From contig JBHLMN010000020.1 in the NCBI GenBank assembly GCA_048938105.1, forward strand, positions 1-64,000: a DNA stretch of 64,000 nucleotides. Reading direction: 5' to 3'. This DNA comes from Promethearchaeota archaeon (GTDB taxonomy: Archaea > Asgardarchaeota > Heimdallarchaeia > Hodarchaeales > Hodarchaeaceae). The position numbers and the translations under genes are program-made. Position 1 is the first letter of the stretch; the number at the start of each line of letters is the position of its first letter. The notes under the pieces are model-generated. The model saw nothing but the letters and a program-made list of their open reading frames with translations, made no database searches and was not told the origin of the DNA. Positions 1 through 64,000 of this stretch are shown here, one piece after another.

Positions 1-327
1 TCTATCCTCAAACCTCAGGGTAGAATGGGACTTTTTTACTCTGCATCATGTCTCCCGAAGGAGTCTAAAGACAAACTCCATCCTGATAAAACAAAACTCG
101 CCCAAGCCTTTCAAAAACATGATTTGAACTACCAGACATTTGATTTCTCAATAGAAGAGAAAAAATTCTGGAATTACATAAAGGACTTATATGCTAAATA
201 TAAAGAGGAGATGGAGCAAGAAGGAAACTTAGCACTTCAGAAGGATCTTTATAAGGATGCTGAATATCATGCGAAAGAATATCAGGAAGGAAGAAGGAGT
301 CGACATTTGTACGTGGTTACAACCTAA
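1..327 (+). CDS. C-terminal part of a class I SAM-dependent methyltransferase (truncated by the window edge)
   Basis: The frame is open from base 1 (SILKPQGRMGLFY...). LKPQG resembles the LKPGG motif of class I methyltransferases, so the ATG at 25 is probably internal. Confidence 0.55.
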   Translation, partial: SILKPQGRMGLFYSASCLPKESKDKLHPDKTKLAQAFQKHDLNYQTFDFSIEEKKFWNYIKDLYAKYKEEMEQEGNLALQKDLYKDAEYHAKEYQEGRRSRHLYVVTT

Positions 328-604
328 AGGTTATTAAAGATCTTATGTGACTAATTTCTATATTTGCAATATGTAAATGAAATGAATTTATGCTTGATCT
401 TATTATTAATAAACAATTAAACAGACAGGAGAATGATAATGAAGAATGGTATTTTAGGATATTCTAACAGAATGGGAAGGTTGTTTAAACACTTAGAATT
501 TTCAATATTATTTATCTGGAATAGAGGAAATAATGTGATTAAAATATAATCATCACTCAAGAAACTTTGAAAGGATCTACCGAGTAATGTGATATAATCT
601 AGGG

Positions 605-1198
605 TTGGCCATGAAAAAGCAGATACAACTGTATAATCATCCTTTTCGGTTTTTTAAGAAACGAACTTACACTTTTAGAACATTTTTTAAAGATATTCTT
701 AAAATATTAGGTCACCGTCACTATATTCGTGATACTCATCAATCTAAGCGAATTTCAAAGCGATTTAGCGAACACATAATGCTTGTTGTGACAGGGATAA
801 ACGATTGTATCTATTGTGAATGGGGACATTCAAACTTCGCTTTAAGGGCGGGGAGCTCTAAACCAGAAATTGAAGCACTTTTATCACAACAATTCAGAAA
901 TTTTCCTTCCGATGAAATAGCAGCCCTCGTTTTTGCTCAACACTATGCAGAATCTTCTGGTTATCCCTCAAAAGAAGCATTAAGTAGATTAATAAAGGAA
1001 TATGGGAAGGAAAAGGGACGAGATATTATTATATTTTGTGAGATGATTACTGTTGGAAATTTACTTGGGAATTCGATATCTGCATTTTTAAGTAGGTTAA
1101 AAGGAATCCCACCTGAACATGGTTCCATTTTCTTCGAAATAATTGTCTTTTTGTGTGGAGGTTTCCTCTTCGATCGTTATATGAATCGAAACCGATAG
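605..1198 (+). CDS. AhpD/carboxymuconolactone decarboxylase family protein
   Basis: E..MLVV..INDCIYCEWGH (CxxC..H AhpD core) and E.AAL.FA helix. Confidence 0.8.
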   Translation: MAMKKQIQLYNHPFRFFKKRTYTFRTFFKDILKILGHRHYIRDTHQSKRISKRFSEHIMLVVTGINDCIYCEWGHSNFALRAGSSKPEIEALLSQQFRNFPSDEIAALVFAQHYAESSGYPSKEALSRLIKEYGKEKGRDIIIFCEMITVGNLLGNSISAFLSRLKGIPPEHGSIFFEIIVFLCGGFLFDRYMNRNR

Positions 1199-1246
1199 AT
1201 TTTGATTGGAAAAGAGGGAGAGGAATTATATATTGATGATAAAATT

Positions 1247-1390
1247 ATGGTTGAAAGACGAAATCATAAAGACTAAAAAACAAACACCAAAAACCTATTT
1301 TATAAGACTTTAAGAGGATTTACAAAGGGTAAAAAAAAGATACTTAAGCGAGTACACGTTTATGATGTTTACAATAAGTAATTTTCTGAA
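1247..1390 (+). repeat. Degenerate 144-bp copy of the promoter and 5' end of the amidohydrolase gene (other copy at 3631-3774)
   Basis: Near-identical atggttgaaagacgaaatcataaagactaaaaaac...gatacttaagcgagtacacgtttatga(t/c)gtttacaataag. In this copy the start ATG reads AAG and an AAA codon reads TAA. Confidence 0.9.
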
Positions 1391-1604
1391 AACCTAAATG
1401 AAGCTAAAAATAAAATTCAAACAATAGATCTGCTATTATTAAAAAAGAACTTAACTAACGTGTAATGTAAATTTTATGAAGTCATTTTGGAATATAACCA
1501 ACGAGAATAGTTCCTAAAAAAATTTGATTTAGGAGTGGTTTTTATTAATGCATAATAGACACACAAAAATATGTCAGAGATTGAACTAATCTTGGTGAGT
1601 AAAT

Positions 1605-3314
1605 GTGCCTCAAATAATGAAGTATGCTTCACTCCTTTCGCCGTTATTCAGATTAAAGAATTATCTGGATAGAACTATTTCTCAACCACTAAGACGTCAT
1701 TTCGCACCAAAACCTTCTGACAGTACTTATGAGCTAAGCAATTGGAATAATGAAGCAACTGTCCAGACGAAGTATGGAGGGGTTCTTGGATTTTCAGACA
1801 AAGGCACCTGGTGTTGGAAAGGAATTCCCTATGGTACACCTCCAGTAGGAGAATTGAGATGGAAAGCACCACTTGATCCTATCCCTTGGCTTGGAACTCG
1901 CAAGACAAAGAAATTCGGTAATTCTGCAGCACAAGTTATGCTTATCATGGGTCCAACAGGTTCAGAAGACTGTCTTTACCTCAATATATGGCGTCCTAAG
2001 AGTTCGGAAACTGAACTACCAGTGTATTTGTATATTCATGGGGGAGGTAATTCCATTGGGTCATCAAATACGCCAAGCTACTTTGGTAATACCGTAGCTG
2101 AACAATCGAACTTGCTATACATCTCTGTCAACTATAGACTCGGTGCTATGGGTTGGTTCAAGCATCCTGCTGTGACTGGTTCTGGTTCTCCAGAAGACCA
2201 AAGTGGGAATTATGGAACCCTAGATCTGATTAAATCCTTACAATGGGTTAGGGATAACATCAAAGCTTTTGGAGGTAACCCAAACAATGTTACAATTGCG
2301 GGTGAGTCTGGAGGAGCATTCAATGTGCTTTCACTCTTGATATCTCCCTCTGCAAAGGGACTCTTCCATCGAGCTGTTGTTGAAAGTGGTCTGACGTCAG
2401 TATGCCCTATTGAGGAAGCCAAAGCTCAGAGTGAACGACTTCTGGTTGCCTTACTTATCAAAGATCGAAAAACTGCGAATGAAGAGGAGGCTGTAAAGCA
2501 CATCAGCGAAATGCAAGATAATGAGATTAATACATATCTACGTTCGAAATCAGCCTTTACTATTACAAAGAATATTCCCACTATTGTTTTGGGAATGGCA
2601 CAATGGCGTTCTATTATTGCTGATGGGACAGTTATACCTGCAGAGGGGTATAAGGTTTTTTCATCTGGGGAATGGGCAAACAAGGTGCCAGTAATAATTG
2701 GCTGCACAAAAGATGAAATGAACCTCTTTAGTCATTTCATCAAAGATCTTACTCTGAGCTCCAGGGTTTGGCATTATCATTCAATGTTATGGCGTGCAAA
2801 CGGTGTTAATCAACCAGCTAGCGAAATGACCTCAAATAGCAACGTGCCTGTCTATGTATACAGGTTTGATTGGGGAAGCCCTGGTGATAAAGGGATCAGT
2901 GTTCTACCAAAAAACAAAGGTCAGGAGCTAGGGGCTCACCATGGCGCTGAGATACCCTTCTTCTTGGGAACAAGTGGATCAGATTTTGCCATTTTGATAG
3001 GAAAAACTCATACAGAGGATAACAGGATCGGTCGTGAAAAATTGAAAGCCTTGTGCATGAATTATCTTGCAAATTTTGCGAGAACTGGGAATCCTAATAA
3101 TGGTAACTTACCACATTGGCCTGCTTGGAACAACACTGAAGGTAAAGACAAGGTTCTTATCCTTGATGCAGATTTCAACAATTTGAGATTGTCATACACT
3201 AGTGAAAAGATCACAATCCAAGATGTTCTAGACCTTGTTATTTCAGAGTTCGAAGAACCTGAACGAGGGCAGATATTGACTATGCTTGAAGATTTAATTC
3301 CCTTTAAGGAATAG
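1605..3314 (+). CDS. Carboxylesterase type B (PnbA-like)
   Basis: KGIPYG.PP.G.LRWK, SEDCLYLNIW, HGGG oxyanion hole, GESGG nucleophile, GA.HG.E catalytic His. Confidence 0.93.
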   Translation: MPQIMKYASLLSPLFRLKNYLDRTISQPLRRHFAPKPSDSTYELSNWNNEATVQTKYGGVLGFSDKGTWCWKGIPYGTPPVGELRWKAPLDPIPWLGTRKTKKFGNSAAQVMLIMGPTGSEDCLYLNIWRPKSSETELPVYLYIHGGGNSIGSSNTPSYFGNTVAEQSNLLYISVNYRLGAMGWFKHPAVTGSGSPEDQSGNYGTLDLIKSLQWVRDNIKAFGGNPNNVTIAGESGGAFNVLSLLISPSAKGLFHRAVVESGLTSVCPIEEAKAQSERLLVALLIKDRKTANEEEAVKHISEMQDNEINTYLRSKSAFTITKNIPTIVLGMAQWRSIIADGTVIPAEGYKVFSSGEWANKVPVIIGCTKDEMNLFSHFIKDLTLSSRVWHYHSMLWRANGVNQPASEMTSNSNVPVYVYRFDWGSPGDKGISVLPKNKGQELGAHHGAEIPFFLGTSGSDFAILIGKTHTEDNRIGREKLKALCMNYLANFARTGNPNNGNLPHWPAWNNTEGKDKVLILDADFNNLRLSYTSEKITIQDVLDLVISEFEEPERGQILTMLEDLIPFKE

Positions 3315-3630
3315 ATTGGCTTCCCTGACTGAACAGAAGGAGCGTATAGGGTATAGTATAGACGAATTCAAAAGAAGGAAATGCCTCTTTCAGAACTTTC
3401 GAAATAGTCACATCTAATTAAGATTTATGCATTTTATTTCACTAAAAATACGTATTTTCAAGAAAAAGATCAAATCATAATTCCTTGAATTTATCTGGCT
3501 TTTTCCTTCTTATTATGATTTGAAAATAAAATTATATTATTTGATTGTGGTATTCAGGTTAACTACCAGTAAGTTTCAGGTATTATTTAGCAATGACGAA
3601 AGAAGGGAATCACCATTCTCATCCAAAGAA

Positions 3631-3774
3631 ATGGTTGAAAGACGAAATCATAAAGACTAAAAAACAGGCAACAAAAACCTATTTTATAAGACTTTAAGAG
3701 GGTTTACAATGGGTAAAATAAAGATACTTAAGCGAGTACACGTTTATGACGTTTACAATAAGAAATTTTCTGAA
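3631..3774 (+). repeat. Intact copy of the 144-bp duplicated segment (promoter plus first codons of the amidohydrolase)
   Basis: Direct alignment with 1247-1390. Confidence 0.9.
3682..3689 (+). promoter_or_regulatory. Putative archaeal TATA box (TTTTATAA) for a leaderless amidohydrolase transcript
   Basis: TATA-like box about 20-27 bp upstream of ATG 3709, preceded by an A-rich BRE-like stretch and retained in the duplicated copy. Confidence 0.45.
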
Positions 3775-5070
3775 CCAACTGACATACTAGTCGAAGAGGG
3801 ACATATTGCAAAAATTGGGGATATCTCACAGGATGAACAATCAACAGCAGAAATAATTGACTGTTCTGGAAAATATGCAATGCCAGGCTTGTTTGATTCA
3901 CATACTCACCTGGCAACTCTTGCTATACTTCGACCTGAAAGTAAAGCCTGGTTATTACAATCATTTCTTGATAAAGGATTTACACAAATCAGAGATGTTG
4001 GAGGACCAATTGATAATTTGAAAAATCTAACCCAAGAAATAACCAGCGGGAAACTCCAGGGACCTGACATTTTTTATTCGGGGCCCATGCTTGAAAAAAG
4101 TCCTTTACATTGGGAAATTTATAACTAATCATTACCTGGAACTACTGTCCCAGTTAATACAATAGAAGATGTTGAACAGATAGTAAAGACATTGAATGAT
4201 AATGGCGCCACATTTGCTAAAACTTTCTACAAATTTGACATTGATATCTTCAAATATCTATTTGAAAAAACCAAACAAACTGGATTACAACTTACACTTG
4301 ACCCTGGAGCAATTCTTTTTCAGTCAATCCCTGTTATAAACGGGCTGCAGTTAGGTATAAACTGCTTTGAACACTGCAATAACATTTTAGCAAGTGTTCT
4401 TCTTGATGAACAGGAAAAAGAGCATAATGAGCTCATGCATCCTGATGCTTCCCAAGAGCAGAGAATGGCTTTTATGCAGAAAATTCTTGAACAAGGGACT
4501 GATGTTGTAGATCAAAGTAAATTAAATAAGTTAATTTCGGTAATGAGCGAGAAACAAATTTATTATTGTCTTACCTTGGGATTAGCAAATCCAGAATTAA
4601 GTAATTTTGTATATACAGGTTCCTTACCAGAACTGACTGAAGAAGAGAAGAAGAATTATTCGAAAATTAACAAAGAAATAGCAAGTGTGTTTGAAGTTTC
4701 AGAAGAGGAACAGAAGCAGATGGCTAATTATCTTTCCTCTTTAGAACCCTTTACAAAGCTTTTTACTAAAGAATTAGCAAAATCAAATGTAAAAGTCATG
4801 AATGGGTATGACTTTTTCTATCCAATTCTAGCAATAAAAGAACTTGAGGTGATGCAAGAATATGGACTCTCTCCAGCACAAATACTGAATGGTGCAACTC
4901 TTTACCCAACAGAATGGTTAGGGATTACGAAAGATTATGGCGCTTTGAAAGAAGAACGTAAGGCAAATATCGTGGTTGTCAATGAAAATCCATTAGAAGA
5001 TATTAAAAACATCAAAAGAGTGCATCTTGTACTAAAAGATGGACTAGTTGTTTCAAGAGGAACGAGATAA
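3709..5070 (+). pseudogene. Metal-dependent amidohydrolase (imidazolonepropionase-like) interrupted by an in-frame TAA at 4126-4128
   Basis: N-part has MPGLFDSHTH and GFTQIRDVGG. The same frame continues after the TAA (SLPGTTVPVNT...) into ORF 4192-5070, which carries the C-terminal G.L...R.AN.VVV..NPL.DI motif. Confidence 0.82.
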
Positions 5071-5331
5071 ACTTTCTATGCCCTTCAATTGATCGGGAAT
5101 TAATTGATGCTTTAGAACGCTATGATTACACTGGTAGAGGAAAAAAATGTACAGCTTAAGTTGTAGACAATTGACGTTTGGCGAGGTTTACATGATGCTA
5201 TATAATCAATGCAATGATCTGGAAGAAAGGCGATATCAGGACAGTTCTAATTCAATTTTCTGTTCTTTTCTTTTAATATAAAGAAATAATAAAGATTTTC
5301 ATGAGAATAATCAACGAACATTTTAAAGTCA

Positions 5332-6813
5332 TTGGTACTATTAATTAAGAGAGTATCCAAGATGACGGGTATAAAAGAACACATGGCAAATGAGATCGCT
5401 ATTAATTTCGACGAGTCCTTACCCTTTAAGTCAAAAATTGCCTATGGATTATCTCAAGCTTCTAGTGGTATTCTTAGTGGTATTGCCCTCGGTTCCGCAA
5501 TCACATTTTATTATAACATTAAGTTGGGTTTAAGTGAAGAATGGATCTCTCTTGCTTGGCTTCTGTTCGCTATTTGGAACGCAATTAACGATCCTTTATT
5601 TGGTATTCTCCAAGAACGCGTCGATACAGAGATAGGCAGGCGTATCCCTGTCCTGCGCTTTGGTGCGCCGATTTATGCTCTCACATTCATCATTTGCTGG
5701 TTTCCTTTCATGGGAAACACGCAAATAGCTCTATTTTGGAACCTGTTATTGGTCCTCTTTTTAGTTGACTCCATGTTCACTATGATTGGATTAGTTCTGA
5801 CGGCGCTACCAGCTGAAATGTGCCTTACCCAAGAAGCTAGGTCTAATCTTGGCTTATATAACGTGGTTCTAGGAGCTACTGGTGGTGTATTATCGGTGGT
5901 ACTCCCGTTGATCTTGCTTACCGATGAAACTTCAACCAAGCTCAACCCTCTTTTCAAACCAATGATGGTTCTGATAGGAATAGTTGCTGGAACAATCCTG
6001 TTTTTTTCGAGTTATACTCTGATTGAAAACGAGTATGCAAGGACTGAAGAGCCACTGGGTTTTATAGAATCGATGGTCACAACGATCAAGAACAGGGAGT
6101 TTCTAGCATTCGAAGTCAGTACTTTCGCGTATACCTTGGCTTTCACGATAGTAACAGGTTCCATGACATATTTCGTACAGTACATCCTGGGGTTACATGG
6201 TCTCTTGGCTTCTTTTCCTTTACTTGCTATTTTTATCCTATTACTACTATTTAGTTTTATTGCTGATAGGATGGTGAAACGGCGTGGGTTAAAGCAGGTT
6301 TATATTGTTGGGTTGATGCTAGCAAGTGCAGGCCTGGTATTGTTATTTTTCTTTGGGAGGTGGTTGATTCCAGTGATGTTAAGTCTTGCAGTGGTTGGGA
6401 TAGGTTTCGCTCCGATTGTCTTGATATGGAATCCATTATTAGCCGATGTAATGGATTACGATGAAATATTGACTGGTAAGAGACGGGAAACAACTTATGC
6501 TGGCATGAACGCGTTGATTAGCAAACCAGCGATCTCCATCGCTAATGCACTGTTCTTGTTGATTATCAGTGGATTCGGATTTGATAACACAGAATCTATA
6601 CAAACGCAATCGGCGCTTTTTGGTATACAACTGGGATATACGTTAATTCCTGGGATATTTTTTATGATTAGTGCAATAACGTTGCTGAAATGGTATACGC
6701 TTGATGGGAAAGAATGGATCGCTAAAAAAACAGAATTGGGCAAGATACACCTGCAAAAAGAAAAAGAATACATTGCACGTCTCCAGAAAGAGGGAAAGAT
6801 TTCCAAAGGTTGA
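5332..6813 (+). CDS. MFS transporter, glycoside-pentoside-hexuronide (GPH/MelB) family
   Basis: KIAYG, WNAINDPLFG..., GRR.P, LADVMDYDE..TG.RRE and about 12 TM segments. The real start may be ATG 5362 or 5383. Confidence 0.88.
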   Translation: MVLLIKRVSKMTGIKEHMANEIAINFDESLPFKSKIAYGLSQASSGILSGIALGSAITFYYNIKLGLSEEWISLAWLLFAIWNAINDPLFGILQERVDTEIGRRIPVLRFGAPIYALTFIICWFPFMGNTQIALFWNLLLVLFLVDSMFTMIGLVLTALPAEMCLTQEARSNLGLYNVVLGATGGVLSVVLPLILLTDETSTKLNPLFKPMMVLIGIVAGTILFFSSYTLIENEYARTEEPLGFIESMVTTIKNREFLAFEVSTFAYTLAFTIVTGSMTYFVQYILGLHGLLASFPLLAIFILLLLFSFIADRMVKRRGLKQVYIVGLMLASAGLVLLFFFGRWLIPVMLSLAVVGIGFAPIVLIWNPLLADVMDYDEILTGKRRETTYAGMNALISKPAISIANALFLLIISGFGFDNTESIQTQSALFGIQLGYTLIPGIFFMISAITLLKWYTLDGKEWIAKKTELGKIHLQKEKEYIARLQKEGKISKG

Positions 6814-7007
6814 ATCACCTAAATAGCTGAATTTATATACACACTAGAATGGTTGTTGGAGGTTTCCTATTCCTTAACTAAGTATAACACACTTATTACT
6901 ATATAAAAAAGACTTTCAAAGGATTTTAATAAGTTTAATTAATTTAATTCCAACGATACTCCTAAAGTGCTGGTATTGAGAATAATTAACTATATGGGTG
7001 TAAAAAA

Positions 7008-7550
7008 GTGTCTGAAAATAATCTTACTACTGGTATGATATTTAATATTGCCATTCTTAGTTTTCTTGACAAGCCTGTTGATCATATCATTCAAGCTTTC
7101 CTCCAAAAATATCCAGATCAAATTGAAAATCAAGAAAGCCGCGTTTCATTAAATATTGTCTCAATTCTTTTTGAAACTGATCAAAGCATCGTTAGAATAA
7201 ATCTGATGCAACCCATAAGCCCATATCTAATTGATAAGCTCGCAAAAAACCATTACACCGAAAAAGAAGGAGCGATTATTCTATTTTCAAAGAGTAACGA
7301 CCATTCCTTTAAAGCTGCTAAAACGTTTTATAAAAAACTAATAAAAGAAAATGAGGATTCCCCTATCCCTATTGCTTTTGTGGAGTTATTGGAAATAGAT
7401 GAGTCGAGTCATCTAAACATCCAAGAACCTGAGATTTTAGAAGATAATCCTTACGTAGCTTATTATGGGATAACTGAAAATGCTGATGGATTTGAAGTCA
7501 TACTTCAGTTTATAATTCAAAATTATGATTCCTCTTTTCACCACTCCTAG
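7008..7550 (+). CDS. Degenerate Rab/Ras-like small GTPase-fold protein lacking the G1/G3/G4 motifs (pseudo-GTPase)
   Basis: Pattern matches the Rab fold: IFNIAIL (b1), IVRINL (b3), ..HY....GAIILFS.SN..SF...K.FY..L.......IPIAFV (a2-b4-a3-b5). GxxxxGKS, DTAG and NKxD are absent. Confidence 0.55.
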   Translation: MSENNLTTGMIFNIAILSFLDKPVDHIIQAFLQKYPDQIENQESRVSLNIVSILFETDQSIVRINLMQPISPYLIDKLAKNHYTEKEGAIILFSKSNDHSFKAAKTFYKKLIKENEDSPIPIAFVELLEIDESSHLNIQEPEILEDNPYVAYYGITENADGFEVILQFIIQNYDSSFHHS

Positions 7551-7604
7551 TTGCTTATCCAATTTGATATCGTAGAGATCTTTTAGATGAGACGGAGATA
7601 CTGA

Positions 7605-8510
7605 ATGAAACATAGTGAGAACCCATTTGTCATCATCGATAATCCATCTGAAGAAGAGATGAAAATAGTTCAGAAGGGTTTAGAGAATCATAACAAAAAG
7701 TATCCGAGTGGCGAATTAGATATCCCCACTCCTGATATCAGTTTGGTCTTGAAAGATAATAATGGAAAGATCGTTGGGGGAATAATCACAAGTATGCTAA
7801 CTGGAATCATGCACCTTGAGACTCTATGGGTAGAGGAGAGGTATCGAGGTCAAGGTTATGGTAGAGATCTTGTCTTGAAAGCTGAAAAGATTGGCAGAGA
7901 AAAGGGGTATACAGCATCACAAACATGGACTTTTTCATTTCAAGCGCCTGTGTTTTATCAAAATATTGGTTACAAGGTATTAGGAGTTTTTGATGGATAT
8001 ACTGATGGTATCACTGAATATATTCTCCTGAAGAAATTTGAATCAAACAAAGAAACACCTTATGAAGTAGATGGATCAAACAGCGGTAGGTTTACCATTT
8101 CTGAAGATGCATCTGAGGCTTCAATGAAGATTCTTAACGAAGGATTGCGTAGATACGGTAGAGAAAAAGTTGGTATGATAAGTAAGATGAATCTAGAAAT
8201 TCAGATTAAATTAGTAGTGAAGAATGAAGAGGGCCAAATTATTGGAGGATTACAGGCTTATACAATCCTTAAGGTAATCCATACTGTATGTCTCTGGATT
8301 GATGAGAAATTCCGTAATCAAGGGTATGGTAGAGAACTTTTAATGAGTGAGGAAAAAATTGCTATAGATAATAGTTGTATTTCAGGGTTATTGAATGTTT
8401 TATCGTTCCAATCCCCAGATTTCTTTCAGAAATTGGGATATGAGATCTTCGGGGTTTCTGATGGTTACGCCAATTCTATAAAAGAATATTTTCTAATAAA
8501 GAGATTCTAG
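7605..8510 (+). CDS. Tandem (two-domain) GNAT N-acetyltransferase
   Basis: Two copies of LWV/I.E.YR.QGYGR.L...E....FSFQAP.FYQ..GY...G. Confidence 0.9.
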   Translation: MKHSENPFVIIDNPSEEEMKIVQKGLENHNKKYPSGELDIPTPDISLVLKDNNGKIVGGIITSMLTGIMHLETLWVEERYRGQGYGRDLVLKAEKIGREKGYTASQTWTFSFQAPVFYQNIGYKVLGVFDGYTDGITEYILLKKFESNKETPYEVDGSNSGRFTISEDASEASMKILNEGLRRYGREKVGMISKMNLEIQIKLVVKNEEGQIIGGLQAYTILKVIHTVCLWIDEKFRNQGYGRELLMSEEKIAIDNSCISGLLNVLSFQSPDFFQKLGYEIFGVSDGYANSIKEYFLIKRF

Positions 8511-8512
8511 AC

Positions 8513-9160
8513 TTATTTCTTTTTGTTGTTATTCCTTTTTTTTTTCAAAAGAGAAATTAGTATATCCGATGCTAATTTCTCCTTAGATATTTGAATAGGT
8601 GCAATTCCAAGCTTTTTAGCGATTAATTTCAATTCATCGATCTTATAAATGCTTAGTAAGTCATGAGTTGTAATTAATCTAGCCTTTATACTATTTAAAG
8701 CTGTTCCAGCATCAAAAGAAGGCCCTTTTTGCCTACTAATGGATCTTTCTAGAATCATCATTAAATCGTTCATAAAAAGATCTTTAGTAAGCTCAAGTTT
8801 TTCAATCAAAGTATCGAAAAATAACTCCTCTAATGGCCCGAAATTATCTAATATGAAAAAAATTCCAAAGGCTCTGAATTGTCCTCTGATCTGGGAATCC
8901 TCCCAACTTCCAAAATAAATCCGAGCGACTTTTTCATAATTTGGAAGAGGTAATGTGAGGATCATGGGAGGTTTCTTGCTTTGCTGGGCTAATCCAGATG
9001 AAAAAAGATGGAAACATGGCATAAAACATTGGATTGAGATAGCATTAACATAATGAGTGATTTCTTGATTGCAATCATAAACTGTAGGACCCTTTTGTTC
9101 ATCCCAGAGTGAAAGAATCATTAAGATGTTATCGAGCTCCAATGTTAGACCCTCAGGCAT
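8513..9160 (-). CDS. uDENN/longin-like domain protein with a C-terminal HEH (Rho-N/SAP/LEM-like) domain
   Basis: N-terminal ILSLWDEQKGP and D.QIRG..RAFGIFFI resemble uDENN/longin motifs (F-D-xx-GP; D..ARG..R). C-terminal LL..YKIDELK.IAKKLGI.....SKEKLA..IL is a helix-extension-helix motif. Confidence 0.55.
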   Translation of the reverse strand: MPEGLTLELDNILMILSLWDEQKGPTVYDCNQEITHYVNAISIQCFMPCFHLFSSGLAQQSKKPPMILTLPLPNYEKVARIYFGSWEDSQIRGQFRAFGIFFILDNFGPLEELFFDTLIEKLELTKDLFMNDLMMILERSISRQKGPSFDAGTALNSIKARLITTHDLLSIYKIDELKLIAKKLGIAPIQISKEKLASDILISLLKKKRNNNKKK

Positions 9161-9256
9161 CTAAATATGTTCATAATAAAGAGCTTTAATAAGATATGAT
9201 ACTATTTTTGCCTCATTCATTCGATAAGAATTATTTTATCTCGTTGTTGGTTGAAA

Positions 9257-10573
9257 CTAAGTACATGATTTTGCTTCTCCTGACCTTTGGATGGCCCATC
9301 TTATTGCAAGAGGGCCAAAAATTTGGAACACAATAGTTGTTGCTGTGATTGTATTAAGAATCATCAACCCCATCTCGGGAACTCCGAATGATGCTAGCTT
9401 ATCGGAAATAAGGACAGCTAATCCAAGCGCAACACCTGCTTGTGAGTAAAGACATGGCCCTAAGTATTTTCTAACACTAGGTTCAGCTTTAACCACGCTG
9501 GAACCGATAAAAGCCCCAATTGATTTTGCCAGAGTTCTACCAATTAGAAATAATATACCAAGAAAACCAATTTGTGTTATAGAAGAAATCTCAAGGTTTA
9601 AGCCAATTAAAACGAAAAATAAAGCAATTAATGGAGAAGCTAATCGGTAGACTTCATGAAAAATCTGATGGGGTTCATCTTCACCGACTTTTAGGAGCTC
9701 CTCATCAATAAAGTCTAAAATCCCCTCATTTGAGGATCCAAAAATTTCCGAGATCAACGCTTTCTTCTGTGGGTCAATTTCAGGTTTCTTACAAAGACTT
9801 GCTATTGTGATTCCAAAAACCATTGTGGGGAGAATGTATGATATACCCAAGAAACCAGAGATTCCAATACATACAAGTACTGCTCCAAGAATGAGATTAA
9901 CGTATTTACCATGTTCTTCTTCGCGATTCAACACAAATGAGAATACCATCCCTGCTATTAATCCAAGAATAACTGATAATCCAATGTCAATAATCATAGG
10001 AATAAATAAGTTGAATAGGTCTAGTTTTCCCCCCTCTAAATGTATCGCTGCATATTCAATAGCAAAATCCGTTAGAATAATTGCCAAAATATCATCTAGA
10101 GCGAGAATTATCATCGTAGTTGCAGTCAATGGCCCTTTACACTCATATTCCCAAAAAATTGTAGCAGTTCCTGCAGGTGCCGTTGCAGAAGACAAAGCTC
10201 CAAATAGAAGAGCAAGATACATTTCCTGAGTAATCAACAGGACAAGAAAAGAGACGAAAAAGAAAGTGATAAAAGCTTCGAAGAAAAGGATAATGATAAC
10301 TTTAGAGGACATTGTTTTAATAGTTTTCCAATCAATTTCTGATCCGAGATTAAAACCAATAAAACCTAAGGCTACAGCAACTACAATATTTGTAATAGTT
10401 GCGTAATGATCTTGAAATAATCCAAAAGGTCTAAAAACAAGCCCAGCGATAATACCCACAAGAATAAATCCTAATATTTCAGGAAATTTGAGTTTCTTCA
10501 GTCCATCGGATCCTAAAATCCCGAAAGTGAGAATTAAACCAATTTCTAAAACCAGGGTTATTTCTGGTTCCAT
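9257..10573 (-). CDS. Cation:proton antiporter (CPA2/NapA-KefB-like Na+ or K+/H+ exchanger)
   Basis: About 12 TMs, SATAPA, ALDD catalytic motif, QAGVALGL. Confidence 0.9.
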   Translation of the reverse strand: MEPEITLVLEIGLILTFGILGSDGLKKLKFPEILGFILVGIIAGLVFRPFGLFQDHYATITNIVVAVALGFIGFNLGSEIDWKTIKTMSSKVIIILFFEAFITFFFVSFLVLLITQEMYLALLFGALSSATAPAGTATIFWEYECKGPLTATTMIILALDDILAIILTDFAIEYAAIHLEGGKLDLFNLFIPMIIDIGLSVILGLIAGMVFSFVLNREEEHGKYVNLILGAVLVCIGISGFLGISYILPTMVFGITIASLCKKPEIDPQKKALISEIFGSSNEGILDFIDEELLKVGEDEPHQIFHEVYRLASPLIALFFVLIGLNLEISSITQIGFLGILFLIGRTLAKSIGAFIGSSVVKAEPSVRKYLGPCLYSQAGVALGLAVLISDKLASFGVPEMGLMILNTITATTIVFQIFGPLAIRWAIQRSGEAKSCT

Positions 10574-10894
10574 TTTAAATCACTAAAAAGATTTTTTTCT
10601 GTAATCTTTATGATTCGACGGCATATGAATTTGCTTTACTTGTATATTGTCAAATTTACTTACAATTGTTAAGGATTCATCATGGAGCTTACGCTTCATT
10701 CCATCGTTTTCATTATTTATTGTAATATTGTAATACTTCATACAGTTATTATGCTAAGATGGATAATCATTGTGAATCGAAACTGATGATATGATTGTAC
10801 GATCATAAAGTAAATATATTTACATGATTCCTTCATTCCAGCTTTAGGTTATATTAATCATTTCCAGAAAGAAGGTTTTGTATAAATACAGTGA

Positions 10895-11776
10895 GTGGCT
10901 TTAAGTATGGAATACGAATATTTAAACCTTAATAATACGACGAGAAAATCACTTCCAGGAGAATTTATACAATTATCTAATGGATATGCACATTATGAAC
11001 TCCAAGGACCAGTAGAGGGTGATGTTGTTGTATTGGTCCATGGATTCTCAAGTCCATTATTCGTATGGGATCTAACCTTTGAAATACTCATTGCAGAGGG
11101 TTTTAGAGTGTTAAGGTATGATTTATATGGTCGTGGTTATTCTGATCGTCCCAAAACAACCTATAATATGGATTTCTTTATCAAACAGCTTTTTGAAATT
11201 ATCAGCAATCTTGAACTAGCACGTAATAAAATCAATCTTGTCGGACTCTCCATGGGAGGCGGAATTTGTGTTGTTTTTGCTGATAGATATCCAGATATGG
11301 TTAAAAAAGTATCATTGATTGACCCTATAGGTTTTTCAATGGGAAGAAATGTCCTATTAGCGATTTTAAAGGTACCTATCATAAATAGTTTAATCTTGAA
11401 ACTATATTTGTCACATAAAAGAATACTTGAAACTCAGAAGGAAGATTTTTACCAATACAAAGAAATTAATGTATATCTGAGTAAATATGAAGAACAAATG
11501 AAATATAGGGGTTTTCTTCAAGCAGTTCGATCTACAGCTTTAAATACACCATTTACAAACTTAAAGGGAATTTATGAAAGGCTAGGGAAGCGTAATTTAC
11601 CGATGCAATTATTCTGGGGAGAATACGATCAAACTATCCCTTATCCAACAAGTCAAAAGGTTCGAGCAGCTATTCCATCCATTGAATTCCATAAAATCAA
11701 AGATGCTGGACATATGCCTCATTATACACACCCAAATGAAGTTAATCCTCTTCTAGTAAGATTTCTACAAAGTTAA
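10895..11776 (+). CDS. Alpha/beta fold hydrolase
   Basis: VHGF, DLYGRGYSD, GLSMGG nucleophile, WG..D, AGH. Confidence 0.92.
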   Translation: MALSMEYEYLNLNNTTRKSLPGEFIQLSNGYAHYELQGPVEGDVVVLVHGFSSPLFVWDLTFEILIAEGFRVLRYDLYGRGYSDRPKTTYNMDFFIKQLFEIISNLELARNKINLVGLSMGGGICVVFADRYPDMVKKVSLIDPIGFSMGRNVLLAILKVPIINSLILKLYLSHKRILETQKEDFYQYKEINVYLSKYEEQMKYRGFLQAVRSTALNTPFTNLKGIYERLGKRNLPMQLFWGEYDQTIPYPTSQKVRAAIPSIEFHKIKDAGHMPHYTHPNEVNPLLVRFLQS

Positions 11777-11798
11777 ATATACAAGGAACCGAAAGGCA

Positions 11799-13073
11799 AT
11801 GATCGGGAATGGTAGAGATCTTAAACTTGATTATGAAGACCAACAAAAGTTAATCCTGATAGCTTTAAACCAGGAACCTCATACTAAACAAGAGATTAGC
11901 CATGAGATTTGGTATGGCTATTTTTATAGAAGAAACTGATAATATAGAAGAATTTTCTAAGATAGAAGGAGCTCTAGCTTATCTTGAGGAAGAAAAAAAG
12001 ATTCTTGTTGATAACACCTCTGGTGTTTATTCTTTATCCGAAAAAGGGGAAGTGGAAGCACAAAAATATGCAAAAGGACTTTATTCTTTTTTACTTTTCT
12101 AAAATATTTAGCACATCCTAATATATCTCCAATATTGTCATTGATTATCCATTTATTCTTAGGATCCATTAAATTAATCGGATTTTTCTTAATTGGTAGT
12201 GTTAGTTTATTGGGTGATGGATTGGATTCGGTAATGGATGGTGTTTCGTCTATCATTGTTGGATTGGCAATGAAAATAAGAAAAGAGAAGCAATCTACCT
12301 ATCTTTTACTTTTGTTAGTGTTCATAACAGGACTTGGTATTTTCCTACAAAGTATTGAGCGAATACTTATTCCAGAAGCACTCAAAGAGGGTGAATTAGC
12401 TATAACTATCGCTATAACCTCAATAGTTCTCTGTGGATTATTATATTTCTACCAACGTTTTTCAGGGTATAATAATAGAAATTTAGCGATACTTGCTCAG
12501 TCAGAAGATAGTAAAAACCATGTTCTAAATGCTTTTCTAGTTTTAATTGCCATTATCGCTGGTCTTTTTGGCATTTTCATACTTGATGGTATAGTAGGAT
12601 GTTTCATCGGATTCATTATTCTACAAGGGGCGTATAAAATCTATTCAGACTTAAAAGCTCAATCACAAGGGGAAGAAATCGATTATGAGAAATACAAACT
12701 TGGAATATGGAAACGATATGACAAACTTCAAGTCAAAATTTTAGATCTATGGATTTTATATAAAATCAAAAAGGATGTTAATACCTTAGAGAAATTAGAA
12801 AATGATTTTAATGATTTTTTTCAACCAATTATAGTTGCAGATAAAATGAACGAACAGCATATTTGGAAATCTCCTCAGCAAAAATCGCATCTTCTGAAAC
12901 GAATTCACAGCTTAAAGATATTTGGCTTATTGAAAGAAGAGAATGATGTTTTATTATTAACTGAAAAAGGAACTTTGAAACTTCAAAAGGAAATTCAGAA
13001 GGTTAGCAAAGAGACCAAGAAAAGAGGAAGGACTAAACGACACGAAAAGAAGATCAAGAAATTATCAACATAG
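11799..13073 (+). pseudogene. Cation diffusion facilitator (CDF) transporter with N- and C-terminal winged-helix domains, split by two frameshifts (near 11895 and 12090)
   Basis: ATG 11799 frame gives ...KLILIALNQEPHTKQE. The +1 frame continues LAMRFG...IEGALAYLEEE...VYSLSEKG (wHTH). A -1 shift at the T-run 12087-12092 enters the CDF frame (SVSLLGDGLDS.MD; SEDSKNH). The C-terminus ...LK.FGLLKEENDVLLLTEKG is a second wHTH. Confidence 0.68.
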
Positions 13074-13074
13074 T

Positions 13075-13752
13075 CTATAATTTCCCCATTGGTGTTTCAT
13101 CCCAAGCCTCACGGAAGATTTTCAACCCCTTCTCGGTGATTGGATGATTAAAGCTAGTTTTATAGACGTTAAATCCAGCAGTTATAATATCAATACCCGC
13201 TAGTGCTGCATCGGTTATTTGTCTTCCATTCCTTATTGCAGCAGCAATAATTTCTGTGTTAAAATTATAATTGTCGAATATTTTCCCTATGTCAAAAAGA
13301 AGTTTTGTAGTATCAACATCCCTAGCTTCTTGCCAACCAATGAACGGTGAACAATATGTTGCACCAATTCGTCCAGCTTGAATGGCTTGGGTGACACTAA
13401 ATACAAGAGTCACATTAACTCGGATATCATCCATGGTCAACTTTTTTGCAGCAATTAAACCTTGTTCATTGCAAGGGACTTTAATAACAAAGTTCTTGGA
13501 TAGAATAGAATATTTCCTTGCTTCTGAAATCATTTCATTGGCTTTTGTTAAATGAGGGTTAATTTCAATCGAAATTGGGAAATTTTTGCCTTTAAATTCC
13601 TCAGCTAATTCCTTAATGACTGCCATAAAAGATTTATCAGTATTTTTAATGTGTTTTGGGTTGATTGTTACTCCTTCGATCCCCCAGTTAATGTATGCAT
13701 ACCTAATTTCATCTATCTTTGCACTATCTAAGAAATATTTCATTTTATACAC
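13075..13752 (-). CDS. tal: Transaldolase of the small TalC/FSA subfamily; sulfofructose-transaldolase-like
   Basis: YFLDSA, GVT.NP, Schiff-base Lys in VIKVP, NVTLVFS, acid/base Glu (SIEIN) and Phe (SPF) typical of transaldolase. It has SPFIGW in place of SPFVGR. Confidence 0.9.
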   Translation of the reverse strand: MYKMKYFLDSAKIDEIRYAYINWGIEGVTINPKHIKNTDKSFMAVIKELAEEFKGKNFPISIEINPHLTKANEMISEARKYSILSKNFVIKVPCNEQGLIAAKKLTMDDIRVNVTLVFSVTQAIQAGRIGATYCSPFIGWQEARDVDTTKLLFDIGKIFDNYNFNTEIIAAAIRNGRQITDAALAGIDIITAGFNVYKTSFNHPITEKGLKIFREAWDETPMGKL

Positions 13753-13764
13753 CCATATAATTTT

Positions 13765-14517
13765 CTAGAATTTACCATGACGTCCTTCCCCGTTAATGAA
13801 TCGTTTAATTCCTCCATTTGCTTCTTTAAGTGAAACCAGACCATGATCAAATTCATTCATCAAGGCATTCTCCAATTTGAGGTCAAATTGTTCATAAGTA
13901 GATAATCTGTCTTCTCTAAGACATGTCTGGGGGAATTCTGAAATTTTCTGCGCTAGTTTTTCAGCTTCAGCTCTTGATTTACCTTCCTCAACAATATGAT
14001 TAGCTAGACCTATAGCCAATGCTTCATCAGCATACACAGGCCGTCCTGTGAGTATCATATCAAGGGCCCTACTTAATCCAATAAGTCTTGGTAATCGCAC
14101 CGTACCCCCATCTATCAGAGGTATACCCCATCTACGATTAAAGACACCAAAAACAGCATTTGTTTCGATCACTCGGAAATCACACCAAAGCGCAAGTTCA
14201 AGGCCACCAGCAACTGCAAAACCAGATATGGCAGCAATCACAGGTTTTGACAGCAACATTCTGGATGGTCCCATGGGTCCATTTCCAGTTCTTTCTATCA
14301 AGTTACCGAAACCCGCTTGAATTGCCTTTAGATTAGCGCCAGAACAAAAACATCCGTGATCACCCCAAAGTACTGCTACACATGCTTCCGAATTTTCAAA
14401 TTCTTTGAAAGCTTTTACTAAAGCTTCTGCTGTAGGGCCATCTACAGCGTTTCTGACGTTGGGATTATCAATAATAATGGTCCATACTAAGTCCTTCTGT
14501 TCAACTCTTATTCCCAT
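13765..14517 (-). CDS. Enoyl-CoA hydratase/crotonase family protein
   Basis: RNAVD, FCSGANL, KPVIAAISG.AVAGGLELAL.CD, DGGTVRLPRLIG. Confidence 0.93.
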   Translation of the reverse strand: MGIRVEQKDLVWTIIIDNPNVRNAVDGPTAEALVKAFKEFENSEACVAVLWGDHGCFCSGANLKAIQAGFGNLIERTGNGPMGPSRMLLSKPVIAAISGFAVAGGLELALWCDFRVIETNAVFGVFNRRWGIPLIDGGTVRLPRLIGLSRALDMILTGRPVYADEALAIGLANHIVEEGKSRAEAEKLAQKISEFPQTCLREDRLSTYEQFDLKLENALMNEFDHGLVSLKEANGGIKRFINGEGRHGKF

Positions 14518-14535
14518 TTCTAATCACTCCAAAAT

Positions 14536-15507
14536 TCATTGTGTAATTTCTCTCATATTCGATAAGAATACATCATTTTCCTTTTCCGTTCCCACAGCTA
14601 CTCTAATAAATCCTGGGAGCCATTTATCAGTAAGGTCAAGAACTAAGATTTCTTTTTTATCAAGCTTTGCTCCTATACTTGGGATATCGGTCTTGATGAG
14701 TAAAAAATTCGTTGTACTGGGATAAACTTGAAATCCCATCTTTTTTAAATCATCTCTCACACGTTCTCTCTCTTTAATAGTAAGTTCAATATTTTTCTTG
14801 ATATATTCTGGGTTTTTTATTGCTTCTATTGCTGCTAATAAACTGACTTGAGGTAACATTATCGAAAGTGAGGAAAATACCTCTAAAAACGTATCTCCTC
14901 CAATGATATATCCAATACGTGTTCCTGCTAAACCAAAAGCTTTGGAGATTGTTCTAGCTATAGCAAGATTTGGATATTCTTCCACCATATCAGCGAAAGT
15001 AAAATTAGTAAATTCATAGTACGCTTCATCGATTACCAGTAAAGCATTTGTATTTTCAAGAATGGTTTCAACAATCTTTTTATCCAGTAATATCTTCCCT
15101 GTTGGATTGTTGGGATTATCGATGATGATTAAAGATGGTTCTTTCAACTCATTATTAAGTAAATCAACATTCAAGGAGAAATTTGGTGGTTTGAGAGGAA
15201 TTTTTGTCAGCTTATATGCAAATTGTTTAGCTGCGTAATAAGTTGGTAAAAAGGTTGGATAAACCATAACAACCTTCCTCTCCTTTGAAAATATGTGGAT
15301 AATTTCTCTTAATATAAGGTCTGAACCTGGATATGCGATAATATATTTTTTAGGGACTCCTGAGTATTTAGCAAGAAATTTCTTTATTAGATCCCGATGT
15401 TCTGGTGAGGCATATCGATTCAATTGTGATAATCCCTTTTCAGCAGCTTGGATGATATTTGGGGGTGGAGGATAAGGTATCTCATTCATATTTAATCTTA
15501 TTTTCAT
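14536..15507 (-). CDS. hisC: Histidinol-phosphate aminotransferase family (PLP, class II)
   Basis: RLNMNE.P, NRY, NPNNPTG, IDEAY.EF, RT.SKAFGLAG.RIGY, IRV.VG. Confidence 0.82.
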   Translation of the reverse strand: MKIRLNMNEIPYPPPPNIIQAAEKGLSQLNRYASPEHRDLIKKFLAKYSGVPKKYIIAYPGSDLILREIIHIFSKERKVVMVYPTFLPTYYAAKQFAYKLTKIPLKPPNFSLNVDLLNNELKEPSLIIIDNPNNPTGKILLDKKIVETILENTNALLVIDEAYYEFTNFTFADMVEEYPNLAIARTISKAFGLAGTRIGYIIGGDTFLEVFSSLSIMLPQVSLLAAIEAIKNPEYIKKNIELTIKERERVRDDLKKMGFQVYPSTTNFLLIKTDIPSIGAKLDKKEILVLDLTDKWLPGFIRVAVGTEKENDVFLSNMREITQ

Positions 15508-15656
15508 CTTCTTTTCAGCTCTATACCAATTTTAGTGCTTAAATGATGGTTTTTTTCTCTTTAGTAGATCTTTGAGAGACTGTTAAAAATCGATAAAGAA
15601 ATACTAATCAATATGTATATAGTATAATTCATACCTTATATTGAAAATCTCGGTTT

Positions 15657-17201
15657 TCATAAGATATCTTCATAGCATTTTTCGTCATAGAAATTGTTTT
15701 CCTCTTTATCATGGTTGGGATACCATACTTGAGCAAAATAAGGATTTTTTTTGGCTATTTCGTCATATCTCCAAGGAGGGGCTAAACATTCCGGGCACCA
15801 ATGACCTGCTTTAATAATAGTATATGGCTTTGCATTGAATTCATGATTAAACGCACATTTCCACTTTAAAGTAGAATACAGATCACCATCCCACTTTGAG
15901 GACAGACATTCTCCTCCTCTGAATTTCGCAGCCTTTTCTAAAGCAGCTAGTTCTAATTGTTCTTTCGATTCATCATAACCATGATCAAGACGAATGAATT
16001 GCATTTTTCGAGGATCAAGTTCAGGCATTTTTACCCCCCAATCAGGTATTGATTCAAATGTCTTATAATCTTTGTAGAATGCCGAAATTCTCTTATCATT
16101 TCTATTATTGTACCAGTAAACGGTACTATTTTTGGATTGAGTAGCTAATCTTTCTAATTGCTTATATGTTGCCTTTTCAACGATTTTTTTTATTAAAGGG
16201 GCTTTTTTACACAGATCAGTGATAATTTTTAGGAAAAAAGGTCTTCTATTTGCAAACATTTCATAAAAATCTTCCATTGAATGCCCCCAATTATGGATGT
16301 ATTTATTGAGAAGGTGACTATCCTCAAAGAATTGCATATGAAAATTGCGAAGAGCAAACCACTTTCTTTCTACAACCTTCTCTAACCTTAAACCATTTAT
16401 TGCAAACATCCGTTTCATAAGATCATAATAAGTCGTTTGACAGCTTGGGCCACCACCCATGTTGTAGACCCTTCGCCAAAAATCGGAGTCATCAGATATT
16501 TCTAAACAATTTATTAATCCTCTCCCTGCATCTTCTTTTGTGTTGTTTTCCATGAAAGAGTCGATCGGTTGATGAAACATGATTGGATCTTCCATATTGT
16601 CTGTAGTCATAATAAAAGTCTGTCTTAATGAAACCCAGTGTTTGATGTTCGACTCTAATACTACCCTTTCACCACGAATCTTAGTAACAGCGTAAAAGTC
16701 AAAAATTGAAGGTTTTAATGGATCTCCCACTCTCCCTTTATGGATTGTTTGAAGTCTGTCCCCAGTTTCGGCTACTGTGCCAATATAAACAAATTTAATA
16801 TGTTCTGCACCATTTGGTTGAGATTCAATTGCTTTCACAAGATGTTCAATTGCGATAGTATTAACAGCTCTAGCCATTTCTGGATTATGATCGGCAGCAG
16901 GAGAGATGAAAGCTAGAGGAGAGAGGCACCAATCGATGTATTTACAAGCTTCTTTAACATCAGGATAATTTGTTGCATCCCCCCACACAATTTTAAGACC
17001 ATTTCCTTCTACAATACCTCGTCCTGGTATTGATTTTATTCCACACAGTTTTTCATATTTATTAAAGAGTTTTTTATTCTTCTTTGATGGTCGTTGTAAT
17101 AAAATAATGTCATATACCTCTCTTTTCTGCCATAAATTCTTGAAAGCTTCAAAACCCATAGAACCAGAAGCACCCAATAATAATACCTTTATCTTTGGCA
17201 A
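15657..17201 (-). CDS. Extended-SDR NAD(P)-dependent epimerase/dehydratase with a C-terminal Zn-ribbon
   Basis: GASGSMG Rossmann motif, YAVTK (YxxxK), C-terminal WKC..NHEF...GHWCPEC. Confidence 0.82.
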   Translation of the reverse strand: MPKIKVLLLGASGSMGFEAFKNLWQKREVYDIILLQRPSKKNKKLFNKYEKLCGIKSIPGRGIVEGNGLKIVWGDATNYPDVKEACKYIDWCLSPLAFISPAADHNPEMARAVNTIAIEHLVKAIESQPNGAEHIKFVYIGTVAETGDRLQTIHKGRVGDPLKPSIFDFYAVTKIRGERVVLESNIKHWVSLRQTFIMTTDNMEDPIMFHQPIDSFMENNTKEDAGRGLINCLEISDDSDFWRRVYNMGGGPSCQTTYYDLMKRMFAINGLRLEKVVERKWFALRNFHMQFFEDSHLLNKYIHNWGHSMEDFYEMFANRRPFFLKIITDLCKKAPLIKKIVEKATYKQLERLATQSKNSTVYWYNNRNDKRISAFYKDYKTFESIPDWGVKMPELDPRKMQFIRLDHGYDESKEQLELAALEKAAKFRGGECLSSKWDGDLYSTLKWKCAFNHEFNAKPYTIIKAGHWCPECLAPPWRYDEIAKKNPYFAQVWYPNHDKEENNFYDEKCYEDIL

Positions 17202-17380
17202 AACTAGTTACTCCGCTATATAAAATGAAGTAAATATTTGCTTTTGAAATTAGTCTTTTAAAACAGAATATACTAATTTTGGAAGAGAGGGAAATCTGAA
17301 AATTAGAAGTCACTAAAAGCTAACGATCGTTAATTGATTTTAATATTCGTTTTTATCAAACAAATTAGAGAATTATTTAT

Positions 17381-18154
17381 CTATACAATTCCTAGGTAGG
17401 CCTCTTTGACATGTTCATTGTTTGATAATTCCTCACTGGTACCCTCTAACTCGATTCTACCGTCTTCTAATAAATACCCACGGTCACATATTTCTAAGGC
17501 GATACTAGCATCTTGTTCAACAAGGAGAATAGTTGTACCTGCTTTTTGAATCTGTCTGATTGCATCAACAATATTAAGTTTAACCATAGGTGCCAGACCT
17601 AAACTAGGTTCATCCAAAAGAAGTAATTTAGGATTACCCATGAGAGAACGTCCTATAGCTATCATTTGTTGTTCTCCACCAGAAAAAACACCAGCCTCTT
17701 CGTCAAGACGCTCTTCAAGAAAGGGAAACAACTTCAAAACCCAATCCATCATGTCTTCAACTTTATCCTTATCACTTATACAGTAAGCTCCAAGCTCTAG
17801 ATTGTCCCTTACGGTTGACTCTGTGAATAGTCTACGTCTCTCAGGACAGTGGATAATACCAAGTTCAACTATTTTATGAGGTTTAAGAGATTTATTTTTA
17901 CCAAGCATACGAAACTGAGATTTAGTTGACTCTGTAATGAGCTTTCCTTCAAAAAGAATCCTTCCATGTTCGAGCTCTGAGAGCCCTGAAATTGCCCGAA
18001 GGAGGGTCGTCTTGCCTGTGCCATTGGGTCCAATAATAGCAACCAATTCCCCCGTCTTTACTGTTAGAGAGATTGAAGCAAGTACAATAGCACGACCATA
18101 ATGTACACTTACTCCTTGAAGTTCAAGCAAATATGTTTGCGATGATTCAGCCAT
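17381..18154 (-). CDS. livF: HAAT/Liv-type ABC transporter ATP-binding protein
   Basis: GPNGTGKT, FSGGEQQM.AIGR, LLLLDEPSLGLAP, LVEQ, V.EAYLG. Confidence 0.93.
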   Translation of the reverse strand: MAESSQTYLLELQGVSVHYGRAIVLASISLTVKTGELVAIIGPNGTGKTTLLRAISGLSELEHGRILFEGKLITESTKSQFRMLGKNKSLKPHKIVELGIIHCPERRRLFTESTVRDNLELGAYCISDKDKVEDMMDWVLKLFPFLEERLDEEAGVFSGGEQQMIAIGRSLMGNPKLLLLDEPSLGLAPMVKLNIVDAIRQIQKAGTTILLVEQDASIALEICDRGYLLEDGRIELEGTSEELSNNEHVKEAYLGIV

Positions 18155-18929
18155 ATTCTTTCGCCTCTGTTCCTAGATAAGCAGCAATCACTTCTTTGTT
18201 ATTTGCAATCTCCTTGGGAGAACCTTCACCAATTAACCGGCCTCGGTGGAGCACTAAGACATTTTCAACTAGTTTCATTAGTATTTTGAGCTTATGTTCA
18301 ACAATCATTATAGTCATTCCATTTTCATGAGCTTCCCTGATCAATCGTTGAATTCGGAAAGATTCTTCGAAACTAAGCCCAGAAAATGGTTCATCTAATA
18401 GAAAAACCCGTGGTTGAGTAGCCATTGATCGAGCAAAGTCTAATCTTTTCAGATCTCCGTGAGGAAGTATGAATGCTGGGTAATTCTTTTTCTCTGCCAA
18501 GTCCACTGTAATTAAAGACCAGATGGCTTTGTTTCTGAGTATGGAGGATTTTGAAAAGAAGTTCTTGGGAATATGAGGTACCATAGCGTTCTCTAAAGCA
18601 TCTAACCTTTTGAATGGGCGCACTAATTGGAATGTTCTAGCAATCCCAAGCTTTGCTATCTTATAAGGGGACCATCCTGTAATATTTTTGCCATTAAACA
18701 TTACTTTTCCACTAGTAGGTTTGATAAATCCTGTTAAAAGGTTGAATAGAGTAGTTTTGCCAGCACCATTAGGACCAATGCAGCCAACAATGTCACCAGA
18801 CTTTATAGAAAAGCTGACTTGATCCACAGCTTTTAGTCCTTCAAAATGTTTACTAAGATTCTGAACTTCAATAATGATTTCTCTTGAGTCAGTGGAAGCC
18901 CTATGGGAAGTATTAGTCGTCATGATCAT
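18147..18929 (-). CDS. livG: HAAT/Liv-type ABC transporter ATP-binding protein
   Basis: GPNGAGKTTLFN, GIARTFQ, LLDEP, VEH, VIAAYLG. Confidence 0.93.
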   Translation of the reverse strand: MIMTTNTSHRASTDSREIIIEVQNLSKHFEGLKAVDQVSFSIKSGDIVGCIGPNGAGKTTLFNLLTGFIKPTSGKVMFNGKNITGWSPYKIAKLGIARTFQLVRPFKRLDALENAMVPHIPKNFFSKSSILRNKAIWSLITVDLAEKKNYPAFILPHGDLKRLDFARSMATQPRVFLLDEPFSGLSFEESFRIQRLIREAHENGMTIMIVEHKLKILMKLVENVLVLHRGRLIGEGSPKEIANNKEVIAAYLGTEAKEYG

Positions 18930-18938
18930 TCACTTCAT

Positions 18939-20657
18939 TTAATCAGGTTCATATCTCCCCACACTGGGCCATACACCCCAATACCTGAGCCTAATTTTTT
19001 TGAATATTCTGGGAAGGTAATAGGCAAAAGGAATCCCAACGATAGCATAAATTAGAAATTTGGCTCGCATAATTGTTGTCCCTGATAGATCCAGACCCAT
19101 AAAACCTTCAAGTATAAAGAAACCAATAATTTCACCAATAAAGAATACTAAAATAGCTGGAATTGAAAATATGAACAAACACAAGAGGCTTATAAACATC
19201 AATATATTCTCAACGGAGATAGGTCCTCCGAGATAAGTTGTATCATACCCTCCAATCATAACACCTAGCATATCAAACTTACCTACAAGGGTTAGAATTG
19301 CTGAGACTGAAATAGATACTAGGTCGCCAAGGAGGGTTCCTGCTTGTTCGCTGCTAGGAAGCAAATATTCTGAAAGTAATTTTACTCCAAAACCGTTACT
19401 ACTACTAGGAATGGTTATCCAGGCAAACGCCATCATGATACCTGTAATAATAGCTCTCTTTTGTTCCTTTGTTGCCCTTGTTAAACCAAATGGTAAGTAA
19501 CGAAGAGTAATGATTAAAATTAGACCAAAAGCGAGAATATCAAATCCTGGAACATCGCTTGCAGGAAAAATTGTGTCTAAAAAAAGCTCCGAGAGAAGTG
19601 TAAGCAAGAATGCTCCTATTACACCCCCAACGATTGAACCAATACCTCCAATAACAACATACATTATTACACCAAAGGAGATTGTAGAGCCAAAAAATGG
19701 ATCAGGGTTTACAACTCGAATCATGGGATGTTGAGCATATAAACACCCTGCGATTCCTGCGAAAAAAGCACTAATAGAGAAAGCTAGAATTTTGTAGAAA
19801 GAGAGATTAACACCAAGAGACTCAGCCGCCTCTTCGTCCTCCCGTATTGAATTAAATATAAGACCTATTCGTGAAAAACCTATAAGCATTAAAATCCCAA
19901 TAGCAATTAAAAATACCAACATTGCAAAGATAAAGAAGTTAAGGGCATCAATCTCACGATTAGGATTTGTTTTAATAATAAGAGCTCCAATCATAGGCAT
20001 ACCGTATTCTGCTCCTGTAATCTCAGGTGGAGCTGTTTTTACAAGTTGTAATGCAATTAATGGAATTATCAACGTTATTAAAGCGAGATAAGGGCCCTTT
20101 AGGCGCAGAGCGACTATTCCAATTAATATAGCAAGTCCTACTGAAAGTAATGATCCTAATAATATGCCTATAATGGGATCAAAAGGAAGTAAAGGTCCCA
20201 AATTTGGGTCATTTACAAGGATACTAAATTTGGAAGATAAGTAGAAAGCTAAATAAGCAGAAAATCCCCAGAAGATTGCATGACCAAAGCTCATCTGCCC
20301 AGAATAACCAACGAGAATATCCCAAGATGCTGCAACTATAGCTAAAATAGCACATAGAGCAAGAATCTTGAGTAAGTAAGTATTGTTTGGAAATAAACCT
20401 ACACTACGACTAATTCTATAGATATCACTTATAATTGGTATTGGCGGAAACCGTTGTATACCATACTCATCTGTTACCGCTAATGGTGATGGGGGGTATA
20501 TTAAATCTGTCCATACCTGCAGCCACACTGGTAAATCTTTTGGCACTGGTGCTTCAAAGATGAATGGAATCAAGATTATTAAGAGAAATCCCAAAATATA
20601 ATAGCCCCGATTCCTCACACTTTCCCATAAATCTTCAGCTAACTCTTTCCAGTCCAT
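18939..20657 (-). CDS. livM: HAAT/Liv-type ABC permease with an extra C-terminal membrane region
   Basis: WD.LVGYSGQ.SFGHA.F.G, LRLKGPYLAL.T, SIREDE.AA.SLG, VIGG.GS..G. Confidence 0.88.
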   Translation of the reverse strand: MDWKELAEDLWESVRNRGYYILGFLLIILIPFIFEAPVPKDLPVWLQVWTDLIYPPSPLAVTDEYGIQRFPPIPIISDIYRISRSVGLFPNNTYLLKILALCAILAIVAASWDILVGYSGQMSFGHAIFWGFSAYLAFYLSSKFSILVNDPNLGPLLPFDPIIGILLGSLLSVGLAILIGIVALRLKGPYLALITLIIPLIALQLVKTAPPEITGAEYGMPMIGALIIKTNPNREIDALNFFIFAMLVFLIAIGILMLIGFSRIGLIFNSIREDEEAAESLGVNLSFYKILAFSISAFFAGIAGCLYAQHPMIRVVNPDPFFGSTISFGVIMYVVIGGIGSIVGGVIGAFLLTLLSELFLDTIFPASDVPGFDILAFGLILIITLRYLPFGLTRATKEQKRAIITGIMMAFAWITIPSSSNGFGVKLLSEYLLPSSEQAGTLLGDLVSISVSAILTLVGKFDMLGVMIGGYDTTYLGGPISVENILMFISLLCLFIFSIPAILVFFIGEIIGFFILEGFMGLDLSGTTIMRAKFLIYAIVGIPFAYYLPRIFKKIRLRYWGVWPSVGRYEPD

Positions 20658-22144
20658 TATTCATGTTCCTCCTTAATTCCAAGTAATCCTTCTGGTTTTA
20701 AAACCATCACAATGAAAACTATAACAAATGGGAGAAGGATTGAAAAATTTGATAAAGATGGAATCACGATAATTCCAGGTATTATTGAAACTGGATTCAT
20801 GGTTGTAGTGACTAGAACCTCGGTGAAACTAAATATGAAAGCTCCTAAAATGGTTCCAGGGAGACTACCCATACCACCTAGTGTCACAATGGCTATAGCC
20901 ATTATAAGCACAGTCCAACCCATGAATGGACTCCATTGGGGTTTAGCCGCATAAGGTGATGTTAATATTGCTGCAAATGCAACTAACGCCATTCCTATTC
21001 CACTCACGGCTGCTGTTATTTTTCGAATATTAATTCCAGCAAGTGCAGCAGCTTCTTCATCTTGGGCAACAGCTCGTAATGCCTTTCCCATTTTAGTGTG
21101 CCATATAAATATATACAGAAGAATTACTGCAGTGATGCAAAATATCATTGAAACTAACCTAATAAATCGTATAGTCACTCCGAATAAGTTTAAATCAAGG
21201 CCTCGTGAAATAATTGTAGGAAGTGAACGAAATTCGCCACCAAAGAGAATAAACTGACCGTTTTGTGGAAAATGGATCATCTGAACCAGACTTTGAAGAA
21301 AGAGGGCTACAGCAAATGTAATGATCAGGACATTGACAACTGACATTCTAACTTTTTCAATGATGTACCGATCTACAATCATAGCCAAACAAGAAGTTAG
21401 GATCACTGCTAACATCATTAATGCTAGATATACAACTGATATACCGATTAAAGGTCCAAATAAAGGACCTAATTGAGGTATTTGTGCGATTAATGATCCA
21501 AACATTGAATTGAATAATACTATCAGTGGAATCACCAATCCAAGTATGAATGAACCAAATGCTACCCTTTGCTTTGGAAGTTCTAAGAACCAAGCTGACA
21601 GACAAACTGCAAGAACAGCCAGTCCAATGTAGAAACTTTCTACAAGTTTGATCCCTAGGATTATGACTCCTACTATAGATATTATTGGAGAAGCTAGTAT
21701 AAGAAGAAATTCACGTTTTTCAAACACTGTCCTTAGAAACACTAGGATAATTACCGCAAGTATGATTGGGAGTAGAATCAAACCCAAGAATAGTAATCTG
21801 TCGATTTCGTTAGCTATATTCAATGCTGGGTCGATTTTCACCGTTTTCAATAAGAAAAACATGACATAAGCGCCAAAAACGTAATATCCACCGAGAGAGA
21901 GTTTGAATTGTTTTGCAATACCTAAAATAAGACTGAAACCTAAAGATAAAATCGAATAGAGAGTACCAAGGATGATACAACTCAAGATTAACTCTATTGC
22001 AGTAGTTGGATCATTTGGATCTTTTAAAATCCAGTCTCTTAGACATAAAAATGAAATACATGATGTGAAAAAGATAACTAAACCTATAATCAGCCATCTT
22101 TCCTTCTGTAAAAATTCAAAAGATGAAGTATTGATTGTGCTCAT
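20657..22144 (-). CDS. livH: HAAT/Liv-type ABC permease with an internal hydrophobic insertion
   Basis: G.LY.ILSLGFSL.LG, TK.GKALRAVAQD..AA.LAGIN, LGG.GSL.G, PEGLLG. Confidence 0.88.
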   Translation of the reverse strand: MSTINTSSFEFLQKERWLIIGLVIFFTSCISFLCLRDWILKDPNDPTTAIELILSCIILGTLYSILSLGFSLILGIAKQFKLSLGGYYVFGAYVMFFLLKTVKIDPALNIANEIDRLLFLGLILLPIILAVIILVFLRTVFEKREFLLILASPIISIVGVIILGIKLVESFYIGLAVLAVCLSAWFLELPKQRVAFGSFILGLVIPLIVLFNSMFGSLIAQIPQLGPLFGPLIGISVVYLALMMLAVILTSCLAMIVDRYIIEKVRMSVVNVLIITFAVALFLQSLVQMIHFPQNGQFILFGGEFRSLPTIISRGLDLNLFGVTIRFIRLVSMIFCITAVILLYIFIWHTKMGKALRAVAQDEEAAALAGINIRKITAAVSGIGMALVAFAAILTSPYAAKPQWSPFMGWTVLIMAIAIVTLGGMGSLPGTILGAFIFSFTEVLVTTTMNPVSIIPGIIVIPSLSNFSILLPFVIVFIVMVLKPEGLLGIKEEHE

Positions 22145-22310
22145 CGTAACAAGAAAATCTCCTTTTATATTTATGAATTAGGTGATTGGTAAAGAAAGTA
22201 ATCATAGTTTTTAAGTGTCCTTATATAGCATTTATTCAATGTTTCGACTATTTAATTTACCTCTTCTGACATGTGAGTCTTTATTGTATCAGATCTGTGA
22301 CGATATAGAG

Positions 22311-22340
22311 AATAAAAAAAAGGGAGGGAAGAAATAAGTT
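22311..22340 (-). terminator. Pyrimidine/oligo-T tract after the substrate-binding protein gene (archaeal intrinsic terminator)
   Basis: The minus strand reads aacttatttcttccctccc followed by an oligo-T run directly after the stop codon. Confidence 0.55.
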
Positions 22341-24374
22341 TTAGCGTTTGTAGCGCTTCTTTCGCTTATTCCTTCTAAACAAAAGTACTAAACTTGTCAA
22401 AACCAGGAAAATTAATGGTAACACAAATCCTGGAACCGTTACTGTTGTTACTTTAGTTGCAGTTGCAGTTGCAGTTGCGGTTACTGTACCTGGTCCTGTT
22501 GTTTCTGTCCCTGTTGATGTTGATGTTATTGGTTCTTCCACCCATCCATGATTGGATGGATCAAAAATGGTCCAGTTTAAAGCTAGCGACATGTTGTCAG
22601 GATAATGGCCATAAGTACTGTAGTAGTCCGAAGCATTGTCGAAAAAGTTGTCATGGGCTACATCGAAATCAGGATCACCCGTTAAAGCTTTCCATTGTGC
22701 CACATAATGAGCCCATTTTGTGAAGCAACGTGTTGGGCTCCAATTGGTATATGATGGGGGTAATTTTGGGTTTGCGCTTGGGGAATCCCCAACAAATGGA
22801 ACCAAAAATGGCCACAAACCATATGTTTCATATGGTTCTCCCATAGCAATATATTGACACATTGCTGGATCTGCAAATGCTAACCAATAAGCGTTGTTAT
22901 ATGCGAGAGTGTCTGGGAAGGCCGTACCTCCATAGATTGTTACTTGTTCTCCACCTTCCTGCCACTGTTTAAACATCGCAGCAGGCCAATTCCAAGTAGG
23001 CTCCCCACTTGTATTATATATACCACCTTCTGCTGTTGTTTCGCCTAACGCGTATGGTGGAAGAAGAGCACTAGGAGAATAAGTATCATGGACAGAAGCA
23101 TTATTGTATAGTGCACCAGCTCCAGGAATTACTATATAATAACCATATTCGTCGACACCCACTTGAGGCCCACGTTCATTTGTAAACTTAATCCTACCTC
23201 GTGGACCGTACCAATCGGTGTTAATCAGTTCAGCTTGAATGTCCTCGGATGCGGTAGCGGGATTATAGGCTGTTGTTCCTGCATAAGCTCTTTCTAGTGC
23301 TTCCTTAATGATGTAGATAGCATCATAGGCTCCCCAGGCAGTATAAGATGCACTTTTACCAGTGAATGCCTTATAAGCCGCTCTGAAAGATTCTGTTGTA
23401 TTGGTCAAAGCTAAATCGGGGGATGTTTGCATTACGATCTCACCGTACGGAGCTCCTTCAGTGGCATCCCATATAGTTTCGATTTGTGACTCAACATTTG
23501 ATCCAGCCATTATGATAGGGTCCTTACCATCAGCTACCAGCTCTTTATTTAATTGGGCCCAAGCTTCTGTAGCATATTTGCCAACAGGACCTGAGAAGAT
23601 AGTTAATAGGGCATTTGGTTTTTCAGCATGTTTTTCATAACTTGCTTTTAGAGCTGCATAAACTGCATCATATGTTGCTTCTACAGAGACTGCTATGTCA
23701 TTTTCAACATATAAGGCTGGATTGGTTGTTGCAGCGTCACCGCAGAACTGTTGAGTCCATCTGGCATATAACGGAAGAGCTGAATGAAGTGATCTAGCCA
23801 TTTTAACGGCCCACTGGTTATCTTCCCGAAAGATGGTGATATTTTGTACACCGTAATGTGGACCTAATGTCCAGGCATAAAAGCTAGCCATTACATAGAA
23901 AAGCCCAGTCCCGTTACCAGGCATAGCTCTCCAATAATAGGGACTAATCAGTGGAACTGTTGCGCCCACACCTATAAAGGGTATATCCACATGTCCACCT
24001 AATTGTAGTGCCTGCATTACTTCTGTACGAAATCCTCCAATCATCGATACGACCTCATACTCGTCACGAAGCTTTGTATAGGATAAGGCAGCACTAGATG
24101 GGTCAGGAAAACCTGTTGTCCCAGAAGTTGACTCTTTAAATAGTTTTAAGTTATAGGCGGTGCCTCCACATATAACGCCTCCAGCATCATTGATTTCTTT
24201 AACTGCCAATTCTGCTGCAAGATTGCAATCTATACCTGGAGTTATCGCCATCGGTGCAAGGGAGCCGATTGGAATTTCATCTACTTGCGTCTTTGCGACA
24301 ATTAGATTTGGTGATAGCGATATAACCATACAGGCAATAATTGCAATCACTAATAGACTTCTTTTGGTTTTCAT
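22341..24374 (-). CDS. livK: Liv-type ABC substrate-binding protein with signal peptide, Thr-rich linker and VPGF-TM-basic anchor
   Basis: IPIG.LAP...G......AELAV.EINDAGGV, YDA.YI...A.ERA, GPRGRI.F. The C-terminus is TTVTVPGF, a hydrophobic helix and RRNKRKKRYKR. Confidence 0.85.
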   Translation of the reverse strand: MKTKRSLLVIAIIACMVISLSPNLIVAKTQVDEIPIGSLAPMAITPGIDCNLAAELAVKEINDAGGVICGGTAYNLKLFKESTSGTTGFPDPSSAALSYTKLRDEYEVVSMIGGFRTEVMQALQLGGHVDIPFIGVGATVPLISPYYWRAMPGNGTGLFYVMASFYAWTLGPHYGVQNITIFREDNQWAVKMARSLHSALPLYARWTQQFCGDAATTNPALYVENDIAVSVEATYDAVYAALKASYEKHAEKPNALLTIFSGPVGKYATEAWAQLNKELVADGKDPIIMAGSNVESQIETIWDATEGAPYGEIVMQTSPDLALTNTTESFRAAYKAFTGKSASYTAWGAYDAIYIIKEALERAYAGTTAYNPATASEDIQAELINTDWYGPRGRIKFTNERGPQVGVDEYGYYIVIPGAGALYNNASVHDTYSPSALLPPYALGETTAEGGIYNTSGEPTWNWPAAMFKQWQEGGEQVTIYGGTAFPDTLAYNNAYWLAFADPAMCQYIAMGEPYETYGLWPFLVPFVGDSPSANPKLPPSYTNWSPTRCFTKWAHYVAQWKALTGDPDFDVAHDNFFDNASDYYSTYGHYPDNMSLALNWTIFDPSNHGWVEEPITSTSTGTETTGPGTVTATATATATKVTTVTVPGFVLPLIFLVLTSLVLLFRRNKRKKRYKR

Positions 24375-24961
24375 TTCTATTCACATTATTGTTTTTTATT
24401 TTACTTCAATTAATTTGGTTTGAATAATAAAAAAAAAGAAATATTAATTTCAAACAATTCTATAGAAAGCTTTACATCTAATTATAAATCTTCCGTCAGT
24501 TTCTAAGATTGTCCGACAGAAAATAGATTTAACCATGAAAAAAAAGAGATGATTCAGATAACAAATTTAAAGATTAAGATTGTATTGTGATCTCTGATTA
24601 AACAAAATATTGGATATATTCTGCATTTTCTGTCTCTTTTTTTATTAGTTTGTATAATCTTCACAGCTCCATAATTTTTATAAAAAAAACATTCATCTTG
24701 TAAAGGTATTTTAATAAGTATGAAATATGGATAAAAAATTACGATGAGTTGTTATGATCAATGTTCATTTTTTCCAGAAGAAGATAATGTAGCTGCCGAG
24801 ACGGTAAAATTATTCCTTTTCTTCTGTTCTGATTCAACATTGATAATAGAAACCCCCATTGATGCAAAAAGTAAAGATAAAACCAAAAATATATAAAGTT
24901 ATATCAAGATTAATACTGGTAGAACATGATTTAACTTATTCATAAGCAATAACATCTTTAT

Positions 24962-25035
24962 CCCCCTATCACACCTGTGAAGGGGAATCCAATATTCTTT
25001 ATTAGGCAATTAGAACTTCCTAGTTAAGTAGGAAG
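24962..25035. promoter_or_regulatory. Two palindromes upstream of the acyl-CoA ligase (CCCCT-A-TCACA-CC-TGTGA-AGGGG; CTTCCTA-GTTAAG-TAGGAAG)
   Basis: Inverted repeats read directly from the sequence in the divergent liv/fadD intergenic region. Confidence 0.5.
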
Positions 25036-25054
25036 ATTCCCACAAAATCAAAGA

Positions 25055-26839
25055 ATGTTCACGAGGATTCTACAATTAGGTGGAATGAACAAAATGGAAC
25101 AGGTAGAAGTAGTTGAAAAACTTTGGCTTAAAAGCTGGCCCGAAGAGATACCAAGTACTCTCGAGTATCCTGATGACTATCCAGTGTATAGATTTCTTCA
25201 AGAAGCAGCTAAGCTCACACCCGATAACGTGGCGACAATCTTTTTTGATAAGAAAATAAAATATGGTGATCTATGGGATAGAGTACTTCGATTTGCAAAT
25301 AGTCTTCACAAAATCGGAATAAAAAAAGGAGACAGGATTGGAATATATCTTCCTAATTGCCCTCAATTTATTATAGCTTTTTTCGCGATTAATAGGTTAG
25401 GAGCGTTAATAGTTCCCTTTAATACTCAATATGTAGATCATGAATTGGAATATCAACTAAATGACTCTGGGGCCAGAAATATCATCACAATAGATATTAC
25501 ATACAATCGAGTCCGTAGACTTCGAGATAAAAAACGTGTAGACCTTGATAATATTATTGTAGCTTCACTACATGATGAAATGAGTCGATCTAAACGTCTA
25601 TTTGGAATGCTTACGGGTAAGGTGCCGTTGAAAAAAAGAGTTCATTCAGAGGATTTATCATTTCAAAAAATGGTCTGGGAAGGTAATCCCAAAGAGGTTC
25701 CAGATGTTCAAATCAATCCTAAGGAAGACTTAGCTCTCATCCAATATACTGGTGGTACAACTGGGGTAAGTAAAGGAGCTATGCTCACTCACTATAATAT
25801 CGTTAGTAATCAGCTTCAATTGACAAGTGTAATGTATCCACCAGTTTCGCAAGGCGAGGAATGTTTTGTATGCGCCCTTCCTTTATTTCACATATTTGCA
25901 TTGAACTGTATTATGTTAGCTGCTATTAACGCAGCCTCCTCAATGATTTTGATTACAGATCCCCTTGCTGGTAGACCGATGTTACAAGATCTGCTAGAGA
26001 CCCTCTATAAATATAAACCAACATTCTTTCATGCGGTTCCTTCTATGTATGTTGGTCTTCTATTCCACAAAGATATTAAGGATTATGATTTAACATCCAT
26101 TCGGGCGTGTTTATCTGGAGCTGCTCCACTCCCTGAACAAGTGATGTATAATTTCGAAGAATTGACAGGGGCAAATGTTGTGGAGGGTTATGGACTGACA
26201 GAAACAAGTCCTGTCACCCATGTGAATCCACTTGTTCCAGGATTAAAACGTCCTGGGAGTGTTGGTCTTCCTATCGCGGATACTGCTGTTAAGATTTTCG
26301 ATCCTGCTGAGGGGGGTAAAGATACGGAACTTCCTCAAGGTGAAGAAGGAGAAATTGGCATTAAGGGTCCTCAAGTGATGAAAGGCTACTGGAACAAACC
26401 CGAGGAGACTACAAACGTGTTTAACAGTGATGGTTACTTCTTAACTGGGGATATTGGTTACATTGATGAAGATGGCTTTTTCTTCATTACTGGTCGTAAA
26501 AAAGACATGATAGATGTGAGTGGTTTGAAGGTGTATCCGCGCGAAGTTGAAGAAGAGATAATAGAACATCCTGCTGTCCAAGAAGTTGCTGTTGTTGGTG
26601 TTCCCCACCCGATACGTGGGGAAACAGTCAAAGCATTTGTTGTATTGCAAGATGACGAGACAGCTTCAGAGGAAGAATTAATTGAGTTTTGTAAAGGACG
26701 AATAGCTCGCTACAAGATCCCCCGACATGTCGCATTTGTTGACGAATTACCTAAAAGCGCTATTGGGAAGGTTCTTCATCGTGAATTACGGGACATCGAA
26801 TGGAAGAAAGCTGGTCGGAAAAAATCGATTGATGGATAA
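25055..26839 (+). CDS. fadD: Long-chain-fatty-acid--CoA ligase
   Basis: YTGGTTG.SKG, EGYGLTE, GPQVMKGYW, TGDIG, GRKKDMI, PKSAIGK. Confidence 0.93.
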   Translation: MFTRILQLGGMNKMEQVEVVEKLWLKSWPEEIPSTLEYPDDYPVYRFLQEAAKLTPDNVATIFFDKKIKYGDLWDRVLRFANSLHKIGIKKGDRIGIYLPNCPQFIIAFFAINRLGALIVPFNTQYVDHELEYQLNDSGARNIITIDITYNRVRRLRDKKRVDLDNIIVASLHDEMSRSKRLFGMLTGKVPLKKRVHSEDLSFQKMVWEGNPKEVPDVQINPKEDLALIQYTGGTTGVSKGAMLTHYNIVSNQLQLTSVMYPPVSQGEECFVCALPLFHIFALNCIMLAAINAASSMILITDPLAGRPMLQDLLETLYKYKPTFFHAVPSMYVGLLFHKDIKDYDLTSIRACLSGAAPLPEQVMYNFEELTGANVVEGYGLTETSPVTHVNPLVPGLKRPGSVGLPIADTAVKIFDPAEGGKDTELPQGEEGEIGIKGPQVMKGYWNKPEETTNVFNSDGYFLTGDIGYIDEDGFFFITGRKKDMIDVSGLKVYPREVEEEIIEHPAVQEVAVVGVPHPIRGETVKAFVVLQDDETASEEELIEFCKGRIARYKIPRHVAFVDELPKSAIGKVLHRELRDIEWKKAGRKKSIDG

Positions 26840-26855
26840 ATCTCTATCCATCAAT
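26828..26855. terminator. 11-bp perfect inverted repeat spanning the stop codons of two convergent genes
   Basis: attgatggata-aatctc-tatccatcaat. Confidence 0.45.
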
Positions 26856-28951
26856 TCTTCTTCTTTCATTCCATTTCACAAGAAATACTAAGTTTCCTAA
26901 GATAATCAATATTATGAACAGATCAAATCCTGTGGTAGTTATTAGGGGAGCTTTCGATGTACTTTCCTCTGTTTTTGTGATACCATTGTTGAAGTTTACA
27001 CTAAAGCGAATTGTCTTCACATTATCGCAGATATCATAGACCCTAATTGTAATATCGTAAGTATCATCAGGGAAATTTGTTGTATCGAGATCATATGCTC
27101 CAGTCCACAGAATGGATGTTCCAGTGGCATAGTTAGCAATAAGTTCTATCTCATCAGTTTGATCAATTTCTCCATCTTCAATGCGAATGGTTGCTTCATC
27201 TATATAACTGTCATCAGTAATAGAAAGCTCAATTGTAATTATATTTGAATACGTATCTCCATCCTTAATACCAGTAATGGTAACTTCTGGAGGGATATCC
27301 TCACATGGGACAGAGGTTTCAGATGATTCTGTTTCCGTTGTATGTGTCCCTGTTGTTCTCGTTTCTGAGGTTTCAGAAGGTTCTGTCTCTGTTGTTGTAT
27401 AGGAAGTTGTTGTTTTTGGTATCCAACCATGATCAGCGTGATTAAACTCGGTCCAATTTATCATTGTTCTGAGATCATCAGGATAGTGACCACCAAGAAA
27501 ATTACAATAAGCTCGTCCAGTTGTATTGTAGTAATTCCAATAATCAGCGTCATTGTTGAAAGGTGCGCTTGGATTAAAAGATTTAAGTACAAAAATCGCT
27601 GGTTGGACAGCATGGCCCCAAACGGGAACATGAGTTCCATCTTTCTGCCATTGACCAAATAACACATGCGTATTAGATAGGTTGAGAGGTGGTGCTGAAC
27701 CGCTATTAGTAGTCCAAGCGTCATGCACATCTTGACCACCATTGATGATATCTGCTCCTGGAATATCTATTGCATGACCAGTCGAATTCGTTCCTTGTTG
27801 AAGAGGCTCATTGGTAAATTTAATCCTTGCTCTCGGGCCATAATAGTCTGTGTTGGCCAATTCAGTTTGAAGATTTTCAGAAGTTGGCTCTGTACCATCA
27901 ACCATTCTTTCAAATGCTTCTTTGATTATATAGATTGCTTCATAGGCTCCAAATGCAGTATAAGTGGGATATTTGCCAGCTTTTACCTCATAAGCATCTG
28001 TAAAAGCTTTGGTTGTTGGTGTAAGTTCTAAACCAGGAGGAACGCTTTCCATTACGATTTCTCCATAACAACCTCCTTCGGTGGCATCCCAGTAAGTACT
28101 AGCCTGGGCTTCAGTGTTTGCTCCAGCCATAATTTGAGGTAAATCTAAGTTATACCAAGCTTGCGTGGCATGCTTACCTACAGGACCAGAGAGGATAGTT
28201 AGTAGAGCATTACAATGCTTCATATCGATTCCTTCACTAAGAGCTGTTGTCACAGTATCTAATCCTGCTGCTGACGGGACTACAATATCATCAGCGAGAT
28301 CGCCTAATGTCACATCCGTTATTCCGAAATTAGCAGCAGCAATGTAGGGGATGTATTGGTGGAGGACACGAGACATTCTTAATGTCCATACAGTATCTTC
28401 ACGAAAGACTGTAATATTTCGTACACCTTTTAATGGGATCAAGCCATAGTTATAGAGTGACATCATTGCTAGAGCTAATACAGTACCGTTACCAGGCATG
28501 ACTCTCCAATAGTATGGACTGATAAGCGGACCAGTTGTTCCTACACTAAGGAAAGGCCTATCAAGGAGACCTCCTAACTGGAATGTTGCATAACTTCTGT
28601 CCGAAATCCTCCAAGAACTGCAACAACTCCATCCTCATATGCGAGTTTGGAATAAGACATAGCAGCAGCAGTAGGATCTGGAAAACCCGTTGTTCCTGAA
28701 GTCGTTTCCTTTACTAGTGTGAAAGTATATGTTTTGGTTCCAATTTTAACTCCACCAGCATCATTGATTTCCTGTACTGCTAATTCAGCACCATAATTAG
28801 TATCTAAACCTAGTGTGATTGCCATGGGTGTCAGTGTACCGATTAAAATATCCCCGTCCTGCCCAATTTTTGATTTTGTAAAGTTTGCTGATTGCACTAA
28901 AATTGTACCTAGAATCACCAAAATTATTAATATTTTATTGAACTTATTCAA
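26844..28951 (-). pseudogene. livK: Second Liv-type substrate-binding protein (paralog of 22341-24374) with an Ig-like domain and TTGF-TM-basic anchor; 1-nt frameshift near 28586
   Basis: ORF 28574-28951 ends GGFRTEVMQ. A shifted frame continues FQLGGLLDRPFLSVGTTGPLISPYYWRVMPGNG, matching the paralog's LQLGGHVDIPFIGVGATVPLISPYYWRAMPGNG. D..PP.V.I...DG.TY...D..Y.I.I.VYD..DN is Ig-like. Confidence 0.85.
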
Positions 28952-29146
28952 TTTTCTCTCCTTCTTAAACTCTTACTCTCTTTCCATTTATTCTTTAACA
29001 ACTAATGTAAAATTTGCAGAAATAATAGAAATAATAGTATATTAACTTTCCTTGGAATGCTTTGCAGCTATTGTATTTTAATGATGTAAATATTATGATT
29101 GCTATAGACCCCTCTTTTATAATCATATATTAAATTTGGTTCTGTC

Positions 29147-30139
29147 ATGGTCAATTATTCTAAATATGAGCTATCCCCTTTCAATGGAAGAATCCTCTCT
29201 CCTAAAGTCATTTTAATACAGCCACAATCAAAGTTTTTTACCTCAAACACGTTAATTTTTAACGATCAAGTAAAATTAGTTGTTGACACGGGATTTCAAC
29301 ATGGATCTGGTCAATTAACAAGAGTAAGAGATTTTTTTTGTATTGGATCAGATGATTCTATTTTTTTCTCACATTATCACATTGATCACATTATTGGGGG
29401 TCATATTTTTACCCAAAGTTCAAAACTTATTCATCAATCAGAAAAAGACGCTTTTGAAAGTGTCGAGGCTTTTCTTCAATTTTGTTTTCAAGATAAGCCT
29501 AGTCCTTCAGAACATCGTCAATGGAAGTTACACTTCATAACTTTCTTAGAGTATGAGGGACTTACAGGATGGAAAGACTTAGCATTTAATAAGATTGAAT
29601 GGATTGACGCACAAGATCCATTAGATTTAGGAGAAACAAGTGTAGATGTGTTACATCTTCCAGGCCATTCACCTGGTCACTGTGGACTATATGAATCCGT
29701 TAATCAAATTCTTTTCATTGGTGATATCGATCTATCACACTTTGGGCCTTGGTATGGGTGGAAAAATGCTAATTTATTTTCTTTCCGGCAATCGATTACA
29801 CATTTACGCCAATTCATTAAAGAAAATGAAATTTCATGGATAGTTCCCAGTCATTCTCCTCCTATTAATAATAAACAGGATTGCTTAAATCGATTAGAGA
29901 ATTTCAATAAGATATTTGATGAGCGAAAGAAAAGGATTTTGGAGTTTATAACACAACAACGATCAAATGGTACAACAATTGAAGCAATTGCCCAGCAATC
30001 TTTTATTTATCAAGGAAAAATAAGTACTCCACCGTATGTATTCGAAACCTTTGAGCGCATCATGGTGGAACACCATTTAAAAGAGTTGGTATTAGAAGGA
30101 TACGTTGACTTTGAAGGAGATAAAGTTTTCTCTAAATAG
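29147..30139 (+). CDS. MBL-fold metallo-hydrolase with a C-terminal winged helix
   Basis: VDTG, SHYHIDH, PGHSPGH, GD, PSH. Confidence 0.9.
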   Translation: MVNYSKYELSPFNGRILSPKVILIQPQSKFFTSNTLIFNDQVKLVVDTGFQHGSGQLTRVRDFFCIGSDDSIFFSHYHIDHIIGGHIFTQSSKLIHQSEKDAFESVEAFLQFCFQDKPSPSEHRQWKLHFITFLEYEGLTGWKDLAFNKIEWIDAQDPLDLGETSVDVLHLPGHSPGHCGLYESVNQILFIGDIDLSHFGPWYGWKNANLFSFRQSITHLRQFIKENEISWIVPSHSPPINNKQDCLNRLENFNKIFDERKKRILEFITQQRSNGTTIEAIAQQSFIYQGKISTPPYVFETFERIMVEHHLKELVLEGYVDFEGDKVFSK

Positions 30140-30172
30140 GTTTAAAAAAATAAGGAGAAGGAGGTTTTGAGT

Positions 30173-32095
30173 TTATCTGACTTGGTTCCTCTTCCTGAGT
30201 ATTTCTGCAATCAATAACAGTGAACAAATTATTGAGAAAAAAGGAATGGGAGTGATTTGAACACTATCAGAGGTATCCGTCGTTTCTGAAGACTCTTCGC
30301 TTATTGTACTTTCAACGAAAATAAGTTCTTCAATGATATCACCGTCTTCCTCAACAGTATGCTTATATTTCTTAAGCCATCCCGTTTCGAGGTCATAGGT
30401 TAGTTCATCTTCATAAGATTTTTCCCCATCTCCACTGCTGATCACAATAACCACTATCTCATCATTGAAGGTAAATTCAGCATCTTCGAACCCATCATCA
30501 TCATAATCGCCTGCAAATATTTCTTTAATCATCTGTTCATCAATTGGTATGATGAATATTGGTCCAGTATAATAGGAATATACGTGTTCTTCGATATTAA
30601 TAGTCATTGTGCCAATATCCACTTTTCCATCGATTGCTGAATTGAAGATTAATTTAACAGTTATTTCTGGTGCTTGAATATCTTTGACTTCAACATGTAT
30701 AGTATCATCTGGTTGGACAATCACTTGTTTTTCATCCCCATAAACTATGACTAACTTGTCACCAGATGAACCTGGACCTCCTATTAATGATGAATTATCT
30801 TCAGGCATAAGGATATCTGTGAATTCATATAATTTTGAGTCACCTTCATTAACAACGATCAAATCTTCAGGAGTTATTACTAGATCTTTATCTATTAGCT
30901 CCATTTCATACTGAAGCCTATTTTCATTGTTTGGATCTTCTATTTGTATATTATAGAATGACAGTAACCAACCAGTTGTGAGGTTCCAACCACCCTCCAT
31001 TTTATTATACCATCCATTTGTATACTCATTTACAAAGCTTAGAATATCATCTTTTATTGTGACTTCTGGGGGAGCAATTTCATCAATCAATGTTCTATTA
31101 ACGGTATTGATAAATGGTGCTCCAAGAATTCTAGGTGCCCAAGCGGTACTCTTATCAATAAAATAGTGGTGGTCATCTGTAATACTCATATCGTTGTGTA
31201 TCAGATCATAGGTTAGCTCAAGTTCTAGATATCCACGATAATCAGTGCTGATAACTTTTACAATGATTTCATCTTCTTCATAAAGGGAGATGTATTGATA
31301 ATTACCCCCTTTCATGACTGGAATAATCAAATCGTGAGAATAACTTTGTTTTTCATGATTAAACCAGCTGTATGTTTTCAGAACATAAGTATTAATATCG
31401 CCAACACTAACTCTAATGTCAAAGTGTTCTGGATTCCATGTTTCATATAAAGATACTTCAACTTCTGAATGATAACCTTCTCCACCAGATTCTCGTTGCA
31501 TTCCTACCAGAAACCCAGTCGTAAGGTTATACTCATATGTTTCGCGATTATAGTAGTTTTCATCTTCTTCTTTTTTTTCAAATCTTATAAAATTATCATA
31601 AAAATTATAGTTCCAAGTGGTATCATCATATACTTCTTTGATCAGCGTTTTATTTATTGTCATAATAGTACGGGTTTGGTAATTATTCGAGAGGTCTAAT
31701 CTTGAGAGATTAACATATAAACGGTCAGGATGAAATTCTTCGCCATCTAAGTTATAGAAAACGTATTCTTCTGTAATATAGGTCTCATTTATTTCAATTA
31801 TCTGTACAATCACCTTTGTTCCTTCATGAATTGCGAAGTTGGTCATAAATCCGCTAACGGGTAGCGTCATGTTCATTTCATGGATTTCAGGTTTATCTTC
31901 TCGCTGGGTTCTGATTCTATCAAAGATATATGTTTGTTTATCTTCCTCATTGACTGCTCCTAGTTCGTAATATTCAGGATTGACATCATAGCTTACTTCT
32001 GTTATTATCGGTGACGACATACAATAAATTGGTAGCAAAAAAAGGCATAAAATAAGAACAATCGTCCATATTTGATTTATTTCTCTGATTTTCAA
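30173..32095 (-). CDS. Secreted, membrane-anchored surface protein with three ~190-aa repeats
   Basis: Signal peptide. Repeats start V.(E/V)(G/E)D...Y and end (Y/W)(N/D)L.TG(F/W)L. S/T/E linker, then TPIPF, a TM helix and RKR. Confidence 0.75.
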   Translation of the reverse strand: MKIREINQIWTIVLILCLFLLPIYCMSSPIITEVSYDVNPEYYELGAVNEEDKQTYIFDRIRTQREDKPEIHEMNMTLPVSGFMTNFAIHEGTKVIVQIIEINETYITEEYVFYNLDGEEFHPDRLYVNLSRLDLSNNYQTRTIMTINKTLIKEVYDDTTWNYNFYDNFIRFEKKEEDENYYNRETYEYNLTTGFLVGMQRESGGEGYHSEVEVSLYETWNPEHFDIRVSVGDINTYVLKTYSWFNHEKQSYSHDLIIPVMKGGNYQYISLYEEDEIIVKVISTDYRGYLELELTYDLIHNDMSITDDHHYFIDKSTAWAPRILGAPFINTVNRTLIDEIAPPEVTIKDDILSFVNEYTNGWYNKMEGGWNLTTGWLLSFYNIQIEDPNNENRLQYEMELIDKDLVITPEDLIVVNEGDSKLYEFTDILMPEDNSSLIGGPGSSGDKLVIVYGDEKQVIVQPDDTIHVEVKDIQAPEITVKLIFNSAIDGKVDIGTMTINIEEHVYSYYTGPIFIIPIDEQMIKEIFAGDYDDDGFEDAEFTFNDEIVVIVISSGDGEKSYEDELTYDLETGWLKKYKHTVEEDGDIIEELIFVESTISEESSETTDTSDSVQITPIPFFSIICSLLLIAEILRKRNQVR

Positions 32096-32448
32096 AATAT
32101 CACCTTAATATATTATTTTTTTAATGTGAATAGGTTCTATATTTCTTTCTATATAAAATAATCTAAATGAATTGACATTTACTTCAGCATAATTCGAGAA
32201 TAATTGGGGATTCTTAACATCCTACTCTATTAAGACGATTAATTAAAATTGATTAGTTGTTATCACTTTCAAATGGTTGAGGAGTCGGTACCAATCCAAT
32301 CTCGTAATTAACATTTTCAAGATCACTTTAATAAACTGATTAACAGTTTCACAAAGAATCTTCTTGGTTTTAGTGGAATAAAATAGAAAAATGTTTAAGA
32401 TAGGTTTTTCTGCTTTGAAATTTACTGAAGCAGGAATAGGAACTAATC

Positions 32449-33471
32449 ATGTATGAGTTAAAATTCGATGAAAAAACATGTGAAACATGTCCAACTGCTG
32501 ATTGCCTCTCTAGATGCCAATATATCGATATTGATAAAGACATAGCAAAGACAGAAATAAAGAAAATGATTTCTGGGGAAGATTCGTTTGTGTTACATGA
32601 TTGTGTAACGTGTTATGCTTGCGAGGAGTACTGTAAGAGAGGTAATCACCCATTCTATTTAATCACTGATCTTCAGGAGGAAAGAGGGATTCTTCCTATG
32701 CCTAAGCCCCTGAAGACCCAATTTGTCAACATATCAGTACCAACAAGAAGAGACATTATCCAATTTTATGGTGCTGAAGAACCAGTTATTTCTCTGTGCC
32801 TTTTTCCTCAGTATACTCGGTTATTTAGCGAAGATAAATTCTTTGAGGAGCTCTCTATTATTATAGGACGTTACTTCTTTTGCCATCTTATGTACCTTCA
32901 CTCTGGTAATCCCTCATTGATTCGAGAGAAGCTTCCAACAATAATAGAAAATATTGCAAATCACGGATTCAAAGAGGTAATTTTCTTCCATGATGAATGT
33001 TATTCAACATTAACTTCCTATGCAACAGCTTATGGTATTGAAGTTCCTTTCAAACCCATTCATTTTAATGATTTTCTTTACAATAGATTAAAGGAACAGC
33101 AAGAGAAGATACAGCCCTTAAACGCAAAAGTGGCTTTCCAACGAAATTGCTCTGCTCGTTTAACTCCAAATGTAGAGTATCTTGTTGATGACATCTTCAA
33201 TTTAATAGGAGTTGAGAGAGTGGAAAGAAAATACGACAGAGAGAATGCACTCTGTTGTGGGGGTGTGATTAGAGGCCAACAACGATATGACCTCTTTATT
33301 GATGTCCAAACGAGAAATGTTGACGATATGGTGAATGCTGGTGTTGAATATTGCGTATTTCAGTGCCCTGCTTGTTTTGATTATCTCTCGGAGAAGGTTG
33401 CGGAGAAAGGAATCAAACCGATTATGATGCATGAACTATGTCTACTTGCTTTACAAGGACGTGATAAATAA
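32449..33471 (+). CDS. Fe-S oxidoreductase subunit with ferredoxin-like and CCG domains (HdrD/GlcF-like)
   Basis: CETC....C...C, CVTCYACEEYC, LCCGG, CPAC. Confidence 0.82.
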   Translation: MYELKFDEKTCETCPTADCLSRCQYIDIDKDIAKTEIKKMISGEDSFVLHDCVTCYACEEYCKRGNHPFYLITDLQEERGILPMPKPLKTQFVNISVPTRRDIIQFYGAEEPVISLCLFPQYTRLFSEDKFFEELSIIIGRYFFCHLMYLHSGNPSLIREKLPTIIENIANHGFKEVIFFHDECYSTLTSYATAYGIEVPFKPIHFNDFLYNRLKEQQEKIQPLNAKVAFQRNCSARLTPNVEYLVDDIFNLIGVERVERKYDRENALCCGGVIRGQQRYDLFIDVQTRNVDDMVNAGVEYCVFQCPACFDYLSEKVAEKGIKPIMMHELCLLALQGRDK

Positions 33472-34850
33472 TGCAATCTATATACAATTCTTTGACCAAA
33501 ATTGTAGAGGAGGAGTTTGTTTCAAATCAAAAAGAAGAGCTTTACATCTACTCTCAAGATCCAGGAATGATGGAACCTCATGAACCAGATTTTGTTGTGA
33601 TGCCTAAAACTACAGAGGAGATCCAACAGATAGTTAAACTTGCGAACAAGGAAAAAATACCCATAGTTCCAGTGGGAGGTTCATTAAGTTTGTCTGGTTT
33701 GGTTATCCCTCATCAAGGAGGGATTGTAGTAGATTTAAGAAGAATGGATAAGGTGTTAGAGGTTAATGAAGAAAGTAGGTACATTGTATTTGAAGCTGGG
33801 TTAACTACTGGTAAATTAAAGGCTTATCTGGAAAAGCATCATCCCTTGTTACGTTTCTCGATACCTGATGCTCCTCCTTCCGCGACTGTAGTTGGAAATA
33901 TTGTAATTCATGGTCAAGGACGGTTAACTCAACAATATGGGTTTAATTCTGATCTGGTTACTGGATTGGAGGTTGTTTTGCCAACTGGAGAAGTCTGTAA
34001 GATTGGTTCTGCCTCTGTCAGTCCTTATTGGTTTTCACTTGCTCCTCTACCTGATCTGGCGGGACTTTTCTTAGGATGGTTTGGAACAACAGGTATAATT
34101 ACTAAAATGGGTCTAAAATTATTTCCTAAAAAGAAATTGAGAGACATTGAAGTATTTACAGTAGAGGATCCCAACCTAGTTCCAAATGTGATCCAAAGAG
34201 TGACTCATACTGAAATGAGCGAAGATATTTTTACTGGCGCTCAACCGTATCCACCCGTATTCAAAGATATCATAATGATAGGAATTCTTTTGACAGGAGA
34301 TTCGAAAAAGGAGTTAGAATTTAAAAGAAAGATGATTTGGAAGGCTCTCCAATGTCATATCGATAGTAAAGAGGGAGGTTTCATGATGATGACCCCAGAT
34401 GTAAAACAAGACTTGTTAGAGATGCCAACTAGTAGTACAACAAGATTTGCAGATGTAATGAAAGGGGGAGGATTTGAATACTGTGGGCCTATTATTCCAG
34501 TGGAAAAATATCCAGAAGCCTTCAGAAGATTACTTGAAATAACAAAGAAATATAGAATTACTTTTGGTAATGCAGGACGAGTCATTGGTCGAAGTCATTC
34601 CATGATGTTTTCTTTTGGTTATCCCTTCAATCGTGCTGATCCAGAAAATATTGAAAGAACGAAGAATGCGTTACATGATACAAATGTAGCAAGTTTGGAC
34701 ATCGGAGGTGTACCTTGGAAACCTGAGGTTCCTGCACAAAGAATGATCATGGAACGGATGGACAAAAATACGCTTGAACTGATGCAGCGGATAAAGAAGG
34801 TGCTTGATCCAAATGGAATCATGAATCCAGGTAATTGGGAGGTTAAATGA
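33471..34850 (+). CDS. FAD-binding oxidoreductase, GlcD/D-lactate dehydrogenase family
   Basis: PDFVVMP.T.EE, VP.GG..SL.G, GLEVVLPTG, G..GT.GIIT, C-terminal LDPNGIMNPG. Confidence 0.88.
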   Translation: MQSIYNSLTKIVEEEFVSNQKEELYIYSQDPGMMEPHEPDFVVMPKTTEEIQQIVKLANKEKIPIVPVGGSLSLSGLVIPHQGGIVVDLRRMDKVLEVNEESRYIVFEAGLTTGKLKAYLEKHHPLLRFSIPDAPPSATVVGNIVIHGQGRLTQQYGFNSDLVTGLEVVLPTGEVCKIGSASVSPYWFSLAPLPDLAGLFLGWFGTTGIITKMGLKLFPKKKLRDIEVFTVEDPNLVPNVIQRVTHTEMSEDIFTGAQPYPPVFKDIIMIGILLTGDSKKELEFKRKMIWKALQCHIDSKEGGFMMMTPDVKQDLLEMPTSSTTRFADVMKGGGFEYCGPIIPVEKYPEAFRRLLEITKKYRITFGNAGRVIGRSHSMMFSFGYPFNRADPENIERTKNALHDTNVASLDIGGVPWKPEVPAQRMIMERMDKNTLELMQRIKKVLDPNGIMNPGNWEVK

Positions 34851-36007
34851 TGTTCAATTACGCTGATCAAATCCACAGATGTTTCAGATGCGGTTATTGT
34901 AAATTTCCTAATAATTTTAGTGATTTCAATTGTCCCTCTTATAACAGATTCCGATTTGAATCCTATTCTACAGGGGGAAGATTATGGTTGATTTGGGCTT
35001 GGGTAAAGGGGGAAATTGAGTGGTCAGAACATTTAGCAAATGTTGTATTCTCGTGTGCAGCATGTAGAAATTGTGTAGAACAGTGTCCTATGCGTTTTAA
35101 TGATGACATTGTTGATTGGATCATTAGTGCTCGAAGTGACATGGTTGAGAAGGGACTTATCCCCCCCTTAGTTGGAGAATTCTTAGATAATGTCTACAGA
35201 TATGGTAATCCTTGGGGGATGCCAAGAAATGATAGAGATTCTTGGGCTGACGGTATAAACCGATATCAGCCTGGTGATGAATACCTTTTCTATGTAGGGT
35301 GCGCTGGATCTTACGAACAACAAGGCCAGAGAATGGCTAAATCGGTTGCTGAATTTTTACAAACCGCAGGAGTTTCTTTTGGAATCCTTGGTTCAGATGA
35401 GGATTGTGATGGGAATGAAATGCTTTTCATTGGAGAGAAAGGTTTATTCCGAGAGTTAGCTGAAAAAAATGTCAAGAAATTTAGAGAACTTGGTGTAAAA
35501 AAGATCATTACACTTTCTCCTCATGCTTATAATGCAATGAAAAACAAGTATGGTAATCTTGGGGAAATCAAAGTATACCACTATACCCAGGTTTTCTCTG
35601 AAATTCTTAGAACTAGGAACCTAGAATTATATACAATCAACTCCAAAGTAACTTATCATGATCCCTGTTTCTTGGGAAGGTATAATGGGATTTATGATCC
35701 CCCAAGAAAGATAATCAAGGGTATCCCAGGAGTTGAACTCGTTGAAATGGAGAGAACTATGGAAAATTCTTTCTGTTGTGGTGGTGGAAGTGGAAATTTC
35801 GTTTTTGACCTTTTAGGAAAATCATCAGATAGCCCCAGTAGAATTCGGGTGAGAGAAGCTCATGAAACTGGAGCTGACCTCTTGATTGTGTCCTGTCCAA
35901 GTTGCTATTGTATGCTCGAAGAAGCGATAAAAACCGAAGGATTAGAGAATAAATTGATAATAAAAGATATTTCCGAGCTCGTGATAGAATCAATAAAAAA
36001 CAAATAA
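34847..36007 (+). CDS. Fe-S oxidoreductase with 2x[4Fe-4S] and two CCG domains (GlcF/HdrD-like)
   Basis: CFRCGYC...CP, CAACRNC...CP, YVGC, TYHDPC.LGR, CCGGGSG, SCPSC. Confidence 0.88.
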   Translation: MMFNYADQIHRCFRCGYCKFPNNFSDFNCPSYNRFRFESYSTGGRLWLIWAWVKGEIEWSEHLANVVFSCAACRNCVEQCPMRFNDDIVDWIISARSDMVEKGLIPPLVGEFLDNVYRYGNPWGMPRNDRDSWADGINRYQPGDEYLFYVGCAGSYEQQGQRMAKSVAEFLQTAGVSFGILGSDEDCDGNEMLFIGEKGLFRELAEKNVKKFRELGVKKIITLSPHAYNAMKNKYGNLGEIKVYHYTQVFSEILRTRNLELYTINSKVTYHDPCFLGRYNGIYDPPRKIIKGIPGVELVEMERTMENSFCCGGGSGNFVFDLLGKSSDSPSRIRVREAHETGADLLIVSCPSCYCMLEEAIKTEGLENKLIIKDISELVIESIKNK

Positions 36008-36051
36008 GAAAATATTAGAATTGCAAGAATTTAGTCAAATGTGAATTTGTT

Positions 36052-37494
36052 ATGCTTCTCCAGAGAAAAAAAAAAGAATTGTCTGAAGATCCATGTCGGA
36101 ATTACAATGTCCTTTGCGGAATTGAGGAAGAATTTCTAATAATCAATGAAGATGGCACGCTAGTAAATGCTGCTGATGAATTGATGGTGAGAGCTGCTGA
36201 AATTCTGGAACGAGATTCCAAACGGTTAGATTTTCTCCAACTAAAAATTCGAGGATTGGATGCTGAACCGTCACCAAGCCAAATTGAGTATGTGACTCTT
36301 CCACTTCCACCTAAAGATATTGCAGAAGCAATGAAAGCTGGGAGGAAACTGCTTTCTGATGCAGCAACGAAATTAGGATATAGAATTTTCTCTCAGAGTA
36401 TGCATCCTATACAGAGCGATCCTCATCCCATGTGCGGAACTCATATTAACGTTTCAGCCCAAACAGGGGGATTCATGAATACGGAAGAGTTAGCTGCAGT
36501 CTATAACTATCTTTGGAATTATCTTCCTGAATTAATTGCGTTATCTGCAAACACTCCTATCTTTCAAGGATCTAAGACGAATGTCGCTAGTAATCGTATC
36601 AGTAATTCGACTGTTCTCAAACCCAATGGTCCATCTCAAATTCAGATTCCCAAACGAAATGCAGCATTAATTCCTATGCAGTACTATGGTCAAATGCGAT
36701 ATACTTTACGTATAGCAGGCGAAAACGTGAAAAAAATCATAACTAATCCGAGAGGTGAGAGGCTAGTAGATATTACTCCAAGAGGACCATTAACGAACAT
36801 AGGTGAAGATGAGGACTCCGCTCTCACAACAAACCGTGTAGAAGTGAGAATATTTGATGTTCAACAGGATCTTGAGTATCTCCTTGATCTTGTTTATCTT
36901 TGCTGTGTTTCTGCTTTACATGCGATTTACCTTTATACTACAGGAAAAATCGCTCTTGATCCTAATCACAGAACTAATGTAAAACAAGCGGTTTTTAATG
37001 GTGTTAACGCCCGATTCGTACGGAATGGTAGAGAGGAGTCCTTACAAGAAAGTGTATCTCGTTGGATAAATGAAACAGAAAAATATCAAGATATGTTAGG
37101 AATTAAGATTCGAAAACTCCCCACAATCAAGACTGATTTTCAACAGGGTGAATTAGATGTCGAATTTACGACAAGAAATATTGAAGAACTGCGACAACAA
37201 GGAAAAATGTTTGTAGTAGTTCAATTGAATAAATCACGGACGATCACTGACCAACGAGGGAGAAAATATGGTATTTCTCGTGGAACTCAGTTACAAGGAA
37301 TGTTAGATGTCGATTATAAGCTCACTTACCAAGAAAAAGATAATATCGTCACTGATTTCCAGGGAATTAAAATAATTAATACACTTGATGTCCAAGGAAT
37401 AAAAATCACCTTAGACAATAAAGATCGAGTTCTTGTTGCATTAAGTAGATCGGATTATCTGTCACGAAGCCTCTTTGGTGGATTTGGTTTTTAG
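36052..37494 (+). CDS. Divergent glutamate--cysteine ligase family 2 (GCS2/YbdK-like carboxylate-amine ligase) with a ~120-aa C-terminal extension
   Basis: GIEEEF (ExE), E....QIE, GTHINV, P.LIALSANTP, SNR, VEVRIFD. Confidence 0.8.
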   Translation: MLLQRKKKELSEDPCRNYNVLCGIEEEFLIINEDGTLVNAADELMVRAAEILERDSKRLDFLQLKIRGLDAEPSPSQIEYVTLPLPPKDIAEAMKAGRKLLSDAATKLGYRIFSQSMHPIQSDPHPMCGTHINVSAQTGGFMNTEELAAVYNYLWNYLPELIALSANTPIFQGSKTNVASNRISNSTVLKPNGPSQIQIPKRNAALIPMQYYGQMRYTLRIAGENVKKIITNPRGERLVDITPRGPLTNIGEDEDSALTTNRVEVRIFDVQQDLEYLLDLVYLCCVSALHAIYLYTTGKIALDPNHRTNVKQAVFNGVNARFVRNGREESLQESVSRWINETEKYQDMLGIKIRKLPTIKTDFQQGELDVEFTTRNIEELRQQGKMFVVVQLNKSRTITDQRGRKYGISRGTQLQGMLDVDYKLTYQEKDNIVTDFQGIKIINTLDVQGIKITLDNKDRVLVALSRSDYLSRSLFGGFGF

Positions 37495-37531
37495 TAATAA
37501 AACCATTGTTAATAGAAGGTGTCACAGCGGA

Positions 37532-37912
37532 ATGAAAGAAGAGCAAAGAGAGGTTACTAACGAGAAATGTGACCAATTATTCACTTATGGAACCCTACAA
37601 TCTGGATATAGTCGAAATTATCTTCTTAGTGGATTAGAATATGAGAAAGCGATTTTAGAGGGCTATCGTAAGCTTACTCCTCCCACTCTAGGTTTTCCAT
37701 TCATACTCAAAGACAAAGAATCTAATGTTACTGGTGAAATTTATTTCCAGTTAACGCAATCTCATTGGACACAAATTGATTTAGTTGAAGGAGAAGGGTC
37801 TTTATATCATAGAGTTCTCGTAGAAGTGAAAACAATCTCAAAAGGGAGAAATTTATCGGCTTTTACTTATTACCCCTCAAAAAGGCTTATTGAGGAATAT
37901 AGTGAGAAATAA
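37532..37912 (+). CDS. Gamma-glutamylcyclotransferase (AIG2/BtrG/GGACT-like)
   Basis: LFTYGTL, V.GE.Y, D..EG....Y.R..V.V, A..Y. ATG 37532 is preferred over TTG 37475, which overlaps the ligase. Confidence 0.85.
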   Translation: MKEEQREVTNEKCDQLFTYGTLQSGYSRNYLLSGLEYEKAILEGYRKLTPPTLGFPFILKDKESNVTGEIYFQLTQSHWTQIDLVEGEGSLYHRVLVEVKTISKGRNLSAFTYYPSKRLIEEYSEK

Positions 37913-37915
37913 ACA

Positions 37916-38821
37916 ATGTGCCGATTATTAAGTCTTTGGGCGAATCAAAATCACAAAAAAACTTCTAGACATTTATTGAAATATTGGTTTAATGCTTGGT
38001 TGGATTCTACGAAGAAGGATCATTACTTAAACAGAGTATATGGCGTTCCAGAAGGGAATTGTGTTCACAAGGATGGCTGGGGTATTGTAACTCTTGGAAC
38101 TGATCACGATTATAAGATAATATGGGAACACAAAAATCAAGATCTAAAACCTGCTTTCTCTTACAGAAAAAATAGTCTAGCTCGATTAGTCATAGGATCT
38201 CCTTTTCTTAGATCAACACATCAAATCTTGTTAGCTCATGCAAGAAGGGCAAGTGTAAATATGCCAGTATCCCTGCAACAAGTACAACCATTACTGATTC
38301 ATGATGAAACAAGTTCAAGAAAGGTCTTTCTTAGCCACAATGGTACCCTTAATTCAAAGATTCTCAACGATATATTATATACAGAATCACATCCAATCTC
38401 AGCTCAATTTAATAATTTCTCTGACACTCAATTGTTAAGCTGGTATATCAAACAAAATCTAGAAAATAACTCTAGTAAAAACAGTATTAAGGATTTTTGG
38501 ATTCCAATTTTTCTAGAAATTATTGATAAGCATCAAGAAGACAACGTAAATTACCAAATGCAATTAATAATTTTAGAAATAACTGAAAATAATCCACAAT
38601 TAATCATTTGTTCTGCATTAAGTGATAAATCAAAAAGATTCATGCCCTATTATCGGTTATTTTTTGGAAAGAAAGGGAAATTTAGAGTAATATGTTCTTC
38701 TACGATCGTTGATCACTTTAAAAGTAATCATAAATCTTCTAACTGGGATTTAGATCCAATATCTAACAAAACTCTTGTTAATATTACCTCTGAGGGCGAA
38801 TTCTATCATGAATTATCATAA
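37916..38821 (+). CDS. Class II glutamine amidotransferase / Ntn hydrolase (EgtC/DUG3-like)
   Basis: N-terminal M-C-RLL nucleophile, H.DGWG, LAHARRAS, HNGT, SDT. Confidence 0.83.
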   Translation: MCRLLSLWANQNHKKTSRHLLKYWFNAWLDSTKKDHYLNRVYGVPEGNCVHKDGWGIVTLGTDHDYKIIWEHKNQDLKPAFSYRKNSLARLVIGSPFLRSTHQILLAHARRASVNMPVSLQQVQPLLIHDETSSRKVFLSHNGTLNSKILNDILYTESHPISAQFNNFSDTQLLSWYIKQNLENNSSKNSIKDFWIPIFLEIIDKHQEDNVNYQMQLIILEITENNPQLIICSALSDKSKRFMPYYRLFFGKKGKFRVICSSTIVDHFKSNHKSSNWDLDPISNKTLVNITSEGEFYHELS

Positions 38822-38860
38822 TCAAGAGGTAAGATCCTAATTTTAAGAAAGTAGCGAATT

Positions 38861-39814
38861 TTATAGTGGAAATCTCTTCATTCGGCTGTCTACCATTTGG
38901 ATGCCATACTTAACCATTTTAGGAATCCTTCCCTCCAATCCAGTTTGAATATATATCAAACCAGCACGACAATAAAGAAATTTCATCCTGTTTTTAAAAT
39001 TCCGATCTTTAGCTCTGTTATAATTTACTAACAAATGATCCAAAAAGAATTCGCCTTCATCATAAAATATGAAGTCTCCTGCTGGATCATAAACCCCTGT
39101 TTCTTCAAAATCTATTATTCCTGTTACTTCAAACGTTTTAGGATTAACGAGAACATTCGATGTATCAAAATCTCCGTGGATAACTGTTGGTATGAAATCA
39201 AAGTTTTCTTTTTCACCTAAGAATTCGAGGAATATTTGGGATACCCAGTTTTTTTGTGTTGTATCTAGCAAGGGGTAAGCATCTTTTTGTACTTTTGTAA
39301 AATAATTTTGCCAATAACACTGATATTGAGAAGGACTATACTCCCGTTCCCTTTTCCAAGTTGTACAAATTTTCTGATAGACTTCTTCTGAATGAAGTTC
39401 TGAGAGAAATTTTCCAAGTTGCATTGCAATGCTCTCTTGATCGTTTCTAGTGGTTCTGTTAAAGCGTCTGGATAAAGATATTCCATCTATCTTTCTATAA
39501 CCGATGAAAGGATCATTTGGATCAGAAGATACGAATATAGGCTTAGGAATTTGTAGAGAAATATTCTCACTGATTAGATCTAAAATTTTTGATTCTCTCT
39601 CAATTAAATTAAGTCCTTTCTTACCACCAAAGAAAATCTTATCAGGAAATCGAAACATATACTCGCCTTTAACTTCGAACACATTATAACTTCCATGATA
39701 ATGAAATTTAACTTCATGGCGTCTAATATTCGGGAAACACGACCGTAAAATTCTCATTACTTCTGATAATGAAATATTTGGTGGATTAGTTTCTTCATAG
39801 AAATCCAAAATCAA
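38861..39814 (-). CDS. Aminoglycoside phosphotransferase/choline kinase-like family protein
   Basis: FRFP, E..IL..I, IP.P, L.ELH, HGDF...N.LV, GIIDF. Confidence 0.85.
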   Translation of the reverse strand: MILDFYEETNPPNISLSEVMRILRSCFPNIRRHEVKFHYHGSYNVFEVKGEYMFRFPDKIFFGGKKGLNLIERESKILDLISENISLQIPKPIFVSSDPNDPFIGYRKIDGISLSRRFNRTTRNDQESIAMQLGKFLSELHSEEVYQKICTTWKREREYSPSQYQCYWQNYFTKVQKDAYPLLDTTQKNWVSQIFLEFLGEKENFDFIPTVIHGDFDTSNVLVNPKTFEVTGIIDFEETGVYDPAGDFIFYDEGEFFLDHLLVNYNRAKDRNFKNRMKFLYCRAGLIYIQTGLEGRIPKMVKYGIQMVDSRMKRFPL

Positions 39815-39969
39815 AACCTTTGAGAATCATAGTAAAAGTCCGATTTATATTCATACTGGTGAGACAGATAAATGAGTTATGGAATTATATTTTTTTTCGT
39901 AACATTTATATAACATAAAATTCTATAAATTTTAGTTGTTAATTTTATTTCTATCTAGGAGAAATAATT

Positions 39970-42591
39970 ATGAAACGAGTTATACTTATTTTTCTAGGAC
40001 TATTATTGCTTTTTTTGAATGTTGGGAGTGTCAATCCATATTTAGGCGAAATTAACTTAATAAACCAAGTAGAATTCAATTTGATAGACTCATCATTGAC
40101 TCAAATAAATCAAGGTGTTTACCAATTCAGTGCAATTGTCCAAAACTCTGGTGATCCCGCAACAACAGGAGTAGTCCCGATTTCATGGGAAGAGTACATG
40201 TACACAATTCCACTTACTAAGGGTGTTGGAACATTAGATGAAAGTGTTGTGGATTATGATATTAATGGTGATGATGACAAAGATGATACATTTACTGTAG
40301 AGTGGAACGATACAATCCGGCCTTGGGATGCTGAAATTGATGGTGTTTACGTTTACGCCCTCGCTGATCACTCTGAAAACCCAGGATTCAATAGAACTTA
40401 TTTTATTGATGGAAAATCCAAACTCTTTCAAATAGGGAATGAGATGCACACTCTTTACTATGCAGACAATTATACTGCATCATTCGGATTTGGGGACGCA
40501 TTCATTCTAAACTATCCAAGTCCTAACTTTGAATTCGTGGTATACTCAGATGTCAGTTTTATAGATATCACAATAAACGGAGAAGCTGTTGAAGTCAATT
40601 ACACCCGTAGAGGAATAGAGGTCTTTGTAGACGGAACAGAATCCGCATATACAATTTGTGTTGTACCTAATCAAGCAGCAGCAATTGGAACAGATGAAGC
40701 GATTGAATTTTCTTGTACAATAATCGCTCGTGAAACAAAATCTTGTGAGGTTGCACTCTTAGCAAACTGGTCCCCAGATAGGAATATCAGATACCGTTGG
40801 GTTCCCTTTGATCAGATAGATGTATCTTTTGAAGCGATTAATCGGCCTTTCTTCATTGACACTTCAATCGATGTTATTGATGTCAATACAGGTGTGAAAC
40901 AATTAGAGGCCACTATCAAAAATATTGGTGCGCCTGCTACAACTGGAGACATACCAATAGCTTGGGAAAGACATATATATGAGGTAGCACTTGATGCTGG
41001 TACTGGTACTCTTCTAGAAGCCGAGGCTAGCTTTGACCTGAATGGTGATGGAGACTTATTAGATTCTTTTGATATAACGTTGTACCCCAATGATGGCTGT
41101 CAATATGATGCCCTAATCAACAACGGAACTCATGATATCCATGCCTACTCCACTCTCGAGGAGTGGCTCTATCGTTCATCCAACCGGTCTTATTATATTG
41201 ATGGAAAACCCAAACTCTTCCAGTTAGGCAGTCGAACTCATTCTCTTTATTACACGGAAAACGATGTTGCTTTATTAGGACTTGATGCAGTTATCTTAAA
41301 GCATCCTAGTCCGCACTTTGAAGTAATAATAGAACATGAGGGTGCATTCTCATCTATACGTGCAACAGACTTTGAAATTAACGATTTACCTGTAAAATCT
41401 AATCTCACACGAGCTATACAATACAAATCCCCTTATTCAGCAGAATTAATGTCAGATATGGCGTACATCGTCCCAAACAATGAATTTGAAGTTAATCAAG
41501 ATGAAGAAGTAACCTTTTCGTGTACATTCACAGCTCACGAAGCGAAGATATGTGATATTTATCTCGTTATGAATTGGTCTCCAGATAGTAACATAAGATA
41601 CCTTTATGTTCCATTCTTGGAAGAGGTCACATTTAATCTCCCAAATTTCATTCTAGACGATTCAACCCTCGCCTCGAGTGCACCTGGAGAATATCAACTT
41701 ACCGTGGCCGTTAAGAACAATGGTGCACCTGCTACAGCTGGTACAGTCCCAATTTCTTGGGAGAAGTTATATTACGATCTTCCTCTTCTTGATGGTGAGG
41801 GGATTCTTGAAGAAAGCATTATTGACCATGATTTGAATGGTGACGGTGATATGGATGATACATTTGATGTGAAGTGGTTTCATAATGAAACACGGCAATG
41901 GGATGCTATTATTGACAATATTCACGTATACTCCCTCTGGGAGGGTCCCCCTGAAGATCCAAGGAGCCTTGAAATCCATTACATTAACGGCATGTCGAAG
42001 CAATTTAAATTAGGTAGTGAAACCCATTTTCTCCTCAGGGCTAATAGTGAGTATGCACATTTTGGTTTCTCCAATATCGATATCATTGACCATCCTAGTC
42101 CAAATTTTGAATTATACTTCAACACAACAGAGCTAAGTGCCAACAATTTCAAAATTGATGGAGTTTCTGTTAATGAGGATTATAAATGGAGTGGACGTGA
42201 ATTCTATCCGTCGTGGAGTGGAGACAAGTTTTCCACTGTATATCTCATTCCAAGCGATTCCTTTGCCATTGACACGGGAGAATTAGTAAAATTCTCTTGT
42301 AGAATCAGTGTACATAAAGAAACTACCTGTGATTTAGTACTTCTAATGAACTGGTCACCTAATGATAACATAAGGTTACGTTGGTTCCCATATGTAGTTA
42401 CTGAAACATTTGAAGCCCCATCCATGACATCTTCTACTCCAACTACAACACCCACTACCCCTGAAACTACCCCCACAACCTCTAAAACGACTTCGGAATC
42501 AGCTCCCACTATTCCAGGGTTTTCATTCCTAACGACATTGTTGATAACACTGCCTATCTTAGTTTTCATACATCGAAAGAAAAAGACTTGA
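39970..42591 (+). CDS. Large surface protein with three ~260-aa repeats, each carrying a D-x-N-G-D Ca2+-binding-like loop; T/P linker and IPGF-TM-basic anchor
   Basis: Signal peptide. Three copies each of N.G.PAT.G.(V/I)PI.WE, D(I/L)NGD.D..D, PSP.FE and NWSP..NIR. The C-terminus is TIPGF, a TM helix and HRKKK. Confidence 0.82.
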   Translation: MKRVILIFLGLLLLFLNVGSVNPYLGEINLINQVEFNLIDSSLTQINQGVYQFSAIVQNSGDPATTGVVPISWEEYMYTIPLTKGVGTLDESVVDYDINGDDDKDDTFTVEWNDTIRPWDAEIDGVYVYALADHSENPGFNRTYFIDGKSKLFQIGNEMHTLYYADNYTASFGFGDAFILNYPSPNFEFVVYSDVSFIDITINGEAVEVNYTRRGIEVFVDGTESAYTICVVPNQAAAIGTDEAIEFSCTIIARETKSCEVALLANWSPDRNIRYRWVPFDQIDVSFEAINRPFFIDTSIDVIDVNTGVKQLEATIKNIGAPATTGDIPIAWERHIYEVALDAGTGTLLEAEASFDLNGDGDLLDSFDITLYPNDGCQYDALINNGTHDIHAYSTLEEWLYRSSNRSYYIDGKPKLFQLGSRTHSLYYTENDVALLGLDAVILKHPSPHFEVIIEHEGAFSSIRATDFEINDLPVKSNLTRAIQYKSPYSAELMSDMAYIVPNNEFEVNQDEEVTFSCTFTAHEAKICDIYLVMNWSPDSNIRYLYVPFLEEVTFNLPNFILDDSTLASSAPGEYQLTVAVKNNGAPATAGTVPISWEKLYYDLPLLDGEGILEESIIDHDLNGDGDMDDTFDVKWFHNETRQWDAIIDNIHVYSLWEGPPEDPRSLEIHYINGMSKQFKLGSETHFLLRANSEYAHFGFSNIDIIDHPSPNFELYFNTTELSANNFKIDGVSVNEDYKWSGREFYPSWSGDKFSTVYLIPSDSFAIDTGELVKFSCRISVHKETTCDLVLLMNWSPNDNIRLRWFPYVVTETFEAPSMTSSTPTTTPTTPETTPTTSKTTSESAPTIPGFSFLTTLLITLPILVFIHRKKKT

Positions 42592-42620
42592 TTTTTTCTT
42601 CCCCCTTTTTTCTTTTTTTT
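42592..42620 (+). terminator. Oligo-T/pyrimidine tract (archaeal terminator)
   Basis: A ~29-nt pure C/T tract with several T-runs immediately after the stop codon. Confidence 0.6.
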
Positions 42621-42705
42621 CATGAAAATAACAATTTAGTCATAAGGTTTATGTGGAATCTCTGAGAGAAAAATAATTGCCCTATAATATAGGGTTTGTA
42701 AGGAT

Positions 42706-43398
42706 TTAAGGAATATATGTGAGAATAGGTGAAATTGCTAAGTATAATCCAAATCCAATCATAAATACGCTACATCCAATCAAGATCCCAAGATAGATCC
42801 TTTTTGTTAAGAATTTATTGGTAAAACCGAGTAGTGTTGCTATTGAAACATATGTTAAGAAATCTCCAAGTTCGTGGCCTAAAAAGAAACCCCAAAATTC
42901 CAGATTCAAAAAACCAACAGAGAATTGCGTCATGAAATTCAGTCCAATGACCGCCCACCAGATCCACCAATAAGGATTAGACATGGAAACCAATACACCT
43001 CCAAGAGTAGGCTGCTGGATCAAGTCGACTTCCTCACTTGTGCCTTCTCTTTCCTCAATGTTTTCATTTTTGGGTGTTATGAAATTCAAATCAATTTTAT
43101 TTAGCCAGATCTCTCTTAATAGACTCACTCCAAAAAATATTAGAACTATCCCTCCTAATAATCCTATTATGATAATTATCGATTTATCTGTTATAAATGG
43201 GGATAGTCCTATAAGTAATATTAACATCAATACAAATTCTAAAATTGCATGTCCAATCCAAATAAGTATTCCAACTAAGTAAGCTCTTCTTTTCGATTGA
43301 AGTGCTTTGTAGACCGTATAAGTGAGAAGAGGACCTGGAGACAAAGATCCTGATAAAGCAATGATAAAAGAAAGGATAAAGATTTCAAAAATACCCAT
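42706..43398 (-). CDS. LysE family translocator
   Basis: SG.LSPGP, GHA..E, G..VS.SNPY...W and 6 TMs. Confidence 0.88.
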   Translation of the reverse strand: MGIFEIFILSFIIALSGSLSPGPLLTYTVYKALQSKRRAYLVGILIWIGHAILEFVLMLILLIGLSPFITDKSIIIIIGLLGGIVLIFFGVSLLREIWLNKIDLNFITPKNENIEEREGTSEEVDLIQQPTLGGVLVSMSNPYWWIWWAVIGLNFMTQFSVGFLNLEFWGFFLGHELGDFLTYVSIATLLGFTNKFLTKRIYLGILIGCSVFMIGFGLYLAISPILTYIP

Positions 43399-43539
43399 GT
43401 CTCTGTTTTCCTATTATTAAAATCCTGCGATTTTACTTTAGATGAAGTACTTTTGTTGAAGAGAGTATTTAATGGAGATTTCTCAGTAAAGGATATATTT
43501 TTTTATGTTGAAGGAATCTTTCGACTAAGCTGAAATAAA

Positions 43540-44664
43540 ATGGAAGAGAAAGAAGGTCACTTATCTTATCGACGAACTCCGATCGAAAAAGAATCACCTG
43601 AGGAGTTTGGGTATGAGAGAATCAATTACAATCTTGCAGAAAGCTCGGTTCCAGATTTTGTACTTGGGAACCTTGATCTCGACTTAACTAACCTTGCTCT
43701 TAGCTATACTGATCATCTGGGCAATCCTCAACTTAGACAATATATTGCAGAAGAAGAAGTTAACCCAAAGCACGTTCTAGTTACAACTGGAGCTGCAGGG
43801 GCATTATTTATTATTGCTACGTCTCTTCTAAAGCCAAGTGATCATGTTGTGATTTTACATCCAAATTATGTTGCGAATCTTGAATCACCACGTGCTATTG
43901 GTTGTCAGGTGGATTATCTACGATTGACAATGGAGGACCAATTTCAATTTGACCTCAATCAGCTCGAAATGTTTATTCGACCTAATACGCGTCTTATTAG
44001 CCTCACATACCCCCAAAATCCCACTGGAACCATGATTACTAAATCTGTATTGAATGAGATCATTTCAATGATAGAATCCAAAGGTATTTACTTATTGTTT
44101 GATGAAACATATAGGGAGATGACTTCTAAGCCTCTTCCAATAGCTGGTTCATTAAGTGAAAATGTAATTAGTGTTTCCTCTTTTTCCAAGGCATATGGAC
44201 TACCTGGTATCCGATTAGGTTGGTTGATTAACCAGAATAAAGAATTGATGGAGACTTTCTTGGCTGGTAAAGAATTAATTTTTATTTGCAATTCTATTGT
44301 CGATGAGGAAATCGGAGCTCAATTCCTTGCGAGAAAAGCAGAATTTTTACCACAGATTCAAGCACATGTAAATACTAACTTAGAGATATTGAATAATTGG
44401 ATAGAAAATAACGATTATTTGGAATGTGTAAAACCAATTGGTGGTGTCATTTGTTTTCCGAGAATAAAACAAGATATCAATATCGACATTGAAAAGTTCT
44501 ATGAGATTCTAAAACACACTTACAAAACTTTTGTAGCCCCAGGTTATTGGTTTGAGATGAGTCAACGGTTTATGCGTATTGGGTACGGTTATCCCAGCAA
44601 GAAAGAACTTCAAAAAGGTCTTCAATGCATTACAGAAGCTATCAGGGACTGTATAATATCCTAA
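43540..44664 (+). CDS. PLP-dependent aminotransferase class I/II
   Basis: PQNPTG, DE.Y, SSFSKAYGLPGIRLGW, RIGY. Confidence 0.9.
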   Translation: MEEKEGHLSYRRTPIEKESPEEFGYERINYNLAESSVPDFVLGNLDLDLTNLALSYTDHLGNPQLRQYIAEEEVNPKHVLVTTGAAGALFIIATSLLKPSDHVVILHPNYVANLESPRAIGCQVDYLRLTMEDQFQFDLNQLEMFIRPNTRLISLTYPQNPTGTMITKSVLNEIISMIESKGIYLLFDETYREMTSKPLPIAGSLSENVISVSSFSKAYGLPGIRLGWLINQNKELMETFLAGKELIFICNSIVDEEIGAQFLARKAEFLPQIQAHVNTNLEILNNWIENNDYLECVKPIGGVICFPRIKQDINIDIEKFYEILKHTYKTFVAPGYWFEMSQRFMRIGYGYPSKKELQKGLQCITEAIRDCIIS

Positions 44665-44753
44665 AGATTATTTATATCTTCTTTACAATATAGCATTATT
44701 TTTCGTTTAGATTATCAAATAATAGATATATCAAACATTTTTCTCTGTCAATC

Positions 44754-46529
44754 ATGAAATACAATCGCCCTCTATTACAGTTAATTAATTATTCACGTTC
44801 GCATCGATTGACTATAGTAATGGCTACATTATTTTCCATTTTAAATAAATGGTTTGATTTAGCTCCCCCATTCCTCATCGCTGCTGCTGTTGACATTGCT
44901 GTTAGAAGGGAGAATTCTATCTTTGGATACCTTGGGATTGTTGATGTTCCATCCCAGTTAGTTTTCTTAGGATTATTAACATTCGTCATCTGGGCATTGG
45001 AATCATTATTTGAATATATTTACAAAATTCTCTGGAGGAATTTAGCCCAGAGAATTGAACATGAATTACGCCTTGACGCGTATAGTCATCTTCAGCGCTT
45101 AGATATGGAATACTTTGAGGATCGTCAAACAGGAGGTTTAATGTCTATTCTAAATGATGATATCAATCAACTTGAACGCTTCCTTGATATTGGGGCAAAC
45201 GATCTCATCCAAGTCACTGTGACCGCTATTACTATTTTAACTGCATTCTTTCTTCTTTCACCTGAAGTTGCTTGGATGGCCGCAGTTCCAATGCCATTTA
45301 TACTTCTTTTTTCGATAAAATTTCAGAAACGTCTTGAATCTCGATATGCTGATGTTAGAGAGAAGGTAGGTGTATTAAACGGCCAGCTGTCTAATAATTT
45401 GACAGGAATAGCGACCATCAAGAGTTATACAACTGAAGATTATGAAGAAAGTAGAATATTAAAATCCTCAAGCGAGTATAAAGAGAGTAATCGTGAAGCG
45501 ATCAAATTTAGTTCTGCTTTTTCCCCACTAATTAGAATGATTATTGTGGTTGGATTCACAGCGATGCTAATATTCGCGGGAATCCAGACAATTAATGGCC
45601 AATTAGAGGTTGCAGCTTATAGTGCTATGATATTTCTGACCCAAAGGCTTTTATGGCCTTTAACAAGAGTGGGTGAGACACTTGATCAGTACCAGCGTGC
45701 TATGGCTTCAACAACGAGAATAATGACTTTATTAGATACCCAGAGCAAAATATCTAATGGAAAGTACAAACTCTCATTAGCATCTATTTCTGGGGGAATT
45801 TCATTCCAAAATGTCCATTTTGGATATAAAGGGCGTAATTCGACCTTTAATGATCTAACCGTTGATATAGAACCAGGACAAACTGTCGCATTTGTTGGTA
45901 GTACAGGTGTTGGAAAATCAACTATTGTCAAGCTACTACTGCGGTTTTATGACCCACAAAAAGGGAGAATTTTACTTGATGGTATTGATATTAAAGACTT
46001 TGATCTCCAAGAATTACGTAAATCAATGGGATTAGTTAATCAGGATACATTCATTATCGACGGCACCGTTCGAGAAAATATTGCATATGGTAAGCCAGAT
46101 ACGCCAATTAAGGAGATCATTGAAGCTGCAAAGGTAGCTGAAGTGCATAACTTTATTGCTAGTTTACCAAATGGTTATGATACCCTTGTTGGTGAACGAG
46201 GCCAGAAATTAAGTGGGGGCCAGAGACAACGAATTGCTATTGCACGTGCTGTGTTGAAAAATCCCCCGATACTTATCTTGGATGAAGCTACTTCTAGTGT
46301 GGACAATGAAACTGAGGCTGCCATCCAAAGATCACTTGAAAAAATCATTGTTGGACGAACTACTATAATTATCGCTCACAGGCTATCAACCGTTCGATGT
46401 GCTGACAAAATTTTCGTCATAGAGAATGGAGAAATCATTGAACAAGGTACACATAACGAATTAGTAGAAGATAATCGATTATATGCATCATTATGGAAAG
46501 TTCAAACTGGAGAACGAACCTTAGCTTAG
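44754..46529 (+). CDS. ABC exporter, fused permease and ATPase (MsbA-like)
   Basis: N-terminal TMD, GSTGVGKST, LSGGQRQR, ILDEATS.VD, IAHRLST. Confidence 0.93.
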   Translation: MKYNRPLLQLINYSRSHRLTIVMATLFSILNKWFDLAPPFLIAAAVDIAVRRENSIFGYLGIVDVPSQLVFLGLLTFVIWALESLFEYIYKILWRNLAQRIEHELRLDAYSHLQRLDMEYFEDRQTGGLMSILNDDINQLERFLDIGANDLIQVTVTAITILTAFFLLSPEVAWMAAVPMPFILLFSIKFQKRLESRYADVREKVGVLNGQLSNNLTGIATIKSYTTEDYEESRILKSSSEYKESNREAIKFSSAFSPLIRMIIVVGFTAMLIFAGIQTINGQLEVAAYSAMIFLTQRLLWPLTRVGETLDQYQRAMASTTRIMTLLDTQSKISNGKYKLSLASISGGISFQNVHFGYKGRNSTFNDLTVDIEPGQTVAFVGSTGVGKSTIVKLLLRFYDPQKGRILLDGIDIKDFDLQELRKSMGLVNQDTFIIDGTVRENIAYGKPDTPIKEIIEAAKVAEVHNFIASLPNGYDTLVGERGQKLSGGQRQRIAIARAVLKNPPILILDEATSSVDNETEAAIQRSLEKIIVGRTTIIIAHRLSTVRCADKIFVIENGEIIEQGTHNELVEDNRLYASLWKVQTGERTLA

Positions 46530-47329
46530 TTATTTGCCTTATTGACAACCATTTCTCGGTATTTAGTAAATAATCGTGTGACTGTTAAAACAAATAATGC
46601 AGAGAGAAGTAGTTCCAGTCCTGGCCAAAAAGTGGACTTAGGGATCGGAATGTCTGCTTCAATCGGGGAATAGTAAATTGGAAGAGAAATGTCAATATAT
46701 GGAGAATCATCATAACCATTACTTTCATAAAATCCCTGATAGTCCTTGGTTGTTACATTGATGTAAGCCAACCATTTAATCCATTTATAACCAAAAAAGC
46801 GTGGACAGACAAGACGAATAGGAAAACCATGTTTCTTTGGCAAAGGTTCTCCATTCATTTCATAAGCTAAGATAACATCACCCCAGAATGCTTCTTCTAG
46901 GGTTAAACTTGTGGAAAAAGCCCATGGATTTAAATCAGGTGTGTGAAACGAGATATCCACTGCTTTATCATAATTAATTTGTGATAGATTCAAAATATGA
47001 TATAATTGTATACCTGTCCAATTAGCTACCCCTGTTAATGATGTGTCTCCAAATTTGTAACCAATACATGTTAACCGCACAATTTCAGAAGTAGCTGGCA
47101 TTGCTCTAATATCTTTCAAAGTTAAGTTCAATGGATTAGCCACTTCTCCCATGACTACCAATCGATAAGTATCAGGGTCAATGTCAAAGAAATCGATCGC
47201 TTCCGTAAAGAACTCATCGTTTGAGGTAATTGGGATATCATCACTAGATGATACTTCAAGTAAAGCGTTACAAAATGCAAAACTGAGTAAGAAACTGAGT
47301 AGAATTGGATTGATTTTTTGCTTCGCCAT
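46526..47329 (-). CDS. Sulfite-oxidase-family molybdopterin-dependent oxidoreductase catalytic domain with signal peptide and WPGL-TM-basic tail
   Basis: Moco-ligating Cys in RLTCIG, W.G, LAY.MNGEPL...HG.P.RL..P...GYK..KW. Confidence 0.85.
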   Translation of the reverse strand: MAKQKINPILLSFLLSFAFCNALLEVSSSDDIPITSNDEFFTEAIDFFDIDPDTYRLVVMGEVANPLNLTLKDIRAMPATSEIVRLTCIGYKFGDTSLTGVANWTGIQLYHILNLSQINYDKAVDISFHTPDLNPWAFSTSLTLEEAFWGDVILAYEMNGEPLPKKHGFPIRLVCPRFFGYKWIKWLAYINVTTKDYQGFYESNGYDDSPYIDISLPIYYSPIEADIPIPKSTFWPGLELLLSALFVLTVTRLFTKYREMVVNKANN

Positions 47330-47377
47330 TTCTTCCTAGACAAAAGATAAATACAATTAAAAGTCTTTTGCCAAGGT

Positions 47378-47452
47378 ATTTTTCAAATCACAATTGTGAA
47401 CTGACATTTGTACAAAAATAATCAAAATATTTTTAATCCACAATTGTGAACT
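47378..47452. promoter_or_regulatory. Tandem palindromic operator-like sites CACAATTGTG(AACT), 50 bp apart
   Basis: cacaattgtgaact at 47389-47402 and 47439-47452, each preceded by tattttt, in a divergent intergenic region. Confidence 0.65.
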
Positions 47453-47471
47453 AATGTAAAGTTGGTTAAAC

Positions 47472-49697
47472 ATGATTGATTTCATCGCAATGATATACTA
47501 TTATTTAGATAGTTTAGGGATTCTAAACATTGAACAAATTTTAGCATCTATAGTGCTGTTAACACTTTGTAGAGGATTCTATATAATAACTTATTTCTTT
47601 AATTATTCTAAGGATTATAGTAAAGAACTTGAGGAAGGAATGAAGTTATTTACGCGAAATGAGACGATCCTATTTTGTTTAAAACAAGTTGCAGCTATAC
47701 TTGTAGGAACATTATATTTCCCAATCGCTGTTTTTATATCATTCTATTCACTGTTAGTAGGGGGAAGTTATCTTAAAGAAATTGGGATAAAAACAAGATC
47801 TGATCCTCTAAAAATCGCTGGAATGGTAGTCACTATTATAGGACCACTGATTGGAATTTTGGGGTATGTTATTGCAGAAGACTATTTATCAACTGCAGCT
47901 ATCGGAGTAAGTTTGTTTATTTTTCTTCATTATGGCCAAAAGACTTCATTCTTACCATTATCAACTGTTCTAGAAAGAGCTACACAACGCTTCTCTCGGA
48001 TTCCTAGAGTTCTTTATCTTGGCATTTTAATTATCTCATTAATTATCCCAACAATTGTTATTCTTGGAGCTGTAATATACACCCCCCCACCTAAGCAAAC
48101 TCATTTTATTGTGATGCGAGATGGAATAAAATTAGCTACAGATGTGTACTTAGCCCCTGGATCATTTGGAGGACCAAGACCAGTCATCCTTACACGAACT
48201 CCCTATGGAAAAGATGGGATGGGAGCAATGTATGGATTATTATATCTTACTCAAGGATATCATCTAGTTGTTCAAGATATTCGAGGATGTTTTGATTCAG
48301 AAGATCATGAAGATTTTATCATGTTTCAACAGGCATATCAAGATGGTGTTGATACTCTTGAATGGATATTAGATCAATCGTGGTGTAATGGGAAGATCGC
48401 TTCTGTAGGAGCTTCAGCATTAGCAATTAACGAATACTTTTATGCTGGTATGAATCCAACTGGTCTTATTTGCCAATCTTTAATGATTGGTACACCAGAT
48501 TTATATAAAATCTCTATGTGGCCAGGGGGGGTACTTAAGGAAAGCCTTGTTCTCGGATGGCTTGAAGGAACAGCTGATAATTACGAATATCAGCTTCAAC
48601 AAATTATAAGTCGTCCCAAAAAAGAGGATCTCTACTATAATTCAACATCCTTGTTCTTAGAAGAGGGGCCAAATTTCAGTAATGTTAACGTTCCTGCAAT
48701 TCATATTGGAGGGTGGTACGATGTTTTCCAGCAAGGAACCTTAGATGGTTTCATCGGTTATGATGATTTGAGCCTTGAGGGAGCTCGTGATCACCAATTA
48801 TTGATAATGGGTCCCTTTACTCATGGTTTTCCAGGTGAAGGGAAACAAGGAGAATTATTCTTTCCAACAAAAACCAAAAAAGGGTTTGATTTGTATCTTG
48901 AGTGGGAACGAAAACTTTTTGATCATGTTCTATTAGGGAAGGATTTTGATTGGGATAATGAGTATCGCGTAGCTTATTATATGATGGGGGATAACACATC
49001 AGATGACCCAGATGTAAATGACTATAGGTTTACTTATGATTGGCCTGTACCTCATGTTAATGATCGCTGGTATTTCAGTGCTAATAGTCAGTTAATTCTT
49101 GGAACAGATGATTTAACCAGTGCAAATTATTCTTATATATACGATCCTCGTGATCCTGTACCAACTGTTGGAGGGACTAATCTAATGATCCCTTCAGGGC
49201 CATACGATCAAGGTAAAATTGAAACTCGGGATGATGTACTTATTTTTGAAACCTCATCTCTGACTTCAAAGGTAGAAGTTGTGGGACAGATGTGGGCTCA
49301 TTTATGGGTTATGTCTAATTGTACAAATACTGACTTTACAGTTAAAATTAGTGATGTTTATCCAGATGGACGTTCTATGTTAATAACAGATGGAATCATC
49401 AATATGCTTAGGCGAGATGGCTTTGATCAAGATGCTCCTCCTTTAAATCCTGGTGAGCCTGTGAATGTTACTCTTGATCTCTGGTCAACAGCTTATCAGT
49501 TCGATGAAGGACATAGAATTAGGATAGCGATTTCTAGTTCGAATTACCCTCGATTTGCAATCAATCCAAACACAGGAGCTCCTCCTGAACTTTATTATTA
49601 TCAGTATTTAGATCAAAAAATCGCAAATAATTCAGTTTTAGTCGGACCAAGTTATCCATCTTATGTCATTCTTCCAAAACCTACTGAAACCGTTTAA
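47472..49697 (+). CDS. CocE/NonD family serine hydrolase (peptidase S15-like) with an N-terminal multi-pass membrane region
   Basis: MRDG.KLATD.Y, RTPY, QD.RG...S, W.NG.I...GAS, GGWYD.F, GP..H, GHRIR..ISSS..P. Confidence 0.88.
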   Translation: MIDFIAMIYYYLDSLGILNIEQILASIVLLTLCRGFYIITYFFNYSKDYSKELEEGMKLFTRNETILFCLKQVAAILVGTLYFPIAVFISFYSLLVGGSYLKEIGIKTRSDPLKIAGMVVTIIGPLIGILGYVIAEDYLSTAAIGVSLFIFLHYGQKTSFLPLSTVLERATQRFSRIPRVLYLGILIISLIIPTIVILGAVIYTPPPKQTHFIVMRDGIKLATDVYLAPGSFGGPRPVILTRTPYGKDGMGAMYGLLYLTQGYHLVVQDIRGCFDSEDHEDFIMFQQAYQDGVDTLEWILDQSWCNGKIASVGASALAINEYFYAGMNPTGLICQSLMIGTPDLYKISMWPGGVLKESLVLGWLEGTADNYEYQLQQIISRPKKEDLYYNSTSLFLEEGPNFSNVNVPAIHIGGWYDVFQQGTLDGFIGYDDLSLEGARDHQLLIMGPFTHGFPGEGKQGELFFPTKTKKGFDLYLEWERKLFDHVLLGKDFDWDNEYRVAYYMMGDNTSDDPDVNDYRFTYDWPVPHVNDRWYFSANSQLILGTDDLTSANYSYIYDPRDPVPTVGGTNLMIPSGPYDQGKIETRDDVLIFETSSLTSKVEVVGQMWAHLWVMSNCTNTDFTVKISDVYPDGRSMLITDGIINMLRRDGFDQDAPPLNPGEPVNVTLDLWSTAYQFDEGHRIRIAISSSNYPRFAINPNTGAPPELYYYQYLDQKIANNSVLVGPSYPSYVILPKPTETV

Positions 49698-49726
49698 AGA
49701 AATGTATTTCTAATTGGGTTTGTAAG

Positions 49727-50011
49727 ATGTCAAGAATAAAGGTGACTGTTGAGAAAATTAATGGTTATTGCAATTTACCGATGCTTATAGGTGATCACTT
49801 TTTCATAGAAGGATCAAAATTAACAATTCCTGAGGGAAAACACATATGTATATGGGCTTTACAAAGTATGATGCCTATATTCCCAATTTTTTCTGAGAAA
49901 GAGAAGCTTGATGATGATCATTGGATAAAGAGGGTCAAACATTTTTCTTGTCCTGATCCTAAAGGTCTTGTTCAATATCGTTTGGAATTGATTGATGATG
50001 ATTCAACTTGA
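49727..50011 (+). CDS. TIGR04076-like small Cys-containing protein
   Basis: G.C.....GD.F, .C.WA, SCPDP; next to ferredoxin and AOR genes. Confidence 0.72.
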   Translation: MSRIKVTVEKINGYCNLPMLIGDHFFIEGSKLTIPEGKHICIWALQSMMPIFPIFSEKEKLDDDHWIKRVKHFSCPDPKGLVQYRLELIDDDST

Positions 50012-50504
50012 TGTTAGCAAGTGTACAGGTTGTAGAATGTGTGAAACTACTTGTACAATGCTTCATACAGGCCGAGTTAACCGAAATATGGCTAGAATAC
50101 ACGTTGTGAATTTATTTCAAATTGGAATTGACGGTCCTGTTGTTTGTCTTCAATGTAAAGAAAGATATTGTATGGATTGTCCTTCAAATGCCATTACATT
50201 AGGGAATCAAGGACAAATAATAATATCTCCCACATTATGCACACTTTGTGGAAAATGTGAGAGGAATTGCCCTATAGGAGCGATACAGATCTTCAACAAA
50301 ATTGTATATGTCTGTGATCTCTGCGGAGGTTCTCCTAAATGTGTTGAAGTTTGTACCGAGGGTGCGATCAGCTACATTCCCGAGTTTGAAAAGACTTCGC
50401 TTGCTTACCTTAAAGAAGAAATGAAGAACATGAACCCTAGTGAAAGACAAATGCATTATGTTGAGACACTAGGGAGAGATGTAAGGAGAAATTGGAGGAG
50501 GTAA
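49992..50504 (+). CDS. 4Fe-4S dicluster (polyferredoxin) subunit
   Basis: CTGCRMC...C, CLQC....C..CP, CTLCGKC...CP, CDLC.....C...C. Confidence 0.9.
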   Translation: MMMIQLDVSKCTGCRMCETTCTMLHTGRVNRNMARIHVVNLFQIGIDGPVVCLQCKERYCMDCPSNAITLGNQGQIIISPTLCTLCGKCERNCPIGAIQIFNKIVYVCDLCGGSPKCVEVCTEGAISYIPEFEKTSLAYLKEEMKNMNPSERQMHYVETLGRDVRRNWRR

Positions 50505-52294
50505 AGCAAATGGATTATGGCTATGGAGGAAAAATATTACGAATAGATCTCTCCGAAAGAAGGTATAAAATTGACAAATTGAAGAAGAGTTGGATCAAAA
50601 ATGTGATAGGGGGCAGAGCGGCAAATTCTAAAAGGTTATTTGAGGAATTAGATCCGAACTGTGATCCACTTGGGCCTGATAATTTATTAATTTTTGGTAT
50701 TGGCCCCTTAACGGGCTCTTATCTACCCGCATCCGCTTATTTCACGATTTCTGCAAAATCCCCTTTAACAGGAATATTGGGTGACTCCGCTGCAGGGGGC
50801 CAATTTGGTTCCGAAATGAAATTAACTGGTTTTGATCAGATCATCATAACTGGTAAAGCAAGTAATCTACTTTATTTGTTGATTACTAACTCAGATGTTG
50901 ATTTCATAGATTGTTCCCAATATGTAGGGGATTTTGTACTGGATACAACTCATAAGATTCGGAAAGAGCAGAGAGATTATTCAATCCAAGTAGCAGCTAT
51001 TGGCCCCGCGGGGGAGAACATGGTTCTATACTCTTCTGTTATTTCAAGCGGAAACAGGGCAAGTGGAAGAACTGGAATGGGAGCAGTAATGGGAGCAAAG
51101 AATCTTAAAGCTATTGCAGTCCGTGGGGGTTGTTCTGTAGAATTGGCGGAACCACTCGCATTTTTATCAGAGGTAAAAAAAATCAAGAAAGAGATTTTCG
51201 ATCATAATGAATATTCCAAACGTTATAACCTAGGAACGACAATGTTAATGACTGATCTAAATGGTATTGGAATTCTACCTACAAATCATTTCCAGAAAGG
51301 GGTATGTAATTACCTCAATAAAGTCTCTGGAGAACATCTAGCTGCAAATTTCAAAGTAAAAAATAAGGGGTGTTTCAATTGTAATCTTCATTGTTCTAGA
51401 TATTACGTTTGTGGAGATTATGAGGCTGAAGGACCTGAATATGAAACATTATGTGGGTTTACCTCTCGAATTGGAGTTTCAGATCTAGAGTTTGCTTTGG
51501 AAATGAATTATTATCTCAATCAGGTAGGTTTGGACTCACTCTCCACCTGTGAAGTGATCGGATGGGTAATGGAATGTCAAGAAAAGGGATTGATCAGACC
51601 TGAAGAAGTTGGTGGAATAGAGATTTCTTGGGGCGATACAAATAAGATCAGAGAAATTGTTGAGATGATAACCTTCCGTAAGGGGATTGGTGATGAATTT
51701 GCAGAAGGAGCGACTAAATTTTCACAGAAATTTAGTGAGGAGGTAAGAAAACTTGTCATGCAGGTTAAGGGCCTTGATATTATCTGTGGTGATCCTCGTG
51801 GTTTGAAAGCATATGGTTTGACTTATGCCATTGCTTCCCGAGGGGGAGACCATCTAAGAGCTGAACCGTTTTTCGAGCTTACTGAGAGATGGGAAGAAGC
51901 TAAAAATAGATTTGGTACTGAAAAAGCTGCTGATAGACTTTCAGAGGAAGGTAAAGCAGCACTAGTCACCTATTCTGAGAAAATTGCGCTCCTAACGGAT
52001 AGTATGACGATGTGTAAAAACATTGGTCTCTGTATGGATATTTTAAACTTAGAGAATGCGTCAAATCTCTTGACTTATGGTACAGGGATTGAATACACAC
52101 CTGAATATTTAATAAAGATTCTTGAAGAGTCTATTGAAAGGGATTACAAGCTCAATCAAAAATTTGGAATGAAACTAGAGGATACTCTCCCAGAAAGGTT
52201 TACTTCTGAATCACTCAATGAAGGCCCGACTCAGGGATCTACAGTAAATATACAAAAAATGGTTAAAGAGTATAATAGATTACATAATCGCTAA
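50492..52294 (+). CDS. aor: Aldehyde:ferredoxin oxidoreductase (tungsten-pterin AOR family)
   Basis: GY.GKILR.DLS, KSPLTG, IGPAGE, GR.G.GAVMG.KNLKA, C..C...C, EGPEYE, GLD, DPRG, RG.DH. The likely start is ATG 50510. Confidence 0.92.
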   Translation: MEEVKQMDYGYGGKILRIDLSERRYKIDKLKKSWIKNVIGGRAANSKRLFEELDPNCDPLGPDNLLIFGIGPLTGSYLPASAYFTISAKSPLTGILGDSAAGGQFGSEMKLTGFDQIIITGKASNLLYLLITNSDVDFIDCSQYVGDFVLDTTHKIRKEQRDYSIQVAAIGPAGENMVLYSSVISSGNRASGRTGMGAVMGAKNLKAIAVRGGCSVELAEPLAFLSEVKKIKKEIFDHNEYSKRYNLGTTMLMTDLNGIGILPTNHFQKGVCNYLNKVSGEHLAANFKVKNKGCFNCNLHCSRYYVCGDYEAEGPEYETLCGFTSRIGVSDLEFALEMNYYLNQVGLDSLSTCEVIGWVMECQEKGLIRPEEVGGIEISWGDTNKIREIVEMITFRKGIGDEFAEGATKFSQKFSEEVRKLVMQVKGLDIICGDPRGLKAYGLTYAIASRGGDHLRAEPFFELTERWEEAKNRFGTEKAADRLSEEGKAALVTYSEKIALLTDSMTMCKNIGLCMDILNLENASNLLTYGTGIEYTPEYLIKILEESIERDYKLNQKFGMKLEDTLPERFTSESLNEGPTQGSTVNIQKMVKEYNRLHNR

Positions 52295-52449
52295 TAGTTG
52301 CAGATTAATATAATCTAGCCATTTAATGAGAGAAATAACATATTCAACGAAGAAATTCATCCATATTTTATCAGACGTAAACAGAGGCGATTTTAATTGG
52401 AACTTTGGGGGAGTGGATGTTACAATTTTTACTTAGCTAGGTACAAATC

Positions 52450-53601
52450 TTATGGCCCTGGGGCTCTTTGATTCATCTTTACGAGTTTTAGAGCTTCTAG
52501 AAGATATTCATCTACTTGGGCTTGTTTTATTCGGATTTGAAACGATGCATTACTTTGGACTAAGGTTTCCCATTCATTAAATTGATCCTGTATCAGTTTT
52601 TTCTCCTCTACAACTCTGTCAACTAATTGATTTAGCTTTTTCTCCTTTGCGATTACTTCTGCTTGTTCTAAGAATTCAAACGCTTTTGTAAGATCACCTT
52701 CTATCATAGCGAATTTGGTTTGAATTATTAAAGCGTTAACAACTGAAGAATGAGATTGTTGCTGACGGGATAATTCTATTAGTTTATTTACAAGATTTTT
52801 AACATCATGAAGTATTGTTTCCTCTTCTGATACACTTAGTTCTATAAGAAGAAGTTCACACAAACTGATCATCGCATCAAAAGTATTAGGGAAAAATACC
52901 ATTCGTTCTTCAGCAATTTCTTTAAAAATTTCTTGTGCTTTCATTTTATCACGAAGACGTGGGCTATATTTCAGAATATGGCCTTCTGCTAATCGACATA
53001 GCTGATTGACATATTTCTTATATTCATGTGTTTTAATTTTGGTTAAAGATAAAATCTGTAATCGTTGAAAATAATCCTTTGCATCTTCAATCTCCTGAAT
53101 ATCAAGAGTTAAAGAAACAAGTCTATAAAGTACCTGACTAGCCAAAGCATAAAACTCTTCTTCTTCACATAATATTAAAGCTTGATTTGCATATTCGATT
53201 GCTCGAATGAAGTCTCCTTTAGCTTGATAGACATCTGCTAAGTGTGCAGGAGGGTACACTCTCCCAAAAGGTTTTCCTAAAGAATTGAATTCCCTCATAC
53301 TTTGATGAAAATAATCTTCAGCAAAGTCAAGTTCTCCTTTCATGTAATAAATAAAACCCACTGTATCTTTTGCATTAGCTACTCCAACTTTATGTCCAAT
53401 TCCTTCAAGAGTTGCTAAGCTTTTCAATCCATATTTTAATGCTTGATCTAATTCTCCTTGACATAAATAATAGGTTGAAATTTCATTAAGGGCTTCTCCT
53501 ACTTTATCTGTTCTTCCACTTTTTTCAAAGGATTTGACTACTCTCCAAGCTTCTTCGAACTTACCTTGGAACATGAGTTTTTCAATTCCCAGGCCAGTCA
53601 A
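52450..53601 (-). CDS. Tetratricopeptide repeat protein (type expanded in Asgard archaea)
   Basis: Repeated G.L..A..Y...SL helices. The C-terminal LCELLL.EL....E..L and K...IEG....A...L..A...A region is typical of Asgard TPR proteins. Confidence 0.8.
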   Translation of the reverse strand: MTGLGIEKLMFQGKFEEAWRVVKSFEKSGRTDKVGEALNEISTYYLCQGELDQALKYGLKSLATLEGIGHKVGVANAKDTVGFIYYMKGELDFAEDYFHQSMREFNSLGKPFGRVYPPAHLADVYQAKGDFIRAIEYANQALILCEEEEFYALASQVLYRLVSLTLDIQEIEDAKDYFQRLQILSLTKIKTHEYKKYVNQLCRLAEGHILKYSPRLRDKMKAQEIFKEIAEERMVFFPNTFDAMISLCELLLIELSVSEEETILHDVKNLVNKLIELSRQQQSHSSVVNALIIQTKFAMIEGDLTKAFEFLEQAEVIAKEKKLNQLVDRVVEEKKLIQDQFNEWETLVQSNASFQIRIKQAQVDEYLLEALKLVKMNQRAPGP

Positions 53602-53887
53602 GTTTCTCTACTCCATTCATTCTAACTATGGTTTAAATCTTTGATTTTTAATATTTAAGTAACTCTATCAAAATAATCCTTTTTATAGATTAATTTTTCT
53701 TTATTTTTTTTATCAGGGCAATAAACAATTTATAAAAGAATTTTGGTATCAATTAAAAGCAAAGAATTATATCTATAATTAAGCTAGTAAGATAGCAAAA
53801 CTGTAGTTAAATTTGATGGTTATTGCCCTTAAAAGAAACCCTACTTGGGATTATATTGTAAAGATTCAAAAAAAGGGCATATAATCG

Positions 53888-54892
53888 TTAACGGGTACAG
53901 ATTATCTCTTTTAACTGCTGAATACTGATATTCCCTCCACTAATAATTAAAATGACATTTTTTTCTTCAAAACGATCTGTTTCTTTCAGATATGCTGCAA
54001 CTGTGACCCCTGCTGCTCCTTCAATAACCATGTGGTGTTTTTCAAGCATGAATAAAATGGCATTAGCAATTTCCTCCTCATTTACAAGAATATAGTGATC
54101 TACATAACGTTGACACAGTTTAAAGGTAATAGCATTAGGTTCAATACCCCCTGCTGATCCATCACTCAGTGTTGGTTTACTTTTCATATCAATAATCTTT
54201 CCAGCCTTAATGGACTCATACATCACTGCGGAATTTAATGGAAGACATCCTACAATTTTAATTTTTGGATTTAGATCTTTCAAATAGCCTGCTATACCTG
54301 ATATTAATCCCCCACCTCCAATAGTAACTAGGACGATATCAATCTTATCTAGCTGTCTAGTAAGTTCTATTGCAATAGTACCCTGTCCTCCAATAATCTC
54401 TAGATCATTATATGGTGAAATAAAGACCTTATTTTCCCGTTCTGCAATTTCCTTGGCAAAAATCTCTGCTTCAACACTATCTGTGCCATAAAATTCCAAT
54501 GGGATGTTATAATTGCGTAATCTATCAATTTTCACTTGAGCTGTTATAGTGGGAAGATAAATAGTTCCAGTTCCACCAAGTTTGGTTAATGCGTAAGCGA
54601 CTGCTAATCCATGATTACCAGATGATGCTGTAGTGATTTCAATTTCTTTAGGAAGAGAAAGTATTTTGTTTATGGCTCCTCTAGCTTTGAATGATCCAGT
54701 CAATTGTACATTCTCCATTTTTAGATAAACTTTACTTCCTCTTCCCATTTTACTTAAATATGGGGAATATTCAAGAGGGGTTTCTCTGATATAGGCTCTG
54801 ATACGCTTCTCAGCTTCAAGAACTTCATTTCTTATTGTTTTTGAAATCTGATGATTATGTTTCTCTTCGATCTTCAAGAAGTACAACCTCAA
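53888..54892 (-). CDS. Threonine/serine dehydratase (fold-type II PLP enzyme)
   Basis: ETPL, K.EN.Q.TGSFK.RGA, ASSGNHG, GQGT, GGGGLISG, SGGN; no ACT domain. Confidence 0.9.
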   Translation of the reverse strand: MRLYFLKIEEKHNHQISKTIRNEVLEAEKRIRAYIRETPLEYSPYLSKMGRGSKVYLKMENVQLTGSFKARGAINKILSLPKEIEITTASSGNHGLAVAYALTKLGGTGTIYLPTITAQVKIDRLRNYNIPLEFYGTDSVEAEIFAKEIAERENKVFISPYNDLEIIGGQGTIAIELTRQLDKIDIVLVTIGGGGLISGIAGYLKDLNPKIKIVGCLPLNSAVMYESIKAGKIIDMKSKPTLSDGSAGGIEPNAITFKLCQRYVDHYILVNEEEIANAILFMLEKHHMVIEGAAGVTVAAYLKETDRFEEKNVILIISGGNISIQQLKEIICTR

Positions 54893-55006
54893 GTGTTAGT
54901 AATTTGGGTCTCATTATTAACCTATTGAAGAATAGAACTAATATTATATATACAAAATAATTGAGAATGGTATAATGTACGTACAAAATGATAGGTTATT
55001 AAAAGA

Positions 55007-55354
55007 ATGGTACATAATACGAAGAAGGAATTAAGAATGATAAGTCGTATTTGGCATGGATGGACAACATGCGGGAACGCTGATGCTTATGAATCACTTC
55101 TCAAGAGCGAAATTTTCTCAAGTATAGAGAACCAACGGATTGCTGGTTATAAAGGAATCCATCTTTTTCGTCGTAATATTGGAGATGAAGTAGAGTTCAT
55201 TACTATTATGTGGTTTGATTCATTAGAAGCCATTCACGCTTTTGCAGGAGAAGATTATGAGTTAGCAGTCGTTCCTCCTAAAGCAAGAGCTTTACTTTCT
55301 CGGTTTGACACGCGTTCTCAACATTATGAAGTTAGGGCCGAAGTAAAAGTATAA
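55007..55354 (+). CDS. Antibiotic biosynthesis monooxygenase (dimeric alpha/beta barrel) family protein
   Basis: MISRIWHG.T...NADAY, F.S.EA..AFAG.DY..AVVP..A..LL.RFD....HYE. The likely start is ATG 55037. Confidence 0.78.
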   Translation: MVHNTKKELRMISRIWHGWTTCGNADAYESLLKSEIFSSIENQRIAGYKGIHLFRRNIGDEVEFITIMWFDSLEAIHAFAGEDYELAVVPPKARALLSRFDTRSQHYEVRAEVKV

Positions 55355-55479
55355 CTCCGCTTTATTCCTCTAGAATGGCATAGAAGTTTACTCGCTACTG
55401 ATTTATTATATTAACTCCTAGATTTCTTTGTAGAATTGTTTAATTAAAGAAAATCCACAATCTATAGATACAAATCCAG

Positions 55480-56664
55480 TTGGGAAAAGCATTGGTTATT
55501 AACTTTAATGAAATTCAACCCAAATATTATTCCCTTCATCCTAATGAAATGTTTAATTATCAATTCAACAAGGGAATTTCTATTGGTTATGCCCGGGTTG
55601 AGGATTTAAAAGAAGTTGTTTCAAAAATTCACAGTCTTCATGATTGGGTACATGAAATGCGCTTATTAGCAGATCGAGCCAAATCTGAAAAGAGAATCCT
55701 AAATGCAGCTTATTATTATCGGATGACTGAATTTTATACTCTTCCATCTGATTCAGAAAAGAGTGTACTATACAATAAATTCAATAAATTGATCTATCAG
55801 GTTTTCAAAGGTAATCTTTTCAAGGATTATTCTGTTCCGTATGAAAGAGGATTTCTTCCCACATATCGCTTTAAATCAACAAAAAATAATTCTAAGGGTA
55901 CAATTATTGTCCATGGAGGATTTGATTCATTCATTGAAGAGTTTTTTCCTCTTGCGACATTCTTGGTTGAGAAAGGATATGAAGTATTTATGTTTGAAGG
56001 CCCAGGTCAAGGAAAAGCACTGTTCAAACATCAGCTCAATCTAATTCCAGAATGGGAGAAACCTGTGAGCACTATCCTTGATTTTTTCAACCTAACGGAT
56101 GTTATATTGATTGGTATTTCTTTAGGTGGTTATTTAGGACTTAGAGCTGCAGCATACGATCATCGAATAAGTAAAGTGGTGGTTTTTGGAGTCATCTATG
56201 ACTTCTATTCAGCAAGAATGAGTACATTATCACTGAGCTCACGAATCATATCTAAAATACTAATTTCTCTTCAGAAGGATAGGTTGTTCAATTCTCTTAT
56301 TCAAAAAGCAATGAAGAAAGACCCCTTCGTGAATTGGTCATATCAACAATCTATGTACGTTTTTGGAGTAAGTACGCCTTATGAAGTTATTAAACGGATG
56401 AAACAATTCAATCTCATAAAGATATCAAGATTAATCAAACAGGATATTTTACTCTTACATGGAGAAGAGGATAATTTTATTCCATTAAAGATGTATTTTA
56501 AGCAGAAGAAGGCATTAACCGCAGCAAAATCTACTTCGGGACGAATTTTTACTGCAGTGGAGAATGCATCACACCATTGTCAAATAGGAAATATTAAGCT
56601 TGCATTCGATACAATTTACGATTGGATAGAGGGTAGATGGTTAAATATTAAATTTGATGTTTAA
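55480..56664 (+). CDS. Alpha/beta hydrolase (FrsA/2,6-dihydroxypseudooxynicotine hydrolase-like)
   Basis: GG.DS..EE, FEGPGQG, GISLGG, G..D, HCQ.GN. Confidence 0.85.
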   Translation: MGKALVINFNEIQPKYYSLHPNEMFNYQFNKGISIGYARVEDLKEVVSKIHSLHDWVHEMRLLADRAKSEKRILNAAYYYRMTEFYTLPSDSEKSVLYNKFNKLIYQVFKGNLFKDYSVPYERGFLPTYRFKSTKNNSKGTIIVHGGFDSFIEEFFPLATFLVEKGYEVFMFEGPGQGKALFKHQLNLIPEWEKPVSTILDFFNLTDVILIGISLGGYLGLRAAAYDHRISKVVVFGVIYDFYSARMSTLSLSSRIISKILISLQKDRLFNSLIQKAMKKDPFVNWSYQQSMYVFGVSTPYEVIKRMKQFNLIKISRLIKQDILLLHGEEDNFIPLKMYFKQKKALTAAKSTSGRIFTAVENASHHCQIGNIKLAFDTIYDWIEGRWLNIKFDV

Positions 56665-56761
56665 TATGCTTGATGAGCCTCTCAAAAGATTTCTTTTTGT
56701 TGCTATATAGATATGGTTTTTTCAATGGTTAAACTGATAAAGGAATTTCATAAGATAATTT

Positions 56762-57622
56762 TTGGTGAATTTTTTGAAGGCGTTTATTTCAATTGATCTA
56801 GAGGGATTACCTTTTATTGTCATCCCAGGGCATTTAAGTCTAAAGGGAACATTATATTCTGAAGCTAGAAAAATCGCTACCAAAGTTGTTCTGATTGTTG
56901 CAGATGAGTTGAATAGGACTGGATTTGATAAAGTCATAATAGCTGATTCTCATGGCCCGATGGTTAACATTAAGGTTGATGATTTACCAGAGTACGTAGA
57001 AATCGTTAGAGGCATTCCTCGTCCCGTTAGTATGGTTTCAGGGGTAGAGGAATGTGATGTAGCTCTGTTTCTTGGTTATCATGCGAAATTTGGGACTGCA
57101 AAATCAACTTTCGATCACACTTATTCAGGAAGGAGTATTCATCGATTTGTTATCAATGGAATACCTGTTAGTGAATTTCTTCTCAATTCTTATGCTGCAG
57201 GTTTCTACGATGTCCCTGTTATTCTAGTTGCGGGGGATGCTCAACTTCTCGAAGATGATGCGGAAAAATTTACTCCATGGGTGGAAACTGTTGTTTTCAA
57301 AAAATCATTGAGTAGAGTTTCAGCAAAAAGTCCTAGTATGATTAAGATTGAAGCGGAGTTGAGAGAATCTGTTAATAAAGCAGTGATTAACTTCAAAGAA
57401 AACAATGTTCGGCCACTAAAGACTGAGGAACCAGTAAAAGCTAGAATTATCTTTAATGCGAGTCACTTTGCTGATGTTGCAGAACTATTACCTATTATTG
57501 ATAGAACAGATGGATTAACTGTAGAATACACAGCTAATAATATAATCGATGCTTATAAGATATTTCAATTGCTGGTTTTTGCTTCTTCTGGTGTTTCAGG
57601 CTTACTTGAATGGTTACAATAA
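56762..57622 (+). CDS. dppA: D-aminopeptidase, peptidase family M55
   Basis: FISIDLEG, ADSHG.M.N, GYHA, HT, .SE...N, GD. Confidence 0.9.
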   Translation: MVNFLKAFISIDLEGLPFIVIPGHLSLKGTLYSEARKIATKVVLIVADELNRTGFDKVIIADSHGPMVNIKVDDLPEYVEIVRGIPRPVSMVSGVEECDVALFLGYHAKFGTAKSTFDHTYSGRSIHRFVINGIPVSEFLLNSYAAGFYDVPVILVAGDAQLLEDDAEKFTPWVETVVFKKSLSRVSAKSPSMIKIEAELRESVNKAVINFKENNVRPLKTEEPVKARIIFNASHFADVAELLPIIDRTDGLTVEYTANNIIDAYKIFQLLVFASSGVSGLLEWLQ

Positions 57623-58392
57623 ATCGGATGAATAAAATGAATCACCGTGTTGCGATAGTTAGAGAGCCTGGCAAAAGTTTTCCTCGATGTGTAACATCCC
57701 ATCCATTACAACATACAATAAACGTGGCTAATGCTAAGAAACAACATGCAATTTATTGTAACACGTTAAAAGAATTGGGCCTTGAGGTTATTTATTTGCC
57801 TATAGATGACACACATCCTGATTCATGTTTTGTTGAGGACAATGCCGTTATTCACAATAAAAAAGCGTTGATCACCCGTATGGGGGTCGCGACTCGTCGT
57901 GGAGAAGAAGTAATAGTTGAGAAAGCTCTGAATGATTTTTTAGAAACAAAAAGAACTTTAGCTCCAGGCACGATTGAAGGAGGAGATGTCATTCATCTCC
58001 CAGATCGCTTGATTTGCGGAGTAACCCAGCGAACAAATCATGATGGCGTTAATCAAATGATTAAATGGCTTGATGTGTCAGTAGAAATATGGGTTGATCC
58101 CAATATTGTACATCTTAAAAGTAATTTTACATATTTAGGAAAAGACACTGTTATTGCCGCTAAAGCTTATACTAATCATCCATTACTAAATAAGATGAAT
58201 ATTCTTGTTGTAGAGTCTGATGAAAGTTATGCAGCTAATACTTTAACAATAAACAATAGCGTATTAATGCCTAAAGGGTTTCCTAACTCCCGAACAATGG
58301 TTACCGAGGCTGGTTTTGAAGTAATACCTTTAGAAATGAGTGAGTTTCAAAAATGTGAAGGAGCATTAACATGTCTTTCACTGATCTTTTAA
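57610..58392 (+). CDS. ddah: N(G),N(G)-dimethylarginine dimethylaminohydrolase (amidinotransferase superfamily)
   Basis: PDS.FVED, R.GE, IEGGD, RTN, HLKS, EF.K.EG.LTCLS (catalytic Asp/His/Cys). Confidence 0.85.
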   Translation: MVTINRMNKMNHRVAIVREPGKSFPRCVTSHPLQHTINVANAKKQHAIYCNTLKELGLEVIYLPIDDTHPDSCFVEDNAVIHNKKALITRMGVATRRGEEVIVEKALNDFLETKRTLAPGTIEGGDVIHLPDRLICGVTQRTNHDGVNQMIKWLDVSVEIWVDPNIVHLKSNFTYLGKDTVIAAKAYTNHPLLNKMNILVVESDESYAANTLTINNSVLMPKGFPNSRTMVTEAGFEVIPLEMSEFQKCEGALTCLSLIF

Positions 58393-58414
58393 GCAAACAA
58401 ACATTGGTTTTAAA

Positions 58415-58975
58415 ATGATCATTGGAAAAAATGTGACTTTAAGAGGTCTAGAATTAAGTGATGTTAATGAATTATTGCTATATTATAATAACAAACAGTT
58501 TATGAATTATTTTGGTCGAATAACCATAATGTCACATGAAGAAGGCATAGAATGGATACGTAAAACCTGGGAAGAGAGAAAAAAGGGTGAAGCTTATACA
58601 TTTGGAATAATTACAAATGATAACACAAAATACATTGGTAATGTTCGTCTTAAAATCCTAAATAATGTAAGTAGAAGAGCTGATATAAGCATTGGAATCT
58701 TTAATCCAAAGTATCGAAATAAGGGTTTGGGAACAGAATCATTAGTTCTTCTTATTAATTTTGGTTTTGACACACTTAATTTACTTAGCATGGAATTAAG
58801 AGTTTTTTCAGACAACAACCGAGCTATTGCTGTTTATAAGACGCTAGGTTTTCGCGAAATTGGACTTCGTAGGAAAGCTGACTTTGTCGAAGGTAAATTC
58901 TTAGATGATTTAATGATGGACTTGCTAATAGAAGAATGGCGACCTAAGAGAATCGAAGAAGTATCCAGTAGTTGA
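58415..58975 (+). CDS. GNAT acetyltransferase, RimJ/RimL/SpeG-like
   Basis: V.LR.LE..D, YRNKGLGTE, F..LNL....L.V...N.RA...Y..LGF...G..R. Confidence 0.88.
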   Translation: MIIGKNVTLRGLELSDVNELLLYYNNKQFMNYFGRITIMSHEEGIEWIRKTWEERKKGEAYTFGIITNDNTKYIGNVRLKILNNVSRRADISIGIFNPKYRNKGLGTESLVLLINFGFDTLNLLSMELRVFSDNNRAIAVYKTLGFREIGLRRKADFVEGKFLDDLMMDLLIEEWRPKRIEEVSSS

Positions 58976-58980
58976 TTATT

Positions 58981-60153
58981 TCACTGCTTCTTGATCGCTT
59001 CAGTAATCAATCTTTTTCTTTCGTTTAACAATTCTTTTTTAGTTTCTTCTACTTGTTGATTGAGAGCATTGAATTGATGGTTCACATCACTCAATTTATT
59101 TTCAAGCCACTGATTTGCCCTAGATGCGTCTTGTAATGCTTGACGAACAGATTCTCGTGATCTATGAATTTTATCTCGAGCAGCAAGATCTGAAAAAATA
59201 TTATCCATGAATCCATCCCAAAAAAATGACATTTCTTCAACATAAGCTTTGCTCAATGAAGATCTAATGTCTGGGTATTCGTGAATGGCTCGTTGGATGT
59301 TATTATGTGCATTATGAACACGATTGCGTGCATCGCTCATTCTAGAATGTTTAATGGAATCAGCGATGAGTCCCCCACCTAAGATATCCCAAGTCGAAAA
59401 ACCTGATGCACTTCTAAGTGCTTCTAATGCATAATTTAGATCTGCTATCGCATGCTCTAAATGATTTTTAGCACGAAATATTCGTGAGCGATTATCTGTG
59501 ATCGGTCCTATCTGATTTTCAAGGTTTGTCAATCGTTGTTCTATAGCATCTTCTATGGGATCAACGACCCCATGGCACACATTATGAATTAATTCCTTCA
59601 ATTCCGTTTCGAGTTTGGATTTTGTCTGAAAAAGATCTTCAAGTTGGTAGATTTGCTTTTCTGTCTGTGATATTAGAGATGTCAACTCTTGACATTCCCT
59701 AGCTGCGGCTTCTTCTTTATTGAGTACATTTAGGTATTCTACTTTCTCCTTTTCCAGTTGTTGATCTTTAGTGCCTTTTATTCTAGCCATAAGTGATGTT
59801 GTGCTTAATTTTTCGAGCTTTTCTACATCTTTATACTCTTTCTTTCGTTGTTCTATTAGAGAATCCAACAATGCTTGTGTATTAACCAATGAATTGCTTA
59901 AATTCCTAAGATACGCTCGTTGTTGATCAAGTTCATTTGGAATATTCTTTAAACCTTCGATTCGTTCTTCTAGTCCTTGATACCTTGTAATAGTATCAAC
60001 ATCTAAATCGATTAGCGGCTTTCCAATTGTTTCCTTAGCTTTCTCAACAATTGAGGAAGTCCTTAGATTAAAACCACAATAAGAACAGAAAATATCGCCA
60101 ATATCAACCATTTTCCCGCAATTAAGGCATTCAACCATCTTAAAACCAACCAA
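58981..60153 (-). CDS. Zinc-ribbon plus long coiled-coil protein with central WD..GGG and FFWD.F.D motifs
   Basis: CLNCG...FCSYCG followed by heptad-rich helices; function unknown. Confidence 0.7.
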   Translation of the reverse strand: MVGFKMVECLNCGKMVDIGDIFCSYCGFNLRTSSIVEKAKETIGKPLIDLDVDTITRYQGLEERIEGLKNIPNELDQQRAYLRNLSNSLVNTQALLDSLIEQRKKEYKDVEKLEKLSTTSLMARIKGTKDQQLEKEKVEYLNVLNKEEAAARECQELTSLISQTEKQIYQLEDLFQTKSKLETELKELIHNVCHGVVDPIEDAIEQRLTNLENQIGPITDNRSRIFRAKNHLEHAIADLNYALEALRSASGFSTWDILGGGLIADSIKHSRMSDARNRVHNAHNNIQRAIHEYPDIRSSLSKAYVEEMSFFWDGFMDNIFSDLAARDKIHRSRESVRQALQDASRANQWLENKLSDVNHQFNALNQQVEETKKELLNERKRLITEAIKKQ

Positions 60154-60268
60154 TTTCTATAAAAATCGATTATTTGAATGATAAAAGTTTAGAGTTACCT
60201 ATAATATTTGTTTTTTTTTGATTTTGGTAGGATCAGAAAAAGAATATTGAATTGAGTTAAAAGAAAAG

Positions 60269-60469
60269 GTGGATAAACAAATGGATTTGAGAAATAATTC
60301 CACACGATTAGGCTTAATTTCAATATTCCTGCTAGGATTTATGTTACTTATATTCTCACCTAAAATTTCACTGGCAAATGATGATCCATCTGGCATTAGT
60401 GTTGAATTTGGAGACGTTATTAGTCTTAATTATACTCTTTGGGTAGAAAACATCATGACTGATTTTTAA
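60269..60469 (+). pseudogene. Probable 5' remnant of a secreted FKBP-type peptidyl-prolyl isomerase
   Basis: Signal peptide, then VEFGDVISLNYTLWV (resembling the FKBP/SlyD 'GD.V.V.YTL' first strand), then an abrupt stop. Confidence 0.45.
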
Positions 60470-60532
60470 GAATTACAAAAATATGAATAATATGATTCTA
60501 AAGATTAAAAATGAAACTCCTTAAAAGACTCC

Positions 60533-61291
60533 TTATCCATCTATTATTATTCCAATTGGCGCATGATCCGATCCCATCACATCTTTTAATATAAATGCGG
60601 ATTTTAACAGTTCTCGAAATTCCTTATTTATGATAAAATAATCAATTCGCCACCCAATGTTTCTAGATCTAGCATTGTATCGATAAGTCCACCAAGTATA
60701 TTGTTCGGGAGACTGATTAAATTCTCTAAATGTATCAATATAACCATGTTCCAGTAATTCAGTGAAAAAAGCCCGTTCCTGAGGTGAAAATCCTGCATTA
60801 TTTTGATTTTCTTTAGGATTCGTGAGATCAATCTCTTTATGAGCAACATTAAAATCTCCACAGACAATTAAAGCTTTCTTTTTTCTAAGATTTTCAAGAT
60901 ATTTTAACACTGCTTGATTAAATCGTAATTTAAAATCAATTCGTTTTAACTCCCGTTGAGCATTTGGAAAATACATATTTATTAAGTAGAATCTCTCATA
61001 TTCTAATTGCAGAAATCTACCCTCATCATCAAATTTCTTGTTTCCAAGTTCTTTAGATATTGAAAGTGGTTTCTGTTTAGAAAATGTTGCTACTCCACTA
61101 TACCCTTTCTTTTTTGCTGAACTCCAATAGATATTATATTCAGGAATATCAAAGGAAAAAGAAATTTGATTTGGTTGAGCTTTGGTTTCTTGAATGCATA
61201 GGATATCAGGATTTCTTTGTTTTATCCATTCTATGAATCCTTTGTTGATACAAGCTCTGATTCCATTAACATTCCATGAAAGAAGTTCCAT
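60533..61291 (-). CDS. xth: Exodeoxyribonuclease III / AP endonuclease
   Basis: SWNVNGIRA, C.QETK, GYSGV, EGR, Y.PN, GDFN.AH, YTWW.YR, GWRIDY, SDH.P. Confidence 0.95.
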   Translation of the reverse strand: MELLSWNVNGIRACINKGFIEWIKQRNPDILCIQETKAQPNQISFSFDIPEYNIYWSSAKKKGYSGVATFSKQKPLSISKELGNKKFDDEGRFLQLEYERFYLINMYFPNAQRELKRIDFKLRFNQAVLKYLENLRKKKALIVCGDFNVAHKEIDLTNPKENQNNAGFSPQERAFFTELLEHGYIDTFREFNQSPEQYTWWTYRYNARSRNIGWRIDYFIINKEFRELLKSAFILKDVMGSDHAPIGIIIDG

Positions 61292-61338
61292 ATTTTAATT
61301 TCGTCCCTTATTTATTATTGAGACTTGATTTATTAAAT

Positions 61339-63147
61339 TTAGAGATCTCGATAGAAGTCTTTGAAAAATGAATGAACATATCTATAAATGATTAAAATCA
61401 TAACTAGAAACTCTATCCCGAGAACTACCCAAGCGTGAATGGATGGAAGTATTGGATCAGCAATTAGGAATGAATAGGCTAAGGTGAAGCCAAAAAGCAC
61501 AGCTAAGGGGGCTGCATATAGCAGCAGAATGATGTTTACCCATAAAATGACCCTCTTCAAAGTTTTCGGATTTGCGCCTAAGAGTTGAAGAATTCTTAGG
61601 TCTTTGATAAGTATAACTCTAGCTATCAATCCTGAATAAGCAACTAGAGAAAGTCCTGCAGAGATCATCGCTGGAATAAAGGCCGTTGTCGATATTACCC
61701 AAAAAGAATTACTGAAGGTAAAATATTTTTCTTTGTAGATATCTAAGAAAAAATATGTTAATGAAGATTCTTCAACTAGATTGATCATTTTTTCATCTGG
61801 TTTTTCAATGAATACCACATTCTTAACGGTTTTATCCTGAAGGTCTTTCATTTCAGCCAATTTGGTAGAATCCATATAGACACAATGTCCGCGAGCAAAT
61901 GGATCCATGATCACTCCCTCAATATTGAAACGATTTGTAATGAACTCACCTTTCGGAATGAAAGCTGCTACTATTTCTTGATTTAGATAAGATTGAAGCA
62001 TCCCATCACCTATTTGAGCATTCTTTTCTCTTGGAGGAGTGATATAGGCGCCATAATAGTCAAATATCGAGAATGTGGACTCACTAATTCCCCAATAATA
62101 AGTTTCCATTGTTTTATTTCCCCCTCCAAGTATTGTTCCGTTTGGTAGAGTTTTAATGTCAGTTATCATTCTGATTGTACCTTTTAATAATAGTCTGGCC
62201 TCGAATGTACAATTTTCTGGTAATTTTTCAACAAACGAAGGTGGAATAAAATAGCTAGAATCAATAAATGAAAATTGAAGTTCATTAGAGGGATCATAGA
62301 GTTCACGCAATATTGGTTCTAGCTCAGGTGGGGTAACAACACAAATATTTGTGCCATAACCTCGTTCAATATATGAATTCGTTGTGTTATTGATTATATT
62401 CCCCCCCAGAACTCCGAATGTGGTCAGAAATATAAGCATAAAAGTTCCTCCAATCATTACCCATGATAAAACTTTGGATCTTTTATTGAAGAGATAAGCT
62501 AGTCGAAAACCGATTTTTCCTCGCATTGACATCCCCCAAATCTTGTCTTGATCAACATCTATAACTTCAAACTGACCATCAATTATTTCACTGAATTTCT
62601 TTCTAATGAGTAGGTTGACAATGAATCCAGCAGCAAAATACGTACCAATGATTTGACAGCCAATATAAAGAAAGCCAAAAGATAAATTCAAAGTTTCTAC
62701 AATATTCACTGCTTCAAGTCTTAATATGACTGTTAAAATGGAAAGTCCAACGATACCTCCAATCCATCCTACTAATCCAGCAATGAGCGTCATTATGAAG
62801 ATTTGAGCCAAAGGGATCCTCTGAATTCGTTTGAATGTTCCACCTAATGCAAGTAAAATAGCCAAGTCATCCATTCTAGCTACAGTAAGTAAACTACTTA
62901 AAATGGCAGCGATTATCACACTGGTCACTACTGCAAAAGCCAATAGAAAATTAAGATAACCGTGGAAGATTTGGATGATCGAATTGTTAAAATATGCTTG
63001 CGATTTTCCTATTTGAGCTTGGATAACAACAGCTAGACCATACATAATCATTCCTGAAGCAGTTATGCAAGACTGTACAGTAATGAATAGTAAAGATCTT
63101 TGCTTTTGTCTCCAAATGTCTTTTAGAGCAAGATTAAGACTACCCAT
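61339..63147 (-). CDS. FtsX/MacB-like ABC transporter permease
   Basis: LA.KD..RQK.RS, R..D.AIL.ALG, duplicated permease halves around an extracytoplasmic loop. Confidence 0.8.
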   Translation of the reverse strand: MGSLNLALKDIWRQKQRSLLFITVQSCITASGMIMYGLAVVIQAQIGKSQAYFNNSIIQIFHGYLNFLLAFAVVTSVIIAAILSSLLTVARMDDLAILLALGGTFKRIQRIPLAQIFIMTLIAGLVGWIGGIVGLSILTVILRLEAVNIVETLNLSFGFLYIGCQIIGTYFAAGFIVNLLIRKKFSEIIDGQFEVIDVDQDKIWGMSMRGKIGFRLAYLFNKRSKVLSWVMIGGTFMLIFLTTFGVLGGNIINNTTNSYIERGYGTNICVVTPPELEPILRELYDPSNELQFSFIDSSYFIPPSFVEKLPENCTFEARLLLKGTIRMITDIKTLPNGTILGGGNKTMETYYWGISESTFSIFDYYGAYITPPREKNAQIGDGMLQSYLNQEIVAAFIPKGEFITNRFNIEGVIMDPFARGHCVYMDSTKLAEMKDLQDKTVKNVVFIEKPDEKMINLVEESSLTYFFLDIYKEKYFTFSNSFWVISTTAFIPAMISAGLSLVAYSGLIARVILIKDLRILQLLGANPKTLKRVILWVNIILLLYAAPLAVLFGFTLAYSFLIADPILPSIHAWVVLGIEFLVMILIIYRYVHSFFKDFYRDL

Positions 63148-63153
63148 TTTGCC

Positions 63154-63864
63154 TCAATCCGCTTCATAAGGAACTAATTTTCCATTAATGGGAGTATAAA
63201 TTTTATCCGCTAAAGGAAAAAGTTTTCTTTCGTGCGTAACTACTATGAGGTTTTTTTGTCCTTTTAAGTTGGTTAATTTGTTAATAATGATGTTTGTAGT
63301 CTGTGTATCTTGATTCGAAGTTGGTTCATCAATAAGTAATAAGTCAGGATCCAAGACCAATGCTCGGATAAATGCTGTTCTCTGATACTCCCCTCCCGAT
63401 ATCATAACTGGTAGTGAATTGGCTCTTTCATCGAGTTTAAATTCTTCCAGAAGCTTCCAAGCTCTCTCATTATACTCTCCATCTAAATCTTTTTTTTCTG
63501 CAAGTTCAACTGGTAACATTACATTCTCTAGTACTGTCAATGATTCTATTAAATGACCCGTTTGAAAAACAAAACCAACGTACACAGATCTAAAAAGTGC
63601 TAGCGCTTCTTCTTCCATTGTATTTAAATTATGATTCAAAACTTCGATGTTTCCCTCGTCTACTCGAGTCAATCCCCCAATAACTGATAAAAATGTTGAT
63701 TTTCCTGATCCTGAGGGCCCAGAAATTATTGTAAATTCATTCTCATAACATTGAAAGTCTAATTCATCCAGAATAGTGATCTTTGTTTTGCCAATCGTAA
63801 AGACTTTTGTTACATTAGAAACTTGAATTGCAATCAGGTTTGTATTATTTGAGGTGATAGCCAT
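63154..63864 (-). CDS. ABC ATP-binding protein (LolD/MacB-like)
   Basis: GPSGSGKST, GFVFQ, SGGEYQR, DEPT.N.D, VTH. Confidence 0.92.
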   Translation of the reverse strand: MAITSNNTNLIAIQVSNVTKVFTIGKTKITILDELDFQCYENEFTIISGPSGSGKSTFLSVIGGLTRVDEGNIEVLNHNLNTMEEEALALFRSVYVGFVFQTGHLIESLTVLENVMLPVELAEKKDLDGEYNERAWKLLEEFKLDERANSLPVMISGGEYQRTAFIRALVLDPDLLLIDEPTSNQDTQTTNIIINKLTNLKGQKNLIVVTHERKLFPLADKIYTPINGKLVPYEAD

Positions 63865-64000
63865 TGCAATCTCTCATGAATTAGATTCCTTTTTAAGAAT
63901 ATTTTATTAATTGTGGTACAATTATTCTACTAAATTTAATTTTTTTATTCTAGTACAATCTTTTGACTGCACAATAGAAAAAAATTATAACATTAGGAAT

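Follow-up and report, generated by a model that had tools for sequence, protein, structure and literature searches.

The window, by which we mean the whole 64-kb stretch of DNA analysed here, carries a transaldolase open reading frame at 13075-13752 that reads on the minus strand, not on the plus strand. The stop codon occupies positions 13075-13077, and the probable start is the ATG at 13743, which gives a protein beginning MKYFLDSA; the same methionine starts all homologues, and an in-frame GTG further upstream, at 13752, is an unlikely start. The frame is free of internal stops, frameshifts and indels and has the length of its relatives. A GGGTG motif of Shine-Dalgarno type lies inside the spacer that separates the gene from the preceding one, 6 nt before the ATG. 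By Pfam the encoded protein is a TAL_FSA member (PF00923, E 3.4e-40), and its gene is the only one of that family in the genome.

The surrounding genes are those named by the original prediction, which had described a crotonase gene, a hisC-like gene and a GPH-type transporter gene in the vicinity (Table 1). The crotonase and hisC-like aminotransferase genes are both conserved in congeners, and the crotonase gene is not a part of sulfoglycolysis. Since the transaldolase gene follows these two native genes after a short spacer and in the same orientation, its transcription by read-through is plausible. A 514-aa open reading frame at 15657-17201 on the minus strand, between Liv-type ABC transporter genes and the aminotransferase gene, gave no Pfam or NCBIfam match and may encode a divergent substrate-binding protein.

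Table 1. Features of the transaldolase locus, in window coordinates, with the segments missing from sister genomes
Feature	Position	Strand	Evidence or remark
GPH-family sugar:cation symporter	5332..6813	+	TIGR00792, 157 bits, below cut-off
CDF transporter plus transaldolase, 1985 bp	11778..13762	.	missing from sister genomes G213, G255 and G138
CDF cation-efflux gene	12135..13073	+	convergent with transaldolase; stop codons 1 nt apart
Transaldolase gene plus short leader, 690 bp	13067..13756	.	missing from sister genome G249
SF-TAL-type (SftT/SqvA family) class-3 transaldolase CDS, 222 aa	13078..13743	-	PF00923, PDB search, tree, residues kept
Spacer of 21 nt, crotonase stop to transaldolase ATG	13744..13764	-	read directly from sequence
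Native crotonase / enoyl-CoA hydratase family gene	13765..14517	-	NF006108, 386 bits, cut-off 273; directly upstream
Native hisC-like class I/II aminotransferase	14536..15507	-	TIGR01141, 254 bits, cut-off 277; upstream, same orientation

Searched against all PDB sequences, the transaldolase matched best the Bacillus megaterium sulfofructose transaldolase (SF-TAL) structures 8BC3, 8BC4 and 8BC2 (E 5.5e-84, 285 bits, residues 1-217). The best ordinary TalC, from T. maritima (1VPX), reached 156 bits, the T. acidophilum enzyme 147-150 bits, and FSA structures at most 74 bits. On TIGR00875, the NCBIfam equivalog for TalC/FSA, the protein scored 180.5 bits, under the cut-off of 245.95. A profile-free scan of 1.8 billion representatives at 50% identity returned two proteins at 248-249 bits (55-56% identity), followed by matches of no more than about 167 bits, some of them fragments and others ordinary TalC-like proteins. 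Its best 120 database homologues are 63-71% identical to it, and those of them that are named are Loki-, Hod-, Thor-, Hermod- or Sigyn-archaeal. The E. coli FSA (1L6W) belongs to the same Pfam family, TAL_FSA, but reached 61-74 bits. FSA has a tyrosine in place of Phe134 and a glutamine in place of Glu60; the window protein, unlike FSA, has the transaldolase-type residues F134 and E60.

Three short motifs separate the SF-TAL type from TalC. Residues 28-31 read NPTL in TalC, NPKH in the window protein and NPRH in the Bacillus SF-TAL; residues 132-137 read SPFVGR, SPFIGW and SPFVGW, respectively; and residues 167-171 read AASIR or VASIR, AAAIR and VAALR. Residues 167-173 of the window protein are AAAIRNG, against AASIRH and VASIRN in TalC, as taken from the aligned structures 1VPX and 6YS0. 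Snow et al. are said to have found in 2023 that an Arg-Trp-Arg triad recognises the sulfonate in the Bacillus SF-TAL. In the alignment, W137 and R171 are kept and K30 takes the first position of that pocket. The Schiff-base residue of the Bacillus SF-TAL is Lys89 (PMC12890257), with which Lys88 of the window protein aligns.

The phylogeny was calculated first with 102 sequences, among them a TalC outgroup of 14 rows. A branch with an SH-aLRT value of 100 and a length of 0.78 split the SF-TAL family from 12 of these rows; the other two (P0126 and P0144), both on very long branches, fell on the SF-TAL side, so the outgroup is not cleanly separated. The window protein lay within an archaeal subclade (SH-aLRT 94). 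After the addition of 44 more database homologues, it grouped with P0002, P0006, P0010, P0033, L021 and L057 (support 85), of which P0010 and P0033 are labelled Hodarchaeales/Hodarchaeota. By path length its nearest rows include P0002, P0006 and P0010, with the pairing to P0010 unsupported, and its end branch in this second tree measures 0.43 against a median of 0.10. Sequence, residues and phylogeny all make the window gene a genuine member of the SftT/SqvA family. In bacteria, enzymes of this family serve in the breakdown of sulfoquinovose, a sulfur sugar of plants; they cleave sulfofructose to sulfolactaldehyde, with GAP or E4P as the acceptor. The original prediction had come to the same assignment from the letters: it had noted closeness to SqvA/SftT, now seen both in the bit scores against TalC and FSA and in the placement within the SqvA/SftT clade; it had read SPFIGW and AAAIR where TalC has SPFVGR and AASIR; and it had described a sulfonate pocket with the tryptophan and last arginine kept and a lysine first.

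We then consider the family in other genomes, using 85 distinct SF-TAL family loci from species-representative genomes and counting as partners genes within 8-10 kb. At least one partner (SftI-type isomerase, YihQ-type GH31 or YihU-like reductase) was present at 68 of the 85 loci, and the isomerase at 64; an AEC-family exporter and GPH transporters also occur among the partners. Such context was found in Priestia, Paenibacillus, Clostridia, Spirochaetes, one Bathyarchaeota MAG and about 30 Asgard loci, and in the Hodarchaeales relative P0010 the genes stand in the row MFS - x - TAL - SftI - GH31 - GH2. The SftI-type partner, of 438-448 aa, has NF048012 as its only NCBIfam match, full length at 230-310 bits, below the 700-bit equivalog cut-off. 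The GH31 partner scored 773 bits, above the cut-off of 553, on NF007746, which we take to represent the sulfoquinovosidase family of E. coli YihQ. The reductase partner is a beta-hydroxyacid dehydrogenase with 152 bits on the sulfolactaldehyde reductase model NF012005, below cut-off, and a higher score of 197 bits on TIGR01505, a model of tartronate-semialdehyde reductase. Among 300 sampled genomes of the phylum, a strong SftI match was present in all 15 other carriers of the SF-TAL type (E <= 1e-89), in 14 of them on the contig of the transaldolase; about 100 other Asgard genomes had instead the ordinary TalC type, which shares 35-42% identity with the window protein. Members of the SftT/SqvA family are widespread across the Asgard archaea and mostly lie in full sulfo-TAL-type clusters. 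The window gene stands outside this context, with crotonase, aminotransferase and CDF transporter genes as its neighbours.

Comparison with congeners bears on how the gene came to lie there. A protein search found a transaldolase of any kind in none of 19 same-genus genomes, and the DNA of the transaldolase segment was matched in none of 20. In sister genome G249, the ends of the CDF and crotonase genes lie 3 nt apart, where the genome under study (G000) has 690 bp. In G213, G255 and G138, an alpha/beta-hydrolase gene (ending near 11777) is followed by the crotonase gene after 14-82 nt, an arrangement that G240 shares. Several congeners share the gene order of both flanks, with nucleotide identities of about 70-87%, and the breakpoints are clean. 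Horizontal acquisition of the transaldolase gene, which the original prediction had offered as one option, is well supported by its absence from the 19-20 congeners and by the abutting flanks in G249. Because the gene is absent from congeners and its flanking genes abut in a sister genome, the event appears to be a single-gene acquisition behind the native aminotransferase/crotonase operon. On parsimony, which is what sets the direction of the indel, this lineage would have gained the gene, rather than others having lost it repeatedly, and the CDF gene would have arrived at the same spot earlier.

The junctions themselves were also inspected. GC and GC3 of the transaldolase gene are indistinguishable from those of neighbouring genes and give no transfer signal, the leader and trailer showed no similarity to donor loci, and a repeat search found no flanking repeat family at the junctions. 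A Dif/Xer-like cassette insertion was rejected, as the GGCTGGATT core gave 18 matches against 12.4 expected and none at the junctions. An 8-nt microhomology at the junctions, TATAATTT, read by eye, was judged close to chance and set aside. The CDF gene (11778-13073 region) is itself an indel, carried by G000 and G249 alone among the congeners compared at the locus. In G249 (L030:740-775), the CDF/crotonase junction holds two copies of the 10-nt string AAAATTGTCC, spaced 21 nt apart, a doubling that could be the footprint of an insertion event.

The genome in which pathway partners were sought is a draft of 5.85 Mb in 65 contigs, with 35% GC, an estimated completeness of 99% and an estimated contamination of 7.25%, and is archaeal by 16S. 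Its archaeal 16S rRNA match (G000:C9:1695-3919, locus L002) spans 2225 bp against a 1478-position model, and so the gene probably has insertion(s) or introns. No SftI was found in the genome with model NF048012 or by tblastn with Asgard and bacterial isomerases, and no YihQ-type GH31 with model NF007746 or by tblastn with an Asgard GH31. The YihU family gave no match in the genome with NF012005 at E <= 1e-5; the control search matched in 12 of 14 reference genomes. DUF4867 was likewise not found, a weak result since its control matched nothing anywhere. Three candidates were rejected. The one weak GH31 match, on contig C27, has GH36 alpha-galactosidases such as 1ZY9 as its closest structures and was dismissed as a sulfoquinovosidase; an AGE/YihS-family match on contig C14 resembles the cellobiose 2-epimerase EpiA (378 bits) and was dismissed as a sulfoquinovose isomerase; and the GPH transporter shares 22-27% identity with the transporters of Asgard sulfo-TAL clusters and was dismissed as a sulfoquinovose importer. 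With no sulfoquinovose isomerase, sulfoquinovosidase or sulfolactaldehyde reductase found, the organism would be unable to run the canonical sulfoquinovose pathway. Sulfoquinovose catabolism by this organism, raised as a possibility by the original prediction, is not supported; the original prediction had itself counted a lack of the other sulfoglycolysis genes among what would refute it, and SftI, the YihQ-type sulfoquinovosidase, the YihU-family reductase and DUF4867 were all not found. A link between the transaldolase and the GPH transporter about 6 kb away is not supported either, given that low identity.

The reading that we favour, at slightly better than even odds (roughly 0.55), is that of an orphan SF-TAL family gene, captured alone, probably still competent and accessory in a host with no working sulfosugar pathway. 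The gene would have come alone from the sulfo-TAL cluster of another Asgard archaeon and landed between the CDF transporter gene and the 3' end of the native aminotransferase/crotonase operon, and read-through from that operon would probably transcribe it. By homology, the product would be a class I (Schiff-base) enzyme of about 220 aa, in which Lys88 forms the imine with the ketose donor, Asp6 and Glu60 complete the catalytic triad, and an aldehyde acceptor (GAP or E4P, for example) then receives the dihydroxyacetone. An anion pocket would hold the distal end of the substrate; in it, Trp137 takes the place of the phosphate-binding arginine of TalC, Arg171 is kept, Ala169 stands for the TalC serine and Lys30 for the Bacillus arginine. 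The transaldolase is probably still catalytically competent. It would perform at most a promiscuous transaldol exchange of the F6P/S7P type, which would have no obvious metabolic use because no transketolase was found; S7P transaldolase activity has been described for the Bacillus SftT (PMC7491151). The transaldolase gene would then be accessory and near-neutral, under relaxed or shifted constraint. A repurposed enzyme, also named in the original prediction, is possible.

An alignment of 207 SF-TAL family members shows in what state the protein is. Eleven residues, D6, N28, H31, E60, K88, N110, T112, S132, F134, W137 and R171, are invariant in the 207 members, and all 11 are kept in the window protein. 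Position 30 is lysine in 162 of the 207, arginine in 40 and asparagine in 5, so that the lysine at the first pocket position is the commonest state of the family; cluster-embedded Asgard members also have it, and lysine for arginine would be a conservative change. Elsewhere, among the 89 near-invariant columns, the window protein departs from the family at 7, where the median is 1 and the 90th percentile 4. Four of its changes are unique to it: S/T27I (S or T in 206 of 207), G36D (G in 204), G142D (G in 206), which is preceded by S141R, and F202I (F in 201, Y in 5). Two unique changes fall, in sequence, 5-6 residues after the pocket elements Lys30 and Trp137. Together, the long branch and the unique changes suggest that constraint has been relaxed or has shifted after the gene lost its pathway context. 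The changes S/T27I, G36D, S141R/G142D and F202I lie close, in sequence, to two of the three pocket elements; it is nevertheless quite unlikely that they re-tuned the captured enzyme by turning its distal pocket to a donor or acceptor other than sulfofructose or sugar phosphates. If they did, a new sugar-rearranging reaction would run from an amino-acid/acyl-CoA operon, in a Hodarchaeales archaeon in which neither transketolase nor any other transaldolase was found.

The same changes bear on a bleaker account, in which the gene is a functionless relic, captured by chance, damaged at structurally required positions and heading for loss. The seven departures, G36D and G142D among them, the end branch more than four times the median, the absence of the gene from all congeners searched and the partners that were not found are what such a relic would be expected to show. 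We nevertheless regard this account as unlikely: the frame has no stop, frameshift or indel, the catalytic and pocket residues are intact, the ribosome-binding motif is good, the gene is placed in an operon, and its GC and GC3 match those of its neighbours. The intact frame, as long as in relatives, and the complete set of catalytic residues also count against the favoured reading of a near-neutral gene, since they suggest that selection maintains a function of some kind.

That the organism nonetheless degrades sulfoquinovose or sulfofructose with a true SF-TAL is highly doubtful. The partners would then be non-homologous, unassembled or held by cross-feeding neighbours, and a generic dehydrogenase would take the sulfolactaldehyde. 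Trp137, Arg171 and Lys30 are kept as in cluster-embedded Asgard homologues, Hodarchaeales relatives have the full cluster, and the genome is a draft of 65 contigs, with an estimated contamination of 7%, whose gaps could hide a partner gene. Sulfofructose might also come from non-homologous enzymes, and both points weigh against the orphan reading. Against degradation, SftI, YihQ-type GH31, the YihU family and DUF4867 were all missed by profile and tblastn searches of a 99%-complete genome, the isomerase shares the transaldolase contig in 14 of the 15 other Asgard carriers, and both flanks are resolved here and syntenic with congeners. Extracellular sulfofructose is not known to serve as a nutrient.

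The remaining two alternatives have little to recommend them, and we return after them to the orphan gene. A housekeeping pentose-phosphate transaldolase of the TalC type, with its odd motifs as lineage noise, might be argued from its being the only TAL_FSA gene in the genome and from the S7P activity of the Bacillus enzyme (PMC7491151), yet it is largely refuted and its chance close to negligible. TalC enzymes (Thermotoga maritima 1VPX, Thermoplasma acidophilum 3S0C) share the fold, length and catalytic residues with the window protein at 37-43% identity; TalC has the phosphate-binding Arg and Ser of SPFVGR and AASIR together with NPTL and works with transketolase, neither of which holds here. 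The transketolase N domain (PF00456) had no match in the genome, with a control that matched 13 of 14 reference genomes, and the 19-20 congeners have no transaldolase; the score lies below the TIGR00875 cut-off, the tree puts the protein in the SF-TAL clade, and other Asgard families have a separate, ordinary TalC. With no transketolase N domain found in this 99%-complete genome and no transaldolase found in its congeners, pentoses and erythrose-4-phosphate must be supplied by another route. An assembly or binning artefact, with the gene foreign to the genome, is scarcely credible: the 7.25% estimated contamination and the presence of the exact protein on one contig only are set against a gene 13 kb inside a 110-kb contig, flanks syntenic with congeners at 70-87% identity, junctions at the gene ends, 1 nt and 21 nt from neighbouring stop codons, and a composition equal to that of its neighbours.

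As an orphan of the SF-TAL family, the window protein is best compared with SqvA/SftT of Priestia (Bacillus) megaterium DSM 1804 and P. aryabhattai SOS1 (PDB 8BC2/8BC3/8BC4; Frommeyer et al. 2020, PMC7491151), to which it aligns from end to end with about 60% identity. The two share the Asp-Lys-Glu set, the tryptophan of SPF(I/V)GW, the arginine of AA(x)RNG and membership of the TalC-like class of about 220 aa. They differ in that the window protein has lysine for arginine in NP(R/K)H, lysine being commonest in the archaeal clade, and in its archaeal host, the lack of sft/sqv partners found in the genome, and the unique changes at 27, 36, 142 and 202. A "sulfonate signature" in a transaldolase does not by itself predict the pathway: the signature gene is present here, and neither the partners searched for nor a transketolase was found. 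The locus offers, in addition, a clean case from nature of a Hodarchaeales genome that captured a single gene, and the changes of the orphan enzyme at otherwise invariant positions make it a useful comparison protein for sulfonate versus phosphate specificity.

More notable is the wide occurrence of sulfo-TAL-type clusters in Asgard archaea, as none was known from archaea in the literature searched; according to a review from 2026, archaea have no characterised pathway for sulfoquinovose degradation (PMC12890257). The transaldolases of these clusters (e.g. L003, L011 and L116, from Promethearchaeota and Hodarchaeota MAGs) belong to the same archaeal subclade as the window protein, with 62-71% identity and the same NPKH, GW and RNG motifs. 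Their genes adjoin an SftI-type isomerase, a YihQ-type GH31, a YihU-like reductase or AEC exporter, and GPH transporters, whereas the window gene stands alone. No characterisation of these clusters was found in the literature searched.

Some Asgard loci depart from this pattern. Tandem paralogue arrays adjoin the SF-TAL genes at L009:337-9862, L014:13476-20660 and L018:13240-20345. The first comprises six GPH-type transporters upstream of the SF-TAL gene; at L014 and L018, five paralogues of about 450 aa and a flavoprotein resembling amine oxidase or UDP-galactopyranose mutase lie downstream, and isomerase and GH31 are absent within the flanks of these two loci. At L007:10787-11839 and L011:7095-8147, from Promethearchaeota and Hodarchaeota MAGs, a sulfite-oxidase-like molybdopterin oxidoreductase fused to DUF4079 stands between the transaldolase and the SftI-type isomerase, the place of the YihU-like reductase in other clusters, and could indicate a different handling of the sulfonated product or of sulfite. 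Lastly, the SF-TALs of SAR324 and Desulfobacterales MAGs (L020, L063, L064 and L067) nest within the archaeal subclade with supports of 93-97, adjoining a Promethearchaeota sequence, which suggests transfer between Asgard archaea and sediment bacteria of the deltaproteobacterial type.

Follow-up and report, generated by a model that had tools for sequence, protein, structure and literature searches.

A candidate make-and-break module for glutamate-containing amides, centered on a separate archaeal clade of GCS2/YbdK-type carboxylate-amine ligases

Three adjoining genes in the window, the 64,000-nucleotide stretch of archaeal DNA analyzed here, very probably work together, since the first of them, for a carboxylate-amine ligase, always lies beside a gene for an amide-cutting enzyme across archaea. 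On balance we favor, by a modest degree of belief, a module that makes and breaks a glutamate-containing amide of a probably small acceptor, a proposal that draws on what was directly observed, namely the order of the genes, their unimpaired active sites, fold and a conserved neighborhood.

Gene organization

The three packed genes, as verified by an ORF check, occupy positions 36052–38821 of the + strand with intervening gaps of 37 and 3 nt (Table 1). A preliminary description of this DNA, made by a model from the letters, gave the same three genes, coordinates, gaps, motifs and extra ligase domain, all of which were as described, with catalytic residues intact. The ATG of the cyclotransferase gene is preceded by a GGTG Shine-Dalgarno-like motif, and an alternative start at an upstream TTG (37475) was disfavored by the lengths of orthologues (113–126 aa). 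Upstream genes for FAD/Fe-S oxidoreductases (32449–36007) were excluded from the module because they are conserved only in the nearest relatives.

Table 1. Features of the ligase operon (positions in the window)
Feature	Position	Strand	Description
GCS2/YbdK-superfamily carboxylate-amine ligase	36052..37494	+	480 aa; distinct archaeal clade; Pfam GCS2, fold, catalytic residues
Family-specific C-terminal beta-rich domain of ligase	37099..37494	+	aa ~350-480; long hairpin, terminal helix, LFGGFGF tail
AIG2/GGACT-type gamma-glutamyl cyclotransferase (GGACT)	37532..37912	+	126 aa from ATG; PF06094
Stand-alone class-II (Ntn, Cys2) glutamine-amidotransferase-like amidohydrolase (Ntn protein)	37916..38821	+	301 aa; invariant residues, PurF profile match

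Ligase family and structure

Within the GCS2/YbdK superfamily, the ligase falls in an archaeal clade of its own. Its sole Pfam match in a scan at E<=0.01 was GCS2 (PF04107; 41.3 bits, cut-off 21), and scores were below cut-off for the YbdK subfamily model TIGR02050 (61.8 bits, cut-off 176.4) and for the NCBIfam GshA equivalogs NF010041-45 (22.7–48.3 bits, cut-offs 332–437). The earlier view that the enzyme is not a simple GshA was borne out to the extent that no curated GshA model reached its cut-off. In a profile search of 1.84 billion proteins, the clade was sharply separate and comprised about 14 clusters at 50% identity, beyond which no full-length relatives were found; all members with source names were archaeal. 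Identity between members from the Hod and Loki classes was about 55%. Near-length matches were all 476–492 aa or fragments, and a search among proteins of 841–2400 aa brought up no form of the ligase fused to another domain.

Residues E25/E27, E72, E79, H118, G129/H131, N167 and R182 were invariant among 35 sequences, down to 31% identity, as were R237, R244, R262, E264, R266 and D269. The ligase carries the catalytic set of GS/GCL-type enzymes (acidic metal ligands, His and phosphate Arg). Also present were an FGGFGF-type tail and the motif LVDITPRGP, which by the preliminary description would occupy the position of WWDIRP in YbdK. The AlphaFold2 model of the ligase (pLDDT 88, pTM 0.85) contained additional beta strands at residues 196–230 and a beta-rich region at 369–465. 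This model matched YbdK 1r8g with a VIA Z of 31.4 (rmsd 2.5, 303 aligned residues; Foldseek E 7e-15) and YbdK structures overall with rmsd of 2.5–3.0 over 303–308 residues at 20% identity. VIA Z was 25.6 for plant GCL, 18–21 for Dop, PafA and GshA (18.3–20.9 for Dop and PafA) and about 18 for GS.

The C-terminal domain, modeled alone with a pLDDT of 83, gave no match at E<0.1 in a Foldseek search of the PDB and no usable match in a search of the ESM Atlas. Comparison by VIA with approximately 48,000 chains gave a best Z of 5.4, which is within the stated noise range of that tool; the matches were mostly SH3-like small barrels and included the C-terminal domain of BirA. Only fragments of the same family were matched by the C-terminal part in the profile search of 1.84e9 proteins, and the domain was found in no other protein. 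The preliminary description had suggested separate searches of the core and the C-terminal part; a YbdK-like fold was recovered with the model of the ligase, and only weak SH3-like matches with the C-terminal part.

Partner enzymes

Assignment of the second gene product to the GGACT family was evident from its match to PF06094 (56.3 bits, cut-off 22.8), from a PDB sequence match to AIG2-like 2jqv (E 6e-4) and from conservation of YGTLxxG and the catalytic GE in 26 orthologues. Within the genus, a GGACT orthologue was present in all 10 ligase-positive genomes versus none of 10 ligase-negative genomes. A Hydantoinase_B gene (5-oxoprolinase-type) is present, so that 5-oxoproline could be recycled; PxpA was searched for and not found. 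Since 18 of the 20 genus members encode Hydantoinase_B, whether or not they have the ligase, its co-occurrence is uninformative.

The Ntn protein scored below the Pfam cut-offs for GATase_6 (22.4 versus 27) and GATase_4 (18.3 versus 23) and far below that of the EgtC model TIGR03442 (16.3 bits, cut-off 218.65). Nevertheless, Cys2, R110, N142-G143 and D170 were invariant in this family down to 23% identity, and its profile matched the class-II GATase domain of PurF (E 1e-4) over a span that coincided exactly with the Cys2, Arg, Asn-Gly and Asp motifs. Aligned counterparts of the residues by which PurF grips a glutamyl head, at its free alpha-carboxylate and alpha-amino group, are kept in the Ntn enzyme. 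Stand-alone class-II GATases such as EgtC are hydrolases. Orthologues of the Ntn protein adjoined the ligase in six genomes only, and on the ligase tree they trace to one origin. Strong, ligase-adjacent orthologues (E<1e-100) were restricted to ligase-positive genomes of the genus. The Ntn gene is a late, single-origin replacement in the hydrolase slot.

Conservation of the gene neighborhood

An amide-cleaving partner was encoded within three genes of the ligase at 75 of 78 species-level loci; two of the others were truncated by contig ends and the third held a 25%-identical non-member. The link to enzymes that cleave glutamyl amides, proposed earlier from this one genome, is thus conserved far beyond it. 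Partners were GGACT with a class-I GATase (GAT1) at 32 loci, GAT1 at 11, GGACT with Ntn at 5, GGACT at 6, an FGase-type Zn amidohydrolase at 8, an ATP-grasp ligase with FGase at 12 and FGase with GGACT at 1, such that GGACT, a GATase or both were present at 55 of the 78. Ligase and partner were adjacent in at least 8 GTDB families and also outside the Asgard phylum, and partner folds and gene orders varied. The family, described at first as an Asgard system, is not strictly so, as it also occurs in Korarchaeia and Geothermarchaeota.

Partner type followed the ligase tree. FGase, with or without the ATP-grasp ligase, accompanied the ligase in the basal Sif/Borr/Njord/Baldr lineages and Korarchaeia, whereas GAT1 and Ntn appeared later, the former with GGACT in Loki lineages and the latter in the Hodarchaeales group to which this genome belongs, where GGACT occurs with or without it. 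These unrelated folds, all of which cleave amides beside a glutamyl unit, represent non-orthologous replacement in one slot. Co-conservation of the three genes therefore holds for the pairing of ligase and cutter but not for the exact trio, which was found in a single Hodarchaeales subclade (six genomes, single origin); elsewhere a class-I GATase or an amidohydrolase of the FGase type takes the place of Ntn. The GAT1 of Loki genomes was closer to true amidotransferase subunits (GuaA-A, TrpG, CarA) than to PuuD/C26 hydrolases, and both GAT1 and Ntn keep full catalytic sets. Weak glutathione-synthetase matches (PF02955, E 1e-3; NF009110, E 1.5e-4) were noted for the ATP-grasp partner of the Njord/Baldr clades.

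Occurrence of the ligase was patchy even within the genus (10 of 20 genomes). Moreover, at least 8 Loki genomes of 84–99% completeness in which the ligase was not found with this query retained GGACT, mostly with an adjacent GAT1, and clean HGD-GGACT-GAT1 junctions were present in three of them. In one genome (L090), the place of the ligase is taken by a 489-aa ORF for an unrelated membrane protein (hhalign probability 0.1). The presence of GGACT and GAT1 without the ligase implies that these cutters draw on some other source of substrate. Thus, of the writer/eraser cycle put forward in the preliminary description, the conserved pairing was upheld while a strict dependency of erasers on the writer was not.

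Two further proteins were noted in Sif/Borr genomes. One, encoded away from the ligase, is a fusion of GGACT and FGase that unites two partner types in one chain. The other is the FGase that adjoins the ligase in Sif/Borrarchaeia, which bears a genuine archaeal histone fold (NF043032, 53.4 bits, cut-off 50).

Proposed function

In the scheme that we favor, in which glutamate as substrate, the direction of flow and the small acceptor are what we infer, the ligase, given its GS/GCL fold, would use ATP to convert a carboxylate to an acyl-phosphate and then join it to an amine, the carboxylate being, by family, most likely the gamma-carboxyl of glutamate. The amine would be freed again by GGACT, through cyclization of the gamma-glutamyl group to 5-oxoproline, or by the Cys2 Ntn enzyme, through hydrolysis that would yield glutamate. 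The acceptor is most probably a small molecule such as an amine, an amino acid or a short peptide, in which case the glutamyl group would be a transient handle or protecting group. The constant presence of a cleaving partner beside the ligase suggests that the product of the ligase must be removed or processed. However, one operon for making and breaking the same bond would amount to a futile cycle unless an unseen step intervenes. FGase enzymes cut alpha-N-acyl-glutamate rather than gamma-glutamyl amides, so that a bond of another kind may be formed in the basal clades. More speculatively, a unifying acceptor could itself end in glutamate, the product being gamma-Glu-Glu or an oligo-gamma-glutamyl tail, which would suit all four partners, namely GGACT, either GATase-type hydrolase and the FGase-type N-acyl-glutamate amidohydrolase.

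As it stands, the module is a solid prediction and not the discovery of a new principle. Biochemical work would assign a role to this well-conserved group of ligases, which is confined to archaea and mostly to Asgard lineages, and would reveal which molecule these organisms transiently glutamylate. The module offers a clear natural case of three unrelated hydrolase folds filling one functional slot, which provides a strong handle for assays.

Alternative explanations

The preliminary description raised the possibility of a protein or other large amine as acceptor. A corresponding reading, which we regard as unlikely, is that the ligase joins glutamate or a glutamate-terminated peptide to amines of proteins, that the C-terminal barrel docks the target and that the partners act as erasers in the manner of PafA/Dop or TTLL/CCP. 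Although the C-terminal domain is extra relative to YbdK and faintly resembles peptide- or nucleic acid-binding SH3-like barrels, among them the BirA C-terminal domain, its matches (Z <=5.4) fall within the noise range of the tool. Similarly, Dop and PafA have the same fold as the ligase (Z 18–21), but YbdK and GCL are far closer (Z 31 and 26). The histone fold on the ligase-adjacent FGase of Sif/Borrarchaeia and the high conservation of the ligase between the Hod and Loki classes would accord with a macromolecular target; against this, examination of the 78 loci for ORFs of >=60 aa revealed no conserved target, carrier, Pup-like or other small ORF, or proteasome gene near the ligase, and no fused form of the ligase turned up among proteins of 841–2400 aa. 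Moreover, Iyer et al. favored a small-molecule reading for analogous bacterial neighborhoods (PMC2588565). A protein acceptor, as suggested earlier, was not directly supported. In its most explicit form, reversible glutamylation of a macromolecule by the GS-fold ligase, with the barrel docking a possibly chromatin-associated protein and cyclotransferase, GATase and FGase all serving as deglutamylases, the proposal is quite improbable. The histone-fused amidohydrolase and the GGACT-FGase fusion of Sif/Borrarchaeia nonetheless keep protein modification in view, and such a system, if real, would parallel TTLL/CCP or PafA/Dop in those archaea that are most closely related to eukaryotes and would be relevant to how eukaryotic modification systems arose.

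Also quite unlikely is a role in low-molecular-weight thiol metabolism, in which a divergent GshA would form gamma-Glu-Cys, the ATP-grasp ligase would extend this product in some lineages and GGACT and GAT-II would provide ChaC/DUG3-like turnover. The same folds are employed in eukaryotic GSH turnover, and the glutathione-synthetase matches of the Njord/Baldr ATP-grasp partner, weak as they are, point in the same direction. Haloarchaeal GshA does fall within the GCS2 family and YbdK is weakly active as a gamma-Glu-Cys ligase (PMC7278568; reference list of PMC2588565), but GshA equivalog scores of 22–48 bits against cut-offs of 332–437, the sharply separate clade with its extra domains and the obligatory pairing with degrading enzymes all argue against a GshA function, and presence in only half of the genomes of one genus would be odd for an enzyme of the main redox buffer.

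A third possibility, that a GATase, of class I in Loki genomes and of class II in this one, feeds ammonia to the GS-fold ligase for amidation of an activated carboxylate, is very unlikely. Class-I and class-II GATases do interchange as ammonia donors and GS-fold enzymes do use ammonia, as this reading requires, and it would also fit the full catalytic sets of both GATases and the likeness of the Loki GAT1 to genuine amidotransferase subunits. However, ammonia cannot come from an FGase-type Zn amidohydrolase, the basal occupant of the slot, no role is left for GGACT, which is the sole partner at 6 loci, GAT1 and GGACT persist without the ligase, and hydrolysis is the established activity of stand-alone class-II GATases. 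Adjacency without functional meaning, due to the shared ancestry of close genomes, is extremely improbable since, although the exact trio was confined to six closely related genomes that also share flanking synteny, pairing was seen in at least 8 GTDB families and outside Asgard with changing partner folds and orders.

Relationship to known systems

The proposed make-and-break module resembles several known systems in part. PafA and Dop share with the archaeal ligase the combination of a GS/GCL-fold domain and a small domain C-terminal to it, but are much more distant from this ligase (Z 18–21) than YbdK or GCL, and no Pup-like or proteasome genes were seen near the ligase among ORFs of >=60 aa. 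In butirosin synthesis, BtrJ adds a gamma-glutamyl protecting group in an ATP-dependent reaction and BtrG, an AIG2/GGACT cyclotransferase, takes it off; BtrJ, however, is an ATP-grasp ligase whose amine substrate is bound to a carrier protein, a component that the present locus does not encode. The amine catabolic pairs PuuA-PuuD, IpuC-IpuF and AtdA1-AtdA2 each combine a GS-fold ligase with a class-I GATase-fold gamma-glutamyl hydrolase, an arrangement that resembles the Loki version of the module. Those ligases are nevertheless GlnA-type rather than GCS2, the archaeal ligase having no Gln-synt Pfam match, and the oxidase and dehydrogenase steps that separate ligation from hydrolysis in those pathways are not conserved here, the flanking oxidoreductases being confined to the nearest relatives. 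In ergothioneine biosynthesis, the GCS2-type ligase EgtA attaches gamma-Glu, which is later taken off by EgtC, a stand-alone class-II GATase of the Cys-Ntn kind, as might be the case for the present GCS2 ligase and Ntn protein; GGACT is absent from the Egt pathway, and no EgtB/EgtD-type genes were found among the three or four catalogued flanking genes per side.

The writer/eraser theme in gene neighborhoods is not new, as it was predicted for bacteria in 2008 (PMC2588565). Iyer, Burroughs and Aravind described bacterial carboxylate-amine ligases encoded beside a GATase-like thiol peptidase or an AIG2 cyclotransferase, for example C. perfringens CJD_1902, and read these neighborhoods as synthesis of peptides or glutathione-like metabolites and not as protein tagging (PMC2588565). 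Those neighborhoods and a later phage amidoligase cassette are like the present one in that a GCS2-sized ligase adjoins a GATase-like peptidase or AIG2 enzyme. The ligase family is probably a different one, GCS2 being the sole Pfam match here, and the present system further differs in its archaeal distribution, in the extra C-terminal domain, in the union of the two partner types within a single operon and in FGase as a further, basal type of partner. The literature searched gave no account of the archaeal ligase family, of the FGase-histone fusion or of a pair of GGACT and carboxylate-amine ligase. Fold and metal, ATP and carboxylate residues are common to the archaeal ligase and YbdK (PF04107; E. 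coli 1r8g, Salmonella 1tt4), whereas the archaeal enzyme is approximately 110 aa longer, owing to a beta insert at about 190–235 and the C-terminal beta domain, and is obligatorily paired with amide hydrolases.

Gene organization and ligase family

Open reading frames, Pfam assignments and Ntn motifs bore out the preliminary description of three packed, co-directional genes encoding a GCS2/YbdK-type ligase, a GGACT cyclotransferase and an Ntn (class-II GATase-like) hydrolase, with gaps of 37 nt (ligase-GGACT) and 3 nt (GGACT-Ntn). The GGACT start codon was the ATG at 37532, with a GGTG motif just 5' of it; a longer frame from a TTG at 37475 was not supported by orthologue lengths. The source is a Hodarchaeales-type Asgard archaeon; the best protein matches carried the names Hodarchaeota or Heimdallarchaeota, and a neighboring surface protein had a Heimdall-CTERM signal.

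All GS/GCL-type active-site residues, as well as the motif RLVDITPRGPxTNI, were kept in an alignment of 35 ligase family members that extended down to 31% identity. The AlphaFold2 model of the ligase was confident (pLDDT 88, pTM 0.85), and its VIA Z scores were 31.4 against YbdK 1r8g (rmsd 2.5, 303 aligned, 20% identity), 25.6 against plant GCL, 20.9 against Dop, 20.8 against E. coli GshA, 18.3 against PafA and about 18 against glutamine synthetases. The curated YbdK subfamily model was not passed (61.8 bits vs a cut-off of 176.4), nor was any curated GshA equivalog model. Against 1.84 billion representative proteins, the ligase profile retrieved no more than about 14 full-length clusters (50% identity), below which matches fell sharply to ordinary GCS2 proteins of about 360 aa at E 1e-16; in the same database, the C-terminal 130 residues matched nothing except same-family fragments. 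Modeled alone, this domain was confident (pLDDT 83) and had no convincing structural relative (Foldseek E>0.1), its top VIA score of Z 5.4 being scattered over SH3-like small barrels. Fused or longer forms of the ligase were looked for and none was found.

Distribution of the family was patchy, with a strong ligase match in about 45 of 300 sampled genomes of the phylum and in only 10 of the 20 genomes of the window's own GTDB genus. Nor was the family strictly Asgard, as Ca. Methanodesulfokora (Korarchaeia), Geothermarchaeum and one MAG labelled Methanopyri also had members. Within the genus, the ten genomes with the ligase, and no others, had the GGACT orthologue, and strong, ligase-adjacent Ntn orthologues were noted in ligase-positive genomes only.

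Ligase neighborhoods

Open reading frames were called in 42 whole-genome loci and 78 species-level loci with organism names, and neighbors were classified by HMMs from neighbor clusters, themselves identified by Pfam and NCBIfam. Among the 78 loci, ligase-GGACT-class-I GATase (32 loci) and ligase-class-I GATase (11) were the arrangements of Loki, ligase-GGACT-Ntn (5, plus the window) was that of one Hodarchaeales subclade, and ligase-GGACT only (6) occurred in Hodarchaeales and Loki. An FGase-type amidohydrolase adjoined the ligase in Sif, Borr, Korarchaeia and Geothermarchaeota (8), followed an ATP-grasp gene in ATP-grasp-FGase-ligase operons of Njord, Baldr and relatives (12) and accompanied GGACT in a Heimdall lineage (1). 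Of the three loci with no partner, two lay on contigs ending at the ligase and one was a non-member (25% identity); thus, each ligase with readable flanks has an amide-cleaving neighbor.

On a quick-search maximum likelihood tree of the ligase, FGase-linked clades were basal and GGACT entered at the base of the Heimdall, Hod and Loki branch, while class-I GATase (Loki) and Ntn (one Hod subclade) appear to be later replacements; for the Ntn group a single change suffices (92% support).

The dependence was asymmetric, in that the amide-cleaving enzymes were found without ligase whereas the ligase was never found without one of them. At least eight Loki genomes, 84-99% complete, carried the GGACT orthologue, with an adjacent GATase in most, and the query used here detected no ligase in these genomes. 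In three, the order was HGD-D, HGD-D, GGACT, GATase, with about 90-160 nt at the ligase position. Such operons indicate that the cleaving enzymes do not depend on this ligase. At one other locus the ligase lay in two frames of 288 and 254 aa 5' of intact GGACT and GATase genes, possibly through frameshift or decay, and in another genome (G108) just a 48-aa ligase remnant was noted beside a 100-N scaffold gap.

Partner enzymes

In an alignment of ten Ntn homologues, down to 23% identity, Met-Cys2, R110, N142-G143 and D170 were invariant, and the Ntn profile matched the PurF class-II GATase domain at E 1e-4, exactly across these motifs. The class-I GATase kept its Cys-His-Glu triad, GGACT its catalytic Glu, and the FGase, which passed its Pfam cut-off, the conserved HutG-type motifs.

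In Sifarchaeia and Borrarchaeia, the FGase adjoining the ligase was fused to a C-terminal domain that appears to be a genuine histone fold by its matches to NF043032, the NCBIfam archaeal histone model (53.4 bits vs a cut-off of 50), and PF00808 (38 bits). No mention of this fusion was found in the literature searched. The same genomes encoded, away from the ligase, a GGACT-FGase fusion of about 480-500 aa (GGACT domain at aa ~108-227, then FGase), which ties two partner types to one pathway and suggests an order in which the alpha-amino side is unmasked or cleaved first and cyclization follows.

Proposed function

The most economical reading is that the module combines an ATP-dependent ligase making a glutamate-containing amide with enzymes undoing the same bond. 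At the cost of ATP, the ligase would form an amide that one kind of partner would cyclize, yielding 5-oxoproline, and another would hydrolyze, yielding glutamate. The constant pairing suggests that the ligase product must be removed or is merely an intermediate. An alternative role of the GATase as ammonia donor for the ligase was kept alive, since the Loki enzyme is closer to genuine amidotransferase subunits than to PuuD-type hydrolases; however, that FGase gave way to two different GATase folds argues for glutamate-releasing amide hydrolysis, rather than ammonia supply, as the function of this slot.

Reversible gamma-glutamylation by one ligase and two cleaving enzymes, perhaps of a protein, had been proposed from the window and was partly supported here. 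A small-molecule acceptor is favored because no conserved target, carrier or Pup-like gene was found nearby among frames of 60 aa or more, because fusion of the ligase to other domains was not found and because its fold is far nearer YbdK and GCL than PafA/Dop. Protein modification, which the extra barrel of the ligase and the histone-fused hydrolase support, is improbable. More speculatively, an acceptor ending in glutamate (gamma-Glu-Glu or an oligo-gamma-glutamyl tail) would fit all four partner chemistries.

EgtA/EgtC, PuuA/PuuD and BtrJ/BtrG are characterized pairs that add and then remove a gamma-glutamyl group. A bacterial family of GCS2-sized ligases was described in conserved neighborhoods with a GATase-like thiol peptidase or AIG2-family cyclotransferase, for which the authors favored synthesis of glutathione-like or peptide metabolites over protein conjugation (Iyer, Burroughs and Aravind 2008, PMC2588565). 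Unlike these precedents, the present ligase forms a separate archaeal clade and has an added domain, and the module joins both types of cleaving enzyme in one operon and also has FGase and ATP-grasp versions. No paper found in the literature searched described it.

Flanking genes and related proteins

The Loki set usually lay 3' of a BcrAD/HgdC-type activase and two 2-hydroxyacyl-CoA-dehydratase-like (HGD-D) genes, and that of the window 3' of a split GlcD/GlcF-like FAD/Fe-S oxidoreductase, whose genes resemble a split GlcDF/YdiJ-type 2-hydroxy-acid dehydrogenase and were retained at this position only among the closest relatives (three or four). Both settings are suggestive of catabolism of 2-hydroxy acids or of glutamate; as neither was conserved across clades, these genes were placed outside the module. 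In about 25 Loki species, a VIT1-family gene, the activase and two HGD-D genes preceded ligase-GGACT-GATase, and in some genomes the same operon appeared with the ligase cleanly absent.

Coordinates of the module, its neighbors and related loci (L, locus; G, genome; C, contig)
Feature	Position	Strand	Remarks
Upstream oxidoreductase genes	window 32449-36007	+	three translationally coupled genes: CCG-domain protein, 340 aa; GlcD-like FAD oxidase, 459 aa; Fer4 + 2xCCG protein, 386 aa; last ends 44 nt 5' of ligase
Ligase	window 36052-37494	+	Pfam GCS2, 41.3 bits
GGACT	window 37532-37912	+	Pfam GGACT, 56.3 bits
Ntn	window 37916-38821	+	just under GATase_4 and GATase_6 Pfam cut-offs
APH-family phosphotransferase	window 38861-39814	-	317 aa, 58 bits; convergent with Ntn gene; same position in four relatives
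873-aa protein	window 39970-42591	+	no Pfam family; weak terminal Heimdall-CTERM sorting signal, 20.1 bits vs cut-off 24
FGase-histone fusion	L041:7517-8428; also L042, L050, L077, L076	- (L041)	transcribed divergently from ligase
GGACT-FGase fusion	L105:2675-4186; L103:3250-4689; L104	+ (L105); - (L103)	
Loki HGD-D operons	L036:7190-12398; L093:1822-7100; L095; L100		
Split ligase	L070 (G197:C35:14747-16314)		
GH77 insert	L033:6911-8494; L034:4207-5754	-	MalQ-like, 603 bits
Acyl-CoA synthetase alpha-like protein	L045:4363-5937; L035:5431-6804	+	CoA_binding + Succ_CoA_lig
988-aa protein	L189:681-3647 (window's own genome, C53:143680-146646)	+	weak GCS2-like domain, 24.8 bits

Two genomes from the window's genus carried a GH77 4-alpha-glucanotransferase gene between ligase and GGACT. 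An ADP-forming acyl-CoA synthetase alpha-like protein was encoded 5' of the ATP-grasp-FGase-ligase operon in one clade, and a relative was also encoded close to the ligase in a Loki genus. The 988-aa protein adjoined a protein of 427 aa that has VWA and CDC48_N domains, and Asgard families without the 480-aa ligase had open frames of 1000-1400 aa in which a similar GCS2-like part was noted.
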